A stretch of DNA of 64,000 nt from Spirochaetia bacterium. GTDB lineage: Bacteria > Spirochaetota > Spirochaetia > SZUA-6 > Bin103. The position numbers were made by a program, and so were the translations under genes. The notes below the pieces were generated by a model. That model saw only the letters and a program-made list of their open reading frames with translations. It had not been told where the DNA came from and made no database searches. The DNA is taken from NCBI GenBank assembly GCA_965203055.1, contig OZ241863.1:3520001-3584000 (forward strand). Direction: 5' to 3'. This document shows positions 1-64,000 of the stretch, one piece after another; within the stretch, counting starts at the first letter, position 1; each line of letters begins with the position of its first letter.

Positions 1-526
<526 letters not shown>

Positions 527-546
527 CCGAGCGGCGACGCCGCCGG

Positions 547-945
547 TCAGCGCTTGGAGAACTGAAAGCGCCGGCGCGCCTTCGGCTGACCGTACTTCTT
601 CCGTTCCACCATCCGCCGGTCGCGGGTCAGCATGCCGTTGGCGCGCAGCGCCCGGCGATTGGTCTCGTCATGCCCCACCAGGGCGCGGGCCAGACCGTGG
701 CGGCAGGCGCCGGCCTGACCATGCGGACCGCCGCCGTTGACCCGGATCAGCACGTCGTAGGCGGACAGATTGTCGGTCACGTCGAGGGGTTCGATCACCT
801 CGCGCGCAAGATCTTCGGCCGGGAAGTAGTCACCGAGTTGACGGCCGTTCACCACGACCTTGCCGCTGCCGGCGCGCAGGTACACGCGCGCGACCGCGGT
901 CTTGCGGCGCCCGGTGCCGGCGCCCACGTTGATCGATGCGGTCAT
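547..945 (-). CDS. rpsI: 30S ribosomal protein S9
   Basis: [13 protein letters not shown]-terminal [19 protein letters not shown]. Confidence 0.98.
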
Positions 946-1379
946 AGGCTGAGTTCCTCCGGCTGCTGCGCGGCGTGCGGGTGGGTCGCGTCCGCATAGA
1001 TCTTGACGTTCCCGAACAGCTTGCGGCCCAGGCGCCCCTTGGGCAGCATCCCGCGCACCGCCTGCTCCATGGGAAAGCTCGGCTTGCGGGCGACCACCTT
1101 CTGGTAGCTCTCGGTCTTGAGCCCGCCCGGATAGCCGGAGTGGCGCACGTACTGCTTCTGCTCGACCTTCCGGCCGGTGAGCAGCGCGCGCCGGGCATTG
1201 ATCACGATCACGTGATCACCCACTTCCTGGTGCGGGGTGTAGTAAGGATGGTGCTTGCCGCGCAGCACCGCGGCGACGCGCGCCGCCACCCGGCCCAGGG
1301 GCCGGCCGCCGGCATCGATGACGTACCACTTGCGCGTCAGGTCGCGCGGGTTGAGAAACTGAGTATCCGATTGATCCAT
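942..1379 (-). CDS. rplM: 50S ribosomal protein L13
   Basis: [48 protein letters not shown] overlap with rpsI; start taken as ATG 1379. Confidence 0.97.
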
Positions 1380-1391
1380 GCGGGCCGGGCA

Positions 1392-1421
1392 AAGGTAGCG
1401 CCGGCCGCTACCCGCTGTCAA
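1392..1421 (-). promoter_or_regulatory. Sigma70-like promoter for rplM-rpsI
   Basis: TTGACA-18 nt-TACCTT on the minus strand, 12 nt before the rplM ATG. Confidence 0.5.
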
Positions 1422-1671
1422 CCGGCGTGGACTCGCCGGTCTGCTCCGCCTCGCGCCGCTCTTCCTCCTCTTCGCGCTTGGCTTCGACCTTGTCCTTGAG
1501 GTCCGCGATGCCGACGAAGAACGAAATCAGGCCGATGAACAGCGCCAGGATCGGGATGCCGCCCTTCAGGAACTCCAGCGCCTCATCCCACCACCCCGGC
1601 GACCAGGGCACCGCCAGCACGGAGTAGACGGCAAACAGGATGAGAACCAGCCCGATCAACAGCGCTACCAC
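1408..1671 (-). CDS. Small two-TM membrane protein with charged C-terminal tail
   Basis: Two hydrophobic segments, GAGGAG SD before GTG, upstream promoter. Confidence 0.8.
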   Translation of the reverse strand: MVALLIGLVLILFAVYSVLAVPWSPGWWDEALEFLKGGIPILALFIGLISFFVGIADLKDKVEAKREEEEERREAEQTGESTPVDSG

Positions 1672-1710
1672 AGCTCCTCCACAAACACCCGACTCGACCG
1701 CTCGCCCCTT

Positions 1711-1738
1711 ACGATACCCGCCACGGCGAACCTGTCAA
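1711..1738 (-). promoter_or_regulatory. Sigma70-like promoter
   Basis: TTGACA-16 nt-TATCGT on the minus strand. Confidence 0.5.
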
Positions 1739-1908
1739 CGGGCGGGTTGCGCGGTTGCGCGTTGCGCCCGCCTTGCGCCCGCCGGGGCTGCGGTCCGGCG
1801 CAGGACCGGTCCGGTTGACGCCGGTCCGGCGGGGGCGGCACATTCATACCATACCGGTTGGTGAGTCGGCGCGCCTGAACGCCCGGCGCCGGGCTGAGGA
1901 GAGAGTAG

Positions 1909-2613
1909 ATGGCGAATCGAGATTACAGTCTGAGTCAGATCTTCGCGCTGCGCGAAAACCGGATCCTGCGCAACGTGTACCTGTGGATGACGGGCGGCCT
2001 CGGCCTGACCGCGGTCATCGCCCTGGGAGTGTCCGGCAACGAGGCCCTGGTTCAGGGGCTGCTGCGCACTCCGGTGTTGTTCTACGGTCTGGTCATCGGC
2101 GAAGTGCTGCTGGTGATGTTCATTGCGGCGCGCATCACGCGGCTGAGTCCGACCGCCGCCACCGGCAGCTTCGTCCTGTACGCCGGGTTGAACGGCGTTA
2201 CCCTGTCGGTGCTGTTTCTCCTGTTCACCCAGCAGAGCATCGCGCTGGCCTTCCTGGTCGCCGCCGGCACGTTCGCGGGGACCAGCGCGTACGGCTTCGT
2301 CACCAAACGCGACCTGACCGGCGTCGGCCACTACGCCGGCATGGCGGTATGGGGAATCTTCCTCGCGCTGGTGGTCAACCTGTTTCTGCGCAGCGCGCTG
2401 TTCGACTATCTGGTGTCGCTGGTCGGCGTGGGGGTGTTCGTGGCGCTCACCGCCTACGACACGCAGGTGATCAAGCGCTGGAACGAGGAGGCGGGCGACC
2501 GCATGTCGGAGGACGACTTCGTGCGCTACTCCATTCTGGGCGCCCTCAAGCTGTACCTCGACTTCATCAACATCTTCCTGTTCCTGGTACGCCTGTTCGG
2601 CCAGCGCGACTGA
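1909..2613 (+). CDS. Bax inhibitor-1/YccA family membrane protein
   Basis: About 7 TM segments, LTAYDTQ and GALKLYLDFINIFLFL motifs; GAGGAG SD. Confidence 0.93.
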   Translation: MANRDYSLSQIFALRENRILRNVYLWMTGGLGLTAVIALGVSGNEALVQGLLRTPVLFYGLVIGEVLLVMFIAARITRLSPTAATGSFVLYAGLNGVTLSVLFLLFTQQSIALAFLVAAGTFAGTSAYGFVTKRDLTGVGHYAGMAVWGIFLALVVNLFLRSALFDYLVSLVGVGVFVALTAYDTQVIKRWNEEAGDRMSEDDFVRYSILGALKLYLDFINIFLFLVRLFGQRD

Positions 2614-2638
2614 CGAACCGCGGCCCGCGCCGGCGGCG

Positions 2639-3469
2639 CTAGCTTCCGGGATGGCGGGCGAACAGCCGGCGCAGCAGCGCCGCTTCCCCGCGACTGGCCT
2701 CCCCGGGGAGGATGCTCGGTCCGGGATAGCGCGGATTGAGCAGTACCCCGGCGGCGAGGAAGGCGGCAAACACCGCGCCGTGGCAGCGGGGCGGATAGTC
2801 GGCCAGCACGTAGATCCCGCTACGCCGCCAGCCGGGCGCGGTGCGCGGCCAGCACGAGGTCACGGCGCTGCGCTGCGCGGCCGTGCGCAGCAGGCGGCGC
2901 AGCGCGGCCGCGGCGCCGGCCAGCAACAACGGTGAGACCGGCGGCGCGCCGGGCGCCGGCTCGGGCGCGGCGCCGCGGGTGCTGACCGTCACCGGACCGG
3001 CGCCGGCGGCGAACGGCAGCCGGTGCAGCAATGCCGCCGGACCGTGCCTCAGCCACTCGCCGCCGGGCGGCTGCTCGCCGCACAGCGGCCGCCACCAGGC
3101 CGCCGGCGCGGCGTGCCACGCCGGCTCCAGCAGCGGGTCGGCCACCGGCAGCGGCTGCCCCGGGGCCAGGCCGAGCTGCCGGCGCAGCAGCCGGCGGGCG
3201 CCGGCGGGCGTCGCCGCAATGCCGAACCAGGCGTGGCCGGGCAGCGCCAGCCGCAGGGTACGCCGCAGCCGCGCCGCGTAGCTGCTCGGCAGGTTGGCGA
3301 GCAGCCCCCGTCCGAGCACGTTCTTCAGCTCCCGTCCCAGCAGCTCGGGCCGATGCCCCAGCAGCGCAGCGCCGCGGTCCAGGTACAGGTCGAGCAGGCG
3401 CCTCCCATCTTCGGTGTACAACCGGTAGCCGCGGGCGCGGCGTACGCGCGGCAGGGCCGGTTCAATCAT
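2639..3469 (-). CDS. Degenerate class-III aminotransferase-like protein
   Basis: N-terminal RARGYRLYTEDGRRLLDL...LLGH typical of the class III PLP enzyme N-terminus; the rest is short and divergent. Confidence 0.65.
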   Translation of the reverse strand: MIEPALPRVRRARGYRLYTEDGRRLLDLYLDRGAALLGHRPELLGRELKNVLGRGLLANLPSSYAARLRRTLRLALPGHAWFGIAATPAGARRLLRRQLGLAPGQPLPVADPLLEPAWHAAPAAWWRPLCGEQPPGGEWLRHGPAALLHRLPFAAGAGPVTVSTRGAAPEPAPGAPPVSPLLLAGAAAALRRLLRTAAQRSAVTSCWPRTAPGWRRSGIYVLADYPPRCHGAVFAAFLAAGVLLNPRYPGPSILPGEASRGEAALLRRLFARHPGS

Positions 3470-5642
3470 CGGCGGCAACCGGGTCGAGGTCGGCGTAGGC
3501 GGCGAAGAAGGCGGCGATCTTGCCGGAGCGGAAGCGCACCTCCAGGCGCCGCTCGCCGTTCTGGGTCCAGCACCGGGTAACCACGCCGACGCCGTAGTCG
3601 AGGTGCGCCACCCCCTGCCCCTCGCGCAGTCCCGCGGCGCCGCCCGCGCCGTCAGCTCCGTCAGCGCCGTCGCCGGTGACCTGGATGCACTCCGGCGGAA
3701 TCTCCGCCAGGAAGCGGCTCGGGTGCCGTTCGCGGGCGAACCCGAACGCCGCCCGGCGCCGGCACGAGGTAAGGTGCAGCACGTACCGCGCGCGCGTCAC
3801 CGCCACGTAGAACAACCTCCGCTCCTCCTCCTCTTCCTCCGGCGGCACCGCAAGGCGCGGCGCGGCCGGCTCGGTGGCGGGGAAGATCCCCTCCTCCAGA
3901 CCGGTGACGATCACCTGATCGAACTCCAGTCCCTTCGTGTTGTGGATGGTGATCAGGGTCACCGGCTCGACCGTCCCCGCCGCGGGCGCGGCGGCTTCCG
4001 CTTCGCCGGCGCCGGCCAGCCGCGCGTCCTGCAGAAAGGCGGCGACTCCGGCGGGGCCGCGGTCATACGCCGCGGTGGCGTTGACCAGCTCCTCCAGGTT
4101 CAGGACGCGGCCGGTGCGCTCCGCCTGGTCCTGCGCCAGCACCTGCGCGTAGAGGCCGGAGCGGTCGAGGATGGTGCGCATCAGTTCCGCCACGCTGGCC
4201 GCGGCGTAGCTCCGGCGCAGATCGCCCAGCAGCTCGGCAAAGCCGGCCAGGGCGCTTCCCGCCTGGCCGCGGACGGTCCCGGCCAGGCGGCCGGCAGCCG
4301 CGATCAGGTCCTCCCCGGCGGCGGCCGCCGCGGCCGCCACCCGGGCCACGGTCTTTTCGCCGAGGCCGCGCCGCGGCTTGCCGGCGGCGCGCAGGAACGC
4401 CACCTCGTCGCGCGGATTGTACAACAGCCCCAGGTAGGCCAGCGCGTCCTTTACCTCCTCGCGCTCGTAGAAGCGCACGGTGCCCACCACGCGGTAGGGG
4501 ATGCGCAGGGTCTGAAACAACGTTTCGAAGGTGCGCGACTGGAAGTTCATGCGGTACAGGATCGCGCTCGAGGCGGTGGGACGGTCGCGAATCAACTGCG
4601 CGCAGTGGCGCGCTTCCTCCTCGGGGTCGGCCAGACAGGTCACGGTCGGCAAGTCGCCTTGATCCTGCTCCGTCCACAGCGTCTTGCCCATCCGCCGGCG
4701 ATTGTGACTGACCACGGCCGCAGCGAGATCCAGAATGGCGCCCGTGGAGCGGTAGTTCTGCTCCAGGCGCACCACCTCGGTGCCGGCGAAGCGCTGGGGA
4801 AAGGTCAGGAACCCGTCCACGTCCGCGCCGCGAAAGCGGTAGATCGACTGGTCATCGTCGCCCACCACGCACAGGTAGTTGGGCGCTTCGTGCAACTCCC
4901 GGAGGAGCTCGAACTGGGCGTGGTTGGCGTCCTGAAACTCATCCACCAGCACCACGCGAAACCGCTGCCGCACCTGCGCGCGCGCCTCCGGGTGGTTCTT
5001 CAGCAGGGACAGCGGAAGCAGGATCAGATCGCCGAAGTCGGCGGCGTTCAGCTCCGCCAGACGGGCCTGATAGCGGGCGTAGATGCGCTCCATGGGAAAC
5101 GGCGAACGGCGCAGCGCCGACAGCTCGGCGTCCGGTCCGAGCCCGCGGTTCTTGGCGGTGGTGATCCAGGCCGCCATGTCGCGGATGTCGCCGGGGAGAT
5201 ACTGCTCCTCCTCCTCGGCCACCAGCCGGCGGAGCACCTGGCGGGTATCGCCGTCGTCGTAGATCGACAGCCGCTGCGGATCGAACCCCAGACGGTCGCC
5301 GTAGACGCGCAGCAGCCAGGCGCCGAAGGCGTGGAAGGTGCGCACCATCACCCGGCGCCCGGCGTCGGCGCGGCCGCAGGCGGCCACCAGCCGGTGGATG
5401 CGGGAGCGCATCTCGGCGGCCGCCTTGTTGGTGAACGTGACGGCGAGCACGTGGCTCGCCGCTACCGCTTCCGTGGCAATGAGGTGCGCCACCTTGGTGG
5501 TAATCACGCGCGTCTTGCCCGAACCCGCGCCGGCCAGGATGAGAAGCGGCGAACCGCCGTGCAGCACCGCTTCCCGCTGCCGGTCATTCAACTGATCCAG
5601 GTCCACTCCGCGACCTGGGGCGGCAGCGGCGCCCGGCGTCAT
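3462..5642 (-). CDS. uvrD: UvrD/PcrA ATP-dependent DNA helicase
   Basis: AGAGSGKT, VTFTNKAA, LVDEFQD, VGDDDQSIY, LEQNYRS, TIHNTKGLEF, EERRLFYVAVTRA, C-terminal Tudor-like tail. Confidence 0.95.
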   Translation of the reverse strand: MTPGAAAAPGRGVDLDQLNDRQREAVLHGGSPLLILAGAGSGKTRVITTKVAHLIATEAVAASHVLAVTFTNKAAAEMRSRIHRLVAACGRADAGRRVMVRTFHAFGAWLLRVYGDRLGFDPQRLSIYDDGDTRQVLRRLVAEEEEQYLPGDIRDMAAWITTAKNRGLGPDAELSALRRSPFPMERIYARYQARLAELNAADFGDLILLPLSLLKNHPEARAQVRQRFRVVLVDEFQDANHAQFELLRELHEAPNYLCVVGDDDQSIYRFRGADVDGFLTFPQRFAGTEVVRLEQNYRSTGAILDLAAAVVSHNRRRMGKTLWTEQDQGDLPTVTCLADPEEEARHCAQLIRDRPTASSAILYRMNFQSRTFETLFQTLRIPYRVVGTVRFYEREEVKDALAYLGLLYNPRDEVAFLRAAGKPRRGLGEKTVARVAAAAAAAGEDLIAAAGRLAGTVRGQAGSALAGFAELLGDLRRSYAAASVAELMRTILDRSGLYAQVLAQDQAERTGRVLNLEELVNATAAYDRGPAGVAAFLQDARLAGAGEAEAAAPAAGTVEPVTLITIHNTKGLEFDQVIVTGLEEGIFPATEPAAPRLAVPPEEEEEERRLFYVAVTRARYVLHLTSCRRRAAFGFARERHPSRFLAEIPPECIQVTGDGADGADGAGGAAGLREGQGVAHLDYGVGVVTRCWTQNGERRLEVRFRSGKIAAFFAAYADLDPVAADD

Positions 5643-6397
5643 TACTCCTCCGACTCGAACAGAAAGTCGTGGTAGACGTTGGCGGAGGGCGGCGCTTCAT
5701 AGTCGAAGCGCCCGTCCGGGATGTTCTGATTGGTGCGGATGTCGAGGAAATCGAGACGATGCACCTCGAATCCCACGGTGACGCCGGTAATCCGGCGAAT
5801 CAGGTGATTGGGGGACACGGCTATCTCGAGTTGCCGGAAGCCCTCGGTGGTGGCGCGGCTGGTGAGCTTGAGCTTGACGACCAGCTCGCCCGAACCCGGC
5901 TCCAGGGGCACCGGGGCCGGCTCCTCCAGGTAGGCGATGGCATAGTTGCTCTGCAGAAAGTGGAGGCCCCGGCGGCTCGCCAGGCCGGCGACGTTGCCGC
6001 GATTGCGCAGGCGCTGCTCGAAGATTACCTCCAGCCTGGGATAGTACACCGTCAACAGCGAACCGTCGCTGACGAGGACCTGCCCCGCCGGCTGCGAGAA
6101 GTCGATTCGCAACAGGTTGGGATGCTTGTAGGAGAGCGCCCCCTCCATCACCGCGCCGCCCTGGGTGATGCGAATGTCAGCCTGATAGTCGACGATGCCG
6201 CGGTAGGCGGCGGACACCGTCTCGAAGAAGCTCTCCGCGGTGACCACCTCCTGAGCGGTTCCCGGCAGCGCGGCCAGCCACAGCGCGACGCCCACCGCCG
6301 CCGGCAACAGTCGCGCCCGGCCGCCGGCGGCAGCAGAAGGACAGCCGGTCTTGCGCAGCCCGGCGGGCGCGCTTGCCATCTGGCCGCTCCCGGTCAT
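5642..6397 (-). CDS. lolA: Outer-membrane lipoprotein carrier LolA family (start uncertain)
   Basis: Signal peptide, YKHPNLLRIDF..P.GQVLVSDG.LL.VY.P, C-terminal FDYEAPPSANV. Confidence 0.8.
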   Translation of the reverse strand: MTGSGQMASAPAGLRKTGCPSAAAGGRARLLPAAVGVALWLAALPGTAQEVVTAESFFETVSAAYRGIVDYQADIRITQGGAVMEGALSYKHPNLLRIDFSQPAGQVLVSDGSLLTVYYPRLEVIFEQRLRNRGNVAGLASRRGLHFLQSNYAIAYLEEPAPVPLEPGSGELVVKLKLTSRATTEGFRQLEIAVSPNHLIRRITGVTVGFEVHRLDFLDIRTNQNIPDGRFDYEAPPSANVYHDFLFESEE

Positions 6398-6471
6398 CGG
6401 CGCGCCGGTCAGCGGCGGCGCCGCTGCCGGCCCACTAGAACCGCGCCCGCAGGCCGCCCGCCGTCCGCTGC

Positions 6472-7230
6472 CTAGTCATCGTCCGCCTTGGTCATGTCGC
6501 GGATGCGGTCGCGGAGTTGAGCGGCTCGCTCGTACTCCTCATTGCTGACCGCGTTGCGCAGCTCGTGGCGCAACCGGTCGACCGGCGGGCGCATCTTCCT
6601 GGTCTTGAATTCGCGGAGCGCGGCGCGCAGGTACTGCAACGACCGCACCCGTTCGAAGTGGAACGTCGGCGTGTCCACTTCGGGCAGGCGGCGAACGTTT
6701 TCGATAGCCTGTTCCATCACCTCGCAGGCCTGGGGGCTCTGGCCCTCGCCAAGCAGCACCATGGCGCGGGCCGCGGCGTTCATCCGCAAGATATAGGGAC
6801 GGAACTGGAGAATGTCGTTCTTGTCGTCACGGTGGGCGTACCGCTCGACGATCTCGCAGATCTTGAGGTTGTGATCGGTGTCCATCGAGGTACGCTCGTA
6901 GTCGCCGATCTGAAACAGGATGTAGTAGCGGTAGTAGTAGAGCACGCCCTCGTTCTGCAGCAGCGCGAAGTCGTCGCGATCGATCTTGAACCCGGCGTCG
7001 TTGCCATGGCGGTGGAGGTAGGCGGACAGGCGATCGTTCACCTCATCGAGTATGCTCTCCTTCCCGAACGGGACGTCGCCATCGGGCCGCCCGTCCAATT
7101 CGTACTGTTCGATGCCAAGCGGCTGCCGCACCTGCAGCACTTCGCGGCCATCGCGCGCCTGCACCACGCGGTACTGGTCGTCAGGGTCGAACTCCCAGTC
7201 GCTGAGAATGTCGGTAATGTCAATGCTCAT
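6472..7230 (-). CDS. UvrB/UvrC-motif-containing protein
   Basis: C-terminal LRNAVSNEEYERAAQLRDRIR UVR motif; N-terminal LGIEQYELDGRPDG. Confidence 0.85.
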   Translation of the reverse strand: MSIDITDILSDWEFDPDDQYRVVQARDGREVLQVRQPLGIEQYELDGRPDGDVPFGKESILDEVNDRLSAYLHRHGNDAGFKIDRDDFALLQNEGVLYYYRYYILFQIGDYERTSMDTDHNLKICEIVERYAHRDDKNDILQFRPYILRMNAAARAMVLLGEGQSPQACEVMEQAIENVRRLPEVDTPTFHFERVRSLQYLRAALREFKTRKMRPPVDRLRHELRNAVSNEEYERAAQLRDRIRDMTKADDD

Positions 7231-7291
7231 AGCTGCTCATTCAGGCAGTGGCCGCGTTCAATATAGCCCGGCGGCGGGAGCGGAACAACAT

Positions 7292-8284
7292 TCATCGCCG
7301 CGGCGGGGCGGCCGGGCGCGGCGTCCTGCCCCGCGCCGCTTCCGGATTGACCGCCGATTCCACCTCGCCGGCAGTCAGATAGCGTCCGATCCGGTTGGCG
7401 GCCATGAGCGCCACGTTGAGTTGGGCCTCATGCGACAGCGCCCCGACGTGGGGCGTGGCGATGACCTGCGGGTGGCGGGCAATCGCCAGGTCGCCCGGCG
7501 GCTCGCGGGAGTACACGTCCAGCGCCGCGCCGGCTACCGCGCCCTGCTCCAGCCCGGCGAGCAGCGCCGCTTCGTCGATCACGCCCCCGCGCGAACAGTT
7601 GAGCAGGTAGACCCCGCGCTTCATGCGGGCGATCTCCGCAGCCCCGATCAAGCCCCGCGACGCCGCGGTCAGCGGCGTGTGCACGCTGATGAAGTCCGAC
7701 TCCGCCAGCAGGGCGGCGAACGGTACCAGGGTGATGCCGTGCTCGGCCGCCAACTGCGGGGACACGTAGGGATCGTGGGCCGCGACGCGCATTCCGAACG
7801 CGGCGGCCGAACGGGCCACCAGCCGCCCTACGTTGCCGATGCCGACGATGCCCAGAGACTTGCCCAGAAGCTGGACGCCGCGAAACCGGGAACGTTCCCA
7901 GCGGCCCGCCTTGACCGACGCGGCGGCGGCGGGGATGCGGCGCGCCAGCGCGAACAGCAGGCCGACCGTGAGCTCGGCGGCGGCCTGGGCGTTGGCGCCG
8001 GGCGTGTTCATCACCAGCACCCCGCGTTCGGTGGCAGCCGCTACGTCGATGTTGTCCACTCCCGCCCCGGCGCGGGCGATCACCCGCAGTTCCGCCGCCG
8101 ACTCGATTACCGCGCGGGTGACGCCGGTCTGGGAGCGCACCAGCAGCGCCGCGCAGCAGGCGGCCGCGCGGCGCAGCTCATCGGGGGTCAGGCCGTAGCG
8201 CTCCACCACCTCGAGGCCGGGGTAGCTGCGCAGTTCCCGCACCCCTTCCGGGGCGATTGGCTCGGCTACCAGCACGCGTTGCAT
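7292..8284 (-). CDS. D-isomer 2-hydroxyacid dehydrogenase (SerA-like, no ACT domain)
   Basis: ARAGAGVDNID, GIVGIGNVG, SVHTPLT, LNCSRGG, ALDVY, TPHVGA. Confidence 0.9.
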   Translation of the reverse strand: MQRVLVAEPIAPEGVRELRSYPGLEVVERYGLTPDELRRAAACCAALLVRSQTGVTRAVIESAAELRVIARAGAGVDNIDVAAATERGVLVMNTPGANAQAAAELTVGLLFALARRIPAAAASVKAGRWERSRFRGVQLLGKSLGIVGIGNVGRLVARSAAAFGMRVAAHDPYVSPQLAAEHGITLVPFAALLAESDFISVHTPLTAASRGLIGAAEIARMKRGVYLLNCSRGGVIDEAALLAGLEQGAVAGAALDVYSREPPGDLAIARHPQVIATPHVGALSHEAQLNVALMAANRIGRYLTAGEVESAVNPEAARGRTPRPAAPPRR

Positions 8285-8422
8285 GTGGCCTCTGGTATAG
8301 ACAACCACGCCGAAAGCATCAAGCCGGCGGCGGCGGGCCGGGACCGCGCCGGAGCCGCGCCGGCCCGATCCGGGCAAGCGCCGCGGTTGCCGGGGGCACC
8401 GGCGCCGGATAAGGTGGGCGCC

Positions 8423-9115
8423 GTGCCGAACGTGTGGATCATTTCACTTGGCGGGTCGCTCATTGCCCCCGGCGAGGTCAACCTGGAATTCCTGGCGGGA
8501 TTCTGCGCCGCGGTGAAGAGCCAGGTCGCCGCCCACCCCGAGCGGCGCTTCGTCGTGGTGTGCGGCGGCGGGGAGCCGGCGCGGCGCTATCAGGCAGCCT
8601 ATTGGGCGCTGGCCGACCACGCTACCGACGCGGCCGCCGATTGGGTGGGAATCGCCGCTACCCGGCTCAACGCCGAGCTGCTCAAGCAACTGTTCGCCGA
8701 TCTGGCGCCGGATGAGGTGGTGACCGATCCCACCACCGTCACCGAGCTGCGCGCGCCGGTGCTGGTGGCGGCGGGCTGGAAGCCGGGCTTTTCCCACGAC
8801 TACGACGCCGTGCTGATCGCCGAACGGCTCGGCGCCCGCCGCCTCGTCAAACTCTCCGACGCCGGCGGCATCCGCAACGCCGACCCGCGCCTCGATCGCC
8901 GCGCGCGCGCGTTCGACCGCCTGTCCTGGGCCGGGCTGCAGCGCCTCACCGGAAACACTTGGGCGCCGGGCTTCCGCGCCCCGTTCGACCCGATCGCCAC
9001 CGCCCGCGCCGGCGCCCTGAAGCTGACCCTGGTGGTCACCGGCAGTGACCTCGCCAACCTGCACCGCATCATCGACGGCGAGTCATTCTCCGGCACCACC
9101 GTCGGCCCCCGGTAG
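8423..9115 (+). CDS. pyrH: UMP kinase, archaeal type
   Basis: IISLGGSLIAP, VVCGGG..ARRYQ, DWVGIAATRLNA, GWKPGFSHDYDA, APFDPIA. Confidence 0.88.
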   Translation: MPNVWIISLGGSLIAPGEVNLEFLAGFCAAVKSQVAAHPERRFVVVCGGGEPARRYQAAYWALADHATDAAADWVGIAATRLNAELLKQLFADLAPDEVVTDPTTVTELRAPVLVAAGWKPGFSHDYDAVLIAERLGARRLVKLSDAGGIRNADPRLDRRARAFDRLSWAGLQRLTGNTWAPGFRAPFDPIATARAGALKLTLVVTGSDLANLHRIIDGESFSGTTVGPR

Positions 9116-9133
9116 CCGGCCCACCGTCCGCGT

Positions 9134-9259
9134 TCACGCCTGCAGTTCGGCCAGCAGCTCCCCGAGCAGCTCCATGCCGGCGCCCCAACCCTTGTCCATG
9201 CCGGGCAGCGCGGCCGCGAAGCCGGCGGTCTCGGCCGCGCTCGCCTCATGCGGCGCACG
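9134..9259 (-). pseudogene. 3' remnant of a probable SRPBCC/AHSA1-domain gene
   Basis: Minus frame reads PHEASAAETAGFAAALPGMDKGWGAGMELLGELLAELQA*, resembling the SRPBCC C-terminal helix; bounded upstream by an in-frame TGA. Confidence 0.55.
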
Positions 9260-9338
9260 TCACCACCGCGAGCACGGCGCCGCCAAAAGCACCGCAGACG
9301 CAGCGCCGTTGTAGGGGCGGAGGAGAGAATGTCACCGA

Positions 9339-10349
9339 ATGTCACCGCCCCTGCATCAGCCCCACGATCACCTGTTCCGCCTAGTGTTCGCCGACCCCGA
9401 GGAGACCGCCGCCTTCCTCCGCGCCCGCCTGCCGAAGTCCCACCAGCGCGGCTTCGTCTGGTCCTCCCTGCGCCGGTCCCCAGGCTCGTTCATCGACCAG
9501 GAGCTGCGCGACTCCGTCACCGATCTGCTATTCGAGGTGCGCAGCGCCGCCGCGGCGCCGCGGCAGTGGCTCTACCTGCTGTTCGAACATCAGTCCCAGC
9601 CCGACCGCTGGATCACGCTGCGCCTGCTGCGCTACTGCTGCCGCATCTGGGAGGCCGACCGCCGCGACTTCCCCGACGAGCAGTACCTGCGCCCGGTGCT
9701 GCCGCTGGTGTTCTACCAGGGCGAGCACCACTGGCACTACGCCATCGAACTGGCCGAGTCCTTCCCCCCGGCGCTGCGCGGCCAGCCGTGGGTGCCGCGC
9801 TTCTCCCCGCTGCTGCTGGACCAGACCCGGATGGCGCCGGCGGCGGTGGCCGGGGAACTGCTCGGGCGGTTGCTGCAACTGGCGATGATGCACACCTTCA
9901 AGCAGGAGCTGGGGGATGCGCGAAAGCGGATCGCGCCGCTGCTGTGGGAGTTGCAGCGGAAGCCGACGCACGGCGGGGTGGATTACTATCAAGCGTTCAT
10001 GGAGTACATTGTGAAGACCGGGCCGGCGGACACGCTGGAAGCGCTGGGTGAGCTGCTGCGGCGCCTGGCACCGGAACTGAGAGGTGATCTGATGACCTGT
10101 GGCGAGATTCTGCGCCGGGAAGGCCGGCTGGAAGGCGAGTTGAAGGGACGCCAAGAAGGTGAGTTGAAAGGGCGCCAGGAAGGTGAGTTGAAGGGCCGCC
10201 AGGAAGGCCGGCTGGAGACCATCGAAGGGTTCCTGCGGGCCGGAATCAAGTGGCCGGTAATCCAATCCGCCACCGGCATCGACGAGCACACCTACCGCAC
10301 CCTCAAACGCGACGCCCCCAACGGCACGGAGCAGACCGCGCCGCGCTAA
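9339..10349 (+). CDS. Rpn/YhgA-like recombination-promoting nuclease (PD-(D/E)XK), copy 1
   Basis: HQPHDHLFR, SFID, TDLLFEV, YLLFEHQS, VLPLVFYQG; C-terminal EG repeats. Confidence 0.93.
   Translation: MSPPLHQPHDHLFRLVFADPEETAAFLRARLPKSHQRGFVWSSLRRSPGSFIDQELRDSVTDLLFEVRSAAAAPRQWLYLLFEHQSQPDRWITLRLLRYCCRIWEADRRDFPDEQYLRPVLPLVFYQGEHHWHYAIELAESFPPALRGQPWVPRFSPLLLDQTRMAPAAVAGELLGRLLQLAMMHTFKQELGDARKRIAPLLWELQRKPTHGGVDYYQAFMEYIVKTGPADTLEALGELLRRLAPELRGDLMTCGEILRREGRLEGELKGRQEGELKGRQEGELKGRQEGRLETIEGFLRAGIKWPVIQSATGIDEHTYRTLKRDAPNGTEQTAPR
10092..10349 (+). CDS. Putative internally initiated small antitoxin (RpnS-like), copy 1
   Basis: GAGGTG SD (10081-10086) 5 nt before an in-frame ATG giving MTCGEILRREG..., 85 aa. 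Confidence 0.65.
   Translation: MTCGEILRREGRLEGELKGRQEGELKGRQEGELKGRQEGRLETIEGFLRAGIKWPVIQSATGIDEHTYRTLKRDAPNGTEQTAPR
10131..10208 (+). repeat. 24-bp tandem repeat x3 encoding EGELKGRQ
   Basis: gaaggcgagttgaagggacgccaa / gaaggtgagttgaaagggcgccag / gaaggtgagttgaagggccgccag. Confidence 0.9.
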
Positions 10350-13300
10350 ACCCTCCCGCTGTCCGTGAGCGCGGCCCGCGTCAGACGGAACCGCGCGAGT
10401 TGCGAGCGAACGAAGCTGTCGTAGACGTCGCCCAGGCGCTGCTGGTATTCCTCGTCGAGGTCGTTGTGCCACTGCTTGAGCCACGGCACGTGCTCCCGGA
10501 TCGCCGCCAGCAGCGGGGCGGCCCGGGCCGCGGTCCAGCCGTCGCGCTCGTCGGCCTCGTTGTAGTAGGCGGCCAGCGCCTGGCAGAGGGTCAAGTGATC
10601 CCACCCGGCCCGGCCGACCAGGAGCGTGGGATCGTCGTCGCCGCTCACGCCCGGCAAGCTGAAGAAGCGCTCCTTGGGCACGTCGAGGGCGCCGCGCAGG
10701 CGCCAGTAGCCGGCTTTCAGAAAGTCGCCCGCGCGGTACTTGGGCGGCGGCGCCAGGTCGCCGAGCTCGTCCCGCTTGCGGCGGTCCTGTTCAGCCTTGA
10801 GACGGGCGGCATGCTGATCTTCGGTCTCGTCGGCTAGTCGAGGGGTCGCGGCGGCCGTTTCGGCGTCGATTTCGTCCTCGCGCCGCTGCGCGGCCCAGAC
10901 CGCCTCCCAGTCGGCGCGCTTGGCCAGGCCGGAGGGCTTGTAGCGCAGCGCCGGCAGCGCCGGCACGCTTTCGGACTCCACCAGCTCGGCGACCAGCGCG
11001 TCGAGGTAGCCGTAGGCGCGATAGGAGAAGCGGGCGGCGGCCTGCTGGAAGTCGGCATCCGCAGCCGCCCGCGCGGCGATTTCGCCGACGGTGGTGAGCC
11101 GCGGTTCCGGCCAGTAGGCGGGGGACTCCAGCCGGTCGAGCAGCCAGGCGCGGAGGGCGCGCCGTTCCTGATCCTCCCACGGTTCGGTGTTCCAGCGGCG
11201 CTTGTACTCCGGCTTTTCCAGCAGGCCGACGAAGCGGTCGGAACCGATCAGCTCGATGCGCCGCGCAACGAGGGCGCGGTAGTCCTCCGGCCAGTGGGCC
11301 GGCAGCTCGGTGATCGGGGTGGAGCCGTGGCGCTCGAACCACCTAGTCTCCAGTTCGCCGGCCGCCATCCGCCGCGCCATGACGATCTCGAAGGCGCGCT
11401 CGCCGAGCGCCAGCGGCGGGGGTTCGGAGCGGTCGCCGGTGCCGTTGCCGCCGGAATACCGGCAGTCTTCGTCGATGAGGCCGTAGAGGCGGTAGCACTC
11501 CCAGTCGAGTTCCTCCTGCAGGGCAATCATGCGCGCCTGCAGAGACGCCGCAGCGTCGCAGTGAGCATCCAGTTCCTCCGGCGTCAGGGGGAAGCGGTCG
11601 GTCAGTTGCGCCGGCAGATGAGATTGGCGCTCCGCGGCAAGACGGTCTATTTGCTCTGCGATGTCCGCTGGCCGCTCTGTTGGAAGCGGAAACCGCTTCA
11701 GTCCGGTAGCGGTGTACTCATAAAAGTTCTCATATTCGTCCGTCGTTTGGCGGGCGCCATGAATGTCTACCGTGCTTCCTTTGTTGTGAAACACTTGCTT
11801 CATCCAGAAACACGCCGTAGAACTGTTGAGCAAGCCAACAAGCGGCAAGTGATCTGCATCGGTTGCGTCGTCCGGCAGCTTGATGACCGGAGCGGAACGG
11901 TTGAACACCCTGCCACCTCGATCGAACACGAAGTGATTGTGAGTAGCAACGAATGCAAAAGGAATAGAACAAGGCCCGGCATACCGCTTTGGAATCCATC
12001 GGGACCAAGTCCACCAATCATCGCCGCGTTCTAACTTGGTCTTGCCTTCGAACGACTTCATTCCTCCTATCGTAGTGCGGTATTTCCACAGGTATCTTCC
12101 CCACGAGCTGTTGAAGTCGTACTCAAGAGAGTCGTTGTCGCTATCGTAGGGAACGAACGCAGCCGAACTTCCCTCGTATGACCAGTCGCGCACCATCTCG
12201 CCGAGTATATGGTCCCGCACCAAATTGGCGTCTATGCCCAGTCGCAGGAATACCTCCTCCGAAGCTACGAATGCATCGTCGGTTCCGGTAAAGCTGGCAG
12301 GGCCGATCGAAGTCACGGCACTTCCGAGACGATCCATATTCCGGTCCAACCGCAGCTTGAGATCGTTTGCCAAGGTATCGGTGATCGACCAGGGGTAACT
12401 GGCAAAGATAGCTCGCGGAACGTCAGCCACGTCGATCCATTCGTCGTTGCTGCCGGGGCTCTCCACCTGGGTAACGATGGACCGCCAGACATTTCCGTTC
12501 TCGGGTTGCGCGGGAGGCTTCGGTTCGCCGCGGCGCCCCATCACCGCTCGAACGACGTTACGTGCCGGAGTGCGATTGCGGCCGAAGAGAATCACTGTCG
12601 GCGTACCGTGACCAGGGATGTAGGCGCCGGAGGTATCGATTACGTGGGTCAAGTCGAGATGCGGCAGGTACCTTTCGATCAACTTCTTGCCGAATTCTCG
12701 CTTCATGAAGGAGTTTGCCGTGATCATACCAAGATACCCGGCGGATCGTGTCCGGCTGACACGGAGCGCCAGCCCGAAACATCGCTCGGTAAACGGAACG
12801 CTCATCGCATACTTCATGTAGCAGGTCGAGTATCTCGATCGATACAGTTGACGTACCGCTTGGTCCTTCGGGGTGATGTAGGGCGGATTTCCGACCACTA
12901 CGTGATACTGCTGGCCGAGGATGCGGTTCAGGGCCTCGAGGTCTTCGGACTGGAAGGCGTGCGCGAACTCGGTCCCTGCAGCGATTTGCTGTTCAGCGCC
13001 GCTGCCCAGGTCCAGCTCGCCGAAGCGGCGCCCGTGGAGCAGACTGTCGCCGGCGGCCACGTTGAGCGGGAACGCCGGCGCCTCTTGCAGGCGCCTGATG
13101 CCGCTCGCCCGCAGCGCCGCCACCACCAGCCGGAAGCGCGCGATCGCCGCGGCGAACGGGTTGACGTCCACCCCGTGCACGGCCGCCAGCGCGCGCTGCG
13201 CCAGTTCCTGTTTCGGCGCTTCGGACTCGCAGGCGCGCCACCGGCGCAGCAGGCGGTGGAACGCGCCGAGCAGGAAGTGACCGGACCCGCAGGCCGGGTC

Positions 13301-13999
13301 GATCAGGCGCACTGCGGCCAGCCCGAACTGTTCCAGCGCCGGCGTCAGCGTGCGCTCCAGGATGAACTCCTCGACGAATTCCGGCGTCTGCAATAGGGCG
13401 TAGCGCTTCCTGGCGTCGTCGGACAGGTCCTGGTACAGGTCGCCCAGGAAGCGGGTGTCCCACTCAGGGTCGGTGAAGTCGTGGCGCAGCACGCCGGTGT
13501 CCGGGTTCACGGTGCGCCAGAACTCCAGCAGGCCGCGCGCCGCGTCGCCGGAGATGCCGAGGCGCCACACCGGGTTGCGGGCGCGATCGTAGAGCATGGC
13601 CAGCGCCGGCAGGCGGGCGACGGCGGCGAACCCGTCAAGCAGGTAGTCGCGGTCGGTAGCGGTGGGATGGGAGCGAAAGTAGAGTAGCTGGCGATCGGAG
13701 GCCTGCTCGATGGCGCGGTGCGGGCCGCCGATCAGCGGCTCGTCGATCAGCCCGTTGTCCTCGATGAAGCGCACGAACACGGCGCCGAGCAGCCACGCGA
13801 CCGCGGCCTGGGTGAGTTCGCCGGCGCGCCAGACGCGGAAGGTCGCGGCGGTGCGCTCGGCGGCGCGCGCCGCCTGATACTCCGCCTGCAGCGTCGCGGC
13901 CATCTCCGGCACGCTGTCGGCGCGCGCGGCCAAGTCCCGCTCCAGCAGCCGGAGCTGCCGCCGCAGGTCGCTCAGCAGCTCCCGCCGGTCGATTGGCAT
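10346..13999 (-). CDS. pglX: BREX-2/Pgl adenine-specific DNA methyltransferase PglX
   Basis: [87 protein letters not shown]; 1217 aa. Confidence 0.92.
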
Positions 14000-14107
14000 C
14001 AGCGAACCCTGGTCTCTCTCACTGAGATAGCGGACGTTCGTCTCGATTCAGCCACGCCGGCCAGTCCTGGCGAACGGCGAGTGACTGATCCCCTTGGGAA
14101 AGGGTCG

Positions 14108-14377
14108 TCAGGTCCCGTCGCCGCCGGCCGTGGCCGCGCCGTTGGGTCGGCTCCTGAGCTTCTGGTACTCCTGCTCGCCGATCCCGGTCGCCCGCTCGAT
14201 CAACGACCAGTCGACGCCGGTCCGCAGGAGACCGTCGATCGTCTCCAACCGCCCTTCGCGCTGGCCTTCCAGGCGGCCCTCGCTCCGGCCCTCGCGGTGC
14301 CGCCGTTCGGCAACCGCTCGCATCTCGTCACGCATCTGGTCGCGCCCTTCCTGGCGCAGCCGTTCGCCGCTCGTCAT
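14108..14377 (-). CDS. Putative internally initiated small antitoxin (RpnS-like), copy 2
   Basis: AGGAGG SD 7 nt before an in-frame ATG giving MTSGERLRQEG..., 89 aa. Confidence 0.7.
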   Translation of the reverse strand: MTSGERLRQEGRDQMRDEMRAVAERRHREGRSEGRLEGQREGRLETIDGLLRTGVDWSLIERATGIGEQEYQKLRSRPNGAATAGGDGT

Positions 14378-15124
14378 CAACTCGCCTCCTGCCGCCGTGT
14401 GGCTCAGTATATCGCCCATCTCCTCGGGCGTGTCTTCAGGTCCCGTCTCCGCGATATAGTGCATGAACATCTTCATGTCGTCCCGCCCGCCGCTCCCTTC
14501 CCGCTCCAAGTCGTCCAGCAGCGGCCGCATCCGCGCCCGCGCCTCCCGCACCGCGCGGCTGAAGGCGTGCATCATCGTCAGTTGCAGCAACCGCGCCCGG
14601 ACGCTGCCGGCCGCCTGCCCCGGCGACATCTGAGTCTGATCGAACAACAGGTGCTCGAACCGGGGCAGCCACGGCCAGTCCCGCGTTGCGGCGGGAAACA
14701 GGTCAGCGAACTGCCGGGAGTGCCGCCAGCCGGTGGGACCCTGGTAGAAGACCAGCGGCAGGATCGGGCGCAGGTAGCCGGCATCCTTCCGATCCTGGCG
14801 GTCGAGATCCCAGATGCGGCAGCAGTAGCCCAGCAGGCGCAGGCGCAGCCAGTAGTCCGGGGTGGACTGATGCTCGAACAGCAGGTAGAGCCAGAGCGGA
14901 GGCTGCGCGGCACCAAGTTCGGCGTAGCGGACCTCGAACAGCAGGTCGGACGCGGCGCCGCGGAGATCCGGGGTGACGAAGGAGTCGGGGCGCCGCTTGA
15001 GCGTGGGCCAGTGCAGGGCGCGGCTGAGCCGCGCGGGCAGCCGGGCTTGCAGGAATGACGCGGCTTCCGCCGGGGCGCCGAACACGCGCTTGAACAGACG
15101 GTCGTGGGGCTGATGGATGGCCAT
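14108..15124 (-). CDS. Rpn/YhgA-like nuclease, copy 2
   Basis: HQPHDRLFK, SDLLFEV, YLLFEHQS, ILPLVFYQG; clear paralogue of 9339..10349. Confidence 0.93.
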   Translation of the reverse strand: MAIHQPHDRLFKRVFGAPAEAASFLQARLPARLSRALHWPTLKRRPDSFVTPDLRGAASDLLFEVRYAELGAAQPPLWLYLLFEHQSTPDYWLRLRLLGYCCRIWDLDRQDRKDAGYLRPILPLVFYQGPTGWRHSRQFADLFPAATRDWPWLPRFEHLLFDQTQMSPGQAAGSVRARLLQLTMMHAFSRAVREARARMRPLLDDLEREGSGGRDDMKMFMHYIAETGPEDTPEEMGDILSHTAAGGELMTSGERLRQEGRDQMRDEMRAVAERRHREGRSEGRLEGQREGRLETIDGLLRTGVDWSLIERATGIGEQEYQKLRSRPNGAATAGGDGT

Positions 15125-15301
15125 GCCCCCTATAACGGGCCGGCCGTCCGTGGCGCTTCAACGCGCGTAGCGGTCACGTCCGCCGAATCCATCAACACGG
15201 GCCAGTCGCCGCCGCAGGCGCGCGATTTCGCCGGCAGGCTAGGCGGACCGCACGCGCAGACACGCGCGCGACTGCCGCCGGCTGCAGGTATGCTGCGGGC
15301 C

Positions 15302-16813
15302 ATGTCTTCGAGCGCCCGCAACGTACTTCTGATCACCTCCGACCAGCAGCACTGGAACACCCTGGGATGCCTCAACCCCGAAGTCCGAACCCCCAACCTC
15401 GACCGGCTGGCGGCGCAGGGCACGCTGTTCACCCGCGCCTACTGCCCCAATCCGACCTGCACGCCGACCCGCGCGTCGATCATCACCGGCAAGTATCCGA
15501 GCCAGCACGGCGCCTACGCGCTAGGCACCAAGCTGCTCGAATCGGAGCCCACCGTCGGCGACCACCTGCAGGCGGCCGGCATCCGCACGGCGCTGGTGGG
15601 CAAGGCGCACTTCCAGCCACTGGCCGGCAGCGCCCGGTTTCCCTCGCTGGAAGCGTATCCGACGCTGCAGGACCTGGCCTTCTGGCGCCGGTTCCATGGC
15701 CCGTTCTACGGCTTCGAGCACGTCGAGCTGGCCCGCAACCACACCGACGAAGCGCACGTCGGCCAGCACTACGCGCTGTGGATGGAACAGCAGGGGTTGA
15801 GCAACTGGCGCGACTACTTCCGCCCGCCCACCGGCACCAACGACCGCCAGCGGCGCACCTGGCAGCTCCCGGAGGCGTTCCACTACGGCACCTGGATTGC
15901 CGAGCGCTGCTGCGCTCTGCTGGACGGCTACGCCCGGCGCGGCGAACGGTTCCTGCTCTGGGCGAGCTTCTTCGACCCGCACCCCAAGTACCTGGTCCCG
16001 GAGCCGTGGGACCGGATGTACGATCCGGGCGCGCTTACGATCCCGGCGCTTGCCGCCGGCGAGCACGACGCCAACCCGCCCCACTTCCGGCTCACCCAGT
16101 CGGAGGAGCCCGACTTCTCGCCCTGGCGGGAGAGCGGCCAGGGGCTGCACGGGCTTACTTCGCACCTCCACGACCGGGAGGAGCTGGCCCGGGACGTCGC
16201 CTGCTACTACGGGATGATCAGTCTGCTGGACCGGCAGGTGGGGCGCATCCTCGACCGGCTGGCGGCGCTGGGACTGGCGCGCGACACGCTGGTGGTGTTC
16301 ACCTCCGATCACGGCCACCTGTTCGGCCAGCACGGCCTCACCGCCAAGGGGCCGTTCCACTACGAAGACCTGCTGCGGGTACCGCTGATCGTGGCGCAGC
16401 CGGGCCGGGCGCCGGCCGGCCGGCGTTGCGCCGCCCTGCAGTCGCTGGTCGACTTTGCGCCCTCGTTTCTGGCCGCCACCGGCACCCCCGTTCCCGCGGC
16501 GATGACCGGCGTCGATCAGAGCGCCGTCTGGTATGGCCGCAGCGCGGCGCGGCGCGATCACGTGCTGGTGGAGAACCGCCACGAGCCGACCACCATCCAC
16601 CTGCGCACCTTCATCGACCAACGGCACAAGCTGACCGTCTACTACAACCGCGACTACGGCGAGCTGTTCGATCTGGCCGCCGACCCGCGCGAAGTCCGCA
16701 ACCTGTGGGACGTGCCCGCGGCGCGCGAGCTGAAGCACGACCTGATCCGCAAGCTGCTGCATGCGGAACTGGGCCGGGAGCCGCTGCCGATGCCGCGCAT
16801 CGCCGGCGCTTAG
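15302..16813 (+). CDS. Sulfatase (formylglycine-dependent, Cys type)
   Basis: NVLLITSDQ, CTPTRAS (CxPxR), GKAH, FTSDHG, GELFDL..DP.E..NLW. Confidence 0.93.
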   Translation: MSSSARNVLLITSDQQHWNTLGCLNPEVRTPNLDRLAAQGTLFTRAYCPNPTCTPTRASIITGKYPSQHGAYALGTKLLESEPTVGDHLQAAGIRTALVGKAHFQPLAGSARFPSLEAYPTLQDLAFWRRFHGPFYGFEHVELARNHTDEAHVGQHYALWMEQQGLSNWRDYFRPPTGTNDRQRRTWQLPEAFHYGTWIAERCCALLDGYARRGERFLLWASFFDPHPKYLVPEPWDRMYDPGALTIPALAAGEHDANPPHFRLTQSEEPDFSPWRESGQGLHGLTSHLHDREELARDVACYYGMISLLDRQVGRILDRLAALGLARDTLVVFTSDHGHLFGQHGLTAKGPFHYEDLLRVPLIVAQPGRAPAGRRCAALQSLVDFAPSFLAATGTPVPAAMTGVDQSAVWYGRSAARRDHVLVENRHEPTTIHLRTFIDQRHKLTVYYNRDYGELFDLAADPREVRNLWDVPAARELKHDLIRKLLHAELGREPLPMPRIAGA

Positions 16814-16828
16814 CGTAGCGTAGCTTAG

Positions 16829-18160
16829 CTAGCCGGCGACCCGGCGGGCGCGGAGCGCCAGCACCGCGGCCAGCGCCAGCAGCGGCAGCGCGGCCAGCGC
16901 CAATGCGAGCCGGGCGCGGGCGGAAGGCGCGACGACCCGCACCTGGCGGTCGCTGGAGGGCAGCGGCCGGCCGCTGCCCTCCAGCACGCGCACCCGCAGC
17001 ACCGCCCGCGGCGGCGCGGCGGGAAGGTGGAACGCGCGCAGCGACGGTTCCCGGCCGGCATGCCTCCCGGCGGGATCGAACGGCACGATCCGGTAGCCCA
17101 GCGCCGCGCCCGGGAGCTGCTCGACGAAGAACGGGCGTTCGCGCACGGCGCGCGGCGGCGCCGCCCCGGCGGCTACCTCGAGCGCGGCCCCGGGCACCTG
17201 CTGAATGCGCACCCACTTCATCAGCCGCGGGTTGCCCCTGGCGTCGTTGCGGCGCATCTTCTCGTAGAACAGGTCGTTGTACTCCTGCTGGTAGAACGGC
17301 CGGAAGTACAGGTCGGCGGAGCCGTCCACGTACAGCACCGACGCCGGGCTGACCGACTCCACCGGCCGCGTCCACTTGTCGCCGGGGATCACCTCCAGCC
17401 CGACCGCCTCGGCGCGGCGTTGCGCGAAGGTCACGATGCGGCGCTCCGAGCCCTCCATGACGTCGCCCGCCGCGGTGCGCAGGCGGATACGGTACTCCCC
17501 GGCCGGCAGGTTGATCACGAATGCCTGCTGCACCGGCACCGGGGGCACCGCGTAGTGGCCGGGCGGCTGCGGCTCCGGCGGCGGCGCGAGCTGCTCCAGC
17601 TCCGCGGCCAGCCGGGTCACGTCCTTCCCGGCCGCGCGCATCGCGGCCGCCGCCTCCGCCATGCGCTGCAGCACCTGGTCGTACACCTGCCGCTGGCGCC
17701 GGTAGTCCGCGATCGCCTGGTAGTAGGCCGCGGTCAGGCCGCGCGCGTGCCGCACCGCGGCCGCCGCCTCCGCCCCGGTGGCGACCTGCCAGTTCTGTTC
17801 ATATTCGCCGCGCACGTTGTAGTAGGTGTAGGGAGTCATGCCGAGGGACTGCTGCGGGCTCCCGCGACCGCTCAGCTCCAGGGTGCCCTCGAACGCCACG
17901 TCGAGCGCGCGGTCGAGCATCCACTCCCCGGTGATCGGCCAGAAGTAGACCAGCCGATTGCGCGCGGTGATGAAATTGTCGACCTCCGCCAGCAGGTAGA
18001 TGGCGCGCGCCTCGCGGCGCGCGAAGGTGGCGGAGTAGTCGCGGCCGTTGAACGCCACGATCGAGTAGACGAACTGCTCCTCCCGCAGCGGCGCCTGCGC
18101 CGCCAGCCCCGCGGCGCCGAGCAGGAGCAGCAGGCCCGCGGCCCGGCGCCGCCGCCTCAC
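16829..18160 (-). CDS. Exported protein with signal peptide, coiled coil and C-terminal membrane anchor
   Basis: GTG start overlapping the permease stop; N-terminal RRRR + hydrophobic stretch + AQA; C-terminal TM followed by Arg residues. Confidence 0.75.
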   Translation of the reverse strand: MRRRRRAAGLLLLLGAAGLAAQAPLREEQFVYSIVAFNGRDYSATFARREARAIYLLAEVDNFITARNRLVYFWPITGEWMLDRALDVAFEGTLELSGRGSPQQSLGMTPYTYYNVRGEYEQNWQVATGAEAAAAVRHARGLTAAYYQAIADYRRQRQVYDQVLQRMAEAAAAMRAAGKDVTRLAAELEQLAPPPEPQPPGHYAVPPVPVQQAFVINLPAGEYRIRLRTAAGDVMEGSERRIVTFAQRRAEAVGLEVIPGDKWTRPVESVSPASVLYVDGSADLYFRPFYQQEYNDLFYEKMRRNDARGNPRLMKWVRIQQVPGAALEVAAGAAPPRAVRERPFFVEQLPGAALGYRIVPFDPAGRHAGREPSLRAFHLPAAPPRAVLRVRVLEGSGRPLPSSDRQVRVVAPSARARLALALAALPLLALAAVLALRARRVAG

Positions 18161-19026
18161 GGGCGTACCCCGCGCAGCTTCATGAGCAGGTGGCCGGCCG
18201 CCAGCAGCGCCGCGGCCAGCAGCGCCAGCAGCAGGGCGCCGGCGAGGTACTTCCCCCAGTTGCGCAGCTCCGCGGAGCGCAGCGCCAGCTCCCAGTAGAA
18301 CAGCGGCGAGACCCACTTGATCGCCCAGGCGGATACGCTCGCCAGGGTGCGCGCGTACCCGCCGACCACGGCGAAGGAGCCGACCGTCACCCCGCCGAAG
18401 AGCAGGATCAGGCCCAGGAACAGGGCCACCGCGGAGGCGGAGTTGTCGGTCAGGGCCGCGGCCAGGATGCCGTAGCCGTAGACCGCGGCGGCGAGGAAGA
18501 ACAGGATCGACAGGTTGGCGAAGAACGCCGGACCAAGCAGCAGATTGTTGAGCCCGGCAGCGGCCAGCAGAAACAGCAGCAGCAGCGCCAGCGCGGCCAG
18601 GGTCAGCAGCAGGTCCTTGAGCAGCGCCGCCAGCAACCAGGCGGCGGCGTCCGCCGGGCCGTAGGTGAGCAGCTCCAGGGCGCCGACCTTCTTCTCCAGG
18701 CCGATGCGGAACACCGAGCTTACCGCCAGATAGAGCAGCACCGGCAGGAAGGCGGCGTACAGGATGAACAGGAACGGACCCTCGGCAAACAGCTTCGCCG
18801 TGAAGGCGGTCCCGAACGCCCCCGCCAGGCTGCGGCCGATCAGGTCCCAGGCGGGATCGAGGGTGAAGTCGAACCCGCTCGAATCGACCGCCCGGACGAA
18901 CCCGGCGACCAGCAGCCAAGCCAGCACCAGGCCGCAGGTCTGAGCGACGTAGTAGCCGGGGCTGAGCAGGGTCTCGAACAGGCGCCGCCGGGCGATCACC
19001 GCGGTGGCGTGGAGGCGCAGGTTCAC
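18157..19026 (-). CDS. ABC-2 type transporter permease
   Basis: Multiple TM segments, EKKVGALELLTYGP motif, WVSPLFY; GTGA overlap with the ATPase. Confidence 0.85.
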   Translation of the reverse strand: MNLRLHATAVIARRRLFETLLSPGYYVAQTCGLVLAWLLVAGFVRAVDSSGFDFTLDPAWDLIGRSLAGAFGTAFTAKLFAEGPFLFILYAAFLPVLLYLAVSSVFRIGLEKKVGALELLTYGPADAAAWLLAALLKDLLLTLAALALLLLFLLAAAGLNNLLLGPAFFANLSILFFLAAAVYGYGILAAALTDNSASAVALFLGLILLFGGVTVGSFAVVGGYARTLASVSAWAIKWVSPLFYWELALRSAELRNWGKYLAGALLLALLAAALLAAGHLLMKLRGVRP

Positions 19027-19979
19027 CGCCCGCCGCCGAGCCCCGCCAACCGGTCGACGTTGTCGCCGGTGATGGTCACGAACGCCTCCTCCAGGCTGAG
19101 GCTGCGCTCGCGGATGCTGAGCGGCACCAGGCGCTGGTCGATCAGGTACTGGCTGAGGGCTCGCCGGCTGTCGCCGGTGGGGGCCACCTTGACCACCAGG
19201 GTGCCGGGGCCGCTCCGCTCCGCTGCGCGCGCGAAGTCGAGCGCCGCGACCTTGGCCGGCAGTTCGGGCGGGACCTGTTCCAGATCGACGTGAATCTCGC
19301 GCTCCTCGGCCAGCGTGGCGAGGAGGTTCTCCATGCGGTCTTCGGCCAGCAGCCGGCCGCGAAAGATGATCGCCACCCGTTCGCACACCTTCTCCATCTC
19401 CGACAGCAGGTGGGAAGACACGAAGATGGTCCGGCCCGCGCGGCGCTCCTCCAGGATCAGATCGCGGATCTGCTTGACCCCGAACGGGTCGAGTCCCGAG
19501 ATCGGTTCGTCCAGAAACAGGATGTCGGGATCGTGCAGCAGCGCGCGCACGATCGACAGCTTCTGCAGCATGCCGCGCGAGAACCGGGCGAAGCGCTTGT
19601 GCTTCACCGGCGCCAAGCCGACCCGTTCCAGGAGATGGTCGATGCGGCGCGCCGCGCGCGGCACGCGAAACAGGTCGGCGAAGAACTGCAGGTACTCGCC
19701 GGCGGTCATCCAGCTCCACATGCCGGCCGGGTGCTTCTCCGGCACCACGCCGATGCGCCGCCGCAGGTCGAGCCGGGCCGGGCCGTAGGTTTCGCCGAAC
19801 AACCGGATCTCGCCGGCGGTGGGCTTTACCACGCCCAGCAGCATCAGGATCGTGGTGGTCTTGCCGGCGCCGTTGGGCCCCAGAAAGCCGTAGATCTCGC
19901 CCGCCGGGATGTTCAGGTCGATGCCGGCCACCGCGGTGAACGAACCGTAGCGCTTGGTCAGCCGCTCGGTGCGGATCAT
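19023..19979 (-). CDS. ABC transporter ATP-binding protein
   Basis: [31 protein letters not shown]-terminal SLEEAFV. Confidence 0.95.
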
Positions 19980-20833
19980 GAGCCGGTTCCCGCCACGTTC
20001 CAGGAGGTGAAGCGGTAGGCGGTCAGGGTGCCGGCCCGCTCGTGCGGCGCCAGGTGGGCGGCCAGCGCTGCCGGCGGCAGGTCCCAGATCGGTTCCATGA
20101 TGCGGGCGAGCTCCCGGGAGTCGGCCGCGGTCGGGTCGGGGACCACGATCAGATAGTCGATTACCCAGTAGGGGTGGGCGTTGGCCTCGATCTCGCTGCC
20201 GGGAATGGAGGCGCGGTACCGGAACGTGGTCTCCGGCGCCGCGTCCCACTGCCAGCGCAACCGGCCCCGGTACAGCTCGCGGCCGCGGGAAGCGCCGGCC
20301 GCGGTTTCCTCCCGAACCGGCACGCCATCGACTACCTGCACCGAGATGCGCGCCCCGAGCCACAGATCGAGGGCGGGATGATTCACCACCGCCGGCCCCG
20401 CCGAGCTGACCGGACGCAGCTCCTGCACGAGGTCATTTCCTGCCCGCTCCTCGAAGATGACCCATTCGGCGAGGTCCGGAATCTCGTAGCCGAGCAGCTC
20501 GATCGGTTCGGCGCGCCGGTTCGCGCCGCGCCGCAAGGTCACCGCCACGGTCCGGGCGACGTAGGAGGGCGCGCTGATCTCCAGCGTGGCCGCGCCCGGT
20601 TCGAGCCGGGTGAAGCGCTGCGGGCGCGGCCCGCGGTCGCTCTGGAAGTGCGACCGGATCACCCTGCCCTGGAGCCGGAAGGTGGCATCCCACACCCAGT
20701 TCTTGCTCACCGCGTCGCGCACCACGAACTCGTAGGTGGTGTCCGGCCGGTTGGCGGCCACGTACCCTGCCGCCGCAGCCGCCAGCACCGCGGCGCCCGC
20801 CAGCACCGGAATCAGTACCCGCCGCCTGCGCAT
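19976..20833 (-). CDS. Membrane-anchored/exported protein with carboxypeptidase-regulatory-like beta domain
   Basis: N-terminal TM; LEPGAATLEISAPSYVARTVAVTLRRG; ATGA-coupled to the ATPase. Confidence 0.7.
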   Translation of the reverse strand: MRRRRVLIPVLAGAAVLAAAAAGYVAANRPDTTYEFVVRDAVSKNWVWDATFRLQGRVIRSHFQSDRGPRPQRFTRLEPGAATLEISAPSYVARTVAVTLRRGANRRAEPIELLGYEIPDLAEWVIFEERAGNDLVQELRPVSSAGPAVVNHPALDLWLGARISVQVVDGVPVREETAAGASRGRELYRGRLRWQWDAAPETTFRYRASIPGSEIEANAHPYWVIDYLIVVPDPTAADSRELARIMEPIWDLPPAALAAHLAPHERAGTLTAYRFTSWNVAGTGS

Positions 20834-20925
20834 CGACGCGCGGCAGCGTAGCACGCTCCCGCGGGCCGGGTCTTGGCCTTGACAGGAACCGGCGCACTCC
20901 CCCTATCCTCAGAGCCGCCCGCCGC

Positions 20926-21009
20926 GCCGGCGTGATGAAATTGGTAGACATGCCAGACTCAAAATCTGGTGGTGGCAACACCGTCTCGGTTCGAGTCCGA
21001 GCGCCGGCA
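20926..21009 (+). tRNA. tRNA-Leu (anticodon CAA)
   Basis: Acceptor GCCGGCG/CGCCGGC-A, D arm with TTGGTAGAC, anticodon arm CCAGA-CTCAAAA-TCTGG, long variable arm, CTCGG-TTCGAGT-CCGAG; CCA not encoded. Confidence 0.96.
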
Positions 21010-21027
21010 TCTAACCTCCGCTGCCAG

Positions 21028-22710
21028 CTACATCCGCTGCAGGGGTTCGATCCCCAGCAGGGTGAGGCAGTTGGCCAGCACCTGGCGGGTCGCCGCGGCG
21101 AGCAGCAGGCGCGCCTCGCGCAGGGGAGAGGGCGCCTGCAGAATCGGGCAGGCGTGATAGAAGCTGGAAAACTGGCGCGCTACGGCAAAGGTGTAGCCGG
21201 CGATCACGTGCGGGCTGCGCACCCGCAGCGCGCGCGCCACCTGGTCCGGCAATTCGGCCAGCAGCTTGATCAACGCCGCTTCCTCGGGCGCCTGCAGGGT
21301 GGCAAACTCCGCGCCGGCGGGCAGCGGCCGGCCATACTTGCGCAGAATGGAACAGATCCGGGCGTGGCTGTAGAGCAGGTAGGGGCCGCTTTCGCCCTCG
21401 AAGGCCATGGCCGCGTCCCAGTCGAACGTCACCTGCTTGTCGTTGGCGACCCGCAGAAAGGAATACTTCAACGCGCTGTAGGCCACCGCCTTGGCCGCCG
21501 CGGCATCGCCGGCGTGGCCGCGCGCCGCCAACTCGGCGCCGGCCTTGCGCTTGGCCTCGGCCACGAACTCCTCCAGCAGCACCAGGTTGCCCTCGCGGGT
21601 CGACATGGAGCCCTTGCCCAGCAGCACGTAGCTGTAATGCACCGCCGCGGGGGCGGACGCGCCGAGCAGGGCGAGGGCCGCCTCCAGTTGGCGGTGGTAC
21701 AACTTCTGGTCTTCGCCCAGCACCACCAGGTTGAGATCGGCGGCCGCGGCCATCTTGTCCAGGGTGTACGCCAGGTCGCGCAGCACGTAGAGGGAGGTCT
21801 TGTTGCCGCGCGTAATCACCAGCACCGGGTTGCGCGACGGGAGCTCGAAGCCCTCCAGGTCGAGCGCCAGCCGGCCATGCTCATCTTCGAACAGCTTGCC
21901 GGTGGCGCGTAACTGCGCCACGAGCTGCTCGTGGCGCTCCGGCGTCAGGTAGTCGGACTCGTAATCGAAGCGGTCGTAGCGGACGCCCGCATCCCCGAAC
22001 AGCTCGCGCATGCCGCGCACCGAGATGTCGACCACGCGCCGAAACGCCGCGCGGGTCTGCCGGTCGCCGCTCTCGAGGCGCTCCAGCAGCCGGTTCACCT
22101 CCCCTTCCAGCGCGGGGTCCTGCTCCAGCCGCCGGTTGGCGGCGACGTAGACCTCCAGCAACTCCCGGAAGTCGGGCTGCCGGTCGCCAACGCCGGCGAC
22201 CAGCAGCGCGATCTGGCGGCCCACGTCGTTGACGAAGAAGCGCGCCTCCGGGGCGTACCCCTCGAAGCGCAGCAGGCGTACCAGGGTGTCGCCGATCCAG
22301 GCGTTGCGGGCGCGGCCCAGGTGCGGCGGCGCATTGGGATTGATGCTGGTGTGCTCCACCAGCGCGCGCTTGCCGGTTCCCGTGCCGCGCGCGCCATAGC
22401 CGGCGCCCGCGCCGAGGATGGCGCCGATTACCCGCGCCGCCAGCTCACCCTTCGCCAGGTGGACGTTCAGGTAGGGCCCATGGGCCTCCACCTTGGCGAT
22501 GCCGTGCGCCGCCAGGTCGCGTTCCCGCAGGCGGTCGCGAATCCGCTCCGCCAGCGGCACCGGCGCCATGCCCACCTGCCGGGCCAACCGGAAGCAGGGC
22601 ACCGCGTAATCCCCCAGGGCGCTGTCCGGCGGCGTGGACAGCGGTACCTCAACTTCCTGCCCCACCGCCTCGCGCACGAGGCGCACCAGGGTGTCGCTCA
22701 CCTTTCCCAC
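21028..22710 (-). CDS. argS: Arginine--tRNA ligase
   Basis: GDYAVPCF, GPYLN, VEHTSINPNAPPHLGRARN (HIGH-like), MSTREG, FEGESGPYLLYSHAR, LLGIEPLQRM. Confidence 0.95.
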   Translation of the reverse strand: MGKVSDTLVRLVREAVGQEVEVPLSTPPDSALGDYAVPCFRLARQVGMAPVPLAERIRDRLRERDLAAHGIAKVEAHGPYLNVHLAKGELAARVIGAILGAGAGYGARGTGTGKRALVEHTSINPNAPPHLGRARNAWIGDTLVRLLRFEGYAPEARFFVNDVGRQIALLVAGVGDRQPDFRELLEVYVAANRRLEQDPALEGEVNRLLERLESGDRQTRAAFRRVVDISVRGMRELFGDAGVRYDRFDYESDYLTPERHEQLVAQLRATGKLFEDEHGRLALDLEGFELPSRNPVLVITRGNKTSLYVLRDLAYTLDKMAAAADLNLVVLGEDQKLYHRQLEAALALLGASAPAAVHYSYVLLGKGSMSTREGNLVLLEEFVAEAKRKAGAELAARGHAGDAAAAKAVAYSALKYSFLRVANDKQVTFDWDAAMAFEGESGPYLLYSHARICSILRKYGRPLPAGAEFATLQAPEEAALIKLLAELPDQVARALRVRSPHVIAGYTFAVARQFSSFYHACPILQAPSPLREARLLLAAATRQVLANCLTLLGIEPLQRM

Positions 22711-22834
22711 GGTGGCGCGACCTTACCCAATCGGACCGCGCCGCCACAACAGCAACCGCCAGCCGGCCGGCCGCGGCTTCGATTCAATGGACCGCCGCGG
22801 CGGCGCCATGCTACACATTGGGCGCGGCGCGGAG

Positions 22835-23227
22835 ATGGAACGAGTTACCCGACAACGCAACGTGATTCGCGCCGCCGTGGAGTCCGCCGGGCGGCCGTTG
22901 AGCCCCTCCGAGCTGTATGCCGCGGCGCGCGCCAAGCTGCCGGGCCTCGGCCTCGCCACCGTGTACCGCGCCATCCGCGACCTGGTGGCAAGCGGCTGGC
23001 TGCGGGTGGTGGAGGTACCAGGCGAGACGGGGCGCTACGAGCGCGCGGGGAAACCGCATCACCACCACTTCCTGTGCCGCAGTTGCGACTCGCTGTGGGA
23101 GGTACCCGCCTGCCCTATCGGAATCGAACGACTTGCCCCCCGCGGCTTCGTTACCGAAGACCACGAAATCACGCTGTTCGGGCTCTGCGGCGAGTGCGGC
23201 TCCCGCGGGCCCCGCGAATCTCAGTAG
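22835..23227 (+). CDS. Fur-family repressor (Zur-like)
   Basis: TRQR, LATVYR, HHHHFLCRSC, GLCGEC; GGAG SD. Confidence 0.92.
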   Translation: MERVTRQRNVIRAAVESAGRPLSPSELYAAARAKLPGLGLATVYRAIRDLVASGWLRVVEVPGETGRYERAGKPHHHHFLCRSCDSLWEVPACPIGIERLAPRGFVTEDHEITLFGLCGECGSRGPRESQ

Positions 23228-23269
23228 GCGAACCCGCCGCGCGCCCAGCGCGCCCACCCATCCCCATTA

Positions 23270-23299
23270 TTGACCTTGATAATTCATTATCATTATAGT
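23270..23299 (+). promoter_or_regulatory. Promoter with embedded Fur-family operator
   Basis: TTGACC(23270)-18 nt-TATAGT(23294); inverted repeat TGATAAT-TC-ATTATCA at 23277-23292 lies in the spacer. Confidence 0.8.
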
Positions 23300-23306
23300 T
23301 GGCGGC

Positions 23307-24479
23307 ATGACAGGTAATGTTGCAACCACCATGGCGGCGCGCGCCTGCGCCGTCGCCTTCGCTCTCGTAGCGGCCCTGGGATTCGCCGAAGGCGAACCGG
23401 AGGCGCGCGGCGATCGGGTGGCGGTCGTCGCCACCACCACCATCGCCGGGGACATCGTCTCCCGGATCGGCGGAGAACAGATCTCCCTGTACGTGATGCT
23501 GCCGGTCGGCTCCGACCCGCACCTCTTTCAGCCAACGCCCCGCGATGCCCGCCAGGTAGCGGACGCAGCCGTCGTATTCATCAACGGCGCCGGCCTCGAA
23601 GCCGAATTCCTGGGCAACCTGCTCACCAACGTCGAACCGCGCCGGTTGGTGGATCTGTCCTCCAATCTGGAGCTCCGGCGTCTGGAGGGCGGGCATGACG
23701 AACACGGGTATGAAGAAGACGAACACGACGAGGGCGAGGAGCACGATCACGACGGCGAAGAACACGACGACGGCGAAGAACACGACGAAGACGAAGAACA
23801 TGACGAAGACGAAGGGCATGATGAAGACGAACATGATGAAGACGAGCACGACGAAGACGAGCACGACGAAGACGAGGAGCACGATCACGACGGCGAAGAA
23901 CACGACGAGGGCGAGGAGCACGATCACGAACATGCGCACGGCGACTTCGACCCGCACGTGTGGATGGACCCGACGCTGATCGCCGCCTGGACGCCGGCAA
24001 TCGCCGCGGCGCTGTCCGAGGCGGATCCCGGGTCCGCCGGCGCCTACGCCGAGCGCGCGGCCGCGCTGGCGGCCGAGCTGCACGAGCTGGACGCGTGGGT
24101 CCGGGAACGGGTCGCCGCGGTGCCGGTGCCGGAACGCATCCTGATCACCGACCACGACGTGCTCGGATACTTCGCCGACCGGTACCAATTCTCGGTTCTC
24201 GACACCATCATCCCGGGATTCAGCACCGCGTCAGAGCCGTCGGCGCGGCACCTGGCGGCGTTGCGCGACGCGATCTCCGAACACGCCGTGCCGGCAATCT
24301 TCGTCGGCCTCACGGTCAGTCCGCGAGCGGCGGAGGTAGTCGCCGAGGACCTGGGCATCGAGGTGGTTTCGATCTACACCGGTTCGCTGGGCGAACCGGA
24401 CGGCCCGGCGGCCACCTACCAGGACTTCATCCGCACCAACGTCGAGCGCATCGTCACCGCGCTTGGCGGCCCGGAGTAG
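23307..24479 (+). CDS. Zn/Mn ABC transporter substrate-binding protein (ZnuA/TroA family)
   Basis: VVATTTI, GSDPHLFQPTP, INGAGLE, DPHVWMDP, ITDHDVLGYFADRY, SEPSA; long His/acidic loop. Confidence 0.93.
   Translation: MTGNVATTMAARACAVAFALVAALGFAEGEPEARGDRVAVVATTTIAGDIVSRIGGEQISLYVMLPVGSDPHLFQPTPRDARQVADAAVVFINGAGLEAEFLGNLLTNVEPRRLVDLSSNLELRRLEGGHDEHGYEEDEHDEGEEHDHDGEEHDDGEEHDEDEEHDEDEGHDEDEHDEDEHDEDEHDEDEEHDHDGEEHDEGEEHDHEHAHGDFDPHVWMDPTLIAAWTPAIAAALSEADPGSAGAYAERAAALAAELHELDAWVRERVAAVPVPERILITDHDVLGYFADRYQFSVLDTIIPGFSTASEPSARHLAALRDAISEHAVPAIFVGLTVSPRAAEVVAEDLGIEVVSIYTGSLGEPDGPAATYQDFIRTNVERIVTALGGPE
23694..23945 (+). repeat. Degenerate 15-24 bp tandem repeats encoding an HDEDE/HDGEE loop
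   Basis: Recurrent gaacacgacga / gagcacgacgaagac / gaggagcacgatcacga units. Confidence 0.9.
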
Positions 24480-24554
24480 CGCGGCGGAGTAGCGCGGCCT
24501 GCGGTCAGGCGCCGGCAAGGGCACCGGCGTCGGACCGCAGGCGCTGCGCTTCCA

Positions 24555-24583
24555 CCAGCCGGCGGCAGATCGCCGCCGGCTGG
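24555..24583. terminator. Perfect 12-bp hairpin between convergent transcription units
   Basis: CCAGCCGGCGGC-AGATC-GCCGCCGGCTGG; no clear U tract. Confidence 0.5.
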
Positions 24584-24799
24584 CAGGTCAGTCATTCCGA
24601 ATATATCTCATGATTTCGCTCACACACTCGTCCAACGGACGCGAGGCATCCACCTCGAAATGACCAGCCCGCGGCCGCTTGTTCTTCCGTACCCACTCGC
24701 GAAACATGTCCGGCCCCGATTTTCCGCTCTCGTCCGGCGCCCGGCCGACCGGCTCGTTCCAGACATCGACAAACTGACTCGGAAGCGGCGAACGTCCCC

Positions 24800-26047
24800 T
24801 CAGACGCCGGTGTAGCGGCGGAAGGCGAGCACGGCGTTGTGGCCGCCGAAGCCGAACGAGTTGGAAAGCGCCGCCTTGATGGTCCCGGAACGGCCCTCGT
24901 TGGGGACGTAGTCCAGGTCGCAGGCGGGGTCCGGCTGCTCGTAGTTGATGGTGGGGGGAAAGAACTGGTCGCGCACGGCAAGCGCGGTGGCCACCGCCTC
25001 CACCGCCCCGGCGGCGCCGAGCAGATGGCCCACCATCGACTTGGTGGAGGACACCTTGAGGCGGGACGCATGGCTGCCGAACACCTGCTTGATGGCCGCG
25101 GTCTCGGTGGCGTCGTTGAGCTGGGTGGAGGTGCCGTGGGCGTTGACGTAGTCCACCTCGTCCGGCGCCAGGCCGCCGGTGGTCAGGGCCATGCGCATGG
25201 CGTTGACGGCGCCGAGCCCCTCGGGATGGGGCGCCGTGAGGTGGTTGGCGTCGCAGGTGGCGCCGTAGCCCGACAGTTCGGCGTAGATCGGCGCGCCCCG
25301 CCGGCGCGCGTGCTCCAGCTCTTCCAGCACCAGGATGCCGGCGCCCTCGCCGAGCACGAAGCCGTCGCGCGCGCCGTCGAAGGGGCGGCTGGCGCGCGCC
25401 GGGTCGTCATTGTACCTGGTGCTCACTGCCTGCAGCACGCAGAACCCGGCCAGCGCCAACGCCGACACCGGCGCCTCGGTACCGCCGCTGAGCATGACGT
25501 CGGTGGCGCCGTCCTTGATCCAGCGGTACGACTCGCCGATGGCGTCGGTGGCCGACGCGCAGGCCGACACCACGGTGTAGGAGGGCCCGTACGCGCCGAT
25601 GCGGATGGCGATGTGGCCGGCCGCGATGTTGCTGATCATCTTCGGCACCAGGAGCGGATGCACCCCCTTCGGCCCGCGCGCGAACAGGTGCTTGAATTCC
25701 AGTTCCAGGGTGTCCATGCCGCCGAAGCCGACGCCCAGCAGCACGCCGGTGCGTTCCGGGTCGAGCGCGTCAGGAGCCAGCCCGGCGTCTTCCAGCGACT
25801 GCATCGCGGCGACGATGGCAAAGCGGGAGAACAGATCCATGCGGCGCGATTCGCGCGACTCCAACACGTGGCGATCGTTGAAGTCGATGATCTCGCCGGC
25901 TACGCGGCTGGAGAAGTCGCCGGCGTCGAACCTGGTCACCGGGCCAATGCCGGACTCCCCCGCCCGCGCCCGTTGCCAGAACGTGCCGGTGTCCTTGCCC
26001 AGCGGATTCACCGTACCGAGGCCGGTGATCACCACTCGCCTGCTCAT
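24800..26047 (-). CDS. fabF: Beta-ketoacyl-ACP synthase II
   Basis: RRVVITGLG, VSACAS, SRPFDGARDGFVLGEGAG, NAHGTST, KSMVGHLLGAAG, SNSFGFGGHN. Confidence 0.96.
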   Translation of the reverse strand: MSRRVVITGLGTVNPLGKDTGTFWQRARAGESGIGPVTRFDAGDFSSRVAGEIIDFNDRHVLESRESRRMDLFSRFAIVAAMQSLEDAGLAPDALDPERTGVLLGVGFGGMDTLELEFKHLFARGPKGVHPLLVPKMISNIAAGHIAIRIGAYGPSYTVVSACASATDAIGESYRWIKDGATDVMLSGGTEAPVSALALAGFCVLQAVSTRYNDDPARASRPFDGARDGFVLGEGAGILVLEELEHARRRGAPIYAELSGYGATCDANHLTAPHPEGLGAVNAMRMALTTGGLAPDEVDYVNAHGTSTQLNDATETAAIKQVFGSHASRLKVSSTKSMVGHLLGAAGAVEAVATALAVRDQFFPPTINYEQPDPACDLDYVPNEGRSGTIKAALSNSFGFGGHNAVLAFRRYTGV

Positions 26048-26111
26048 CCGCGTCTCCTCCAGAGGCACCGCATTCTAACCAAACTCCGGCGCGCCAGTCT
26101 CGCCAGCGCCT

Positions 26112-26861
26112 TCAGATCGCCAGGCCGCCGTCGACCTGAATGACCTGTCCGGTGATGTAGGAAGCCCGCTCGCCGGCCAGGAAGCAGATCAGTTCCGCCA
26201 CGTCCTGCGCGCGGCCGGTGCGCTTCAAGGGAATCATCTCCAGCACCGCGCGGCGCGCCTGCTCCGGCATGGAACGGGTCATGTCGGTGTCGATGTAGCC
26301 GGGCGCCACCACGTTGACGCGCACGCCGCGGCCGCCCACCTCCCGCGCCAGGCTCTTCGAAAAGCCGATGATGCCGGCCTTGGAGGCGGCGTAGTTGGTC
26401 TGACCGGGGTTGCCGCGCAGCCCGCTGACCGAAGACAGGTTGATGATTGCCCCCGACCGGGCGCGCAGCATGGCCCGCGCGACCTCGCGCGAGGTGACGA
26501 AGGTGGCCGTCAGGTTGGCCTGCAGCACCGCGTCCCAGGCCTCGCGCCGCATGCGCATGACCAAGCCGTCGCGGGTGATGCCGGCGTTGTTGACCAACAC
26601 GTCGACGCGGCCGTGCGCGTCCAGGACGCCGGCGACGCCGGCGACGATGGCCGCCTCGTCGGTCACGTCGGTCTGCCGCCAGTGCAGCGCCGCGCCGTTG
26701 GCCGCGGCGCGCTGCTGCCACTCGGCGTGGGCCGCCGCCTCGGCCCGCGACCAGTAGTGGACGGTGGCGCCGGCGCGCAGCAACGTCTCCACCACGGCGG
26801 CGCCAATGCCGCGCGAGCCGCCGGTGACCAGCGCGATCTTGCCGTGCAACTCTCTCCCCAT
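26112..26861 (-). CDS. fabG: 3-oxoacyl-ACP reductase
   Basis: TGGSRGIG, NNAGITRD, GNPGQTNYAASKAG, APGYIDTDMT. Confidence 0.94.
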   Translation of the reverse strand: MGRELHGKIALVTGGSRGIGAAVVETLLRAGATVHYWSRAEAAAHAEWQQRAAANGAALHWRQTDVTDEAAIVAGVAGVLDAHGRVDVLVNNAGITRDGLVMRMRREAWDAVLQANLTATFVTSREVARAMLRARSGAIINLSSVSGLRGNPGQTNYAASKAGIIGFSKSLAREVGGRGVRVNVVAPGYIDTDMTRSMPEQARRAVLEMIPLKRTGRAQDVAELICFLAGERASYITGQVIQVDGGLAI

Positions 26862-26880
26862 CAGTTCACCTCAGCTCGGT

Positions 26881-27819
26881 TCACCCGGCGCGCGCCGCGG
26901 CCTCGACCTGCTCCATGGTTCCCACCGGAGTGCACTCGACGCCGCCGGTGTCGAAGCCGCGCAGCAACCCGGTCAGCACCGAACCGGGACCGGTTTCCAG
27001 GAAGCGCCCGTAGCCGGCCGCCAGCAACGACTGTATCTCCGTCACCCACTGCACGCCGGATACGATCTGCTCGACGCACAGGCGCCGCGCCTCGGCGCCG
27101 CTCGCCACCAGCCCCCCGGTGACGTTGGCGTACACCGGCGCCGTCGGATCGCGGAACTCGAAGTTGGCCACCACCTCGGCGAACCGCTCCCGCGCGCGCT
27201 CGATGAGGGGCGAATGGAACGGTCCCGACACCTTCAGCCGCACGAAGCGGCGCGCCCCGGCCGCCGCACACGCCGCCTCGGCGCGCGCCAGTCCCTCGAC
27301 GGTACCGGCCAACACCACCTGGCGCGGGCTGGAGAAGTTCGCCGCGTAGACGCCCTCGCCCGCCTCTTGCAGGGCCGCGCTGACCGCCTCCGGGGCCAGC
27401 CCAACGACGGCCGCCATGCCGGCCCGCCCGCCCGCGGTGTCGGCGCCGCGGCTGGCCTGCTCCATCAGCTCGCCGCGCGCCTGCACGATGCGAAACAGGT
27501 CCTCATGGGCAATCACCCCGGCGGCCGCCAGCGCCGCGTACTCGCCGACGCTGAACCCGGCGTAGCCGTGCGCCGCCACGCCGCGCTCGGCCAGCACCCG
27601 CGCCACCGCCGCGTTCACCAGGGTCACCGCGAGCTGGGTGCGGTTGGTGGCCTGCAGCTCGGCCTCGCTGCCGCGGAACAGGAGCGCCTCCAGATCGATT
27701 CCGGTGGCCTCCGAGGCGCTGCGGAACAGCTCCTTGACGCCGGCGCTGGCGTCCCACAGGTCGCGGCCCATACCGGGGTACTGGGCGCCTTGTCCGGGAA
27801 ACAGAAAGCAGGTCTTCAT
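26881..27819 (-). CDS. fabD: Malonyl-CoA:ACP transacylase
   Basis: FPGQGAQ, GFSVGEY (GxSxG), VSGPFHS, ETGPGSVL. Confidence 0.94.
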   Translation of the reverse strand: MKTCFLFPGQGAQYPGMGRDLWDASAGVKELFRSASEATGIDLEALLFRGSEAELQATNRTQLAVTLVNAAVARVLAERGVAAHGYAGFSVGEYAALAAAGVIAHEDLFRIVQARGELMEQASRGADTAGGRAGMAAVVGLAPEAVSAALQEAGEGVYAANFSSPRQVVLAGTVEGLARAEAACAAAGARRFVRLKVSGPFHSPLIERARERFAEVVANFEFRDPTAPVYANVTGGLVASGAEARRLCVEQIVSGVQWVTEIQSLLAAGYGRFLETGPGSVLTGLLRGFDTGGVECTPVGTMEQVEAAARAG

Positions 27820-27859
27820 ATTGGTCGGCGGCGGCCAACGCCGCACGGGCGCGGCGCGG

Positions 27860-27888
27860 AACGTACCACGGCGGCCCCTTGGCGTCAA
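27860..27888 (-). promoter_or_regulatory. Sigma70-like promoter for fabD-fabG-fabF
   Basis: TTGACG-17 nt-TACGTT with a TG extension. Confidence 0.6.
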
Positions 27889-27950
27889 CCACGGCCGCAG
27901 GGTAACAATCTTCCGGTGGGCGCACGGGTGACGCGAAACGGGGCGCGGCG

Positions 27951-29150
27951 ATGACGCGCGGCGTGTATCTGGAGCCGGCGGCGGTGGCGCGCAATCCCGA
28001 GTACGCCGCCAAGCTGGCCGCGGCCGGGGTCGGGATCTTCCTGCTGCGCGCCGGGTTCGATCCGCAGCGCGCCGCGCCGGAGATGGAACGGGCGGTCGCC
28101 GCGGCCGAGCGGCTCGGCGTGGAGGTGTGGCTGCTGGCCGGCACCTGGTGGGGGCACGGCCTCGGCGCCGGCGCCGAAACCATGGCGCTGCCGGCCGAGT
28201 GGCGCGCGCTGGCGCGCCGCGGCCTGCTGGGGGACTATCCCGCCCACGAGCAGCAGTGGCCGATGCGGCCGCCCGGCGGGCGCGCGGACCAAGCCATCGC
28301 GGCCAACCTGGAGCAGCTCGCCCGGCGCTGGGCGCCCCGCGCCATCTGCCTGACCCACGCGCGGTTCCGCCATCCGGCAGCCGTCGGCGGACTGTTCGAG
28401 AGCGCTCCCGGCTGGCCGGCGCCGCCGGCCGCGGCGGCCTGGGAGCGGGTGGCCGCCGCGCTGCGCGGCATCACGCCGCCGCAGTTCGCCGAGTTGAGCG
28501 CCCGGCATGACCTGAGCGGCGCGCTCGACTACCTTGCCGGCCGCGGCGCCGGCGGGGCGAACGGCGCGGCGCCGTTCGCCGACTGGTTCGCGCAGCGCCG
28601 CGCGCGCCTGCAGACCGCGGTGAACGGCCTGCTCGACACGGCGCGCCGGGCCGGCGGTCCGCGCCTGCGCGCCGGGACCAATGCCATCGCCCCGCATGCC
28701 GCGCCGCTCAGCGGCCAGCACTACGGCGAGCTGGCACGGCGCGCAGACTTCGTGCAGCCCTTGCTCGGCTACCTGAACTGGCACGTGTTCCAGTGCGGGG
28801 CGGCGTGGGCGCGGCTGACGCGCCGCGGCGGCGATCTGAGCGAGGAGGACGCGCTGGCCGGGGTGTGGCGGCTGTTCGGACTGGAACCGCTCCACCTGCC
28901 GCGGAGCGAGGCGGAGATGGCCGGCGAAGGCGCCGCGGCGACGATCGAGCAGGTGGCCGGCGCCCTGCTCGACCGGGCGCTGGAGGCCTGCCCCGCGCAA
29001 CGCGTCATGCCGGTGCTGCGCGGCCACGACTGGCCGGGGGCGGTGACGCGCCGCCTGGAGCAACGGGTCCGCGCCGCCGGCTGCCCGGCGGTGTTCTATC
29101 AGGGCACCACCGTGCTGGCCGGGCCGCCGCCGGGGCCGGGGTGGCAGTAG
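27951..29150 (+). CDS. Hypothetical protein, possibly glycoside-hydrolase-like TIM barrel
   Basis: 399 aa with alternating beta/alpha pattern; ICLTHARFRHP and GQHYGELARRADFVQPLLGY. Confidence 0.6.
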   Translation: MTRGVYLEPAAVARNPEYAAKLAAAGVGIFLLRAGFDPQRAAPEMERAVAAAERLGVEVWLLAGTWWGHGLGAGAETMALPAEWRALARRGLLGDYPAHEQQWPMRPPGGRADQAIAANLEQLARRWAPRAICLTHARFRHPAAVGGLFESAPGWPAPPAAAAWERVAAALRGITPPQFAELSARHDLSGALDYLAGRGAGGANGAAPFADWFAQRRARLQTAVNGLLDTARRAGGPRLRAGTNAIAPHAAPLSGQHYGELARRADFVQPLLGYLNWHVFQCGAAWARLTRRGGDLSEEDALAGVWRLFGLEPLHLPRSEAEMAGEGAAATIEQVAGALLDRALEACPAQRVMPVLRGHDWPGAVTRRLEQRVRAAGCPAVFYQGTTVLAGPPPGPGWQ

Positions 29151-29218
29151 GAGGTTGCGAACGCGGGGACCGCGGCGCCTCCCCGCCGGGGCCCGCCGGC
29201 GCGCCGGTTGGCGGACAG

Positions 29219-29247
29219 TTGACCGACAGGCGCATTTGCCCTACACT
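29219..29247 (+). promoter_or_regulatory. Sigma70-like promoter for fabH
   Basis: TTGACC-17 nt-TACACT. Confidence 0.65.
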
Positions 29248-29314
29248 GCGCCAACTGATTTGCATGTCACACCGGTTTGAGAAATTCCAGCATTAACGTT
29301 CCCGGGGGGAGCTG

Positions 29315-30295
29315 ATGGGAGCAGAGATTCGGTCGCTGGGCGCCTACGTACCCAAGCGGCGGATGTCTAATCACGAATTCGAGGCGTTCCTCGACACCTC
29401 CGATGAGTGGATCCAATCGCACACCGGCATCAAGTATCGTCATATTGCCGACGCCGAAGAGGCACCGTCCGATTTGGGATACCGCGCCGCGGTGCAAGCT
29501 CTGGAGCGGGCCGGGATCGGGCCCGACGAGTTGGGGATGGTGTTGGTCGCGACTGCCTCCGGGGACCACGTCGGGTTCCCGTCGACCGCCTGTATCATTC
29601 AGGACAAGCTGGGCGCCGCCAATTGCGCGGCCATGGACCTGTTGGTGGGCTGCACCGGCTTCGTCTACGGCCTGGAGACGGCCAAGGGGCTGATCGCTTC
29701 CGGCGCGGCGCAACACATCCTGGTGGTGGGCAGTGAGGTGCTGACCCGCATCATGGATTGGAAGGACCGCAACACCTGCGTGCTGTTCGGCGACGGCGCC
29801 GGCGCCGCGGTGGTCTCCCACTCCAACAACGGGCACGGCATCCTCGACTCGTTCCTGCGTTCCGACGGGTCGGGGGCCATGGCGCTGGCGCGCGAGGCAG
29901 GGGGGACGCGCAGCCCCTTCAAGCCCGGCAAGACGAGCCATCGGGAGCTGCTCATCAAGATGGAGGGGCGGCTGGTCTACAACTTCGCGGTGCAGGTCAT
30001 CGTCAACACCGTCACCACCATCCTCGAACGCAACCACCTCACCATCGACGACATCAAGTTCATCGTGCCGCACCAAGCCAACGAACGCATCATCGAGGCC
30101 GCCGCCAAGCGCGGCCGCATACCGCGCGAGAAGTTCTACGTCAACATTGCCGAATACGCGAACACCTCCGCCGCCACCATTCCCATAGCGCTGAACGACC
30201 TGGTGGAAAAGGGACTGCTCGAACGCGGCGACCTGATCATGACCGCCGGCTTCGGCGCCGGCCTCACCTTCGGCGGGAACCTGGTGCGCTGGTAG
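29315..30295 (+). CDS. fabH: Beta-ketoacyl-ACP synthase III
   Basis: [48 protein letters not shown]. Confidence 0.96.
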
Positions 30296-30299
30296 CGGG

Positions 30300-31805
30300 G
30301 TGGCGCCTGCCTGGCGGCGCGTCGCCGCGCTCAAGACGCCGGCCGCCCTGCGCGACTACCTGGGCAGCCTCGGCATCGCGGCGCAGATGCCGTTCGACGA
30401 AGGCGCTGACCTGGCGCCTCTCGCCGCCCCCCTCCCTCTGCCCGGCGGAGGTACCCTCGGCAACCGCTTCTGCATTCAGCCGATGGAAGGCTGGGACGGG
30501 GCCGCGGACGGCACCCCGACCGAGCTGGTGCGGCGCCGGTGGCGAGCCTTCGGCAGCAGCGGCGCCAAGCTGATCTGGGGCGGCGAGGCGACCGCGGTTA
30601 CCCACGCCGGGCGCGCCAACCCCAACCAGTTGCGGCTGGAAGAGGACACCGCGGCGGCGCTGGCGGCGCTGCGCGCGGAGCTGGTGGCGGTCCACGAGGA
30701 ACGGTTCGGGCACAGCGGCGACCTGTTGGTGGGGCTGCAGCTCACCCACTCCGGGCGCTTCTGCCGGCCCAACGACAAGCAGGTCACCGAGCCGGTGACC
30801 CTATACCGCCATCCCCTGCTTGACCGCAAGTTCGGCCTCGCCGCCGGGCATCGGCCCGCGTCCGACGCCGAAGTTGAGGATCTCATCGAACGCTTCATCG
30901 CGGCCGGCGTGTTGGCGTGGCAGGCCGGCTTCGCGTTCGTGGACGTGAAGCACTGCCACGGCTATCTGGGGCACGAGTTCCTCAGCGCCGTGGACCGCCC
31001 GGGACGCTACGGCGGCAGCTTCGAGAACCGCACCCGCTTTCTGCGCGAGGTGGCCGCCGGGCTGCGCCGGCGAGCGCCGGAGCTGCTGCTCGGGGTGCGC
31101 CTCAGCGCCTTCGATCTGATACCGTTCGAACCGCACCCGGACACCAGGGTAGGAACGCCGTCCCGCGTTGCCTCCCGCTACCGGCACGGCTTCGGCGCCG
31201 CCGGCCACGACCCGACGGCGTACGACCTGAGCGAACCGCTGCGCTTCGTCGCCCTGCTGCAGGAGCTGGGCATCTTCCTGCTCAACGTGACCGCCGGCAG
31301 CCCCTACTACACCCCCCACATTCAGCGGCCGGCGCTGTTTCCACCCTCCGACGGCTACCTGCCGCCGGAAGATCCGCTGGTCGGCGTGGCGCGGCAGATC
31401 GAGGTGGTGCGGCAGATCAAGGAACGGTTTCCGGAGATGATCGTGGTGGGCAGCGGCTACAGCTACCTGCAGGAGTGGCTGCCGCACGTGGCCGGCGCCG
31501 GGGTGGCCGCCGGCGGCGTCGACGTGGTGGGCATCGGGCGCATGGCGCTCTCCTACCCGCGGCTGCCGGCCGACCTGCTGGAGGGCCGCGCCCTGCAGCG
31601 CAAACGCATCTGCCGCACCTTCAGCGACTGCACCACGGCGCCCCGCAACGGCCTGATCTCAGGTTGCTTTCCGCTCGACCCGTTCTACAAGGCGCGCGCC
31701 GAGGCGGCGGAGTTGCGACGCCGCAAGCAGGCCGGCGCGGTACGGCCGCCCGCCCGTCCGCCTCAGCCTCGCCGCACCCCCGAGCCGCCGCTCCCGCTAA
31801 CCTGA
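30300..31805 (+). CDS. NADH:flavin oxidoreductase (Old Yellow Enzyme family)
   Basis: [44 protein letters not shown]. Confidence 0.9.
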
Positions 31806-31842
31806 TTTGGGATCCATCCATCAAGCGGCAAACCGTTTACAC

Positions 31843-32247
31843 TCAGCTTTCCGGCCAGACGCGCAGCCCGGGGACAGTGTTGAAGTGTCCGTCGAAAGTG
31901 ACGATAGTGGCCCCCAACTGAATACAATGAGCTGCGATCCAAACGTCATTCATGGGCAGCGGCGTACCGGCTTGGCGGAGGGCCTCCTTGGTTACCGCGA
32001 ACTGCTCGGAGGTTTCTTCAGTAGCTACGGCCACGAACACCGATGGCTTGTCGAGAAAGGAACTGAGCTCCAGCCGGTTCCGGGCATGTCGGTTCCCTCC
32101 GCGGAAGCCGTACAGGAGCTCACCCAGAACGAACACCGACATGAGCACCCTCTCGGCCCTGCCAAGCGCTTCCAACACGTCCGAGTTCCCGCGACGATAG
32201 GCACTGTACGCGTTGGTATCGAGCATGATCGACTTCATATCGATCAT
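31843..32247 (-). CDS. vapC: VapC PIN-domain toxin
   Basis: MLDTNAY, VLGELLYG, PMNDVWIAAH, VTFDGHF; TAATG overlap with the antitoxin. Confidence 0.93.
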   Translation of the reverse strand: MIDMKSIMLDTNAYSAYRRGNSDVLEALGRAERVLMSVFVLGELLYGFRGGNRHARNRLELSSFLDKPSVFVAVATEETSEQFAVTKEALRQAGTPLPMNDVWIAAHCIQLGATIVTFDGHFNTVPGLRVWPES

Positions 32248-32501
32248 TACCATTCGTCGGGCGCTACGTGTTCAAGATCCGCCAGCCGGTGTTTGAAGCG
32301 TCGATATTCTTCCTCGGACCAGCCGCCAAACAGGTCCTCGAAATCTGCCCGTCTATCGACCACGGCAGGTTTCTCTAGACCAAGCGATGCACGCAGCAGT
32401 CGCTTTACCAACCGGTTGATCGATATCCCCTCCCGCCGGGCATGTAATGCCAGCTCGTTGGCGAGATCGTCGTCGAGCTTATGTATGGTGATCGATTTCA
32501 T
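32247..32501 (-). CDS. Antitoxin (ribbon-helix-helix, VapB/FitA-like)
   Basis: MKSITIHKLDDDL..A.REGISIN..VK.LL, acidic C-terminus; directly upstream of the PIN gene. Confidence 0.85.
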   Translation of the reverse strand: MKSITIHKLDDDLANELALHARREGISINRLVKRLLRASLGLEKPAVVDRRADFEDLFGGWSEEEYRRFKHRLADLEHVAPDEW

Positions 32502-32538
32502 GGTTCATATGATAGCCGCAAAGTGGTTCATAGCGCAA
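32501..32538 (-). promoter_or_regulatory. TA promoter with repeated operator
   Basis: TTGCGC-18 nt-TATCAT, 7 nt before ATG; TATGAACCA occurs twice (in the spacer and at the start site). Confidence 0.6.
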
Positions 32539-32586
32539 GCGGCGGGCTACGTGCTTCATGCCGCGCCGGCGGGCACGGCCCGGACA

Positions 32587-32910
32587 TCATTCTCGCCGGC
32601 ACTCTGCATACTCTACCTCACTCGTTTCATAATCTATATCCCTCGACAACGAAGGTGTTTGATCGGCAGACAAGTCCAATCTGTATTCGATCCCTACTCT
32701 ATAAAGTGGTCTTCCACATCTTGGACAATTCAGATCATCACTAGGCAATATGGCTTCATCTTTGAAGACACCGTCAAGAATCCACCCTTGCCAAGCACAT
32801 GAATCTTCTTCAACTGCACAAACCGCATAGCTCACCCATGCGTGAGTAGGTTGCTCTATTTGATCACATGACAGCTCAATAAGACCACGATATTTCTGCG
32901 GAAATGGCAT
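32587..32910 (-). CDS. Hypothetical Cys-rich protein (possible zinc ribbon)
   Basis: CAVEEDSC and CPRC; GGAGG SD; low GC. Confidence 0.65.
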   Translation of the reverse strand: MPFPQKYRGLIELSCDQIEQPTHAWVSYAVCAVEEDSCAWQGWILDGVFKDEAILPSDDLNCPRCGRPLYRVGIEYRLDLSADQTPSLSRDIDYETSEVEYAECRRE

Positions 32911-32915
32911 TCGTT

Positions 32916-33695
32916 CTAATCCAACGGCCTCCGCGTATCATTCGGTAACCATATGCTGGAAACAATGGCAGCGGGACCCTCGTCCTCCGTATGATCTTCA
33001 TAGTCTTCAGGTGACAGCATGACGGTACCTCTTTCTTCTGTCGCGACACTGTGTTCGTTGCTCGCAAGGTCACGATAGACATTGATTCTGAAATCGTGCG
33101 TTTGACAGTCCGAACCAACAAGATCACGAATGAGATATTGATCCTCACGAATGAGAGTACGACTGATCGGCAATAGTGATTGTCGTTCAACTCTTGCCTT
33201 GAAGACTTCGATCAATTCATCAGCGCTATCCGAGCGCAAATCATGAATCAAGCTCTCGGCGGGAGTCGATACCCACAACCGGGCTTGGACCGGAGCACTG
33301 CTTCGGTCCATATGCGGTGTGTATAGCTGGTAGGTATCCTGCGTTTCTCCGGTAGCGAATAGCTGGCCGTCTGGCCGACTACGATATATGTTGATCCTGA
33401 AGTACAGTTCAGAGTCACTGACGAATATCATGTACTGAGATTCCAGGGACGCCTCAATCGGAGACTCCATGTCACTTGATGTCGAGTTGTGCAACGTCCA
33501 AAGGCTCTCCTGGGCAATTGATTCTTTCCAGCAGACCTCAGGAACGACAGTCTCCAGAGGGCGTAATCGATAAGTTCGCAGATGCTCACAGGTACCGAAT
33601 GACGTGCCGTGCTGATCTTTGTAGACGTCAGTCCGGAGATCATTGGAGGCTGTTCGTCCCTGGAGATGCTGGCCGACCAGGGTACTGATTGTCAT
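32916..33695 (-). CDS. Hypothetical protein with three internal repeats
   Basis: Low-GC open frame; TGC-TATAGT 7 nt before ATG 33695; repeated (F/L)R(I/T)(N/D)(V/I)Y(R/K) motif. Confidence 0.7.
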   Translation of the reverse strand: MTISTLVGQHLQGRTASNDLRTDVYKDQHGTSFGTCEHLRTYRLRPLETVVPEVCWKESIAQESLWTLHNSTSSDMESPIEASLESQYMIFVSDSELYFRINIYRSRPDGQLFATGETQDTYQLYTPHMDRSSAPVQARLWVSTPAESLIHDLRSDSADELIEVFKARVERQSLLPISRTLIREDQYLIRDLVGSDCQTHDFRINVYRDLASNEHSVATEERGTVMLSPEDYEDHTEDEGPAAIVSSIWLPNDTRRPLD

Positions 33696-33762
33696 CGCGG
33701 ATACTATAGCATGGCATGAGACGGCGCGCTCAATCTGACCGGCGCGCGTTGACGGTTGCTGC

Positions 33763-34785
33763 TTGGCGCTCCATGATCCGGGGAATGGACGCGCGGCGAC
33801 GAGGAGCGGAGTGATGCTCGATGGCCGGCCCGGCGCAGGTTCGTCGTCCGGGGAACGCGCCCGGGAGGTGAGCGTGGTGCGGGTGCGGGGGGCGGCGGGC
33901 TGCCGCCGGAACGACCTGCTCACGGTGGAGGAGCCGCTGGAGATCCGCGTCTGCCACGCCGGCGGGGCGGCCGCGGACGGCGAGCGCAGCGTGGCCGTGA
34001 CCATGCGCACGCCGGGACACGACCACGAACTGGCGGCGGGATTCCTGTTCTGCGAAGGGTTTTTCAAGTGCCCGGAGGAACTGGAGGGAGTGAGTTACTG
34101 CGGGCGCGAGGGCAACGTGGTGCGCGTCACGCTGACCGGTGCGCCGGTCCGTGCGAACACGCGCGGCGAGGATGCGCGCGGCAACCTCCTGGCGGCGAAT
34201 TCGAGTTGCGGGGTATGCGGCAAGGCATCGATCGACGACGTACTGGCAACGCTGCCCAAACCGGTGGCGCAGACCGCGCGCGGCGCTGCCGCCCCCGCGG
34301 TGCCGGCGGCGGTCCTGCACCGGCTGCCGGAGGAGCTGCGGCGCCACCAGCGCACCTTCGCGCAGACCGGCGGCCTGCACGCCGCGGCGCTGTTCGAGCC
34401 GGACGGCCGGCTGCAGCTTCTGCGCGAGGACGTGGGACGGCACAACGCCCTGGACAAGTTGATCGGCCGCGCGGTGCTGGAGGCGCGGCTGCCGCTGCCG
34501 GAAGCGGTGGTGCTGTTCAGCGGGCGCACCGGCTTCGAGCTGGTGCAGAAGGCCGCCTGCGCCGGGATCCGCTTTCTGGCCGCGGTGGGGGCGCCGTCCA
34601 GTCTGGCGTGCGAGTTGGCCGGCGAGCTCGGCATCACCCTGGTGGGGTTCCTGCGCGGCGGGCGCTTCAACATCTATACGGGCGCGCAACGGGTGACCGG
34701 CATCGCCGGCGCCGAGCCGGCGCGCGGCGCTACTCCTGCGCCGGCGGCCGGTTCTGCACGAACTGGAAGCCGAACCGGCCCTTGA
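33763..34785 (+). CDS. fdhD: Formate dehydrogenase accessory sulfurtransferase (start uncertain)
   Basis: VEEPLEI, TMRTPG, SSCGVCG, TGGLHAA, EDVGRHNALDKL, APSSLA. Confidence 0.95.
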   Translation: MALHDPGNGRAATRSGVMLDGRPGAGSSSGERAREVSVVRVRGAAGCRRNDLLTVEEPLEIRVCHAGGAAADGERSVAVTMRTPGHDHELAAGFLFCEGFFKCPEELEGVSYCGREGNVVRVTLTGAPVRANTRGEDARGNLLAANSSCGVCGKASIDDVLATLPKPVAQTARGAAAPAVPAAVLHRLPEELRRHQRTFAQTGGLHAAALFEPDGRLQLLREDVGRHNALDKLIGRAVLEARLPLPEAVVLFSGRTGFELVQKAACAGIRFLAAVGAPSSLACELAGELGITLVGFLRGGRFNIYTGAQRVTGIAGAEPARGATPAPAAGSARTGSRTGP

Positions 34786-35665
34786 TGCAGAGGTGGCCGC
34801 TGGTAACCGAGTGGTCCTCCGGCGACGTCACCTTCACGATCTCCTGCTCCTGGACGTGCAGATCCAGATTGCAGCCCACCCCGCAATAGGGACAGACGGT
34901 GCGCGTCACGCTCTGCCGTGACTCGTCCCAGGTACCCTGTTCGCGGTGGTCGTACTCGCTCTTGAACATCAGCGCGCCGGTGGGGCACACGCCGATGCAG
35001 TTGCCGCAGTAGACGCAGGCCGAGTCGGGCAGCGGGCGCTCGAATTCGGTGGCGATGCGGGCGTCGAAGCCGCGCCCGGCCACCGCTATGGCGAAGGTGT
35101 TCTGGGCGTCCTCGCCGCATGCTTCCACGCACTTGTAGCAGAGGATGCAACGCTTGTAGTCGCGCACGTAGAGGTCGTCCTGGACCTTGACCGGCTGGCC
35201 GACGGTAGCCGCGGCGCGCCCGTCGGGGTCGGCATGGTGACCGGCGTGCCGCTGCTCCCGTTCCCCGGCCGCGGCGGCCGGCGCCGGCGGCCCGAAGCGC
35301 TCCGGTTCGGCGCCGTACCGCTCCTGCCAATGGCCTAGCGCGGCGTCGGCCCGGGTCAGGTCCACCGACGAAGCGAGCAGCTCCAGCACCAGGCGGCGGC
35401 TGCGGCGCACCCGTTCGGAGTCGGTGCGCACCTGCATGCCGGCGGCCGCGGCGCGGGCGCAGGCCGGCACCAGGGCGCGCGCCCCCTCCAGCTCCACCAC
35501 GCATACCCGGCAGGCGTTCACCGGCGTCAGGTTGGCCGCGAAGCAGAGGGTTGGGGTGGCGATGCCGGCCGCCCGGCAGGCATCCAGGATCGTCGCCCCC
35601 TCGCGCACCTGCACCGCGGCACCATCCACCGTCAATTCCACCGTGCGGGCCGCATCCGTCATCAT
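34730..35665 (-). CDS. Fe-S subunit: [2Fe-2S] + 2x[4Fe-4S] + molybdopterin-oxidoreductase N-terminal [4Fe-4S] domain
   Basis: PTLC..ACRVC..C; CILCYKCVEAC; CVYCGNCIGVCP; C-terminal TVCPYCGVGC...LCIKGRFG. Confidence 0.92.
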   Translation of the reverse strand: MMTDAARTVELTVDGAAVQVREGATILDACRAAGIATPTLCFAANLTPVNACRVCVVELEGARALVPACARAAAAGMQVRTDSERVRRSRRLVLELLASSVDLTRADAALGHWQERYGAEPERFGPPAPAAAAGEREQRHAGHHADPDGRAAATVGQPVKVQDDLYVRDYKRCILCYKCVEACGEDAQNTFAIAVAGRGFDARIATEFERPLPDSACVYCGNCIGVCPTGALMFKSEYDHREQGTWDESRQSVTRTVCPYCGVGCNLDLHVQEQEIVKVTSPEDHSVTSGHLCIKGRFGFQFVQNRPPAQE

Positions 35666-37558
35666 TTACCGTCCCTCCTGTTCCAGGAGCCCCAGGGCCA
35701 GCGCCGACTGCAGCGCCCCGGCCGCGGTGTGCCCCAACGCGCAGATCGACGCGTCGCCCATCACCTGCGCCAGATCCTCCAGCAGCGCCCGCTCGCGGCC
35801 GCCGCCGGTCCGGCACAGGCGCGCCAGCGACTCCTCCTGGCGCACCGTCCCCACCCGGCACGGCACGCACTGGCCGCACGACTCGTCGCGGAAGAAGCGC
35901 GCGATGCGGCGCACGACGCCGGGGAAATCGGTCGCCGGCGCAAACGGCATCACCACCCCCGAACCGAGGGTGGCGCCGATCGCACGGGTGCCTTCGAAGG
36001 TCAGCGGCACGTCCAGGTGCTCGGGACCGACGAAGCTGCCGGCGGCGCCGCCCAGCAGCACGGCGCGCGGCGGGCCGCCGACCGTGCCGCCCGCCAGCTC
36101 CAGGAGCTGCCGCAGGGTGACCCCGAACTCCACCTCGTAGACCCCGGGCACCGCCACCGCGCCCGACAGGCAGAACAGCTTGGTGCCGGTGGACTCGGCG
36201 GTACCGCGCGCGGCATAGGCGCGCCCGCCGGCCAGCACGATCGGCAGCAGGTTGGCCAGCGTCTCGACGTTGTTGATGACGGTGGGCTTGCCGAACAGCC
36301 CGGCCTCGGTGGGATAGGGCGGCTTGCTGCGCGGCTCGCCGCGAAACCCCTCCAGCGAGTTGAACAGGGCGGTCTCCTCGCCGCAGATATACGCCCCGGC
36401 GCCGCGCCGCAGGTCGACGTCGAAGGCCGCGCCCGCGCCCAGGACGTCGCCGCCGAGCAACCCGCGGGCGCGCGCCGCGGCGATGGCGCGCTGCAGGCGC
36501 TCGACGGCCAGGGGGTACTCGCCGCGCACGTACAGATAGCCCTGGGCGGCGCCGGTCGCGAAGCCGGCAATGGTCAGCGCCTCGATCACCGCGAACGGGT
36601 CCTGCTCCATGAGCACCCGGTCCTTGAAGGTGCCCGGCTCCGACTCGTCGGCGTTGCCCACCACGTAGTGGGGGCGCGCCGCGGCGTGGGCCACCGCTTC
36701 CCACTTGGCGGCGGCCGGGAAGGCCGCGCCGCCGCGGCCCAGCAACCGGGAATCGCGCAGCTCGCGCAGCACTCCCTCCGGGCCCAGCTCGAAGGCGCGC
36801 CGCAGGGCGGCGTACCCCCCGCGGCGGCGGTAGTCGTCGATGCTCTCGGGATTCACCGCGCCGACCCGCCGCAGCAGGGTCAGCTCGGCGTCCGCGCCGC
36901 GGCGCGCGGTCTGCGGCGCGGACGCGCGGGTGGCGGCCGAGGCGTCGCCCGCCGCCGGCGCGGCGCCGGCGCTGCCCGCCGCAAGCGCCCCGGCCACCGT
37001 CTCCGCGGCGGCCGGGGCGCTGGTCGTGTGCCGGTCGCCGGCCAGTTGCAGAAATACCGCCGGCGCCCGCTCGCACAGGCCCAGGCACGGGCTCGTCATC
37101 CAGGCGGCGCCCGCGCTGCGGGGGCCTGCGGACGCCGGGTCATGGGCCGGGCCGAGAAGCTGTTCCAGCCGCCGGCAGAGCTGCGCCGCGCCGGCGCCGC
37201 GGCAGACGATGTCGTCGCACACGTGGGCAACGCGCGGCGGCCGTTCCTCGGTGGCCAGCAAGGCGTAGAAGGTAGCCACGCCGTAAGCCTCCGCGGGGGG
37301 CACCTGCAGCCGCCCGCAGACGTAGTCCAGCGCCGCCGGGCTGATCCAGCCGACCTGATCCTGCACCCCGTGCAGCGCCGGCAGCAGCAGGTGCCGCGTG
37401 CCGCGCCGGGCGCGGGCGCCGCCGACCTCGATGCGCCCGCCGGCCGCGGCGCGCTGCAGGTCGGGGCCGGCCGGCGCCGGCACCGCGCCGTCCAGCACGG
37501 CGTCGACCGCGGCGCGCTCGGCGGCGGTCGGCTCCGCGGCGGCGAGGCGCAGATCCAT
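35666..37558 (-). CDS. NuoE-NuoF-like fused diaphorase subunit of NAD-linked formate dehydrogenase
   Basis: GVATFY, CDDIVC..CLGLC (NuoE-like); GRGGAAFP, NADESEPGTFKDR, GAGAYICGEETAL, ESCGQCVPCRVG (NuoF-like). Confidence 0.92.
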   Translation of the reverse strand: MDLRLAAAEPTAAERAAVDAVLDGAVPAPAGPDLQRAAAGGRIEVGGARARRGTRHLLLPALHGVQDQVGWISPAALDYVCGRLQVPPAEAYGVATFYALLATEERPPRVAHVCDDIVCRGAGAAQLCRRLEQLLGPAHDPASAGPRSAGAAWMTSPCLGLCERAPAVFLQLAGDRHTTSAPAAAETVAGALAAGSAGAAPAAGDASAATRASAPQTARRGADAELTLLRRVGAVNPESIDDYRRRGGYAALRRAFELGPEGVLRELRDSRLLGRGGAAFPAAAKWEAVAHAAARPHYVVGNADESEPGTFKDRVLMEQDPFAVIEALTIAGFATGAAQGYLYVRGEYPLAVERLQRAIAAARARGLLGGDVLGAGAAFDVDLRRGAGAYICGEETALFNSLEGFRGEPRSKPPYPTEAGLFGKPTVINNVETLANLLPIVLAGGRAYAARGTAESTGTKLFCLSGAVAVPGVYEVEFGVTLRQLLELAGGTVGGPPRAVLLGGAAGSFVGPEHLDVPLTFEGTRAIGATLGSGVVMPFAPATDFPGVVRRIARFFRDESCGQCVPCRVGTVRQEESLARLCRTGGGRERALLEDLAQVMGDASICALGHTAAGALQSALALGLLEQEGR

Positions 37559-39456
37559 CAGCGCGCCGCCAGCTTGTCGATGCGCACCGCGGTGGCCTTG
37601 AACTCGGCGGTGCCCGACTTGCGGTCCCAGGCATCGATGGTGAGCAGGTTGGTATCCACCTGGTCGGGAAAGTGAAGGGTCATGAATACCAGCCCCGGGC
37701 GCAGCCCGCCGGTGTAGCGGGCGGTGACTTCGAGGCTGCCGCGGCGCGAACTCACCTGCACCCGTTCGCCGTCGGCCACCCCCAGGCGGCGGCCGTCCGC
37801 CGGACAGATGTCGAGCGCGGCCGCGCGCCGGAGCGGCGAGCGGAAGCCGCCGCTCTGCACCCCGGTGTTGTAGGAATCGAGCGTGCGGCCGGTGGTCAGG
37901 CGCAACGGGAATTGATCATCCAGCGCATCCACCGGCGGCTGGTGCGCTACCGGATGGAACGGCGCCGGCGGCCCCTCCAGCGGCGTCCGCCACAGGCGCC
38001 CGTGCAGGAACTGGCTGCCGGGATCCTGCTCATCGGCGCATGGCCACTGGATGCCGCCCAGCTCCTCCAGCCGCGCGTAGCTCATGCCGGCGTGCATCGG
38101 CGACAGCGAACGCAGCTCATCCCATACCTGCCGCGCGGCCGGCGCGCCCCAGTCGTGCCCGAGGCGCGCGGCCAGGGCGCACAGTATCGCCACGTCGTCG
38201 CGCGCCTGCCCCGGCGGCTCAAGCGCCTTGCGCACCCGCTGGACGCGCCGCTCGCTGCTGGTAACGGTGCCCTCCGTCTCCGCCCAGGAGGCCGCCGCCG
38301 GCAGCACCACGTCGGCCAGCTCGGCGGTGCGGGTGAACAGGATGTCCTGCACGATGAGGTGGTCCAGACCGCCGAGCAGCGCCCGCGCCCGCGTCGCGTC
38401 GGCCTCCGACTGCGCCGGGTTTTCGCCGATGACGTACAGCGTCGTGAGCTCGCCGCGCTCCATCGCTTCGAACATGAGCGACAGATGCCAGCCGGCGCGC
38501 GCCGGCAGCGCGCAGCCCCAGGCGGCCTCGAACCGGGCGCGCAGCGCCGCGTCCTCCACGTCCTGAAAGCCGGGCAGCTTGTTCGGTATCGCTCCCATGT
38601 CGCCCCCGCCCTGGACGTTGTTCTGCCCGCGCAACGGATTGAGCCCCGAACCGTAGCGCCCCACGTGGCCGGTCAGGAGGCCGAGGTTGATCAGCGCCAA
38701 CACGTTGTCCACGGCGTTGTGGTGTTCGGTGATGCCCAGGGTCCAGCAGAGCTGGGCGCGGTCGGCGGTGGCATAGGCGTGGGCCAACTCGCGGATGGCG
38801 GCGCGCGGCACGCCGGTCAGCGCTTCGCCCCGCTCCAGGGTGAACGGCTCCACCGAGCGCCGATACTCCTCGAAGCCCGCGGTGGCGTGCTCGATGAAGG
38901 CCCGGTTCTCCAGCCCGGCGGCAATGATCTCGCGGCCCACCGTGTTGGCCAGCGCCACGTCGGAGCCGACGTCCAGGCCCAGCCACAGATCCGCCCACTG
39001 CGCGGAACCGGTGCGGCGGGGGTCGACGGCGATCATGCGCGCCCCGCGCCGGATCCCCTTGAGCACGTGGTGGAAGTAGATCGGATGGGTCTCGCGGGCG
39101 TTGGAGCCCCACAGGATGATCAGGTCGGTGTCCTCGATCTCCTGATACGAACTGGTACCGCCCCCGGCGCCAAATACCGCCGCCAGACCGACGACGCTCG
39201 GCGCGTGTCAGGTGCGGTTGCAGCTATCGATGTTGTTGCTGCCGACCGCCGCCCGGGCGAACTTCTGGGCCAGGAAGTTCATCTCGTTGGTGGCCTTGGA
39301 GCAACTGAACAGCCCGAACGAACGGGTGGGGCCGCGTTCGATGGCCGCGCGCAGGCCCTGCGCCGCCCGTTCCAGTGCCTGTTCCCAGCTCGCCGGGCGG
39401 AGCTTGCCGCCGCTGCGCACCAGTGGCTCGGTGAGTCGCGTGTATGACTGTGCCAT
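37558..39456 (-). CDS. Formate dehydrogenase catalytic subunit, selenocysteine-containing (632 aa; UGA at 39210-39208)
   Basis: ORFs 39208..39456 and 37558..39066 are in one frame joined by IDSCNRT-U-HAPSVVGL; PLRGQNNVQG, LTTGR and EFKATAV motifs. Confidence 0.93.
39166..39207 (-). promoter_or_regulatory. Bacterial SECIS element
   Basis: 3' of UGA: GCGCCGA/UUGGCGC lower stem, GUCGUC/GGCGGC upper stem, apical loop GGUCU. Confidence 0.8.
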
Positions 39457-39578
39457 GATCTTGCCGCGCCCACTCTACCGGGTAGCGCCCGCGCGGTCTA
39501 TCGGGTAGCCGGGTGGCCTGGTGGCCTAGTGGCGGCCTCGATCAGTTGACGGATGCGGAATCGGTGCGGCATGTTTGA

Positions 39579-41711
<2,133 letters not shown>

Positions 41712-41734
41712 GCGCAGCGCGGCGCGCGCCGTAG

Positions 41735-43000
41735 TCAGTCGGCGTTCGGCCAGGGAGCGATCGTTCCGTTGGCGGCGCAGGCCGGCAGGTAGCCGCTCTC
41801 CTGAGTGAGCGCGGCGCCTCCGGCGCGCGCCCGGTCCACGGCCGCGCGGCTGAGCAGCAGGGTTTCCAGGGCCAGGGTGTTGCGGATGCGCACTGCCGCC
41901 GCCTCCTGCGCGGCAGTGCCGCAGGTGCGCACCGCCCACTGCAGCGCTTCGGCGTCGCTCGCCGCTGCCAGCGGCATGCGGCCGCGCTCCAGGAAGGTGC
42001 TGGTGAGCACGTTGGCGTTGGTGACCGCGTGGTCCACCTGCTGCCGGCAGCGGCTGGTGGTGACGTCGGCCAGACCGATGCCGAGCGCGTTGCCATGCGA
42101 CGCCGCGCTCAGGCCGAGCACCACGATACGGCGCACCTGCGGGGCCTCCGGTTCCGCGACGCCGGCGATGCCGATCCGTCCGATCACGTTGGTGTCCATG
42201 CCGGTGCCGCTGATCTCCTTGCCGATCTCGTCCACGACCAGCAGGTCGATCCGCTCCAGCGGCAGCCCCGCCATGCGGCGGCGGGCCAGCGCCAGACACT
42301 CCGCTTCCCGCGCCGGGATGTCGGCGGCGCGCGCTGCGCGCACCGCGGCGGTCTGCTCGCGGCCATCCTCCACCAGCGCCACGCCGCCCAGCAGCTTGCC
42401 GGACGCCAGCACCACGTCGAATGCGGGCCGGATCAGGTGCGCCAGCCCGTGCACGCCGTGAAAGTGGACGGCCTCGGCGCCGGCGCGCTTGCCAAGCCCG
42501 ATCACCGCCATCTTGATCAGGCCGCTCTCCACCGGTCCGTGGAAGTCGGTGTGCGGCTTGACGCGGTTGACCACCAGCACGGCGTCCGCCTGCCAGGCGT
42601 TGCGATCCATGAACACGCGCACCGCCGGCTCGCCGGCGCTGCCCAGCTCCACCGCCTCCATGGTGGCGCGCACCGGCGCGCCCATCGCTTGCGGCGTGAT
42701 CCCCCAGCCGGCCAGCACCGCGCGCTGCCCGGCGGCCGTGGCGCCGCCGTGGCTGCCCATGGCCGGCACGATGAACGGTTCGGCGCCGCGCCGGCGCAGC
42801 CAGTCCACGACGCGGCGCGCCGCCAGCGCGTAGTTGGCCACCCCGCGGCTGCCCAGGCCAACCGCGATGCGCCGCCCGGCAACGTCGCCGGCGCGAAACG
42901 TATCGGCCAGCGACCGCTCCACCGCGGCCCCCACGTCGGCCAACGCCGCGCTTGGCAGGCGGCGGCTGAAGCGCGCCAAGCGCGGTAGCTCCTGCTGCAT
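41735..43000 (-). CDS. Lactate racemase (LarA)-like N-terminal domain protein
   Basis: GSRGV, VPAMGSHGGAT, NRVKPHTDF, ESGLIKMAVIGLGK, GKEISGTGMDTNV. Confidence 0.8.
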   Translation of the reverse strand: MQQELPRLARFSRRLPSAALADVGAAVERSLADTFRAGDVAGRRIAVGLGSRGVANYALAARRVVDWLRRRGAEPFIVPAMGSHGGATAAGQRAVLAGWGITPQAMGAPVRATMEAVELGSAGEPAVRVFMDRNAWQADAVLVVNRVKPHTDFHGPVESGLIKMAVIGLGKRAGAEAVHFHGVHGLAHLIRPAFDVVLASGKLLGGVALVEDGREQTAAVRAARAADIPAREAECLALARRRMAGLPLERIDLLVVDEIGKEISGTGMDTNVIGRIGIAGVAEPEAPQVRRIVVLGLSAASHGNALGIGLADVTTSRCRQQVDHAVTNANVLTSTFLERGRMPLAAASDAEALQWAVRTCGTAAQEAAAVRIRNTLALETLLLSRAAVDRARAGGAALTQESGYLPACAANGTIAPWPNAD

Positions 43001-44046
43001 CAGGCTCCCTCCTCGCCGCCGATTACCCGTACCTCCCGTTCCAGGCGCACCGCGAAGCGATCTGCCACCGCCGCCTCCACCGCCCGCGCCGCGGCCAGCA
43101 GTTCGGCGCCGGTGGCGCCGCCGTGGTTGACCAGCACCAGGGCATGGCGCTCGGCCACGCCGGCGCGCCCGAAACGGCGCCCGCGCAACCCGCAGGCCTC
43201 GATCAACTGCGCCGCCGAAACCTTCCAGCCGCCCGCGGCCGGCACTCCCGCGACGGCCGAACAGCGGGCGCGCAGGCGCGCGAACTGGTCGGGAGTGAGC
43301 ACCGGGTTCTTGAAGAAGGAGCCGGCATTGGGCAGCGCCTCCGGGTCCGGGAGCTTGCGCCGGCGCAGGCGGACGACCGCCCGGCTCACGTCGGCCACGG
43401 TGGGTTCGGCAACCGCCATCCGGGCAAGCTCCTCGCGCACTCCCGCATACTCCAACTGCAACCGCGGGCGCTTGCGCAGCCGCAACCGCAGCCGGGTTAT
43501 CAACATCCGGTCGCGCAGCGCATGTTTGAACACGCTGTCGCGGTAGCCGAACGCGCACGCCGCCGCGTCCATGACGCGCGGCTTGCCGCCGTCCAGCGGC
43601 ACCGCCTCCAGGTCGAGGAACACGTCGGAGAGTTGGGCGCCGTAGGCGCCGATGTTCTGGATCGGGGCGGCGCCGGCGGAGCCGGGGATCAGACTCAGAT
43701 TCTCGACTCCGCCCCAGCCGCGCGCCACGGCGTAGCGTACCAACCGCGGCCAGTCGTGGCCGGCGGCCGCGGTCAGGATCACCGAATCCGCCTCCTCCCG
43801 CGCCGCGATGCCGGCGGCGCGCGCCATGATCACCACGCCGGGATAGTCCGCGGCAAACAGGACGTTGCTGCCGCCTCCCAACACCAGCCGCGGCAGGCCG
43901 GCGAAGCGCGGGGCGGCCAGCAGCTCGGCCAACTCCCGCGCCGCCTGGTGCGGGTCTGCCCCGCCGACGCGCACCAAGTAGCGCGCCGTTGCCGCCACCC
44001 GCAACGTGGTGCGGGCGGCCAGCGCGGCGTTCGTCTCGACGCGCAC
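43000..44046 (-). CDS. murB: UDP-N-acetylenolpyruvoylglucosamine reductase
   Basis: LGGGSNVLF, ENLSLIPG..GAAPIQNIGAYG, FGYRDSVFK, NAGSFFKNP, HALVLVN, LEREV. Confidence 0.96.
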   Translation of the reverse strand: MRVETNAALAARTTLRVAATARYLVRVGGADPHQAARELAELLAAPRFAGLPRLVLGGGSNVLFAADYPGVVIMARAAGIAAREEADSVILTAAAGHDWPRLVRYAVARGWGGVENLSLIPGSAGAAPIQNIGAYGAQLSDVFLDLEAVPLDGGKPRVMDAAACAFGYRDSVFKHALRDRMLITRLRLRLRKRPRLQLEYAGVREELARMAVAEPTVADVSRAVVRLRRRKLPDPEALPNAGSFFKNPVLTPDQFARLRARCSAVAGVPAAGGWKVSAAQLIEACGLRGRRFGRAGVAERHALVLVNHGGATGAELLAAARAVEAAVADRFAVRLEREVRVIGGEEGA

Positions 44047-44064
44047 GCTCAGGGCGCGCCCGGC

Positions 44065-44952
44065 CTACTCCGCGGCGCCGTTCATGCGCGCCAGCACCTT
44101 GTACAAGCCGTGGGTACCGAGGTCCTCCAGGCCGTCAGCCATGGCGGCGACGTAGAACTGATGCGCCAGCGCCAACCCCGGCAGCGCCAGATTCATCGCC
44201 CGCGCCTCGGCCAGCGCGATGCCCATGTCCTTGACGAAGTGCTTGATGAAGAAGCCGGGATCGAAGTTGCCCTGCACGATACGGCGGCCCAGGTTGTTGA
44301 TCGACCAGCAGGCCGCGGCGCCCTTGCCGATCACGTCGATGATGGCGTCCTGGTCGAGCCCCGCCCGCTGGCCGTACAGCAGCGACTCGACGACCCCGAT
44401 CATGGTGGAGGCGATCAGGATCTGATTGCTCATCTTGGTGTGCTGTCCGGCGCCGGAAGGCCCCATCAGGGCGATGTTCTCGCCCATGATCTCGAACAGC
44501 GGCCTGGCGCGCTCGAAGTCGGCGGCCGCGCCCCCCGCCATGATCGCCAGGGTGCCGCCGCGCGCGCCGACGTCGCCGCCGGACACCGGCGCGTCGAGAG
44601 CGGAACAGCCGCGCGCCGCGGCTGCGGCCGCGATGCGCTTCGCCAGCGACGGTTCCGAGGTGGTCATGTCGATCAGCAGCGTCCCCGGCGCCGCGCTGGC
44701 GACGACACCGTTCTCACCGAGGAATACCTGCTCCACGTCACTGGGGTAGCCGACGATCGCGAACACCACGTCGGACCGGGCCGCCACCGCGCCCGGATCG
44801 GCGCACCAGACGGCCCCGGCGGCCTCCAGATCGGCGGCCCGCTCCCGCGTGCGGGTATACACCGCGGTCTCGCAGCCCGCCTTGAGCAGGTGCATGCACA
44901 TGGAGCGCCCCATCACCCCGCTCCCGACCCATCCGATCCTTCGATCCGCCAT
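44065..44952 (-). CDS. 3-hydroxyisobutyrate dehydrogenase/tartronate semialdehyde reductase family oxidoreductase
   Basis: GWVGSGVMG, DAPVSGGDVGA, GAGQHTKMSNQ, GFFIKHFVKDMGIAL. Confidence 0.92.
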   Translation of the reverse strand: MADRRIGWVGSGVMGRSMCMHLLKAGCETAVYTRTRERAADLEAAGAVWCADPGAVAARSDVVFAIVGYPSDVEQVFLGENGVVASAAPGTLLIDMTTSEPSLAKRIAAAAAARGCSALDAPVSGGDVGARGGTLAIMAGGAAADFERARPLFEIMGENIALMGPSGAGQHTKMSNQILIASTMIGVVESLLYGQRAGLDQDAIIDVIGKGAAACWSINNLGRRIVQGNFDPGFFIKHFVKDMGIALAEARAMNLALPGLALAHQFYVAAMADGLEDLGTHGLYKVLARMNGAAE

Positions 44953-45293
44953 CCGTAGCATCTACCTCGTCGTGCGCGGCGCCGCGGCAATTCCACGGCG
45001 CCGGTTTGCTTGCCCGGAGTATCCCGGACGCCTCCTGCGGCGGTCAAGCTGCCGGGGGGCCGGCCGTGCCGTGTCCCCCTTACTCTTCCACTACCTGAAC
45101 CTGAAGCTGCTTGCCGTCCAGCGTGCGGCGCGCCCAATACAGGTTCTGGTACTGATCGTAGCCGCCCTCTGCCAGCCGCACTACGCCGATCGCACCACCG
45201 GGCGCCGAAAAACTCGCGGTGGGGGCCGACAGTAGCATAGGCGAGTCCCCCGCGGCAGTCAAACGAACCGGCGTCCCGCGAATGCCAAGCCGT

Positions 45294-45809
45294 TCACCAT
45301 GTCCCATGAAGACCAAGCTTGCCGAGCAAGGAATGCGCCTTCCTGATGCGTTGCTCCGTCGCCTTGAGAGGCTTGCGTATCTTGGTCTCCGTGACGGCCT
45401 GATCCTTGTAGCCGCCCTCATCACGCAAATAGAGGATCGTGGCCGCGATCTCCAGAACGATGTCAGAGACCTCATCTTTCATCACCTTAAGCAAATGGCC
45501 GGCCTTGCAAGCAGATAGTCCGCCGATCCGGTCATGCTCAGTGCCATCTCCTGTGAGGCTGAAGATTGCATACTGAATACCGTAGCGCCCCGGCTTTTCA
45601 TCAATCTCGATCTGACCCTCGGCAAGTGCATCGGTCAAACCGTCGGCGAGAGCGAACGAGTATGGTCCGTAATGGTGATAGACAAAGTTCAACTTGAAGT
45701 TCCCCCCACAGCGATGCAGCAGATAAGCTTGCTTCTGCAAACGGGTCCGCCCCACGAGCTTACCACCGTACAGCGCTATCAGATTGACCACGATATCCTT
45801 AGCAGTCAT
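45294..45809 (-). CDS. YwgA-like protein (winged helix, SocA/DUF4065-like motif)
   Basis: GRTRLQKQAYLL...F.YHHYGPYS..L, LEIAATILYL; ATGA overlap with the HD gene. Confidence 0.75.
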   Translation of the reverse strand: MTAKDIVVNLIALYGGKLVGRTRLQKQAYLLHRCGGNFKLNFVYHHYGPYSFALADGLTDALAEGQIEIDEKPGRYGIQYAIFSLTGDGTEHDRIGGLSACKAGHLLKVMKDEVSDIVLEIAATILYLRDEGGYKDQAVTETKIRKPLKATEQRIRKAHSLLGKLGLHGTW

Positions 45810-47125
45810 CTCATTTCCTCCACTATATTGAGAACCTTATCAGCTTTGTCAGAGTCCGGTGCATATACCCGATGGATCCGTTCCCTGTCCCTGAGTGCCG
45901 CGACAATATTCGATTTTGTGGCAATATCCATCGGTTCATTCGTATCCGTCTGTATTAACACTTTTTTGAGCGCTGAAGAGTCTTCGAAAGAGTACCGCTT
46001 GTACGGCTCAATTGATGATCCGTCGAAGATCAAATCTTCATGCCAATCAAAATTACGCAATTCTCTCTGAACACGAAGATACAAGTTGCCTCTCGGATCA
46101 TCGTGGACGCCTACGTCAACGCATTTATAAAGCTCCCTATCCCGCAGGCGTCTTGCAAGCTCCGATATATCCCGGTTAGAATGATCTTTATAACACAGCA
46201 ACGCCGACCAGATCGCCGCGTCGTCGAGATCCATATATGACCCGATCGTTGGCTCTCTCAAGTAACGCAGGACCGGCTCTCGATTCGCAAGTCCAACGTC
46301 CTCTTCTTCAGCTACGGTCTTCAACAGCGTCACAAGCATTTTCTCAGCAGCTCGGGTCGTCTTGTGCATGTAGACCATCCGGTAAAGGCGAAACCTCGCC
46401 TCCAGATATTCCTCCGCTACCGATAAGCCCTTGGGACCGAGGCAGAGACACGACGCCTCATATGGATCATTATCGTCAATTGTGACCGATCCGACCTGCA
46501 GGCAGTCGAACAGCCAGTCGCAATCAAAGTGACCAAACCCAACGCCGGTCTCCATTCTATCTCGCTGAATGTAGTCGAGCCGGTCGGCATCGAATTGGCT
46601 GGACACTATAGTGGCGTAGATATCCTCGGGTTCTTCTTCCTTCAGAAGTGCGCCGATCTGTTCGGGCAACTCCTCATCTACCTTTCGCAAGATATGATTT
46701 ACCTTGGTATCTCCTTGGACGATCTCCGCGCTCCAGTCCACGTGTGTCTTCTTCGGACCTGTTGCATCGACGAACTCAAACACATGGCTGAACGGTCCGT
46801 GTCCAATATCGTGCAGGAGAGCGGCAAGAAGTGCGACACGTTCGCGTTCATGGTTCTTGTTACCGTTGTTCTGTTGCCGGACGATCACGTCAGCGAGACG
46901 ACGCGCAGTGTGATAGACGCCGACACTGTGGGCGAAGCGGCTGTGCGTCGCGCCGGGGTACACCAGTTCGGAGAATCCCAGCTGACGAATGCGTCGCAGC
47001 CGCTGGAACTCCGGTGTGTTGATAAGCGACCACGCGATACCATCTGTCTGGTCCCGGTCCTGATTTCCGCTCCCACCGAATACGATGAGCCCGTGAACGG
47101 GGTCACGGATGCGCTGCGTCACCAC
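45806..47125 (-). CDS. HD-domain dNTP triphosphohydrolase (SAMHD1/YwfO-like); start uncertain
   Basis: RDPVHG, FQRLRRIRQLG, HSRFAHSVG, LLHDIGHGPFSH, DADRLDY..RD, MVYMHK. Confidence 0.9.
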   Translation of the reverse strand: MVTQRIRDPVHGLIVFGGSGNQDRDQTDGIAWSLINTPEFQRLRRIRQLGFSELVYPGATHSRFAHSVGVYHTARRLADVIVRQQNNGNKNHERERVALLAALLHDIGHGPFSHVFEFVDATGPKKTHVDWSAEIVQGDTKVNHILRKVDEELPEQIGALLKEEEPEDIYATIVSSQFDADRLDYIQRDRMETGVGFGHFDCDWLFDCLQVGSVTIDDNDPYEASCLCLGPKGLSVAEEYLEARFRLYRMVYMHKTTRAAEKMLVTLLKTVAEEEDVGLANREPVLRYLREPTIGSYMDLDDAAIWSALLCYKDHSNRDISELARRLRDRELYKCVDVGVHDDPRGNLYLRVQRELRNFDWHEDLIFDGSSIEPYKRYSFEDSSALKKVLIQTDTNEPMDIATKSNIVAALRDRERIHRVYAPDSDKADKVLNIVEEMR

Positions 47126-47292
47126 CGGCGGAGAACCGTCCCAGGCCACATGAAACAGATGATACAGACAATTGTCTGCCTCGTCAAGCACTTGCTCAGA
47201 AAGAAGCCCGGCGTGCCATGAGCCATCGACGCGTAGAAACCCACCGACGCTGTGTTCACCGATGCACTAAACAGCCACTGCAACCACAGCCG

Positions 47293-48330
47293 CTACAGCG
47301 GGGCTTGGCGGCGGCACTCCTCCATGACCCGCATCTGGCGCAGGACCTGCTCCGGCGGGACCGGCACCGGCCGGCCGGCCCGGACGGCAGCGTGCAGGTC
47401 CAGGTAGAAACCGGCGTCGCCGGGGCCTGCCGCGTCCTCCTCCTGCGACCAGGTGCGCTCCACCCACACCGCGGGATCGCGGTTGTAGCTGCGGTCGGGG
47501 GTCGGCTCGGTGCTGAGCGTCCGCTCCGGCAGCGCCCCCGGCTCGACGTAGCGCCAGCGCAGCGCCGTGCGGGAACCGGTCAGACCGCCCTCGCTGCCCA
47601 TCACCAGCCACTGCTCCTGCGGGAACGCGCACGCGGCGCTGACTTCGATCTGCACCGTCGGCCGCTGCGCCCCCCGCAATAGGATCAGCAAGTGATCATC
47701 GGCATCGCCGAGGGTCCGCACCCGATCGCGCACGCAGGTCACCTGCGGCTCGCCGTCTCCATACAGGAGCAGGCCGATGTCGATGACGTGCGGGCCGGTG
47801 TTGTTCATCGAACCGCCGCCGTAGCGCTGCAGGGTCTGCCAATCCCAGCGCCGAGTGAACGAATGATAGGCGACGCGCGCCTGCACGATGCGCCCCAACA
47901 CCCCGGACGCGATCACCTCGCGTACCTTCACCACGTCGCCGTGATAGCGGTAGTTCTGGAACACGGTGAGCAGCCGGCCGGTGGCCGCGGCCGTCGCGGC
48001 CATGTTGGCGGCCGCCGCCAAGTCGGTAGCCATCGGCTTTTCGCAGACCACGTGCTTGCCGGCGCGCAGCGCGGCGACGGCGTACTCGGCGTGCAGGTTG
48101 CTCGGCGCCGCGACTACCACCACCTCCACGCGCGCGTCGTCGAGCAGCGCGGCGAACTCGCGGTAGGCCGCGCAGCCGAACCGCTCCTCCGCCTCCGCCC
48201 GCCGCGCCGCCAGCGGATCGGCCACCGCGGCCACGCGGTAGTGGGCGCGCAACCCGTCCAGCAGCCGCGCGTGAATCTCCCAGCCGCTGCGTCCCAGCCC
48301 GGCGATCCCAATCCCAATTTCCGAAGCCAC
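47293..48330 (-). CDS. Gfo/Idh/MocA family oxidoreductase
   Basis: GLGRSG, HVVCEKP, VFQNYRY, GGSMNNTGPHVID. Confidence 0.92.
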   Translation of the reverse strand: MASEIGIGIAGLGRSGWEIHARLLDGLRAHYRVAAVADPLAARRAEAEERFGCAAYREFAALLDDARVEVVVVAAPSNLHAEYAVAALRAGKHVVCEKPMATDLAAAANMAATAAATGRLLTVFQNYRYHGDVVKVREVIASGVLGRIVQARVAYHSFTRRWDWQTLQRYGGGSMNNTGPHVIDIGLLLYGDGEPQVTCVRDRVRTLGDADDHLLILLRGAQRPTVQIEVSAACAFPQEQWLVMGSEGGLTGSRTALRWRYVEPGALPERTLSTEPTPDRSYNRDPAVWVERTWSQEEDAAGPGDAGFYLDLHAAVRAGRPVPVPPEQVLRQMRVMEECRRQAPL

Positions 48331-48336
48331 GCCAGG

Positions 48337-49341
48337 CTAGTCCGACTGGGTGAAGGCGGCGTCGAAGGCGATCTGCGAAGCGGTGAGATCGGTGCGGCGC
48401 ACGAAGGAGAGCGCTTCGGGGGCGCCCTGCTCGCGGTCCATGCCGCTGTCCTCCCACTCGATGGAGAGCGGCCCCTGGTAGCCGATTGCGTTCAGCGCCC
48501 GGAACACCCGCTCGAACGGCACCTCGCCGCGCCCCGGCGACACGAAGTCCCAGCCGCGGCGCATGTTGCCGAACTCCAGGTGGGACGCCAGGGCGCCGTT
48601 GCGCCCGTTGTGGTTGCGCTGCGATTCCTTGACGTGGGCGTGGTAGATACGGTCCGCGAAGTCGAGCACGAACTGCTCCGGATCGACCGCCTGCCACACC
48701 AGGTGGCTGGGATCGAAGTTGATCCCGAACGCCGGGCGCCGGTCGACCGCCCGGAGGGTACGCTCGGTAGTCCAGTAATCGTAGGCGATTTCCGAGGGAT
48801 GCACCTCCAGGGCGAACTTCACGCCCTCCCGGTCGAACACGTCCAGAATCGGATTCCAGCGGTCGGCGAAGTCCTGGTAGCCGGCCTCGATCATCCCCTC
48901 TACCGCCGGCGGAAACCCGGCCAGCGCGTACCAGATGCTGGAGCCGGTGAACCCCGCCACGGTGGTGACCCCGAACTTCGCGGCCGCCCGGGCCGTGTCC
49001 TTCATCGCTTCGGCGGCCCGTTGGCGCACCCCTTCCGCATCGCCGTCCCCCCAGATGTCCGGTCCCACGATGCCCTGGTGGCGGGCGTCGATCGGCGAAT
49101 CGCACACGCACTGGCCGACCAGGTGATTGCTGATGACGTGGCACTTCAAGCCGTGGCGCGCGAGCAGCTCGCGCTTGGCGGCGACGTAGCCGGGATCGGC
49201 CAGCGCCTTGTCGACCTCGAAGTGATCTCCCCAGCACGCCAGCTCCAGGCCGTCGAAGCCCCAGGCCTGCGCCTTCCCGCACAGTTCCGCGAGCGGCAGA
49301 TCCGCCCACTGGCCGGTGAACAAGGTTACCTCTCGTGCCAT
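48337..49341 (-). CDS. Sugar phosphate isomerase/epimerase (xylose-isomerase-like TIM barrel)
   Basis: [38 protein letters not shown]. Confidence 0.9.
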
Positions 49342-49343
49342 GC

Positions 49344-50501
49344 CTATACCTCCAGCTTGGTCCACTTTTGGGCGCTGGCGGAGCTGGCGACGCAGGCCGC
49401 AATGAAGGCCATGCCGCGCACTCCGTCATGCACCGTCGGAAAATCGAGATGTTCCGGCGCCGGCTGCTCCCCGGCCAGCCGCGCCTGCAGCGCCAGCGCG
49501 TAGTTGCGATACAGATTGGCGAACGCTTCGACGAACCCCTCCGGGTGCCCGGGCGGCAGCCGGGTGTGCGCGGCGCTGGCGGCCGACAGCTCGCCGACGC
49601 CGGTGCGGCGCACCTCGCGATGCTTCGCCCCCCACTTGACGGTGAGCGTGTTGGGCTCTTCCTGACGCCATTCCAGCCCCGCGTCCGCGCCGTAGACGCG
49701 AATGGCGAGGGGATTTTCCTCGCCGGCGGAAATCTGACTCGCGTACAGCACCCCGCGGGCGCCCTGCTCCAGGCGCACCAGGACGTTGCCGTCGTCTTCC
49801 AGCTTGCGGCCCGCCACGAACGTAGTGAGATCGGCGCACAGCTCGGTGACACGCAGTCCGGTAACGTACTCCAGCAGGTTCTCGGCGTGGGTGCCGATGT
49901 CGCCGATGCAGGAGCTGGCGCCGGCGCGCGCCGGATCGGTGCGCCAGCTTGCCTGCTTCTGGCCGTCGGCTTCGATCAACTCGGCCAGCCAACCCTGGGG
50001 ATACTCCACCACCACCTTGCGAACCTTGCCGAGCGCCCCGCTGCGCACCAGGTGGCGCGCCTCCTTCACCATCGGGTAGCCGGTGTAGTTGTGGGTCAGG
50101 CCGAACTGCAGCCCGGTGCGCTCCACCAGCTCCTGCAACTGCCTGGCCTCCGCCAGATCGAAGGTCATCGGCTTGTCGCTCATCACGTGGAAGCCGGCCT
50201 CCAGCGCCGCCTTGGCCACCGGAAAGTGGACGTGGTTGGGGGTGACGATGGACACGAAGTCCATGCGCTCGCCCGGCGGCATGGCCGCCTCCGCTTCGAT
50301 CATCTCCCGGTAGCTGCCGTAGACGCGGTCGGGCGGCAGGTAGAGGTCGGCGCCGGAGGCCCGCGACCGTTGCGGATCGCTGCTGAACGCCCCGCACACC
50401 AGCTCGACGTGGCCGTCGAGGGCGGCCGCCATGCGGTGGACGGCGCCGATGAAAGCGTCCCGGCCGCCGCCCACCATTCCCATGCGAATTTTGCGACTCA
50501 T
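49344..50501 (-). CDS. Gfo/Idh/MocA family oxidoreductase
   Basis: [40 protein letters not shown]. Confidence 0.93.
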
Positions 50502-50514
50502 GGACCTGATCCTA

Positions 50515-51369
50515 TCACCGACCGACCGGTTCGCGCACCCGGCGGGCGGCCCCGGACGCGGCGCCGGACGCCGCGCCGGAGGCGGCGCCGAACAGATCGG
50601 CGCGGCGGTTGGCCAACAACCCCAGCCGGCGCTGCTGCCGGGCGATGGCGGCCGGGTCCAGGTCGGCCCGGATCACGCAGTCGGAATCCTCCCGGGCGCG
50701 CGCCAGCACCTCGCCGTGCGGCCCCACGATCATGCTGTTGCCGCGGCAGCGCAACCCCTCGGCGAAGCTGACGATGTCCGCCCCCGCCACGAACATGCTG
50801 TTGTCCAGGGCGCGCGCCCGCAACGCCAGCTCCCACTCGGCGGGCGGTCCCAGCCAGGCGGTGGGCACCAGCGCCAGCTCCGCCCCCCCGGCGGCGGCGC
50901 ACCGCGCCAGCTCCGGGAAGCGGGTATCGAAGCAGATCCAGCCGCTGGCCGCGACCCCCCCGACCGTGAACACCGGCACCTCGTCGCCGGCCGTAGCCCA
51001 TGAGATCTCGGCGCCGAACAGATGCAGCTTGCGGTAGGAGGCCACCAGCGCGCCCGCCCGGTCCACCACCACCAGACTGTCGTAGAGCGCGCCGTCGGGC
51101 GCCCGCTCGGCAATGCCGAACGCCACCGCGATGCCGGCCGCGGCCGCATCCCGCTGCACCCGCGCCACCGCCGGCCCCGGCACCGGTTCGGCTTGCTCCG
51201 GCACCCGCTCGGCGGCCAGGTAGCCGCTCACGATCAGTTCCGGAAACACCAGCACGGCGCATCCCGCGCTGGCGGCCTCCTCCATCTGGGACCGCATCCG
51301 ATCCAGGTTGTACGCCTTGTCCGCGGGGCGGGCCCGGAACTGGCCGCACGCGACGCGCGTCATGTGCAT
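50515..51369 (-). CDS. Carbon-nitrogen hydrolase (nitrilase/amidase superfamily)
   Basis: Glu-Lys-Cys triad motifs VFPEL, YRKLHL, ICFDTRFPE; AAGGAG SD. Confidence 0.92.
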   Translation of the reverse strand: MHMTRVACGQFRARPADKAYNLDRMRSQMEEAASAGCAVLVFPELIVSGYLAAERVPEQAEPVPGPAVARVQRDAAAAGIAVAFGIAERAPDGALYDSLVVVDRAGALVASYRKLHLFGAEISWATAGDEVPVFTVGGVAASGWICFDTRFPELARCAAAGGAELALVPTAWLGPPAEWELALRARALDNSMFVAGADIVSFAEGLRCRGNSMIVGPHGEVLARAREDSDCVIRADLDPAAIARQQRRLGLLANRRADLFGAASGAASGAASGAARRVREPVGR

Positions 51370-51381
51370 TCGCTCACTCCT

Positions 51382-52587
51382 TCAGTCGATGGCGCCCGGC
51401 GCATGGCCGTGCATGACCTGCTTCACCGTGCCGTCGGGGTTGAACGTATAGGTAACGTTGGCCCACGTCACCCGGCGCATGAACACGGAACGCACCGCGC
51501 TCAACAGCGCCACCGTGCCGGCCAAGGGGGCCAGCGCCACCCACTGCAGCCGCCCGAAGGTGATCGGGCCGGGCCGCGGCGCGGTGATCAGCAGCGGTAC
51601 GGCGAGCAGCGCCAGGAGCAGCGCCGCGGCGGCGGCGGCCGGCCACGCGCCCGGAGCCCCCCAGCCCGTCAGCGCCGCCGCCAGTACCACCAGCGCCGCC
51701 GCTACCGCGGCGCCGGCCAGCAGCAGCGCGGCCAGCGCCGCGCGCCACCAGCCCGGCGTGTAGAGCCGCATGTAATACACTTGGCGGCTGAACCAGTCGA
51801 GCAGTTCCGGCAGCCGGGCGATTGCCTCCCGGGTCGGTGACACGCACCAGGGCACGAACTCGCGGCGCGCCCCGTGGCGCTGCAGGAGGGTCTGCAAGGC
51901 CAAGTCGTCGGAGAGGCGCCGGCGCCAGTACTCGGCGACCTGCAGCCGCTGCCAGTCGCTGCGCCGGATCGCCCAGGTGCCCCCCCACACGACGCGCGAG
52001 GTGGGCCAGGCCGCCAACGTCGCCATGTACGCCGACAGCACGGTGTGCACCCGCGCCGCCAGCCCGCCGGCTACCGGCGCCAGCCAGCGGTAGCCGGTGG
52101 TAACGGTAACGCCGTGCGCCACCAGCGCGCCCACCAGGCGGCGCAGCAGGTCGGGGTGGGGCTCGATGTCGGAGTCGCAGAAGGCGAATACCTCGGCCGC
52201 CGGCGGCGCCGCGGCTACCGCGGCCAGCAGGTTGTGGATCTTCTGCGAACCGGCGCCGGCCAACCCCGCCACCAGGTGCCGCACGTGATCATGGCGCGCG
52301 GCCAGCGCCGCCGCCAGCGGCGCGGCGGCGTCGGCCGCGCTTTCCGTGACGAAGGAAATCAGCAGCGGCCGGTAGCGCTGCGCGGCGAACGCCTGCAGAT
52401 GACGCGCCAAATGCGGGCCGCCGCCCTTGCACGGCACCACCAAGTGGACGGGCGGCGCCGGGCGCCGGTCCGGCCCCGGGCGGTAGCGCTTGCGCCGCCA
52501 CCAGCTCACCACCGGCGGCGCAAGCTGGACCAGCCCGCCGCCGGCGAGCAGGAGCGCCAGCAGCGCCTCGCCGCCCGGAGCGCTCAA
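51382..52587 (-). CDS. GT2/GT21-like (ceramide glucosyltransferase-like) membrane glycosyltransferase
   Basis: VVPCKG, SQKIHNL, FCDSD, TTGYRW, SDD, WFSRQ, TM helices. Confidence 0.85.
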   Translation of the reverse strand: MSAPGGEALLALLLAGGGLVQLAPPVVSWWRRKRYRPGPDRRPAPPVHLVVPCKGGGPHLARHLQAFAAQRYRPLLISFVTESAADAAAPLAAALAARHDHVRHLVAGLAGAGSQKIHNLLAAVAAAPPAAEVFAFCDSDIEPHPDLLRRLVGALVAHGVTVTTGYRWLAPVAGGLAARVHTVLSAYMATLAAWPTSRVVWGGTWAIRRSDWQRLQVAEYWRRRLSDDLALQTLLQRHGARREFVPWCVSPTREAIARLPELLDWFSRQVYYMRLYTPGWWRAALAALLLAGAAVAAALVVLAAALTGWGAPGAWPAAAAAALLLALLAVPLLITAPRPGPITFGRLQWVALAPLAGTVALLSAVRSVFMRRVTWANVTYTFNPDGTVKQVMHGHAPGAID

Positions 52588-53069
52588 TCCGGCGTCCCGG
52601 CGGCGGCCGAGGCGGTCAGCCAGCGCGCCAGGGCCTTGTCGGGCCGCTCCAATTCCTCCAGGTCGGTGTAGTAGTAGTCCTCCCAGCCCCGTTCCGGGAG
52701 CCCCGCGAACAGCATCAGGTTGAGCGGATAGCGTTCGCTGTCGGTGCAGCGGCGCAGGTCGTCCCGGAACAGGAACGTCGGAATGCGCCGCGCGATGGCC
52801 ACTCCCAACTCCACCATCACCCCCTCGTCCGGCGGGGTACCGTTGACCACGGCGAAGATCGCGTCACAGGTGAGCGCGTCGTTGAGGTCGCGCTGCGCCA
52901 CGCGATAGGCCCACCCGGGATTCGGAATATCCCAGTTGTTGCGCGCGAACGGCTCCCACACCTCGGCGCCAAGCGCCTCCAGCCGCGCCACGATGGGCGG
53001 CAGCAGCAACGCCTTCTGCTGCTTCGAGAATCCGTATGGACTCGCCAGATAGATCCGCTTGCGTGCCAT
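52584..53069 (-). CDS. Nucleoside 2-deoxyribosyltransferase family protein
   Basis: IYLASPYGF, RDL, PDEGVMVELGVA, LNLM. Confidence 0.9.
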   Translation of the reverse strand: MARKRIYLASPYGFSKQQKALLLPPIVARLEALGAEVWEPFARNNWDIPNPGWAYRVAQRDLNDALTCDAIFAVVNGTPPDEGVMVELGVAIARRIPTFLFRDDLRRCTDSERYPLNLMLFAGLPERGWEDYYYTDLEELERPDKALARWLTASAAAGTPD

Positions 53070-53202
53070 GGGTGCACGGTACCCATCGCCGCCGCGCCCG
53101 ACAACGTATCCGGGGTCAGCCGGCAGATTTCTCTCCGACCGGTGTAACCTTCCTGCGCGGAGGTTGTTCTACCTTATAGACACTGGGAGGGGGAAAGCCA
53201 AA

Positions 53203-53294
53203 ACCCGCGCTTGCGGGTACCTTAACCCCAGGTCTATCTGTTGCCATCCGCCGGCCCCTGGGGTTTCACCTCCTTTACCCAGGGGCCTTTCTTT
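53203..53294 (+). ncRNA. Candidate structured RNA, copy 1 (terminator-like hairpin with anti-SD loop)
   Basis: ACCCGC-GCTT-GCGGGT hairpin, then GGCCCCTGGG-GTTTCACCTCCTTTA-CCCAGGGGCC followed by TTTCTTT; 5' boundary approximate. Confidence 0.55.
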
Positions 53295-53413
53295 ACCCCA
53301 GGGCATCAGTCCAAATCTCTCCCAAAAAATCTCCTGGAGAAGCTAAAGCGGCGGCGATCAGCTGCCGATATTGTCAATGTCGGTGACGTTCCGCAAACGT
53401 CGTTTGCCTTCCA

Positions 53414-53505
53414 GCTTGCGGGAATCCGAGCACGTCCCCAAGCTCCACCGACTGCCATCTATGGCCCCTGGGGTTTCACCTCCTTTACCCAGGGGCCATT
53501 TTTCT
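53414..53505 (+). ncRNA. Candidate structured RNA, copy 2
   Basis: Identical 35-bp hairpin at 53463-53497 followed by ATTTTTCT; shares GCTTGCGGG, CCCCA and TGCCATC blocks with copy 1. Confidence 0.55.
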
Positions 53506-53525
53506 GCGCCAACGGAATCCGCCCG

Positions 53526-53554
53526 TTGTCCGCGCAACCGCCGCCTCCTATACT
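53526..53554 (+). promoter_or_regulatory. Sigma70-like promoter, near-leaderless
   Basis: TTGTCC-17 nt-TATACT, ATG 9 nt downstream, no SD. Confidence 0.65.
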
Positions 53555-53563
53555 CCGGGCGCG

Positions 53564-54946
53564 ATGGCCACTCACCACCGGAGCGCCGCCGCGGTAGGCG
53601 CCGCGCACCTGTACTACCTGCCGGTCGCCACCCGCGTGCCGCTGAAGTTCGGCCCCGAGGTCACCACCTCGGTGATCTGCGCGCGCGCCAGCGTCGAGCT
53701 GAGCGGCGCCGGGGCGCGCCGCGCGGTGGGCTGGGGCGAGACCCCGCTCAGCGTGCACTGGGTGTGGCCGAGCGCGCTGCCCTACGCCGAACGGCTGCAG
53801 GCGCTGCGCGGTCTCACCGAAGCGATCGCCCGCGCCTGGCCGCAACAGGCCGAGCCGGGCCATCCCCTGGAGATAGGCCAGCGCTTCATCCGCGGGCGCC
53901 TGCCGGCGCTGCTGGCGGATGCCAACCGCATGCGGCCACCCGGCGCGGAGGTTCCCTGGCTTGCCGCCCTGGTCTGCGCCTCCGCGTTCGACCTGGCCAC
54001 TCATGATGCCTACGGCAAGCTGCTGGGCTGCCCCACCTACGCCACCTACCGTCCCGAATACCTGGGGAGCGATCTGGCGGCGCTGCTCGACGATCCCGCC
54101 TTTGCCGGCCGCTACCCCTGCGACTACCTGAAGCCGGCGCGGCGCCGGCTCATGGCCTGGCATCTCGTCGGTGGCCTCGATCCGCTGGCGCCGGAGGAGC
54201 TTACCGGCGCGGAGCCGGACGACGGCTACCCGGTGCTGCTGGAGGACTGGATCCGCAGCGACGGTCTGCAGGCGCTCAAGGTGAAGCTGCGCGGCGACGA
54301 CGCCGAATGGGACTACCGGCGGCTGGCGGCGGTGGGAGCGATTGCCGCGCGCCATCAGGTGCTGTGGCTGGCGGCCGACTTCAACTGCACGGTGACCGAC
54401 CCCGCGTACGTAAACGAAATTCTCGATCGCTTGCGGGACTGCGAGCCACGAACCTACGCCTCGATCCTGTACGTCGAGCAGCCGTTTCCCTACGATCTGG
54501 AGCAGCACCGCATCGACGTGCGATCGGTAGCGGCGCGCAAACCGCTGTTCATGGATGAGAGCGCGCACGACTGGACGCTGGTACGGCTCGGTCGTTCGCT
54601 CGGCTGGAGCGGGGTAGCGCTGAAGACCTGCAAGACGCAGACCGGCGCCATCCTCAGTCTATGCTGGGCGCGTCACCACGACATGACGGTGATGGTGCAG
54701 GACCTGACCAATCCCATGCTGGCGCAGATCCCGCACCTGCAACTGGCGTCCCACGCCGGCACCATCATGGGCGTGGAGACCAACGCCATGCAGTTCTATC
54801 CGGCCGCGTCCGCGCCCGAAGCGCTGGTGCATCCCGGCCTCTACCGGCGGCGCGGCGGGCACGTGGACCTGGCGTCGCTGACGGGAACCGGCTTCGGCTA
54901 CCATATCGATCAGATTCGGCGCGCGCTGCCGGCCGCGGCCGTATAG
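53564..54946 (+). CDS. Enolase superfamily enzyme (mandelate racemase/muconate lactonizing-like)
   Basis: LKVKLRG (KxK), ADFN, YVEQP, MDESA metal ligands, ALKTCK. Confidence 0.88.
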   Translation: MATHHRSAAAVGAAHLYYLPVATRVPLKFGPEVTTSVICARASVELSGAGARRAVGWGETPLSVHWVWPSALPYAERLQALRGLTEAIARAWPQQAEPGHPLEIGQRFIRGRLPALLADANRMRPPGAEVPWLAALVCASAFDLATHDAYGKLLGCPTYATYRPEYLGSDLAALLDDPAFAGRYPCDYLKPARRRLMAWHLVGGLDPLAPEELTGAEPDDGYPVLLEDWIRSDGLQALKVKLRGDDAEWDYRRLAAVGAIAARHQVLWLAADFNCTVTDPAYVNEILDRLRDCEPRTYASILYVEQPFPYDLEQHRIDVRSVAARKPLFMDESAHDWTLVRLGRSLGWSGVALKTCKTQTGAILSLCWARHHDMTVMVQDLTNPMLAQIPHLQLASHAGTIMGVETNAMQFYPAASAPEALVHPGLYRRRGGHVDLASLTGTGFGYHIDQIRRALPAAAV

Positions 54947-56646
54947 CCGACCTGCCGCTCGCCCTCCGCGGCGCTGTCCACGACCGCCAGCGCGGCCTCC
55001 AGCCTCGCCGCCGCGGCGCCCGCGTGGCGCTGCCGTTCGGCGGCGCTCCAGCCGAGCTCCGCGGCCAGCAGGTCGGCGACGCGCGGCACGCTCGTCAAAG
55101 CCGCCCGACAGTCCAGGAACGCCAGGCGGGTGCGGCGCGCCAACACGTCGTCCACGGTGCAGGCCGCCTCGTGGCGCGCCGCGTACACCACCTCCGCCTC
55201 GAGGCAGGGATGGCGCGGCGCCAGGCGGGCGCCGAATCCGGCGCCCGCGAGCTGCGCCACCCGCTCGGCGCGGTCGCCGAAGGCGCGGTCCAGGTGGCGC
55301 GTGACGTCGGCCGGCAAGCCGTAGCGGCGCTGCAGGCCGGGCGCGTCCGGGCGGTAGCCGGCCGCGCCGAGCAGCGGCGTGGACCGGGTTTGCGAAGGGC
55401 GCCGCAGCCCGAAGCCGCCCACCTCGACGACCCGGTTCACGGCATGCACCGCCATCACCCGGTAGGTGGTCCACTTCCCGCCGGCCACCGTTATCAGCCC
55501 GCTGCGGCTCGTGGTCAGGTAGTGGTCGCGGGTCAGCGCCGCGCTGTCCCGGCGCTGCCGGCGGCCGCCGGCCACCCGCCGCGGCGGGGCGGCAATCAGG
55601 GGCCGCAGCCCTGACCAGGCCGCGGTCACGTCGCCGGCCCGCACCGGCATGTTCAGGTAGTTGCGCAAGTGCGCCAACAGGTAGCTCACCTCGCGGCGCG
55701 ACGGCAGCGGCTCCGCGGTCAACGGCGCGTCCACCTCGGTGGTGCCGGCCAGGAGCTGCCCGTGCCAAGGCAGTACGAAGATCACCCGGCCATCCTCGGT
55801 GCGGGGAATGAGGAAGCCGGTGTCGGGGGCGGGGAAGCGCGCGCCGAGCACCAGATGGGCGCCGGCGCTGACGCGCAACAGCGGCGCTTCGCCGGCGTCG
55901 TCCAGACGCCGCAGGCGGTCGACGTAGGGCCCGGCGGCGTTCAGTACCACCCGCGCCCGCACCTCCCACTCGGCGCCGCTGAGGCGGTCGCGCACCACCG
56001 CGCCCGCGAGCCGGCCCGAGGCGTCCTTGAGCAACCCTTCGACGGCGACGTAGTTGGCCAGCGCCGCGCCGTGCTGCGCCGCGGTCAGGGCCAATGCCAG
56101 ATTCATGCGCGCGTCGTCGAACTGGCCGTCGTAGTAGATCACCCCGCCGCGCAGGCGGCGCGGCGGCCCGTAGCCGCGCACCTGCTCGCGCAGGTAGGGA
56201 AACCGCGCCTGCGCCTGCTCGCGCGGGACGAACTCGGAGCGGCGCAACGCGTAGCGGCCCGCCAGCCGGTCGTACAGGTTGAGGCCGATTCGATAGTAGG
56301 GCTGCTGGTACAACTGGTAGAGGGGCACGAAGATCGCCAGCTCACGCACCAGATGCGGCGCCAGCTCCAGCAGCGCCGCGCGCTCCCGCAACGCCTCGCG
56401 CACCAGCCGAAACTGGGAGCGGTCGATCCGCTTGACCGCCTGTTCCAGATAGCGCACCCCGCCATGCACCAGCTTGGTGCTGCGACTGCTGGTGCCGCCG
56501 GCGAAGTCGCCGCGCTCCGCCAAAGCCACCCGCAGGCCGCGGGTCGCGGCGTCCAGGGCGCAGCCGCAGCCGGTCGCGCCGCCGCCGATCACCAGCAGGT
56601 CGAAGCGCTCCTCGCGCAGCCGCCGCAGGTGGCCGGCGCGCGTCAT
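54910..56646 (-). CDS. glpD: FAD-dependent glycerol-3-phosphate dehydrogenase
   Basis: IGGGATG, GTSSRSTKLVHGGVRYL, DGQFDDAR, GGKWTTYR, DVLARRTRL. Confidence 0.95.
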   Translation of the reverse strand: MTRAGHLRRLREERFDLLVIGGGATGCGCALDAATRGLRVALAERGDFAGGTSSRSTKLVHGGVRYLEQAVKRIDRSQFRLVREALRERAALLELAPHLVRELAIFVPLYQLYQQPYYRIGLNLYDRLAGRYALRRSEFVPREQAQARFPYLREQVRGYGPPRRLRGGVIYYDGQFDDARMNLALALTAAQHGAALANYVAVEGLLKDASGRLAGAVVRDRLSGAEWEVRARVVLNAAGPYVDRLRRLDDAGEAPLLRVSAGAHLVLGARFPAPDTGFLIPRTEDGRVIFVLPWHGQLLAGTTEVDAPLTAEPLPSRREVSYLLAHLRNYLNMPVRAGDVTAAWSGLRPLIAAPPRRVAGGRRQRRDSAALTRDHYLTTSRSGLITVAGGKWTTYRVMAVHAVNRVVEVGGFGLRRPSQTRSTPLLGAAGYRPDAPGLQRRYGLPADVTRHLDRAFGDRAERVAQLAGAGFGARLAPRHPCLEAEVVYAARHEAACTVDDVLARRTRLAFLDCRAALTSVPRVADLLAAELGWSAAERQRHAGAAAARLEAALAVVDSAAEGERQVGYTAAAGSARRI

Positions 56647-56782
56647 CCGCGGCGGCCTTGGCGGCAGCGCGGGCGCGTAGCGCGGTTCACCGGGCGCGCG
56701 CGGCGGGTCTCCGGTCCCGGCAGCCGCCGCCCGGCCCCTGCGCGGCCCGTCCATGCGCCCGCGGCACGTCCGGCGGCAGCGG

Positions 56783-58291
56783 TCAACGGGTATGCTCAGG
56801 CGCAGCCCGCCGCGCGGAGCGGGTACGCTGCACGGCTTCGGCCCAGCCGGCCAGCAGCCGCTCCCGCGTGGCCGCGGCCATGCGCGGCTCGAAGCGTCGC
56901 TCGGCGCGCCACAGCGCCGCGGCCGCGGACCGGTCCGGCCACAACCCGACCGCCAGGCCCGCCAGCAGCGCGGCGCCCCAGGCGGTCGTTTCCAGGTTTG
57001 CCGGGCGCACCACCGGCAGCTCCAGCAGGTCGGCCTGGAGTTGCAGCAGCAGGTTGTTGGCCGCGGCGCCGCCGTCTACCCGCAGCTCGCGCAACGGGGC
57101 GCCCAGGTCACGCTCCATGGCGCGCGCCACGTCCACCACCTGGTAGGCGATCGCCTCCAGCGCCGCGCGCGCCAGGTGGGCGGCCGTGGAGCCGCGGGTC
57201 AGGCCGGTCACCGTGCCGCGCGCCTCCTGGTCCCAGTAGGGCGCCCCCAGGCCGGCAAACGCCGGCACCAGGTACACCCCGCCGGTATCGGGCACCGAGG
57301 CGGCCAACTCCTCCACCTCGGCGGCGCCGGCGATCAAGCCCAGCCCGTCGCGCAGCCACTGCACTACCGCGCCGCCGACGAACACGCTGCCTTCCAGGGC
57401 ATACTCGCGCCGGCCGGCCAGTTGCGAGGCTACCGTAGTGAGCAGGCGGTTGGCCGAGCGCGGCGCGGCCGCGCCGGTGTGCGCCAGCAGAAAGCAGCCG
57501 GTGCCATAGGTGTTCTTGGCCAGCCCCGGCGCGAACAGGGCCTGCCCGACCGCGGCCGCCTGCTGATCCCCGGCGATGCCGGCCAGCGGTACCGGCTCAT
57601 CCAGCAGTTCGGTCAGCTCGCCGTAGACCGCGGACGAGTCGCGCACCTGCGGCAGCACCGCCGCCGGCACGCCCAGAACCGCGAGCAGTTCTTCGTCCCA
57701 GCGCCCGCGGTGGATGTCGTATAGCAGGGTGCGGCTGGCGTTGGTGGCGTCGGTCAGGTGCAGCGCCCCGCCGCTGAGGCGAAACGCCAGCCAACTGTCG
57801 ATGGTGCCGAACGCCAGCTCGCCCGCCGCGGCGCGCTGCCGCGCCCCCGGTACGTGGTCGAGGATCCAGGCCAGCTTGGTGCCGGAGAAGTAGGCGTCCG
57901 GTACCAGTCCGGCGCGGCTCCGGAACAGGCCGCCGTGTCCGGCCGCGGCGAGCCGCTCCACCATGGCGCTGGTGCGGCGATCCTGCCACACGATGGCGCG
58001 GTGCAGCGGAGCGCCGCTGCGCCGGTCCCAGACGACGGTGGTCTCGCGCTGGTTGGCGATCCCCACCGCCGCCACCTCCGCCGCGGCGGCCCCGGCCGCG
58101 GCCACCGCCTCGCGCGCCACCGCGACCTGACTGGCCAGGATCTCCTCCGGGTCATGCTCCACCCAACCGGCCTGCGGGAAGTGCTGGCGAAACTCCCGCT
58201 GCGCTACCGACGCCACGGCGCCCGCGGCGTCGAACAGCAGCGCCCGCGAACTGGTCGTGCCCTGATCGAGGGCCAAGACGAACCTGCGCAT
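56783..58291 (-). CDS. glpK: Glycerol kinase
   Basis: [44 protein letters not shown]. Confidence 0.97.
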
Positions 58292-58376
58292 GGCGCGCCC
58301 AACCTAAACCGGCCGGCCGGCTCCGGCAACACCGCCGGCCGGGGCGGCCGCGGCAGCAAGCAAGCAGCCGCGGCCG

Positions 58377-58407
58377 TTGACGGGCGCCGCGCCGCGGGCT
58401 ATACACT
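58377..58407 (+). promoter_or_regulatory. Sigma70-like promoter for gap
   Basis: TTGACG followed by TATACACT (17-19 nt spacer). Confidence 0.5.
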
Positions 58408-58516
58408 TGCCGCAGCCGCCGCGCCGGCGCCGTGAGCTCCGGGCCATCCGTTGCCTGCCACGCGCGCCACGAACCACTTTCCGGCGTCAACGATACCGCC
58501 ACCGCAGGAGTTTGCA

Positions 58517-59542
58517 ATGAGTACCGTACGTGTTGGATTCAACGGCATGGGCCGCATCGGCAAGAACGTGATGCGGGTGATCGTCGAAAAGCTGAACGAC
58601 CGCTTCGCGATCGTCGCCGGCAACGATCTGGTCCCCGCCGCCGACATCGCCGCCAGCCTGCCCAAGGACTCGGTCTACGGCCGCTTTCCCGCGCCGGTGG
58701 CGCAGACCGGCGGCGACCGCATCCGCGTCGGCGACCACGAACTGACCATCTACGCCGAGCAGGACGCGGCCAAGGTTCCCTGGGGCGACCACGGCGTGGA
58801 CATCGTGTTCGAGTGCACCGGCTTCTACCTGAGCACGGCGAAGGCCGGCGCTCACCTCCGGGGCGGCGCCAAGCGGGTCATCGTGTCGGCCCCGTGCACC
58901 GACGACACCGACACGGTGGTGGTCGGCGTAAATCACGAAACCATCGCCGCCGACCGCAAGATCCTGTCCAACGCGAGTTGCACCACCAACTGTCTGGCGC
59001 CTATGACCAAGGCGGTGGACATGACCTTCCCGGTGCAGGCGGGCCTGATGAGCACCACCCACGCCGCCACGGCCACCCAGAAGGTGGCCGACACCTTCGG
59101 CGGCGGCAAGAACCGCGCCACCCTGAACAACGTGATCCCGGCCAGCACCGGCGCCGCGGTCGCGGTCGGCAAGGTGCTGCCTCACCTCAACGGCAAGCTC
59201 AACGGCACCGCGTTGCGGGTGCCCACCGACACCGGCAGCGTGGTGGAGGCGGTCTACCAGATCGCGGGCACCCCGTCGCCGGCCGAGGTCGTGGCCGCCA
59301 TGCAGGCCAACGCCGAGCGTATCAACGCCAGCTCCCTGTTGGGCCAGGTGATTACGGTCAACGACTACTACGAGTGCTCCCGCGACTGCGTCGGCGAGCC
59401 CTACTCCTCGATGGTCTCCGACAACGTGTTGGTGGTGTCCGCCGGCAGCGACTCGCTGATCAAGGTCACCAGCTTCTACGACAACGAGATGGGCTTCAGC
59501 CACCGGATGGCGGAACTGGCCCTGATCCTCGCCGCCGACTAG
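58517..59542 (+). CDS. gap: Type I glyceraldehyde-3-phosphate dehydrogenase (divergent)
   Basis: GFNGMGRIG, FECTG, SNASCTTNCLAP, PASTGAA, RVPT, YDNE; AGGAG SD. Confidence 0.93.
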   Translation: MSTVRVGFNGMGRIGKNVMRVIVEKLNDRFAIVAGNDLVPAADIAASLPKDSVYGRFPAPVAQTGGDRIRVGDHELTIYAEQDAAKVPWGDHGVDIVFECTGFYLSTAKAGAHLRGGAKRVIVSAPCTDDTDTVVVGVNHETIAADRKILSNASCTTNCLAPMTKAVDMTFPVQAGLMSTTHAATATQKVADTFGGGKNRATLNNVIPASTGAAVAVGKVLPHLNGKLNGTALRVPTDTGSVVEAVYQIAGTPSPAEVVAAMQANAERINASSLLGQVITVNDYYECSRDCVGEPYSSMVSDNVLVVSAGSDSLIKVTSFYDNEMGFSHRMAELALILAAD

Positions 59543-59588
59543 CCCCGGCGGCCGCCCGCAGGAGCCGCGCGCGGGTCACCGGCGAGCC

Positions 59589-59954
59589 CTAACCGTTGGT
59601 GACGGTTCTCGAAGGTCGGCGGCGCCTGACTTCCTCGGTAAGGAGCTTGAAGTCTTCGTCAGTCAGTGCCATCGCCTTCGCGGCCCGGAGGAACTCAGGA
59701 ACGCTCGGCCGGTGATGGAGGTACTCCGCCAGCTCCGGGTCGGTACTCTCGGCGAGTCGGAACAGCAGATCAGGGTCGCCGCCGAGCAGCGCTGCCATCC
59801 GCTTGACGAGCTCCGGCTTGGGCGGACGCTCCTTCCCCCGTTCGACACGACTGAGATACGCGGGCGAGATACCAAGCCGCTCTGCCGCCGCGCGCAGGCC
59901 CATCTCCTGCGCCGTGCGCATCTCCCGAATCGTCTCGCCAAAGCTCCCGCCCAT
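59589..59954 (-). CDS. XRE-family HTH regulator
   Basis: FGETIREMR..MGLRAAAERLGISPAYLSRVERG; GGAGG SD. Confidence 0.9.
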   Translation of the reverse strand: MGGSFGETIREMRTAQEMGLRAAAERLGISPAYLSRVERGKERPPKPELVKRMAALLGGDPDLLFRLAESTDPELAEYLHHRPSVPEFLRAAKAMALTDEDFKLLTEEVRRRRPSRTVTNG

Positions 59955-59972
59955 GCTTCCTCCGTAGTTTAC

Positions 59973-59984
59973 TGTTGCGCAACA
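59973..59984. promoter_or_regulatory. Perfect 12-bp palindrome, candidate operator
   Basis: TGTTGCGCAACA in the AT-rich divergent XRE/MTase intergenic region. Confidence 0.55.
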
Positions 59985-60133
59985 TGTAACATATCAGGAC
60001 AACCGTCAAGTACCCTGCTCGCTCGATCGATCGGCACGCCGGTTGTAGGCAGGCATACGCACGATGTAGGGTCTGCTCGCACTTGGGTGCCACGCCAAGG
60101 CCACACCGTCCACCCGCGGCTCAGGATGAGGAG

Positions 60134-62296
60134 ATGCCAGAATTCAAAGTCCGCAACCTACGGCGCTCCGTCATGACGACACCGACGGCGACCAGCAGCA
60201 GCCGCAAGCGGGTGTCCTCCGCGCAAGACGAGCAACGAGACGGCCGAATGGCTGGCGTCGACGGACCTGCGGCTGCCGCTATGCCCGAGGCCGATACGGA
60301 ACGCGCGTCCGCTGGCGTCGTTCGCGACGGGTTCATCATCGACTTCATCTCCGGCACGAAGGAGGTCAAGGAGACCGCCAAGGAGTCCGTCCGCCAGCGT
60401 ATAGCCCGCGCACTCTTCCACGAGTACGCGATCTCCGTCGAGGACATGGCGACGGACTTCCCGGTTGTCGTTGCGGGCCGGCGCCGCCGCGCGGACATCG
60501 CCGTCTTCGGCGCCGGAGAAGACCATACGCCGGAGAACATCCAGCGTATCGTGGTCTGTCGCCGGGAACCGAAGCAGAACAAGCTCGGCGTTGTGAAGAT
60601 GCGTGACTACCAGCAAGCGGAGCAGGACATCGCCGAGGTCATGCCGTTCTTCGAGGAGTTCGAACGTCTCAAGTACGCCCTGTGGACCAATGGTCTGGAG
60701 TTCTTCTTTCTTCGGAAAAAGGCGACGAAGTTCCAAGTCGACGCGGAGCCGATAGGAGATTGGCCTCCTGCCGACGAGTCTCTCGGCGATCGTGAGGTGT
60801 TGTCTCGCGCGCGTACCCGCCGCGCCGACCCGGAGATGCTGCGTACGGCGTTTCGCCGTTGTCATAATTTCATTCACGGCAATGAAGGCATGCCGAAAGA
60901 TGCCGCGTTCTGGCAGTTTCTCTACCTGATCTTCTGCAAGATGCATGATGAGCGGACTCCAAAGCGAGAGAGCCGCCGTTTCTGGGCCGGTCCGACAGAG
61001 CAGTTCAACGAGGCTGGGCGCAAGGCGATCAAGCAGCGTATAGTACCACTCTTCGGTGAGGTGAAGCAGGAATACCAGACGATATTCACGGGAGGCGAGG
61101 AAATCAGTCTATCGGATCGTGCTCTCGCCTTCATGATCTCCGAGCTGTCGAAGTACGAGTTCTCCCGCACGGAAGTAGACGCCAAAGGAGCCGCGTATCA
61201 GGAGATCGTCGGCACGAACCTCCGGGGCGACCGGGGACAGTACTTCACTCCGCGGGGTGCGATCCGGCTCGTGGTCGAGATACTCGATCCCAAGGAAGAC
61301 GAACGGCTGCTTGATCCAGCGTGTGGAACGGGCGGATTCCTGGTTGCGGCGCTTGACCACCTCATGAGGAGGTTCCGCGACCAGGAACAGATCAGCGCTC
61401 ACAACGAAACGACGGAGGAGTTCGTGTCGTTGAATCATCGGCTACGACGCTACGCCCAAAGGCAGATCTTCGGGTGTGACTTCGATCCGTTTCTCATCCG
61501 GGCCAGCCAGATGAACATGGTGATGGCGGGCGACGGAAAGGGTCATCTCTATCACTTGAACTCTCTGGAATTCCCACAAGGACACCTGCCAGGTGTGGAG
61601 CCGGCCGGTAAAGAAGCGAAAATGGGGACTATGGACGTGGTGATGACCAATCCTCCATTCGGGTCAAGTATCCCGATAACCGACGAAGGCATACTTCGGC
61701 ACTTCGACCTTGCATACCAATGGGAGAAGACGGTGGACGGGAGCTTCCGTAACAACGGCCGCCTGCGACGTAGCGTCGCGCCCGAAATACTATTCATCGA
61801 GCGTTGTATCGAGTGGCTCAAACCCGGTGGGCGCATGGGCATTGTGCTCCCCGACGGTATTCTCGGCAACCCTGCGGACGAGTACATCCGTTGGTGGATC
61901 CTGCGGCACTCCTGGGTACTTGCCAGCGTCGACCTGCCGGTGGAGACCTTTATCGTCGAGGCCAACGTCAACATTCTGACCAGCCTGTTGTTCCTCAAGA
62001 AGAAGCCTGCGGATGTTGTCCAACGTGAAGCCATGGCAGGAGCAGCAGACTACTCGGTCTTCATGGCGGTCGCCGAAAAGGTTGGCTTCGACCGGCGCGG
62101 GAAGACGCTCTACAAGCGTTCTCCGGACGGACAAGAGATAACGCGCGAAGAAGAAGACGTCGAGACCATCACAGTCCGCGGACGCAAGGTGACCCGTCTA
62201 TTGCGGCGCAAGAAGCGGTATCCGGACGATGACCTGCCTACAATCGCCGAGCGTTATCGCGTGTTCCGGTGCGATCATCCGGAGCCACACGTATGA
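60134..62296 (+). CDS. Type I-like N6-adenine DNA methyltransferase with N-terminal HsdR_N-like domain (start uncertain)
   Basis: GQYFTPRG, DPACGTGGFL, TNPPFG, LFIERC..LKPGGRMGIVLPDG; N-terminal RRADIAVF and ALWTNG. Confidence 0.9.
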   Translation: MPEFKVRNLRRSVMTTPTATSSSRKRVSSAQDEQRDGRMAGVDGPAAAAMPEADTERASAGVVRDGFIIDFISGTKEVKETAKESVRQRIARALFHEYAISVEDMATDFPVVVAGRRRRADIAVFGAGEDHTPENIQRIVVCRREPKQNKLGVVKMRDYQQAEQDIAEVMPFFEEFERLKYALWTNGLEFFFLRKKATKFQVDAEPIGDWPPADESLGDREVLSRARTRRADPEMLRTAFRRCHNFIHGNEGMPKDAAFWQFLYLIFCKMHDERTPKRESRRFWAGPTEQFNEAGRKAIKQRIVPLFGEVKQEYQTIFTGGEEISLSDRALAFMISELSKYEFSRTEVDAKGAAYQEIVGTNLRGDRGQYFTPRGAIRLVVEILDPKEDERLLDPACGTGGFLVAALDHLMRRFRDQEQISAHNETTEEFVSLNHRLRRYAQRQIFGCDFDPFLIRASQMNMVMAGDGKGHLYHLNSLEFPQGHLPGVEPAGKEAKMGTMDVVMTNPPFGSSIPITDEGILRHFDLAYQWEKTVDGSFRNNGRLRRSVAPEILFIERCIEWLKPGGRMGIVLPDGILGNPADEYIRWWILRHSWVLASVDLPVETFIVEANVNILTSLLFLKKKPADVVQREAMAGAADYSVFMAVAEKVGFDRRGKTLYKRSPDGQEITREEEDVETITVRGRKVTRLLRRKKRYPDDDLPTIAERYRVFRCDHPEPHV

Positions 62297-62342
62297 ACGA
62301 TACCCCGCGACGGATCCACAGCGAACGGATGATCTCTTTCGC

Positions 62343-63950
62343 ATGACACCCATCCGCATCTTTGTCAGCAGCGTACAGAGCGAGTTTGCCGAGGAGCGGA
62401 ACACGTTACGAGCCTACCTCCGTGACGACGTTCTCATGCGCCGGTTCTTCGATGTATTTCTGTTTGAAGATGCCCCGGCGAAGGATCACACTCCCGATCA
62501 CCTATATCTGGAAGAAGTTGGGCGTTCGGACATCTATCTGGGGCTGTTCGGTCACGAATATGGGAGTGAATATGGCACAGGAATATCGCCAACCGAACGG
62601 GAGTTCGACCATGCCACCCGAGTCGGCTCACATCGCCTTATCTTCGTGAAAGGAGCCGATGGCGGCTCACGGCATCCGAAGATGAAATCGCTGATCGCCA
62701 AAGCCCAATCGGGACTGATCAGGAAGCGGTTCAACACCATCGCGGAGTTGCAGGCAGGCGTGTATGCGGCGTTGGTGGAGTATCTGGAAACCAGGGAAAT
62801 GATCCGTTGGGGACCGTTTGACGCGGCCCCGTGCCGCAACACCGCGCTGGATGATCTCGACTTCGAGCGGATGGCGCAGTTCATTCGCACGGCACGCCAA
62901 GTTCGCCAATTCCCGCTTCCGGAGGGGACTCCGCCTCGGCAGTTGTTGGAGCACCTGAATCTGCTGAGCGGCAATCGGATCACGAATGCCGCGGTGTTGT
63001 TATTTGGAAAGAAGCCGCAACGATTCTTGATTTCCTCTGAGATAAGGTGCGCTCATTTCCATGGAACCGAGGTCGCCAAACCCATTCCATCGTACCAAGT
63101 GTACAAGGGTACTGCGTTTGATCTGGTCGATCAGGCGACTGATTTCGTGCTCAGCAAGATAAACCGGTCGATCGGCACCCGCGCGGAAAGTGCTCGGGCG
63201 CCCCGAACGTATGAGATCCCGGTGGAAGTGGTTACCGAGGCGATCGTCAACGCCGTGGCTCACCGAGATTACACGGAGAACGGCAGCGTGCAGGTCATGC
63301 TGTTCGCGGACCGCCTGGAAGTGCGAAATCCCGGACGACTCCCGCCGCCGCTGACCCTGGAGAGACTGCGTGAGGCGCATCGGTCGGTGCCCGGCAACCC
63401 GTTACTTGCGGAGTCGCTGTACTTGATGGATTACATCGAACGCATGGGTACGGGGACGCTGGACATGATTCGACGTTGCGTTGCCGCGGGACTGCCGGAA
63501 CCGGAGTTCGCCGTCACGGACGGATTCGTCACGACTGTTTGGCGGGCGTCAGCCAACGCGGGAGTTCCCGGCTTCGGCGACACGCAGATGTTGGCGGTGG
63601 CAGAGTCCTCACCTGGGGTGCAAGCCGGGGGCCATGGTGAGGGCCAAGCTGAGGGCCATGCAGGCCAAGCTGCGCCATCCGGGAAGGACGCCGCTCTGCT
63701 TCGCGCGTGCATCGACGGTCCCGTTCCCGGTGAAGCGCTATTGACGGCCGCCGGCTACGCGCACCGCACCGGGCACTTCCGCAGATGGCTCGGTCGGCTC
63801 CAGCGTGAAGGACTACTGGAAATGACCGTTCCCGACAAGCCGCGCAGCCCCGCGCAGAAGTACCGGCTGACGAACAAGGGGCTACGGGCCATCGCCACTG
63901 CCGACGGAGGCCGCGACGAACTGAACGGCAGGCCATCGCAACGACTGTGA
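62343..63950 (+). CDS. DUF4062 + RecG-C/HATPase-like + C-terminal winged-helix protein
   Basis: IFVSSVQSEFAEER, YLGLFG.EYG, PTEREFD; EAIVNAVAHRDY, LEVRNPG, ERMGTG; PDKPRSPAQKYRLT. Confidence 0.85.
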   Translation: MTPIRIFVSSVQSEFAEERNTLRAYLRDDVLMRRFFDVFLFEDAPAKDHTPDHLYLEEVGRSDIYLGLFGHEYGSEYGTGISPTEREFDHATRVGSHRLIFVKGADGGSRHPKMKSLIAKAQSGLIRKRFNTIAELQAGVYAALVEYLETREMIRWGPFDAAPCRNTALDDLDFERMAQFIRTARQVRQFPLPEGTPPRQLLEHLNLLSGNRITNAAVLLFGKKPQRFLISSEIRCAHFHGTEVAKPIPSYQVYKGTAFDLVDQATDFVLSKINRSIGTRAESARAPRTYEIPVEVVTEAIVNAVAHRDYTENGSVQVMLFADRLEVRNPGRLPPPLTLERLREAHRSVPGNPLLAESLYLMDYIERMGTGTLDMIRRCVAAGLPEPEFAVTDGFVTTVWRASANAGVPGFGDTQMLAVAESSPGVQAGGHGEGQAEGHAGQAAPSGKDAALLRACIDGPVPGEALLTAAGYAHRTGHFRRWLGRLQREGLLEMTVPDKPRSPAQKYRLTNKGLRAIATADGGRDELNGRPSQRL

Positions 63951-64000
63951 CAGGCCAAGCGTTTCGATGGGACCGTGACCTGCCATGAAGGAGAAGCTGG

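Follow-up and report, generated by a model that had tools for sequence, protein, structure and literature searches.

Two sibling small RNAs, each ending in a terminator hairpin whose loop copies the anti-Shine-Dalgarno (anti-SD) tail of 16S rRNA, are predicted on the plus strand of an intergenic gap in a Spirochaetia bacterium. The window, meaning the whole stretch of DNA analysed here, comprises 64,000 nucleotides (contig OZ241863.1, positions 3,520,001 to 3,584,000), and coordinates given below refer to the window unless marked as genome positions. From comparative sequence analysis, and with a probability that we put at roughly 0.6, the two RNAs would mask strong Shine-Dalgarno (SD) sites, chiefly those of mRNAs for exported solute-binding proteins, copy 1 being driven by an ECF sigma factor and copy 2 by FliA/WhiG. 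An earlier note on this DNA had proposed two paralogous sRNA genes on the plus strand, a proposal which is now supported by promoter motifs, a covarying stem, an invariant CCUCC, the polarity of the U-tail and neighbourhoods that vary between genomes. The element is likely to be the terminator hairpin of an uncatalogued spirochaete small-RNA family, and we have little doubt that the predicted RNAs are transcribed. The family covers much of the class Spirochaetia together with one family outside it, and with its promoter, sigma factor and seed defined it is directly testable.

The duplicated hairpin, its conservation and its distribution

As had been described, an identical 35-mer occurs twice with an offset of 210 bp (53253-53287 and 53463-53497), in a gap of lower GC content than the genome as a whole (60.3% versus 68.8%). 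The flanking genes are divergent, with a nucleoside deoxyribosyltransferase gene (Nuc_deoxyrib_tr) on the minus strand and an enolase-like gene (MR_MLE_C) on the plus strand. The latter, whose ATG is at 53564, is preceded by a sigma-70-like promoter that is not part of the RNA (TTGTCC-17-TATACT, 53526..53554, plus strand; 1 found as against 0.1 in shuffles). At six loci of relatives, the RNA and the nucleoside deoxyribosyltransferase gene are separated by a gene of 220-260 aa, which we take to encode an orotate phosphoribosyltransferase and which is absent at the corresponding place in the window.

The whole genome of 4,557,819 bases contains exactly 2 copies of the 35-mer, with up to 8 substitutions allowed, and the element is therefore not a REP-like repeat. 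Dispersed copies of this kind, which the earlier note had named as an observation that would count against its proposal, are thus absent, and an origin as a REP/BIME-type dispersed repeat was rejected both on this count and on the 1-4 covariance-model matches seen per genome of the family. The hairpin is near-invariant across the family, and it is thus not peculiar to this genome that its two 35-mers are identical. A partial echo of the 3' arm of the hairpin, seen by eye and in this genome only, follows the tail of copy 1 (53288-53303) and is perhaps a slippage remnant.

The terminator hairpin of copy 1 occupies 53253..53295 (plus strand), with the anti-SD loop at 53263-53277, where the predicted unpaired probability is 0.99-1.0, and a U-rich tail at 53288-53295. 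In copy 2 the hairpin lies at 53461..53505 (plus strand) around the second 35-mer, with the anti-SD loop at 53473-53487 and again a U-rich tail. The 10-bp GC stem, the 15-nt loop and the T-rich tract on the plus strand had been recognised correctly, with the addition that the stem of copy 2 extends to 12 bp. The relationship of the loop to 16S rRNA was also confirmed, as TCACCTCCTTT, a run of 11 bases, is common to the loop and to the 16S rRNA tail of the same genome. Folding z scores against shuffles were -2.4 and -4.6 on the plus strand and only -1.1 and -2.7 on the minus strand.

Copy 1 also has a 5' hairpin (53176..53237, plus strand) with a conserved outer stem and a variable interior; among 11 genus-level copies this stem has 9 pairs, 93.9% of its cells are paired and 3 pairs show a two-sided change. 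The linker motif CCAUC (53244..53248, plus strand) is largely single-stranded, with a predicted unpaired probability of 0.68-1.0. It is all that persists in the genus of three upstream words to which attention had been drawn as being kept in both copies. All three are indeed present in both copies here, but among 15 genus-level copies GCTTGCGGG is found in 2, both from this genome, CCCCA in 7 and TGCCATC in 5, whereas CCATC is found in 15/15.

A covariance model of the hairpin was built from 27 sequences, and covariation and loop conservation, both suggested as checks at the outset, were assessed on 102 model matches from 100 chosen loci. Two-sided changes were found in 10/10 stem pairs (156 cells), a level that was reached in 0/500 shuffles and that far exceeded slid controls, in an alignment that is fitted to the model and contains related, non-independent sequences. 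The stem sequence is conserved beyond what pairing requires. CCUCC was kept in 99/102 matches, two of the three misses being antisense hits, and the loop consensus is UUU-N-ACCUCCUUU. Among 159 elements chosen by loop motif, a U-rich tail lies 3' of the stem in 141 and an A-run lies 5' of it in 11. Genera differ in the genes that adjoin the element and in the orientation of these, with a convergent gene downstream in the sister genus, which argues that the element is not the leader of one fixed gene.

The earlier view that the RNAs belong to no recognised family is in keeping with Rfam searches, which returned no matching family. With Rfam 15 no family scored above the gathering threshold at the element, and the sole match in the window was a tRNA elsewhere; an E-value search gave 5 chance hits far below threshold, and 15 homologous loci gave 0 matches. 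A tRNA-Leu(CAA) gene is located at 20926-21009 of the window. A literature search, with subscription journals and uncurated motif tables outside its scope, returned no description of this RNA, and for Spirochaetes the consulted part of a review table has no more than 6 annotated sRNAs (PMC9029176). Three RNA runs contained small shares of the stretch and contigs of relatives with the hairpins, contigs being unable to show ends or strand. The relatives' hairpin contigs were 125-152 nt long at a depth of ~3 in one RNA run and 1-5 kb long in two others. A contig set that is seemingly independent spans both hairpins, although it may come from a run on the source sample.

The model matched 23/23 genomes of the family (E <=4.5e-15), 69/92 genomes of the order (E <=0.05, many of them weak), 90/150 genomes of the class Spirochaetia (E <=0.001) and 17/150 genomes of the phylum (E <=1e-5), the last including 10/14 of one family outside the class. 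When 185,579 species genomes were scanned with a pattern, 71 of the 80 titled matches listed bore spirochaete names, and no alphaproteobacterial titles were among these 80. A strict pattern was found in 13/401 genomes across the phylum, several by chance, and the loop pattern had 0 matches in viral contigs. One family (f9) had weak model matches only (17/40 at E <=0.01, best 2e-5), with 3 contexts resembling the element, and ECF motif counts there were at control level and uninformative. Matches of 24-44 bits at L151, L160, L165 and L204 stand in records titled Deltaproteobacteria or Saprospiraceae and may be explained by faulty binning, by chance or by a family that is more widely spread.

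Tandem copies are present in 4/11 genomes of the genus (G000, G003, G004 and G010). Homologues at L075, L076, L105, L115, L344 and L346 carry two or three consecutive anti-SD hairpins, a modular and cuckoo-like arrangement. At 3/5 loci checked (L084, L350 and L351), an anti-SD terminator directly follows tRNA genes, which suggests that these RNAs are cut from tRNA trailers.

Promoters of the two copies

The element had been taken to begin at 53203, which is ~60 bases too far downstream, and promoters of both ECF and sigma-28 type had been missed. The ECF-sigma-type promoter of copy 1 (53143..53168, plus strand) consists of a -35 box TGTAAC (53143-53148), a 16-nt spacer and a -10 box TGTT (53165-53168), and the predicted small RNA of ~120 nt extends over 53176..53295 (plus strand), its end being placed by the U-tail. 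When a promoter matrix was made from 68 homologous RNA promoters, with this genome's loci excluded, the copy 1 promoter had the best score genome-wide (27.7) and the site before the sole ECF gene came second (23.9). Across homologues, GT(A/T)AC-N16/17-(T/G)GTT was found within 160 nt upstream of 72 of 172 elements, against a shuffle mean of 1.6, with a spacer of 16 in 68 elements and of 17 in 4, and the promoters sit 20-110 nt upstream.

Sigma70_r2 has five matches in the genome, one of them being the ECF factor, whose gene has a zf-HC2 anti-sigma gene after it. The same ECF motif is present before 29/30 of the best-scoring ECF orthologue loci (shuffle mean 0.2). The ECF gene was found in 125/150 class genomes and in 86/90 of those with an RNA match, counts in which kin are not independent; among the 25 class genomes without it, 4 have an RNA match, two of them weak. 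Taken from this motif evidence, copy 1 very probably depends on the ECF factor. Such control is not family-wide, since in a count of 170 elements the motif is found at only 71 and others are sigma-70-like or stand after tRNA genes; at least 31 of the 99 elements without the ECF motif show a sigma-70-like pattern, which was run without a control. The copy of Pleomorphochaeta sp. DL1XJH-081 (L177), a cultured and non-pathogenic carrier, is among those without the motif. TGTAAC-type -35 boxes are given for ECF120 and ECF231 in the PMC7826278 supplement, the consulted passages of which contain no matching Spirochaetia ECF group.

The strict ECF motif has 10 matches in this genome, with 10, 10 and 11 in controls, and over 24 genomes of the family it has 140 matches as against 86 in controls, or ~two extra per genome. 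Twenty motif sites outside the RNA were picked by hand, and 11 of these lie before the ECF gene, 7 in long open frames and 2 between genes. Thus, the strict regulon looks like the sigma operon plus the RNA, although looser sites may be missed. Of the two intergenic ECF-type sites, L289 and L295, one lies before a tRNA with a CAT anticodon. A third site at which the motif is combined with an anti-SD sequence (genome 1124438) was set aside as chance, being antisense in an open frame and folding unlike the family.

In 27/29 ECF loci the -10 box is followed at 1-7 nt by an in-frame start codon, the distance being 6 nt in 13 of them, and most ECF orthologue mRNAs look leaderless. On the leaderless reading, copy 1 would start at 53175-53176, by the modal distance of 6 nt from the -10 box. 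The ECF gene of this genome departs from the rule, with its start 40 nt downstream. At six loci of the sister genus (L276-L279, L292 and L293), the -10 box of the ECF gene and its start codon overlap, and the autoregulatory transcript there, which would have no normal start, might serve the anti-sigma gene alone.

Copy 2 is preceded by a sigma-28 (FliA/WhiG)-type promoter (53344..53371, plus strand), with TAAAG at 53344-53348, 15 nt, and GCCGATAT at 53364-53371, from which a small RNA of ~125 nt is predicted (53378..53505, plus strand) with the same loop as copy 1. A decayed ECF-type promoter with a broken -35 box (53382..53405, plus strand) lies inside this predicted transcript. The ECF boxes of copy 2 are intact in G010 and G004, have a short spacer in G003, and here have ~6 bases missing. 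TAAAG-N15-GCCGA(T/C), with diverged spacers, was found at 4/4 tandem loci and at 0/11 single-copy loci inspected, the pattern having been tuned on these four tandem loci, which share descent. The match is the sole one in G004 and G010, 1 of 2 here and 1 of 9 in G003. A 7-bp stem (53379-53385 / 53446-53452) closes the 5' domain of copy 2 and persists at the 4 tandem loci, where all the changes in it are one-sided.

The consensus of sigma-28 promoters is of the TAAA-N15/16-GCCGATAA type, and a promoter of this type before copy 2 and a FliA/WhiG gene are both present in this genome. The FliA/WhiG factor scores above NCBIfam cut-offs (L124; genome 2378280-2385566), and the genes beside it are presumably flagellar export genes. 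Flagellin was not found in this 96% complete genome, and FliA/WhiG here is apparently a sigma-28 with a very small regulon. As judged from its promoter, copy 2 rather likely depends on sigma-28, with somewhat less assurance than attaches to copy 1 and the ECF factor. A tandem duplication within one genus would have been followed by the gain of a sigma-28 promoter in the second copy, which would now be losing its ECF one, and an identical seed would have been brought under a second sigma factor.

GC-rich hairpins come after the only other site of the tuned sigma-28 pattern in this genome (L364, genome 630985-631012), between two genes that we assume to belong to an ABC transporter operon, and this is possibly another small RNA. 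A repeat with a perfect sigma-28-type sequence and an internal AGGAG is present in 8 and 6 copies in G003 and G020 (L365, L367 and kin), and this repeated element is probably an insertion sequence.

Candidate targets and alternative explanations

AGGAGG was found before the start codon of 39/92 solute-binding genes (Pfam SBP_bac_1 and _5, with one match containing an internal stop omitted), as against 4/90 permease genes (the best-scoring 90 of 150 listed matches) and 181/2,631 called genes. For the 5-base SD core, the corresponding counts were 77/92, 13/90 and 726/2,631. A crude export-signal test agrees with a concentration of the SD on exported genes (50/385 versus 92/2,687). Strong SDs are expected on highly expressed genes, and those of the solute-binding genes do not show targeting.

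Fifteen homologues in other families have a second stretch complementary to the SD plus the start codon, and in several homologues the stretch complementary to the start codon pairs within the RNA itself. A search for the SD plus ATGAAAAA in four genomes of other families gave 20 matches, of which 3 are the RNA's own antisense and 1 is a 9-codon frame; among the remaining 16 genes, 9 encode Pfam solute-binding proteins. These matches would represent what an anti-SD loop could hit, and not that hitting happens. The possibility that CCAUC reads start codons was not supported, with CAT before the stem in 30/66 against 19.7 +/- 3.5 in shuffles, and with GATGG unenriched among SD genes (14/141 versus 235/2,021). 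Hfq and ProQ were not found in the genome, which encodes two KH_KhpA-B proteins. Repression through pairing of the loop with SD sites is probable, and the odds that solute-binding proteins are the main targets would be a little short of even.

The targets of the ECF- and sigma-28-driven RNAs could instead be a single mRNA or a handful, such as that of the anti-sigma gene in a feedback loop, which we consider improbable. Target sets of such limited size are found for most characterised sRNAs, and the CCAUC linker, invariant in the genus, could add specificity. However, the 5' parts of the RNA are wholly different between genera while the loop persists, and a ranking of targets by duplex energy, many top rows of which were miscalled starts, singled out no mRNA for long and specific complementarity. 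An SD is present before the anti-sigma gene in 18/27 loci, where the ECF gene is mostly leaderless, but that of this genome is weak; the anti-sigma mRNA is a possible specific target, and feedback through it could be of either sign.

A loop that mimics the 16S tail could also serve to titrate a protein which binds that tail, the KH domain of Era being an example of such a factor. The 11 bases shared with the 16S tail, the conservation of the stem beyond the needs of pairing, and the tandem forms with 2-3 hairpins (L075, L076, L105 and L115), which resemble protein sponges, would all suit this possibility, which we nevertheless rate as quite improbable: homologues have the SD-pairing part alone in common, show free variation 5' of ACCUCC and lack GA from the GAUCA of the 16S tail, and the complement extended to the start codon in 15 homologues fits pairing with mRNA.

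It is very improbable that the element is a plain intrinsic terminator that was copied along with its flanks and whose loop is functionless. Three homologues do stand right after tRNA genes, and a GC stem with a U-tail is what such a terminator would have, yet there is no plus-strand gene upstream here, dedicated promoters lie 20-110 nt upstream, and the loop is near-invariant while the stem covaries.

Least probable of all is a function of the minus strand, whether as the super-SD ribosome decoy that the earlier note had offered as an alternative, as a CsrA-binding GGA loop or as the leader of a short peptide of type I toxin-like character, because the AAAGGAGG of the minus-strand loop, although followed by an ATG 17-22 nt downstream in 16/16 genus-level copies, is at a spacing too long for a ribosome-binding site, the open frames have lengths of 3-426 codons and sequences with no relation to one another, promoter and U-tail are both on the plus strand, and CsrA was not found in the 96% complete genome. 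A type I toxin-antitoxin locus was rejected in the same way, there being no conserved short hydrophobic antisense frame among these open frames, as was a minus-strand sponge of the CsrB/RsmZ type, with one loop per element and no CsrA found.

Under the preferred reading, that of sibling RNAs which mask strong SD sites, envelope stress would release the ECF factor from its zinc-finger anti-sigma, and the factor would raise its own synthesis from a mostly leaderless mRNA beyond the reach of the loop. Copy 1 RNA, transcribed by the ECF factor, would reduce the load of exported proteins, the exposed terminator loop pairing with strong SD sites and blocking their translation. That the regulon apparently has two sites and that the sigma mRNA is leaderless suggests that control works through the mode of initiation. 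In a bolder form, which we hold to be doubtful, a class-wide stress response would have as its output almost only this RNA and the ECF factor's own, mostly leaderless operon; the RNA would throttle all strong-SD mRNAs, chiefly those of ~90 solute-binding lipoproteins, sorted by initiation mode and with no gene-specific seed, and the tandem pair would be a rewiring to a sigma-28 retained where no flagellin was found.

Comparison with known small RNAs

Sibling RNAs with C/U-rich anti-SD loops and differing regulation are known as AbcR1/AbcR2 in Rhizobiales and LhrC1-5 in Listeria, and AbcR represses many mRNAs of ABC solute-binding proteins. These RNAs belong to other phyla and have other loop sequences, and the element has no Rfam match; we know of no ECF/sigma-28 pair that drives either group.

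The cuckoo RNAs of Alphaproteobacteria (RSs0680/CcsR, C14 and A6) carry the loop CCUCCUCCC on each of 2-4 hairpins and, in the consulted parts of PMC4615179, resemble the element in having an anti-SD-like loop motif, variable stems, tandem paralogues and a stress-sigma promoter. Membership of this group was rejected, however, as the loop here reads ACCUCCUUU and not CCUCCUCCC, each predicted RNA has one motif loop and not 2-4, with multi-hairpin forms in some relatives only, and the distribution among the 80 titled matches listed, 71 of them spirochaetal, is not alphaproteobacterial.

MicA, RybB and MicL of E. coli constitute a non-coding branch within the sigma-E response that lowers the synthesis of abundant envelope proteins, according to the consulted parts of PMC9546586, and a non-coding arm of this kind is what is proposed for the element. 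These three RNAs are Hfq-dependent, whereas the element has no Rfam match and no Hfq was found in its host. Their seeds are located at the 5' end and not in a copy of the 16S tail within a terminator loop. Set against the ECF/sigma-E-dependent sRNAs as a class, the element has a promoter motif that is common to the autoregulated ECF gene and copy 1, and that is decayed in copy 2.

The element likely works in the manner of FoxI of Fusobacterium nucleatum, which, without Hfq, represses envelope proteins, among them the periplasmic binding protein MglB (PMC9546586, consulted parts). Like the predicted copy 1 RNA, FoxI is there described as a short RNA that has its ECF/sigma-E promoter in common with the autoregulated sigma gene, in a bacterium that lacks Hfq. 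In contrast, the regulon of its sigma factor exceeds 100 genes (PMC9546586, consulted parts), while the strict motif here marks ~two sites per genome; the function of FoxI is known from experiment while that of the element is read from sequence, and the element has no Rfam match. The spirochaete family is likely to be a variant of the sigma-E-dependent repressor RNAs, represented here by two siblings, each predicted to answer to its own sigma factor. If this holds true, the design of sigma-E plus repressor RNA seen in Proteobacteria and Fusobacterium would reach another phylum without Hfq, and would do so with a seed as simple as can be, namely a copied 16S tail.
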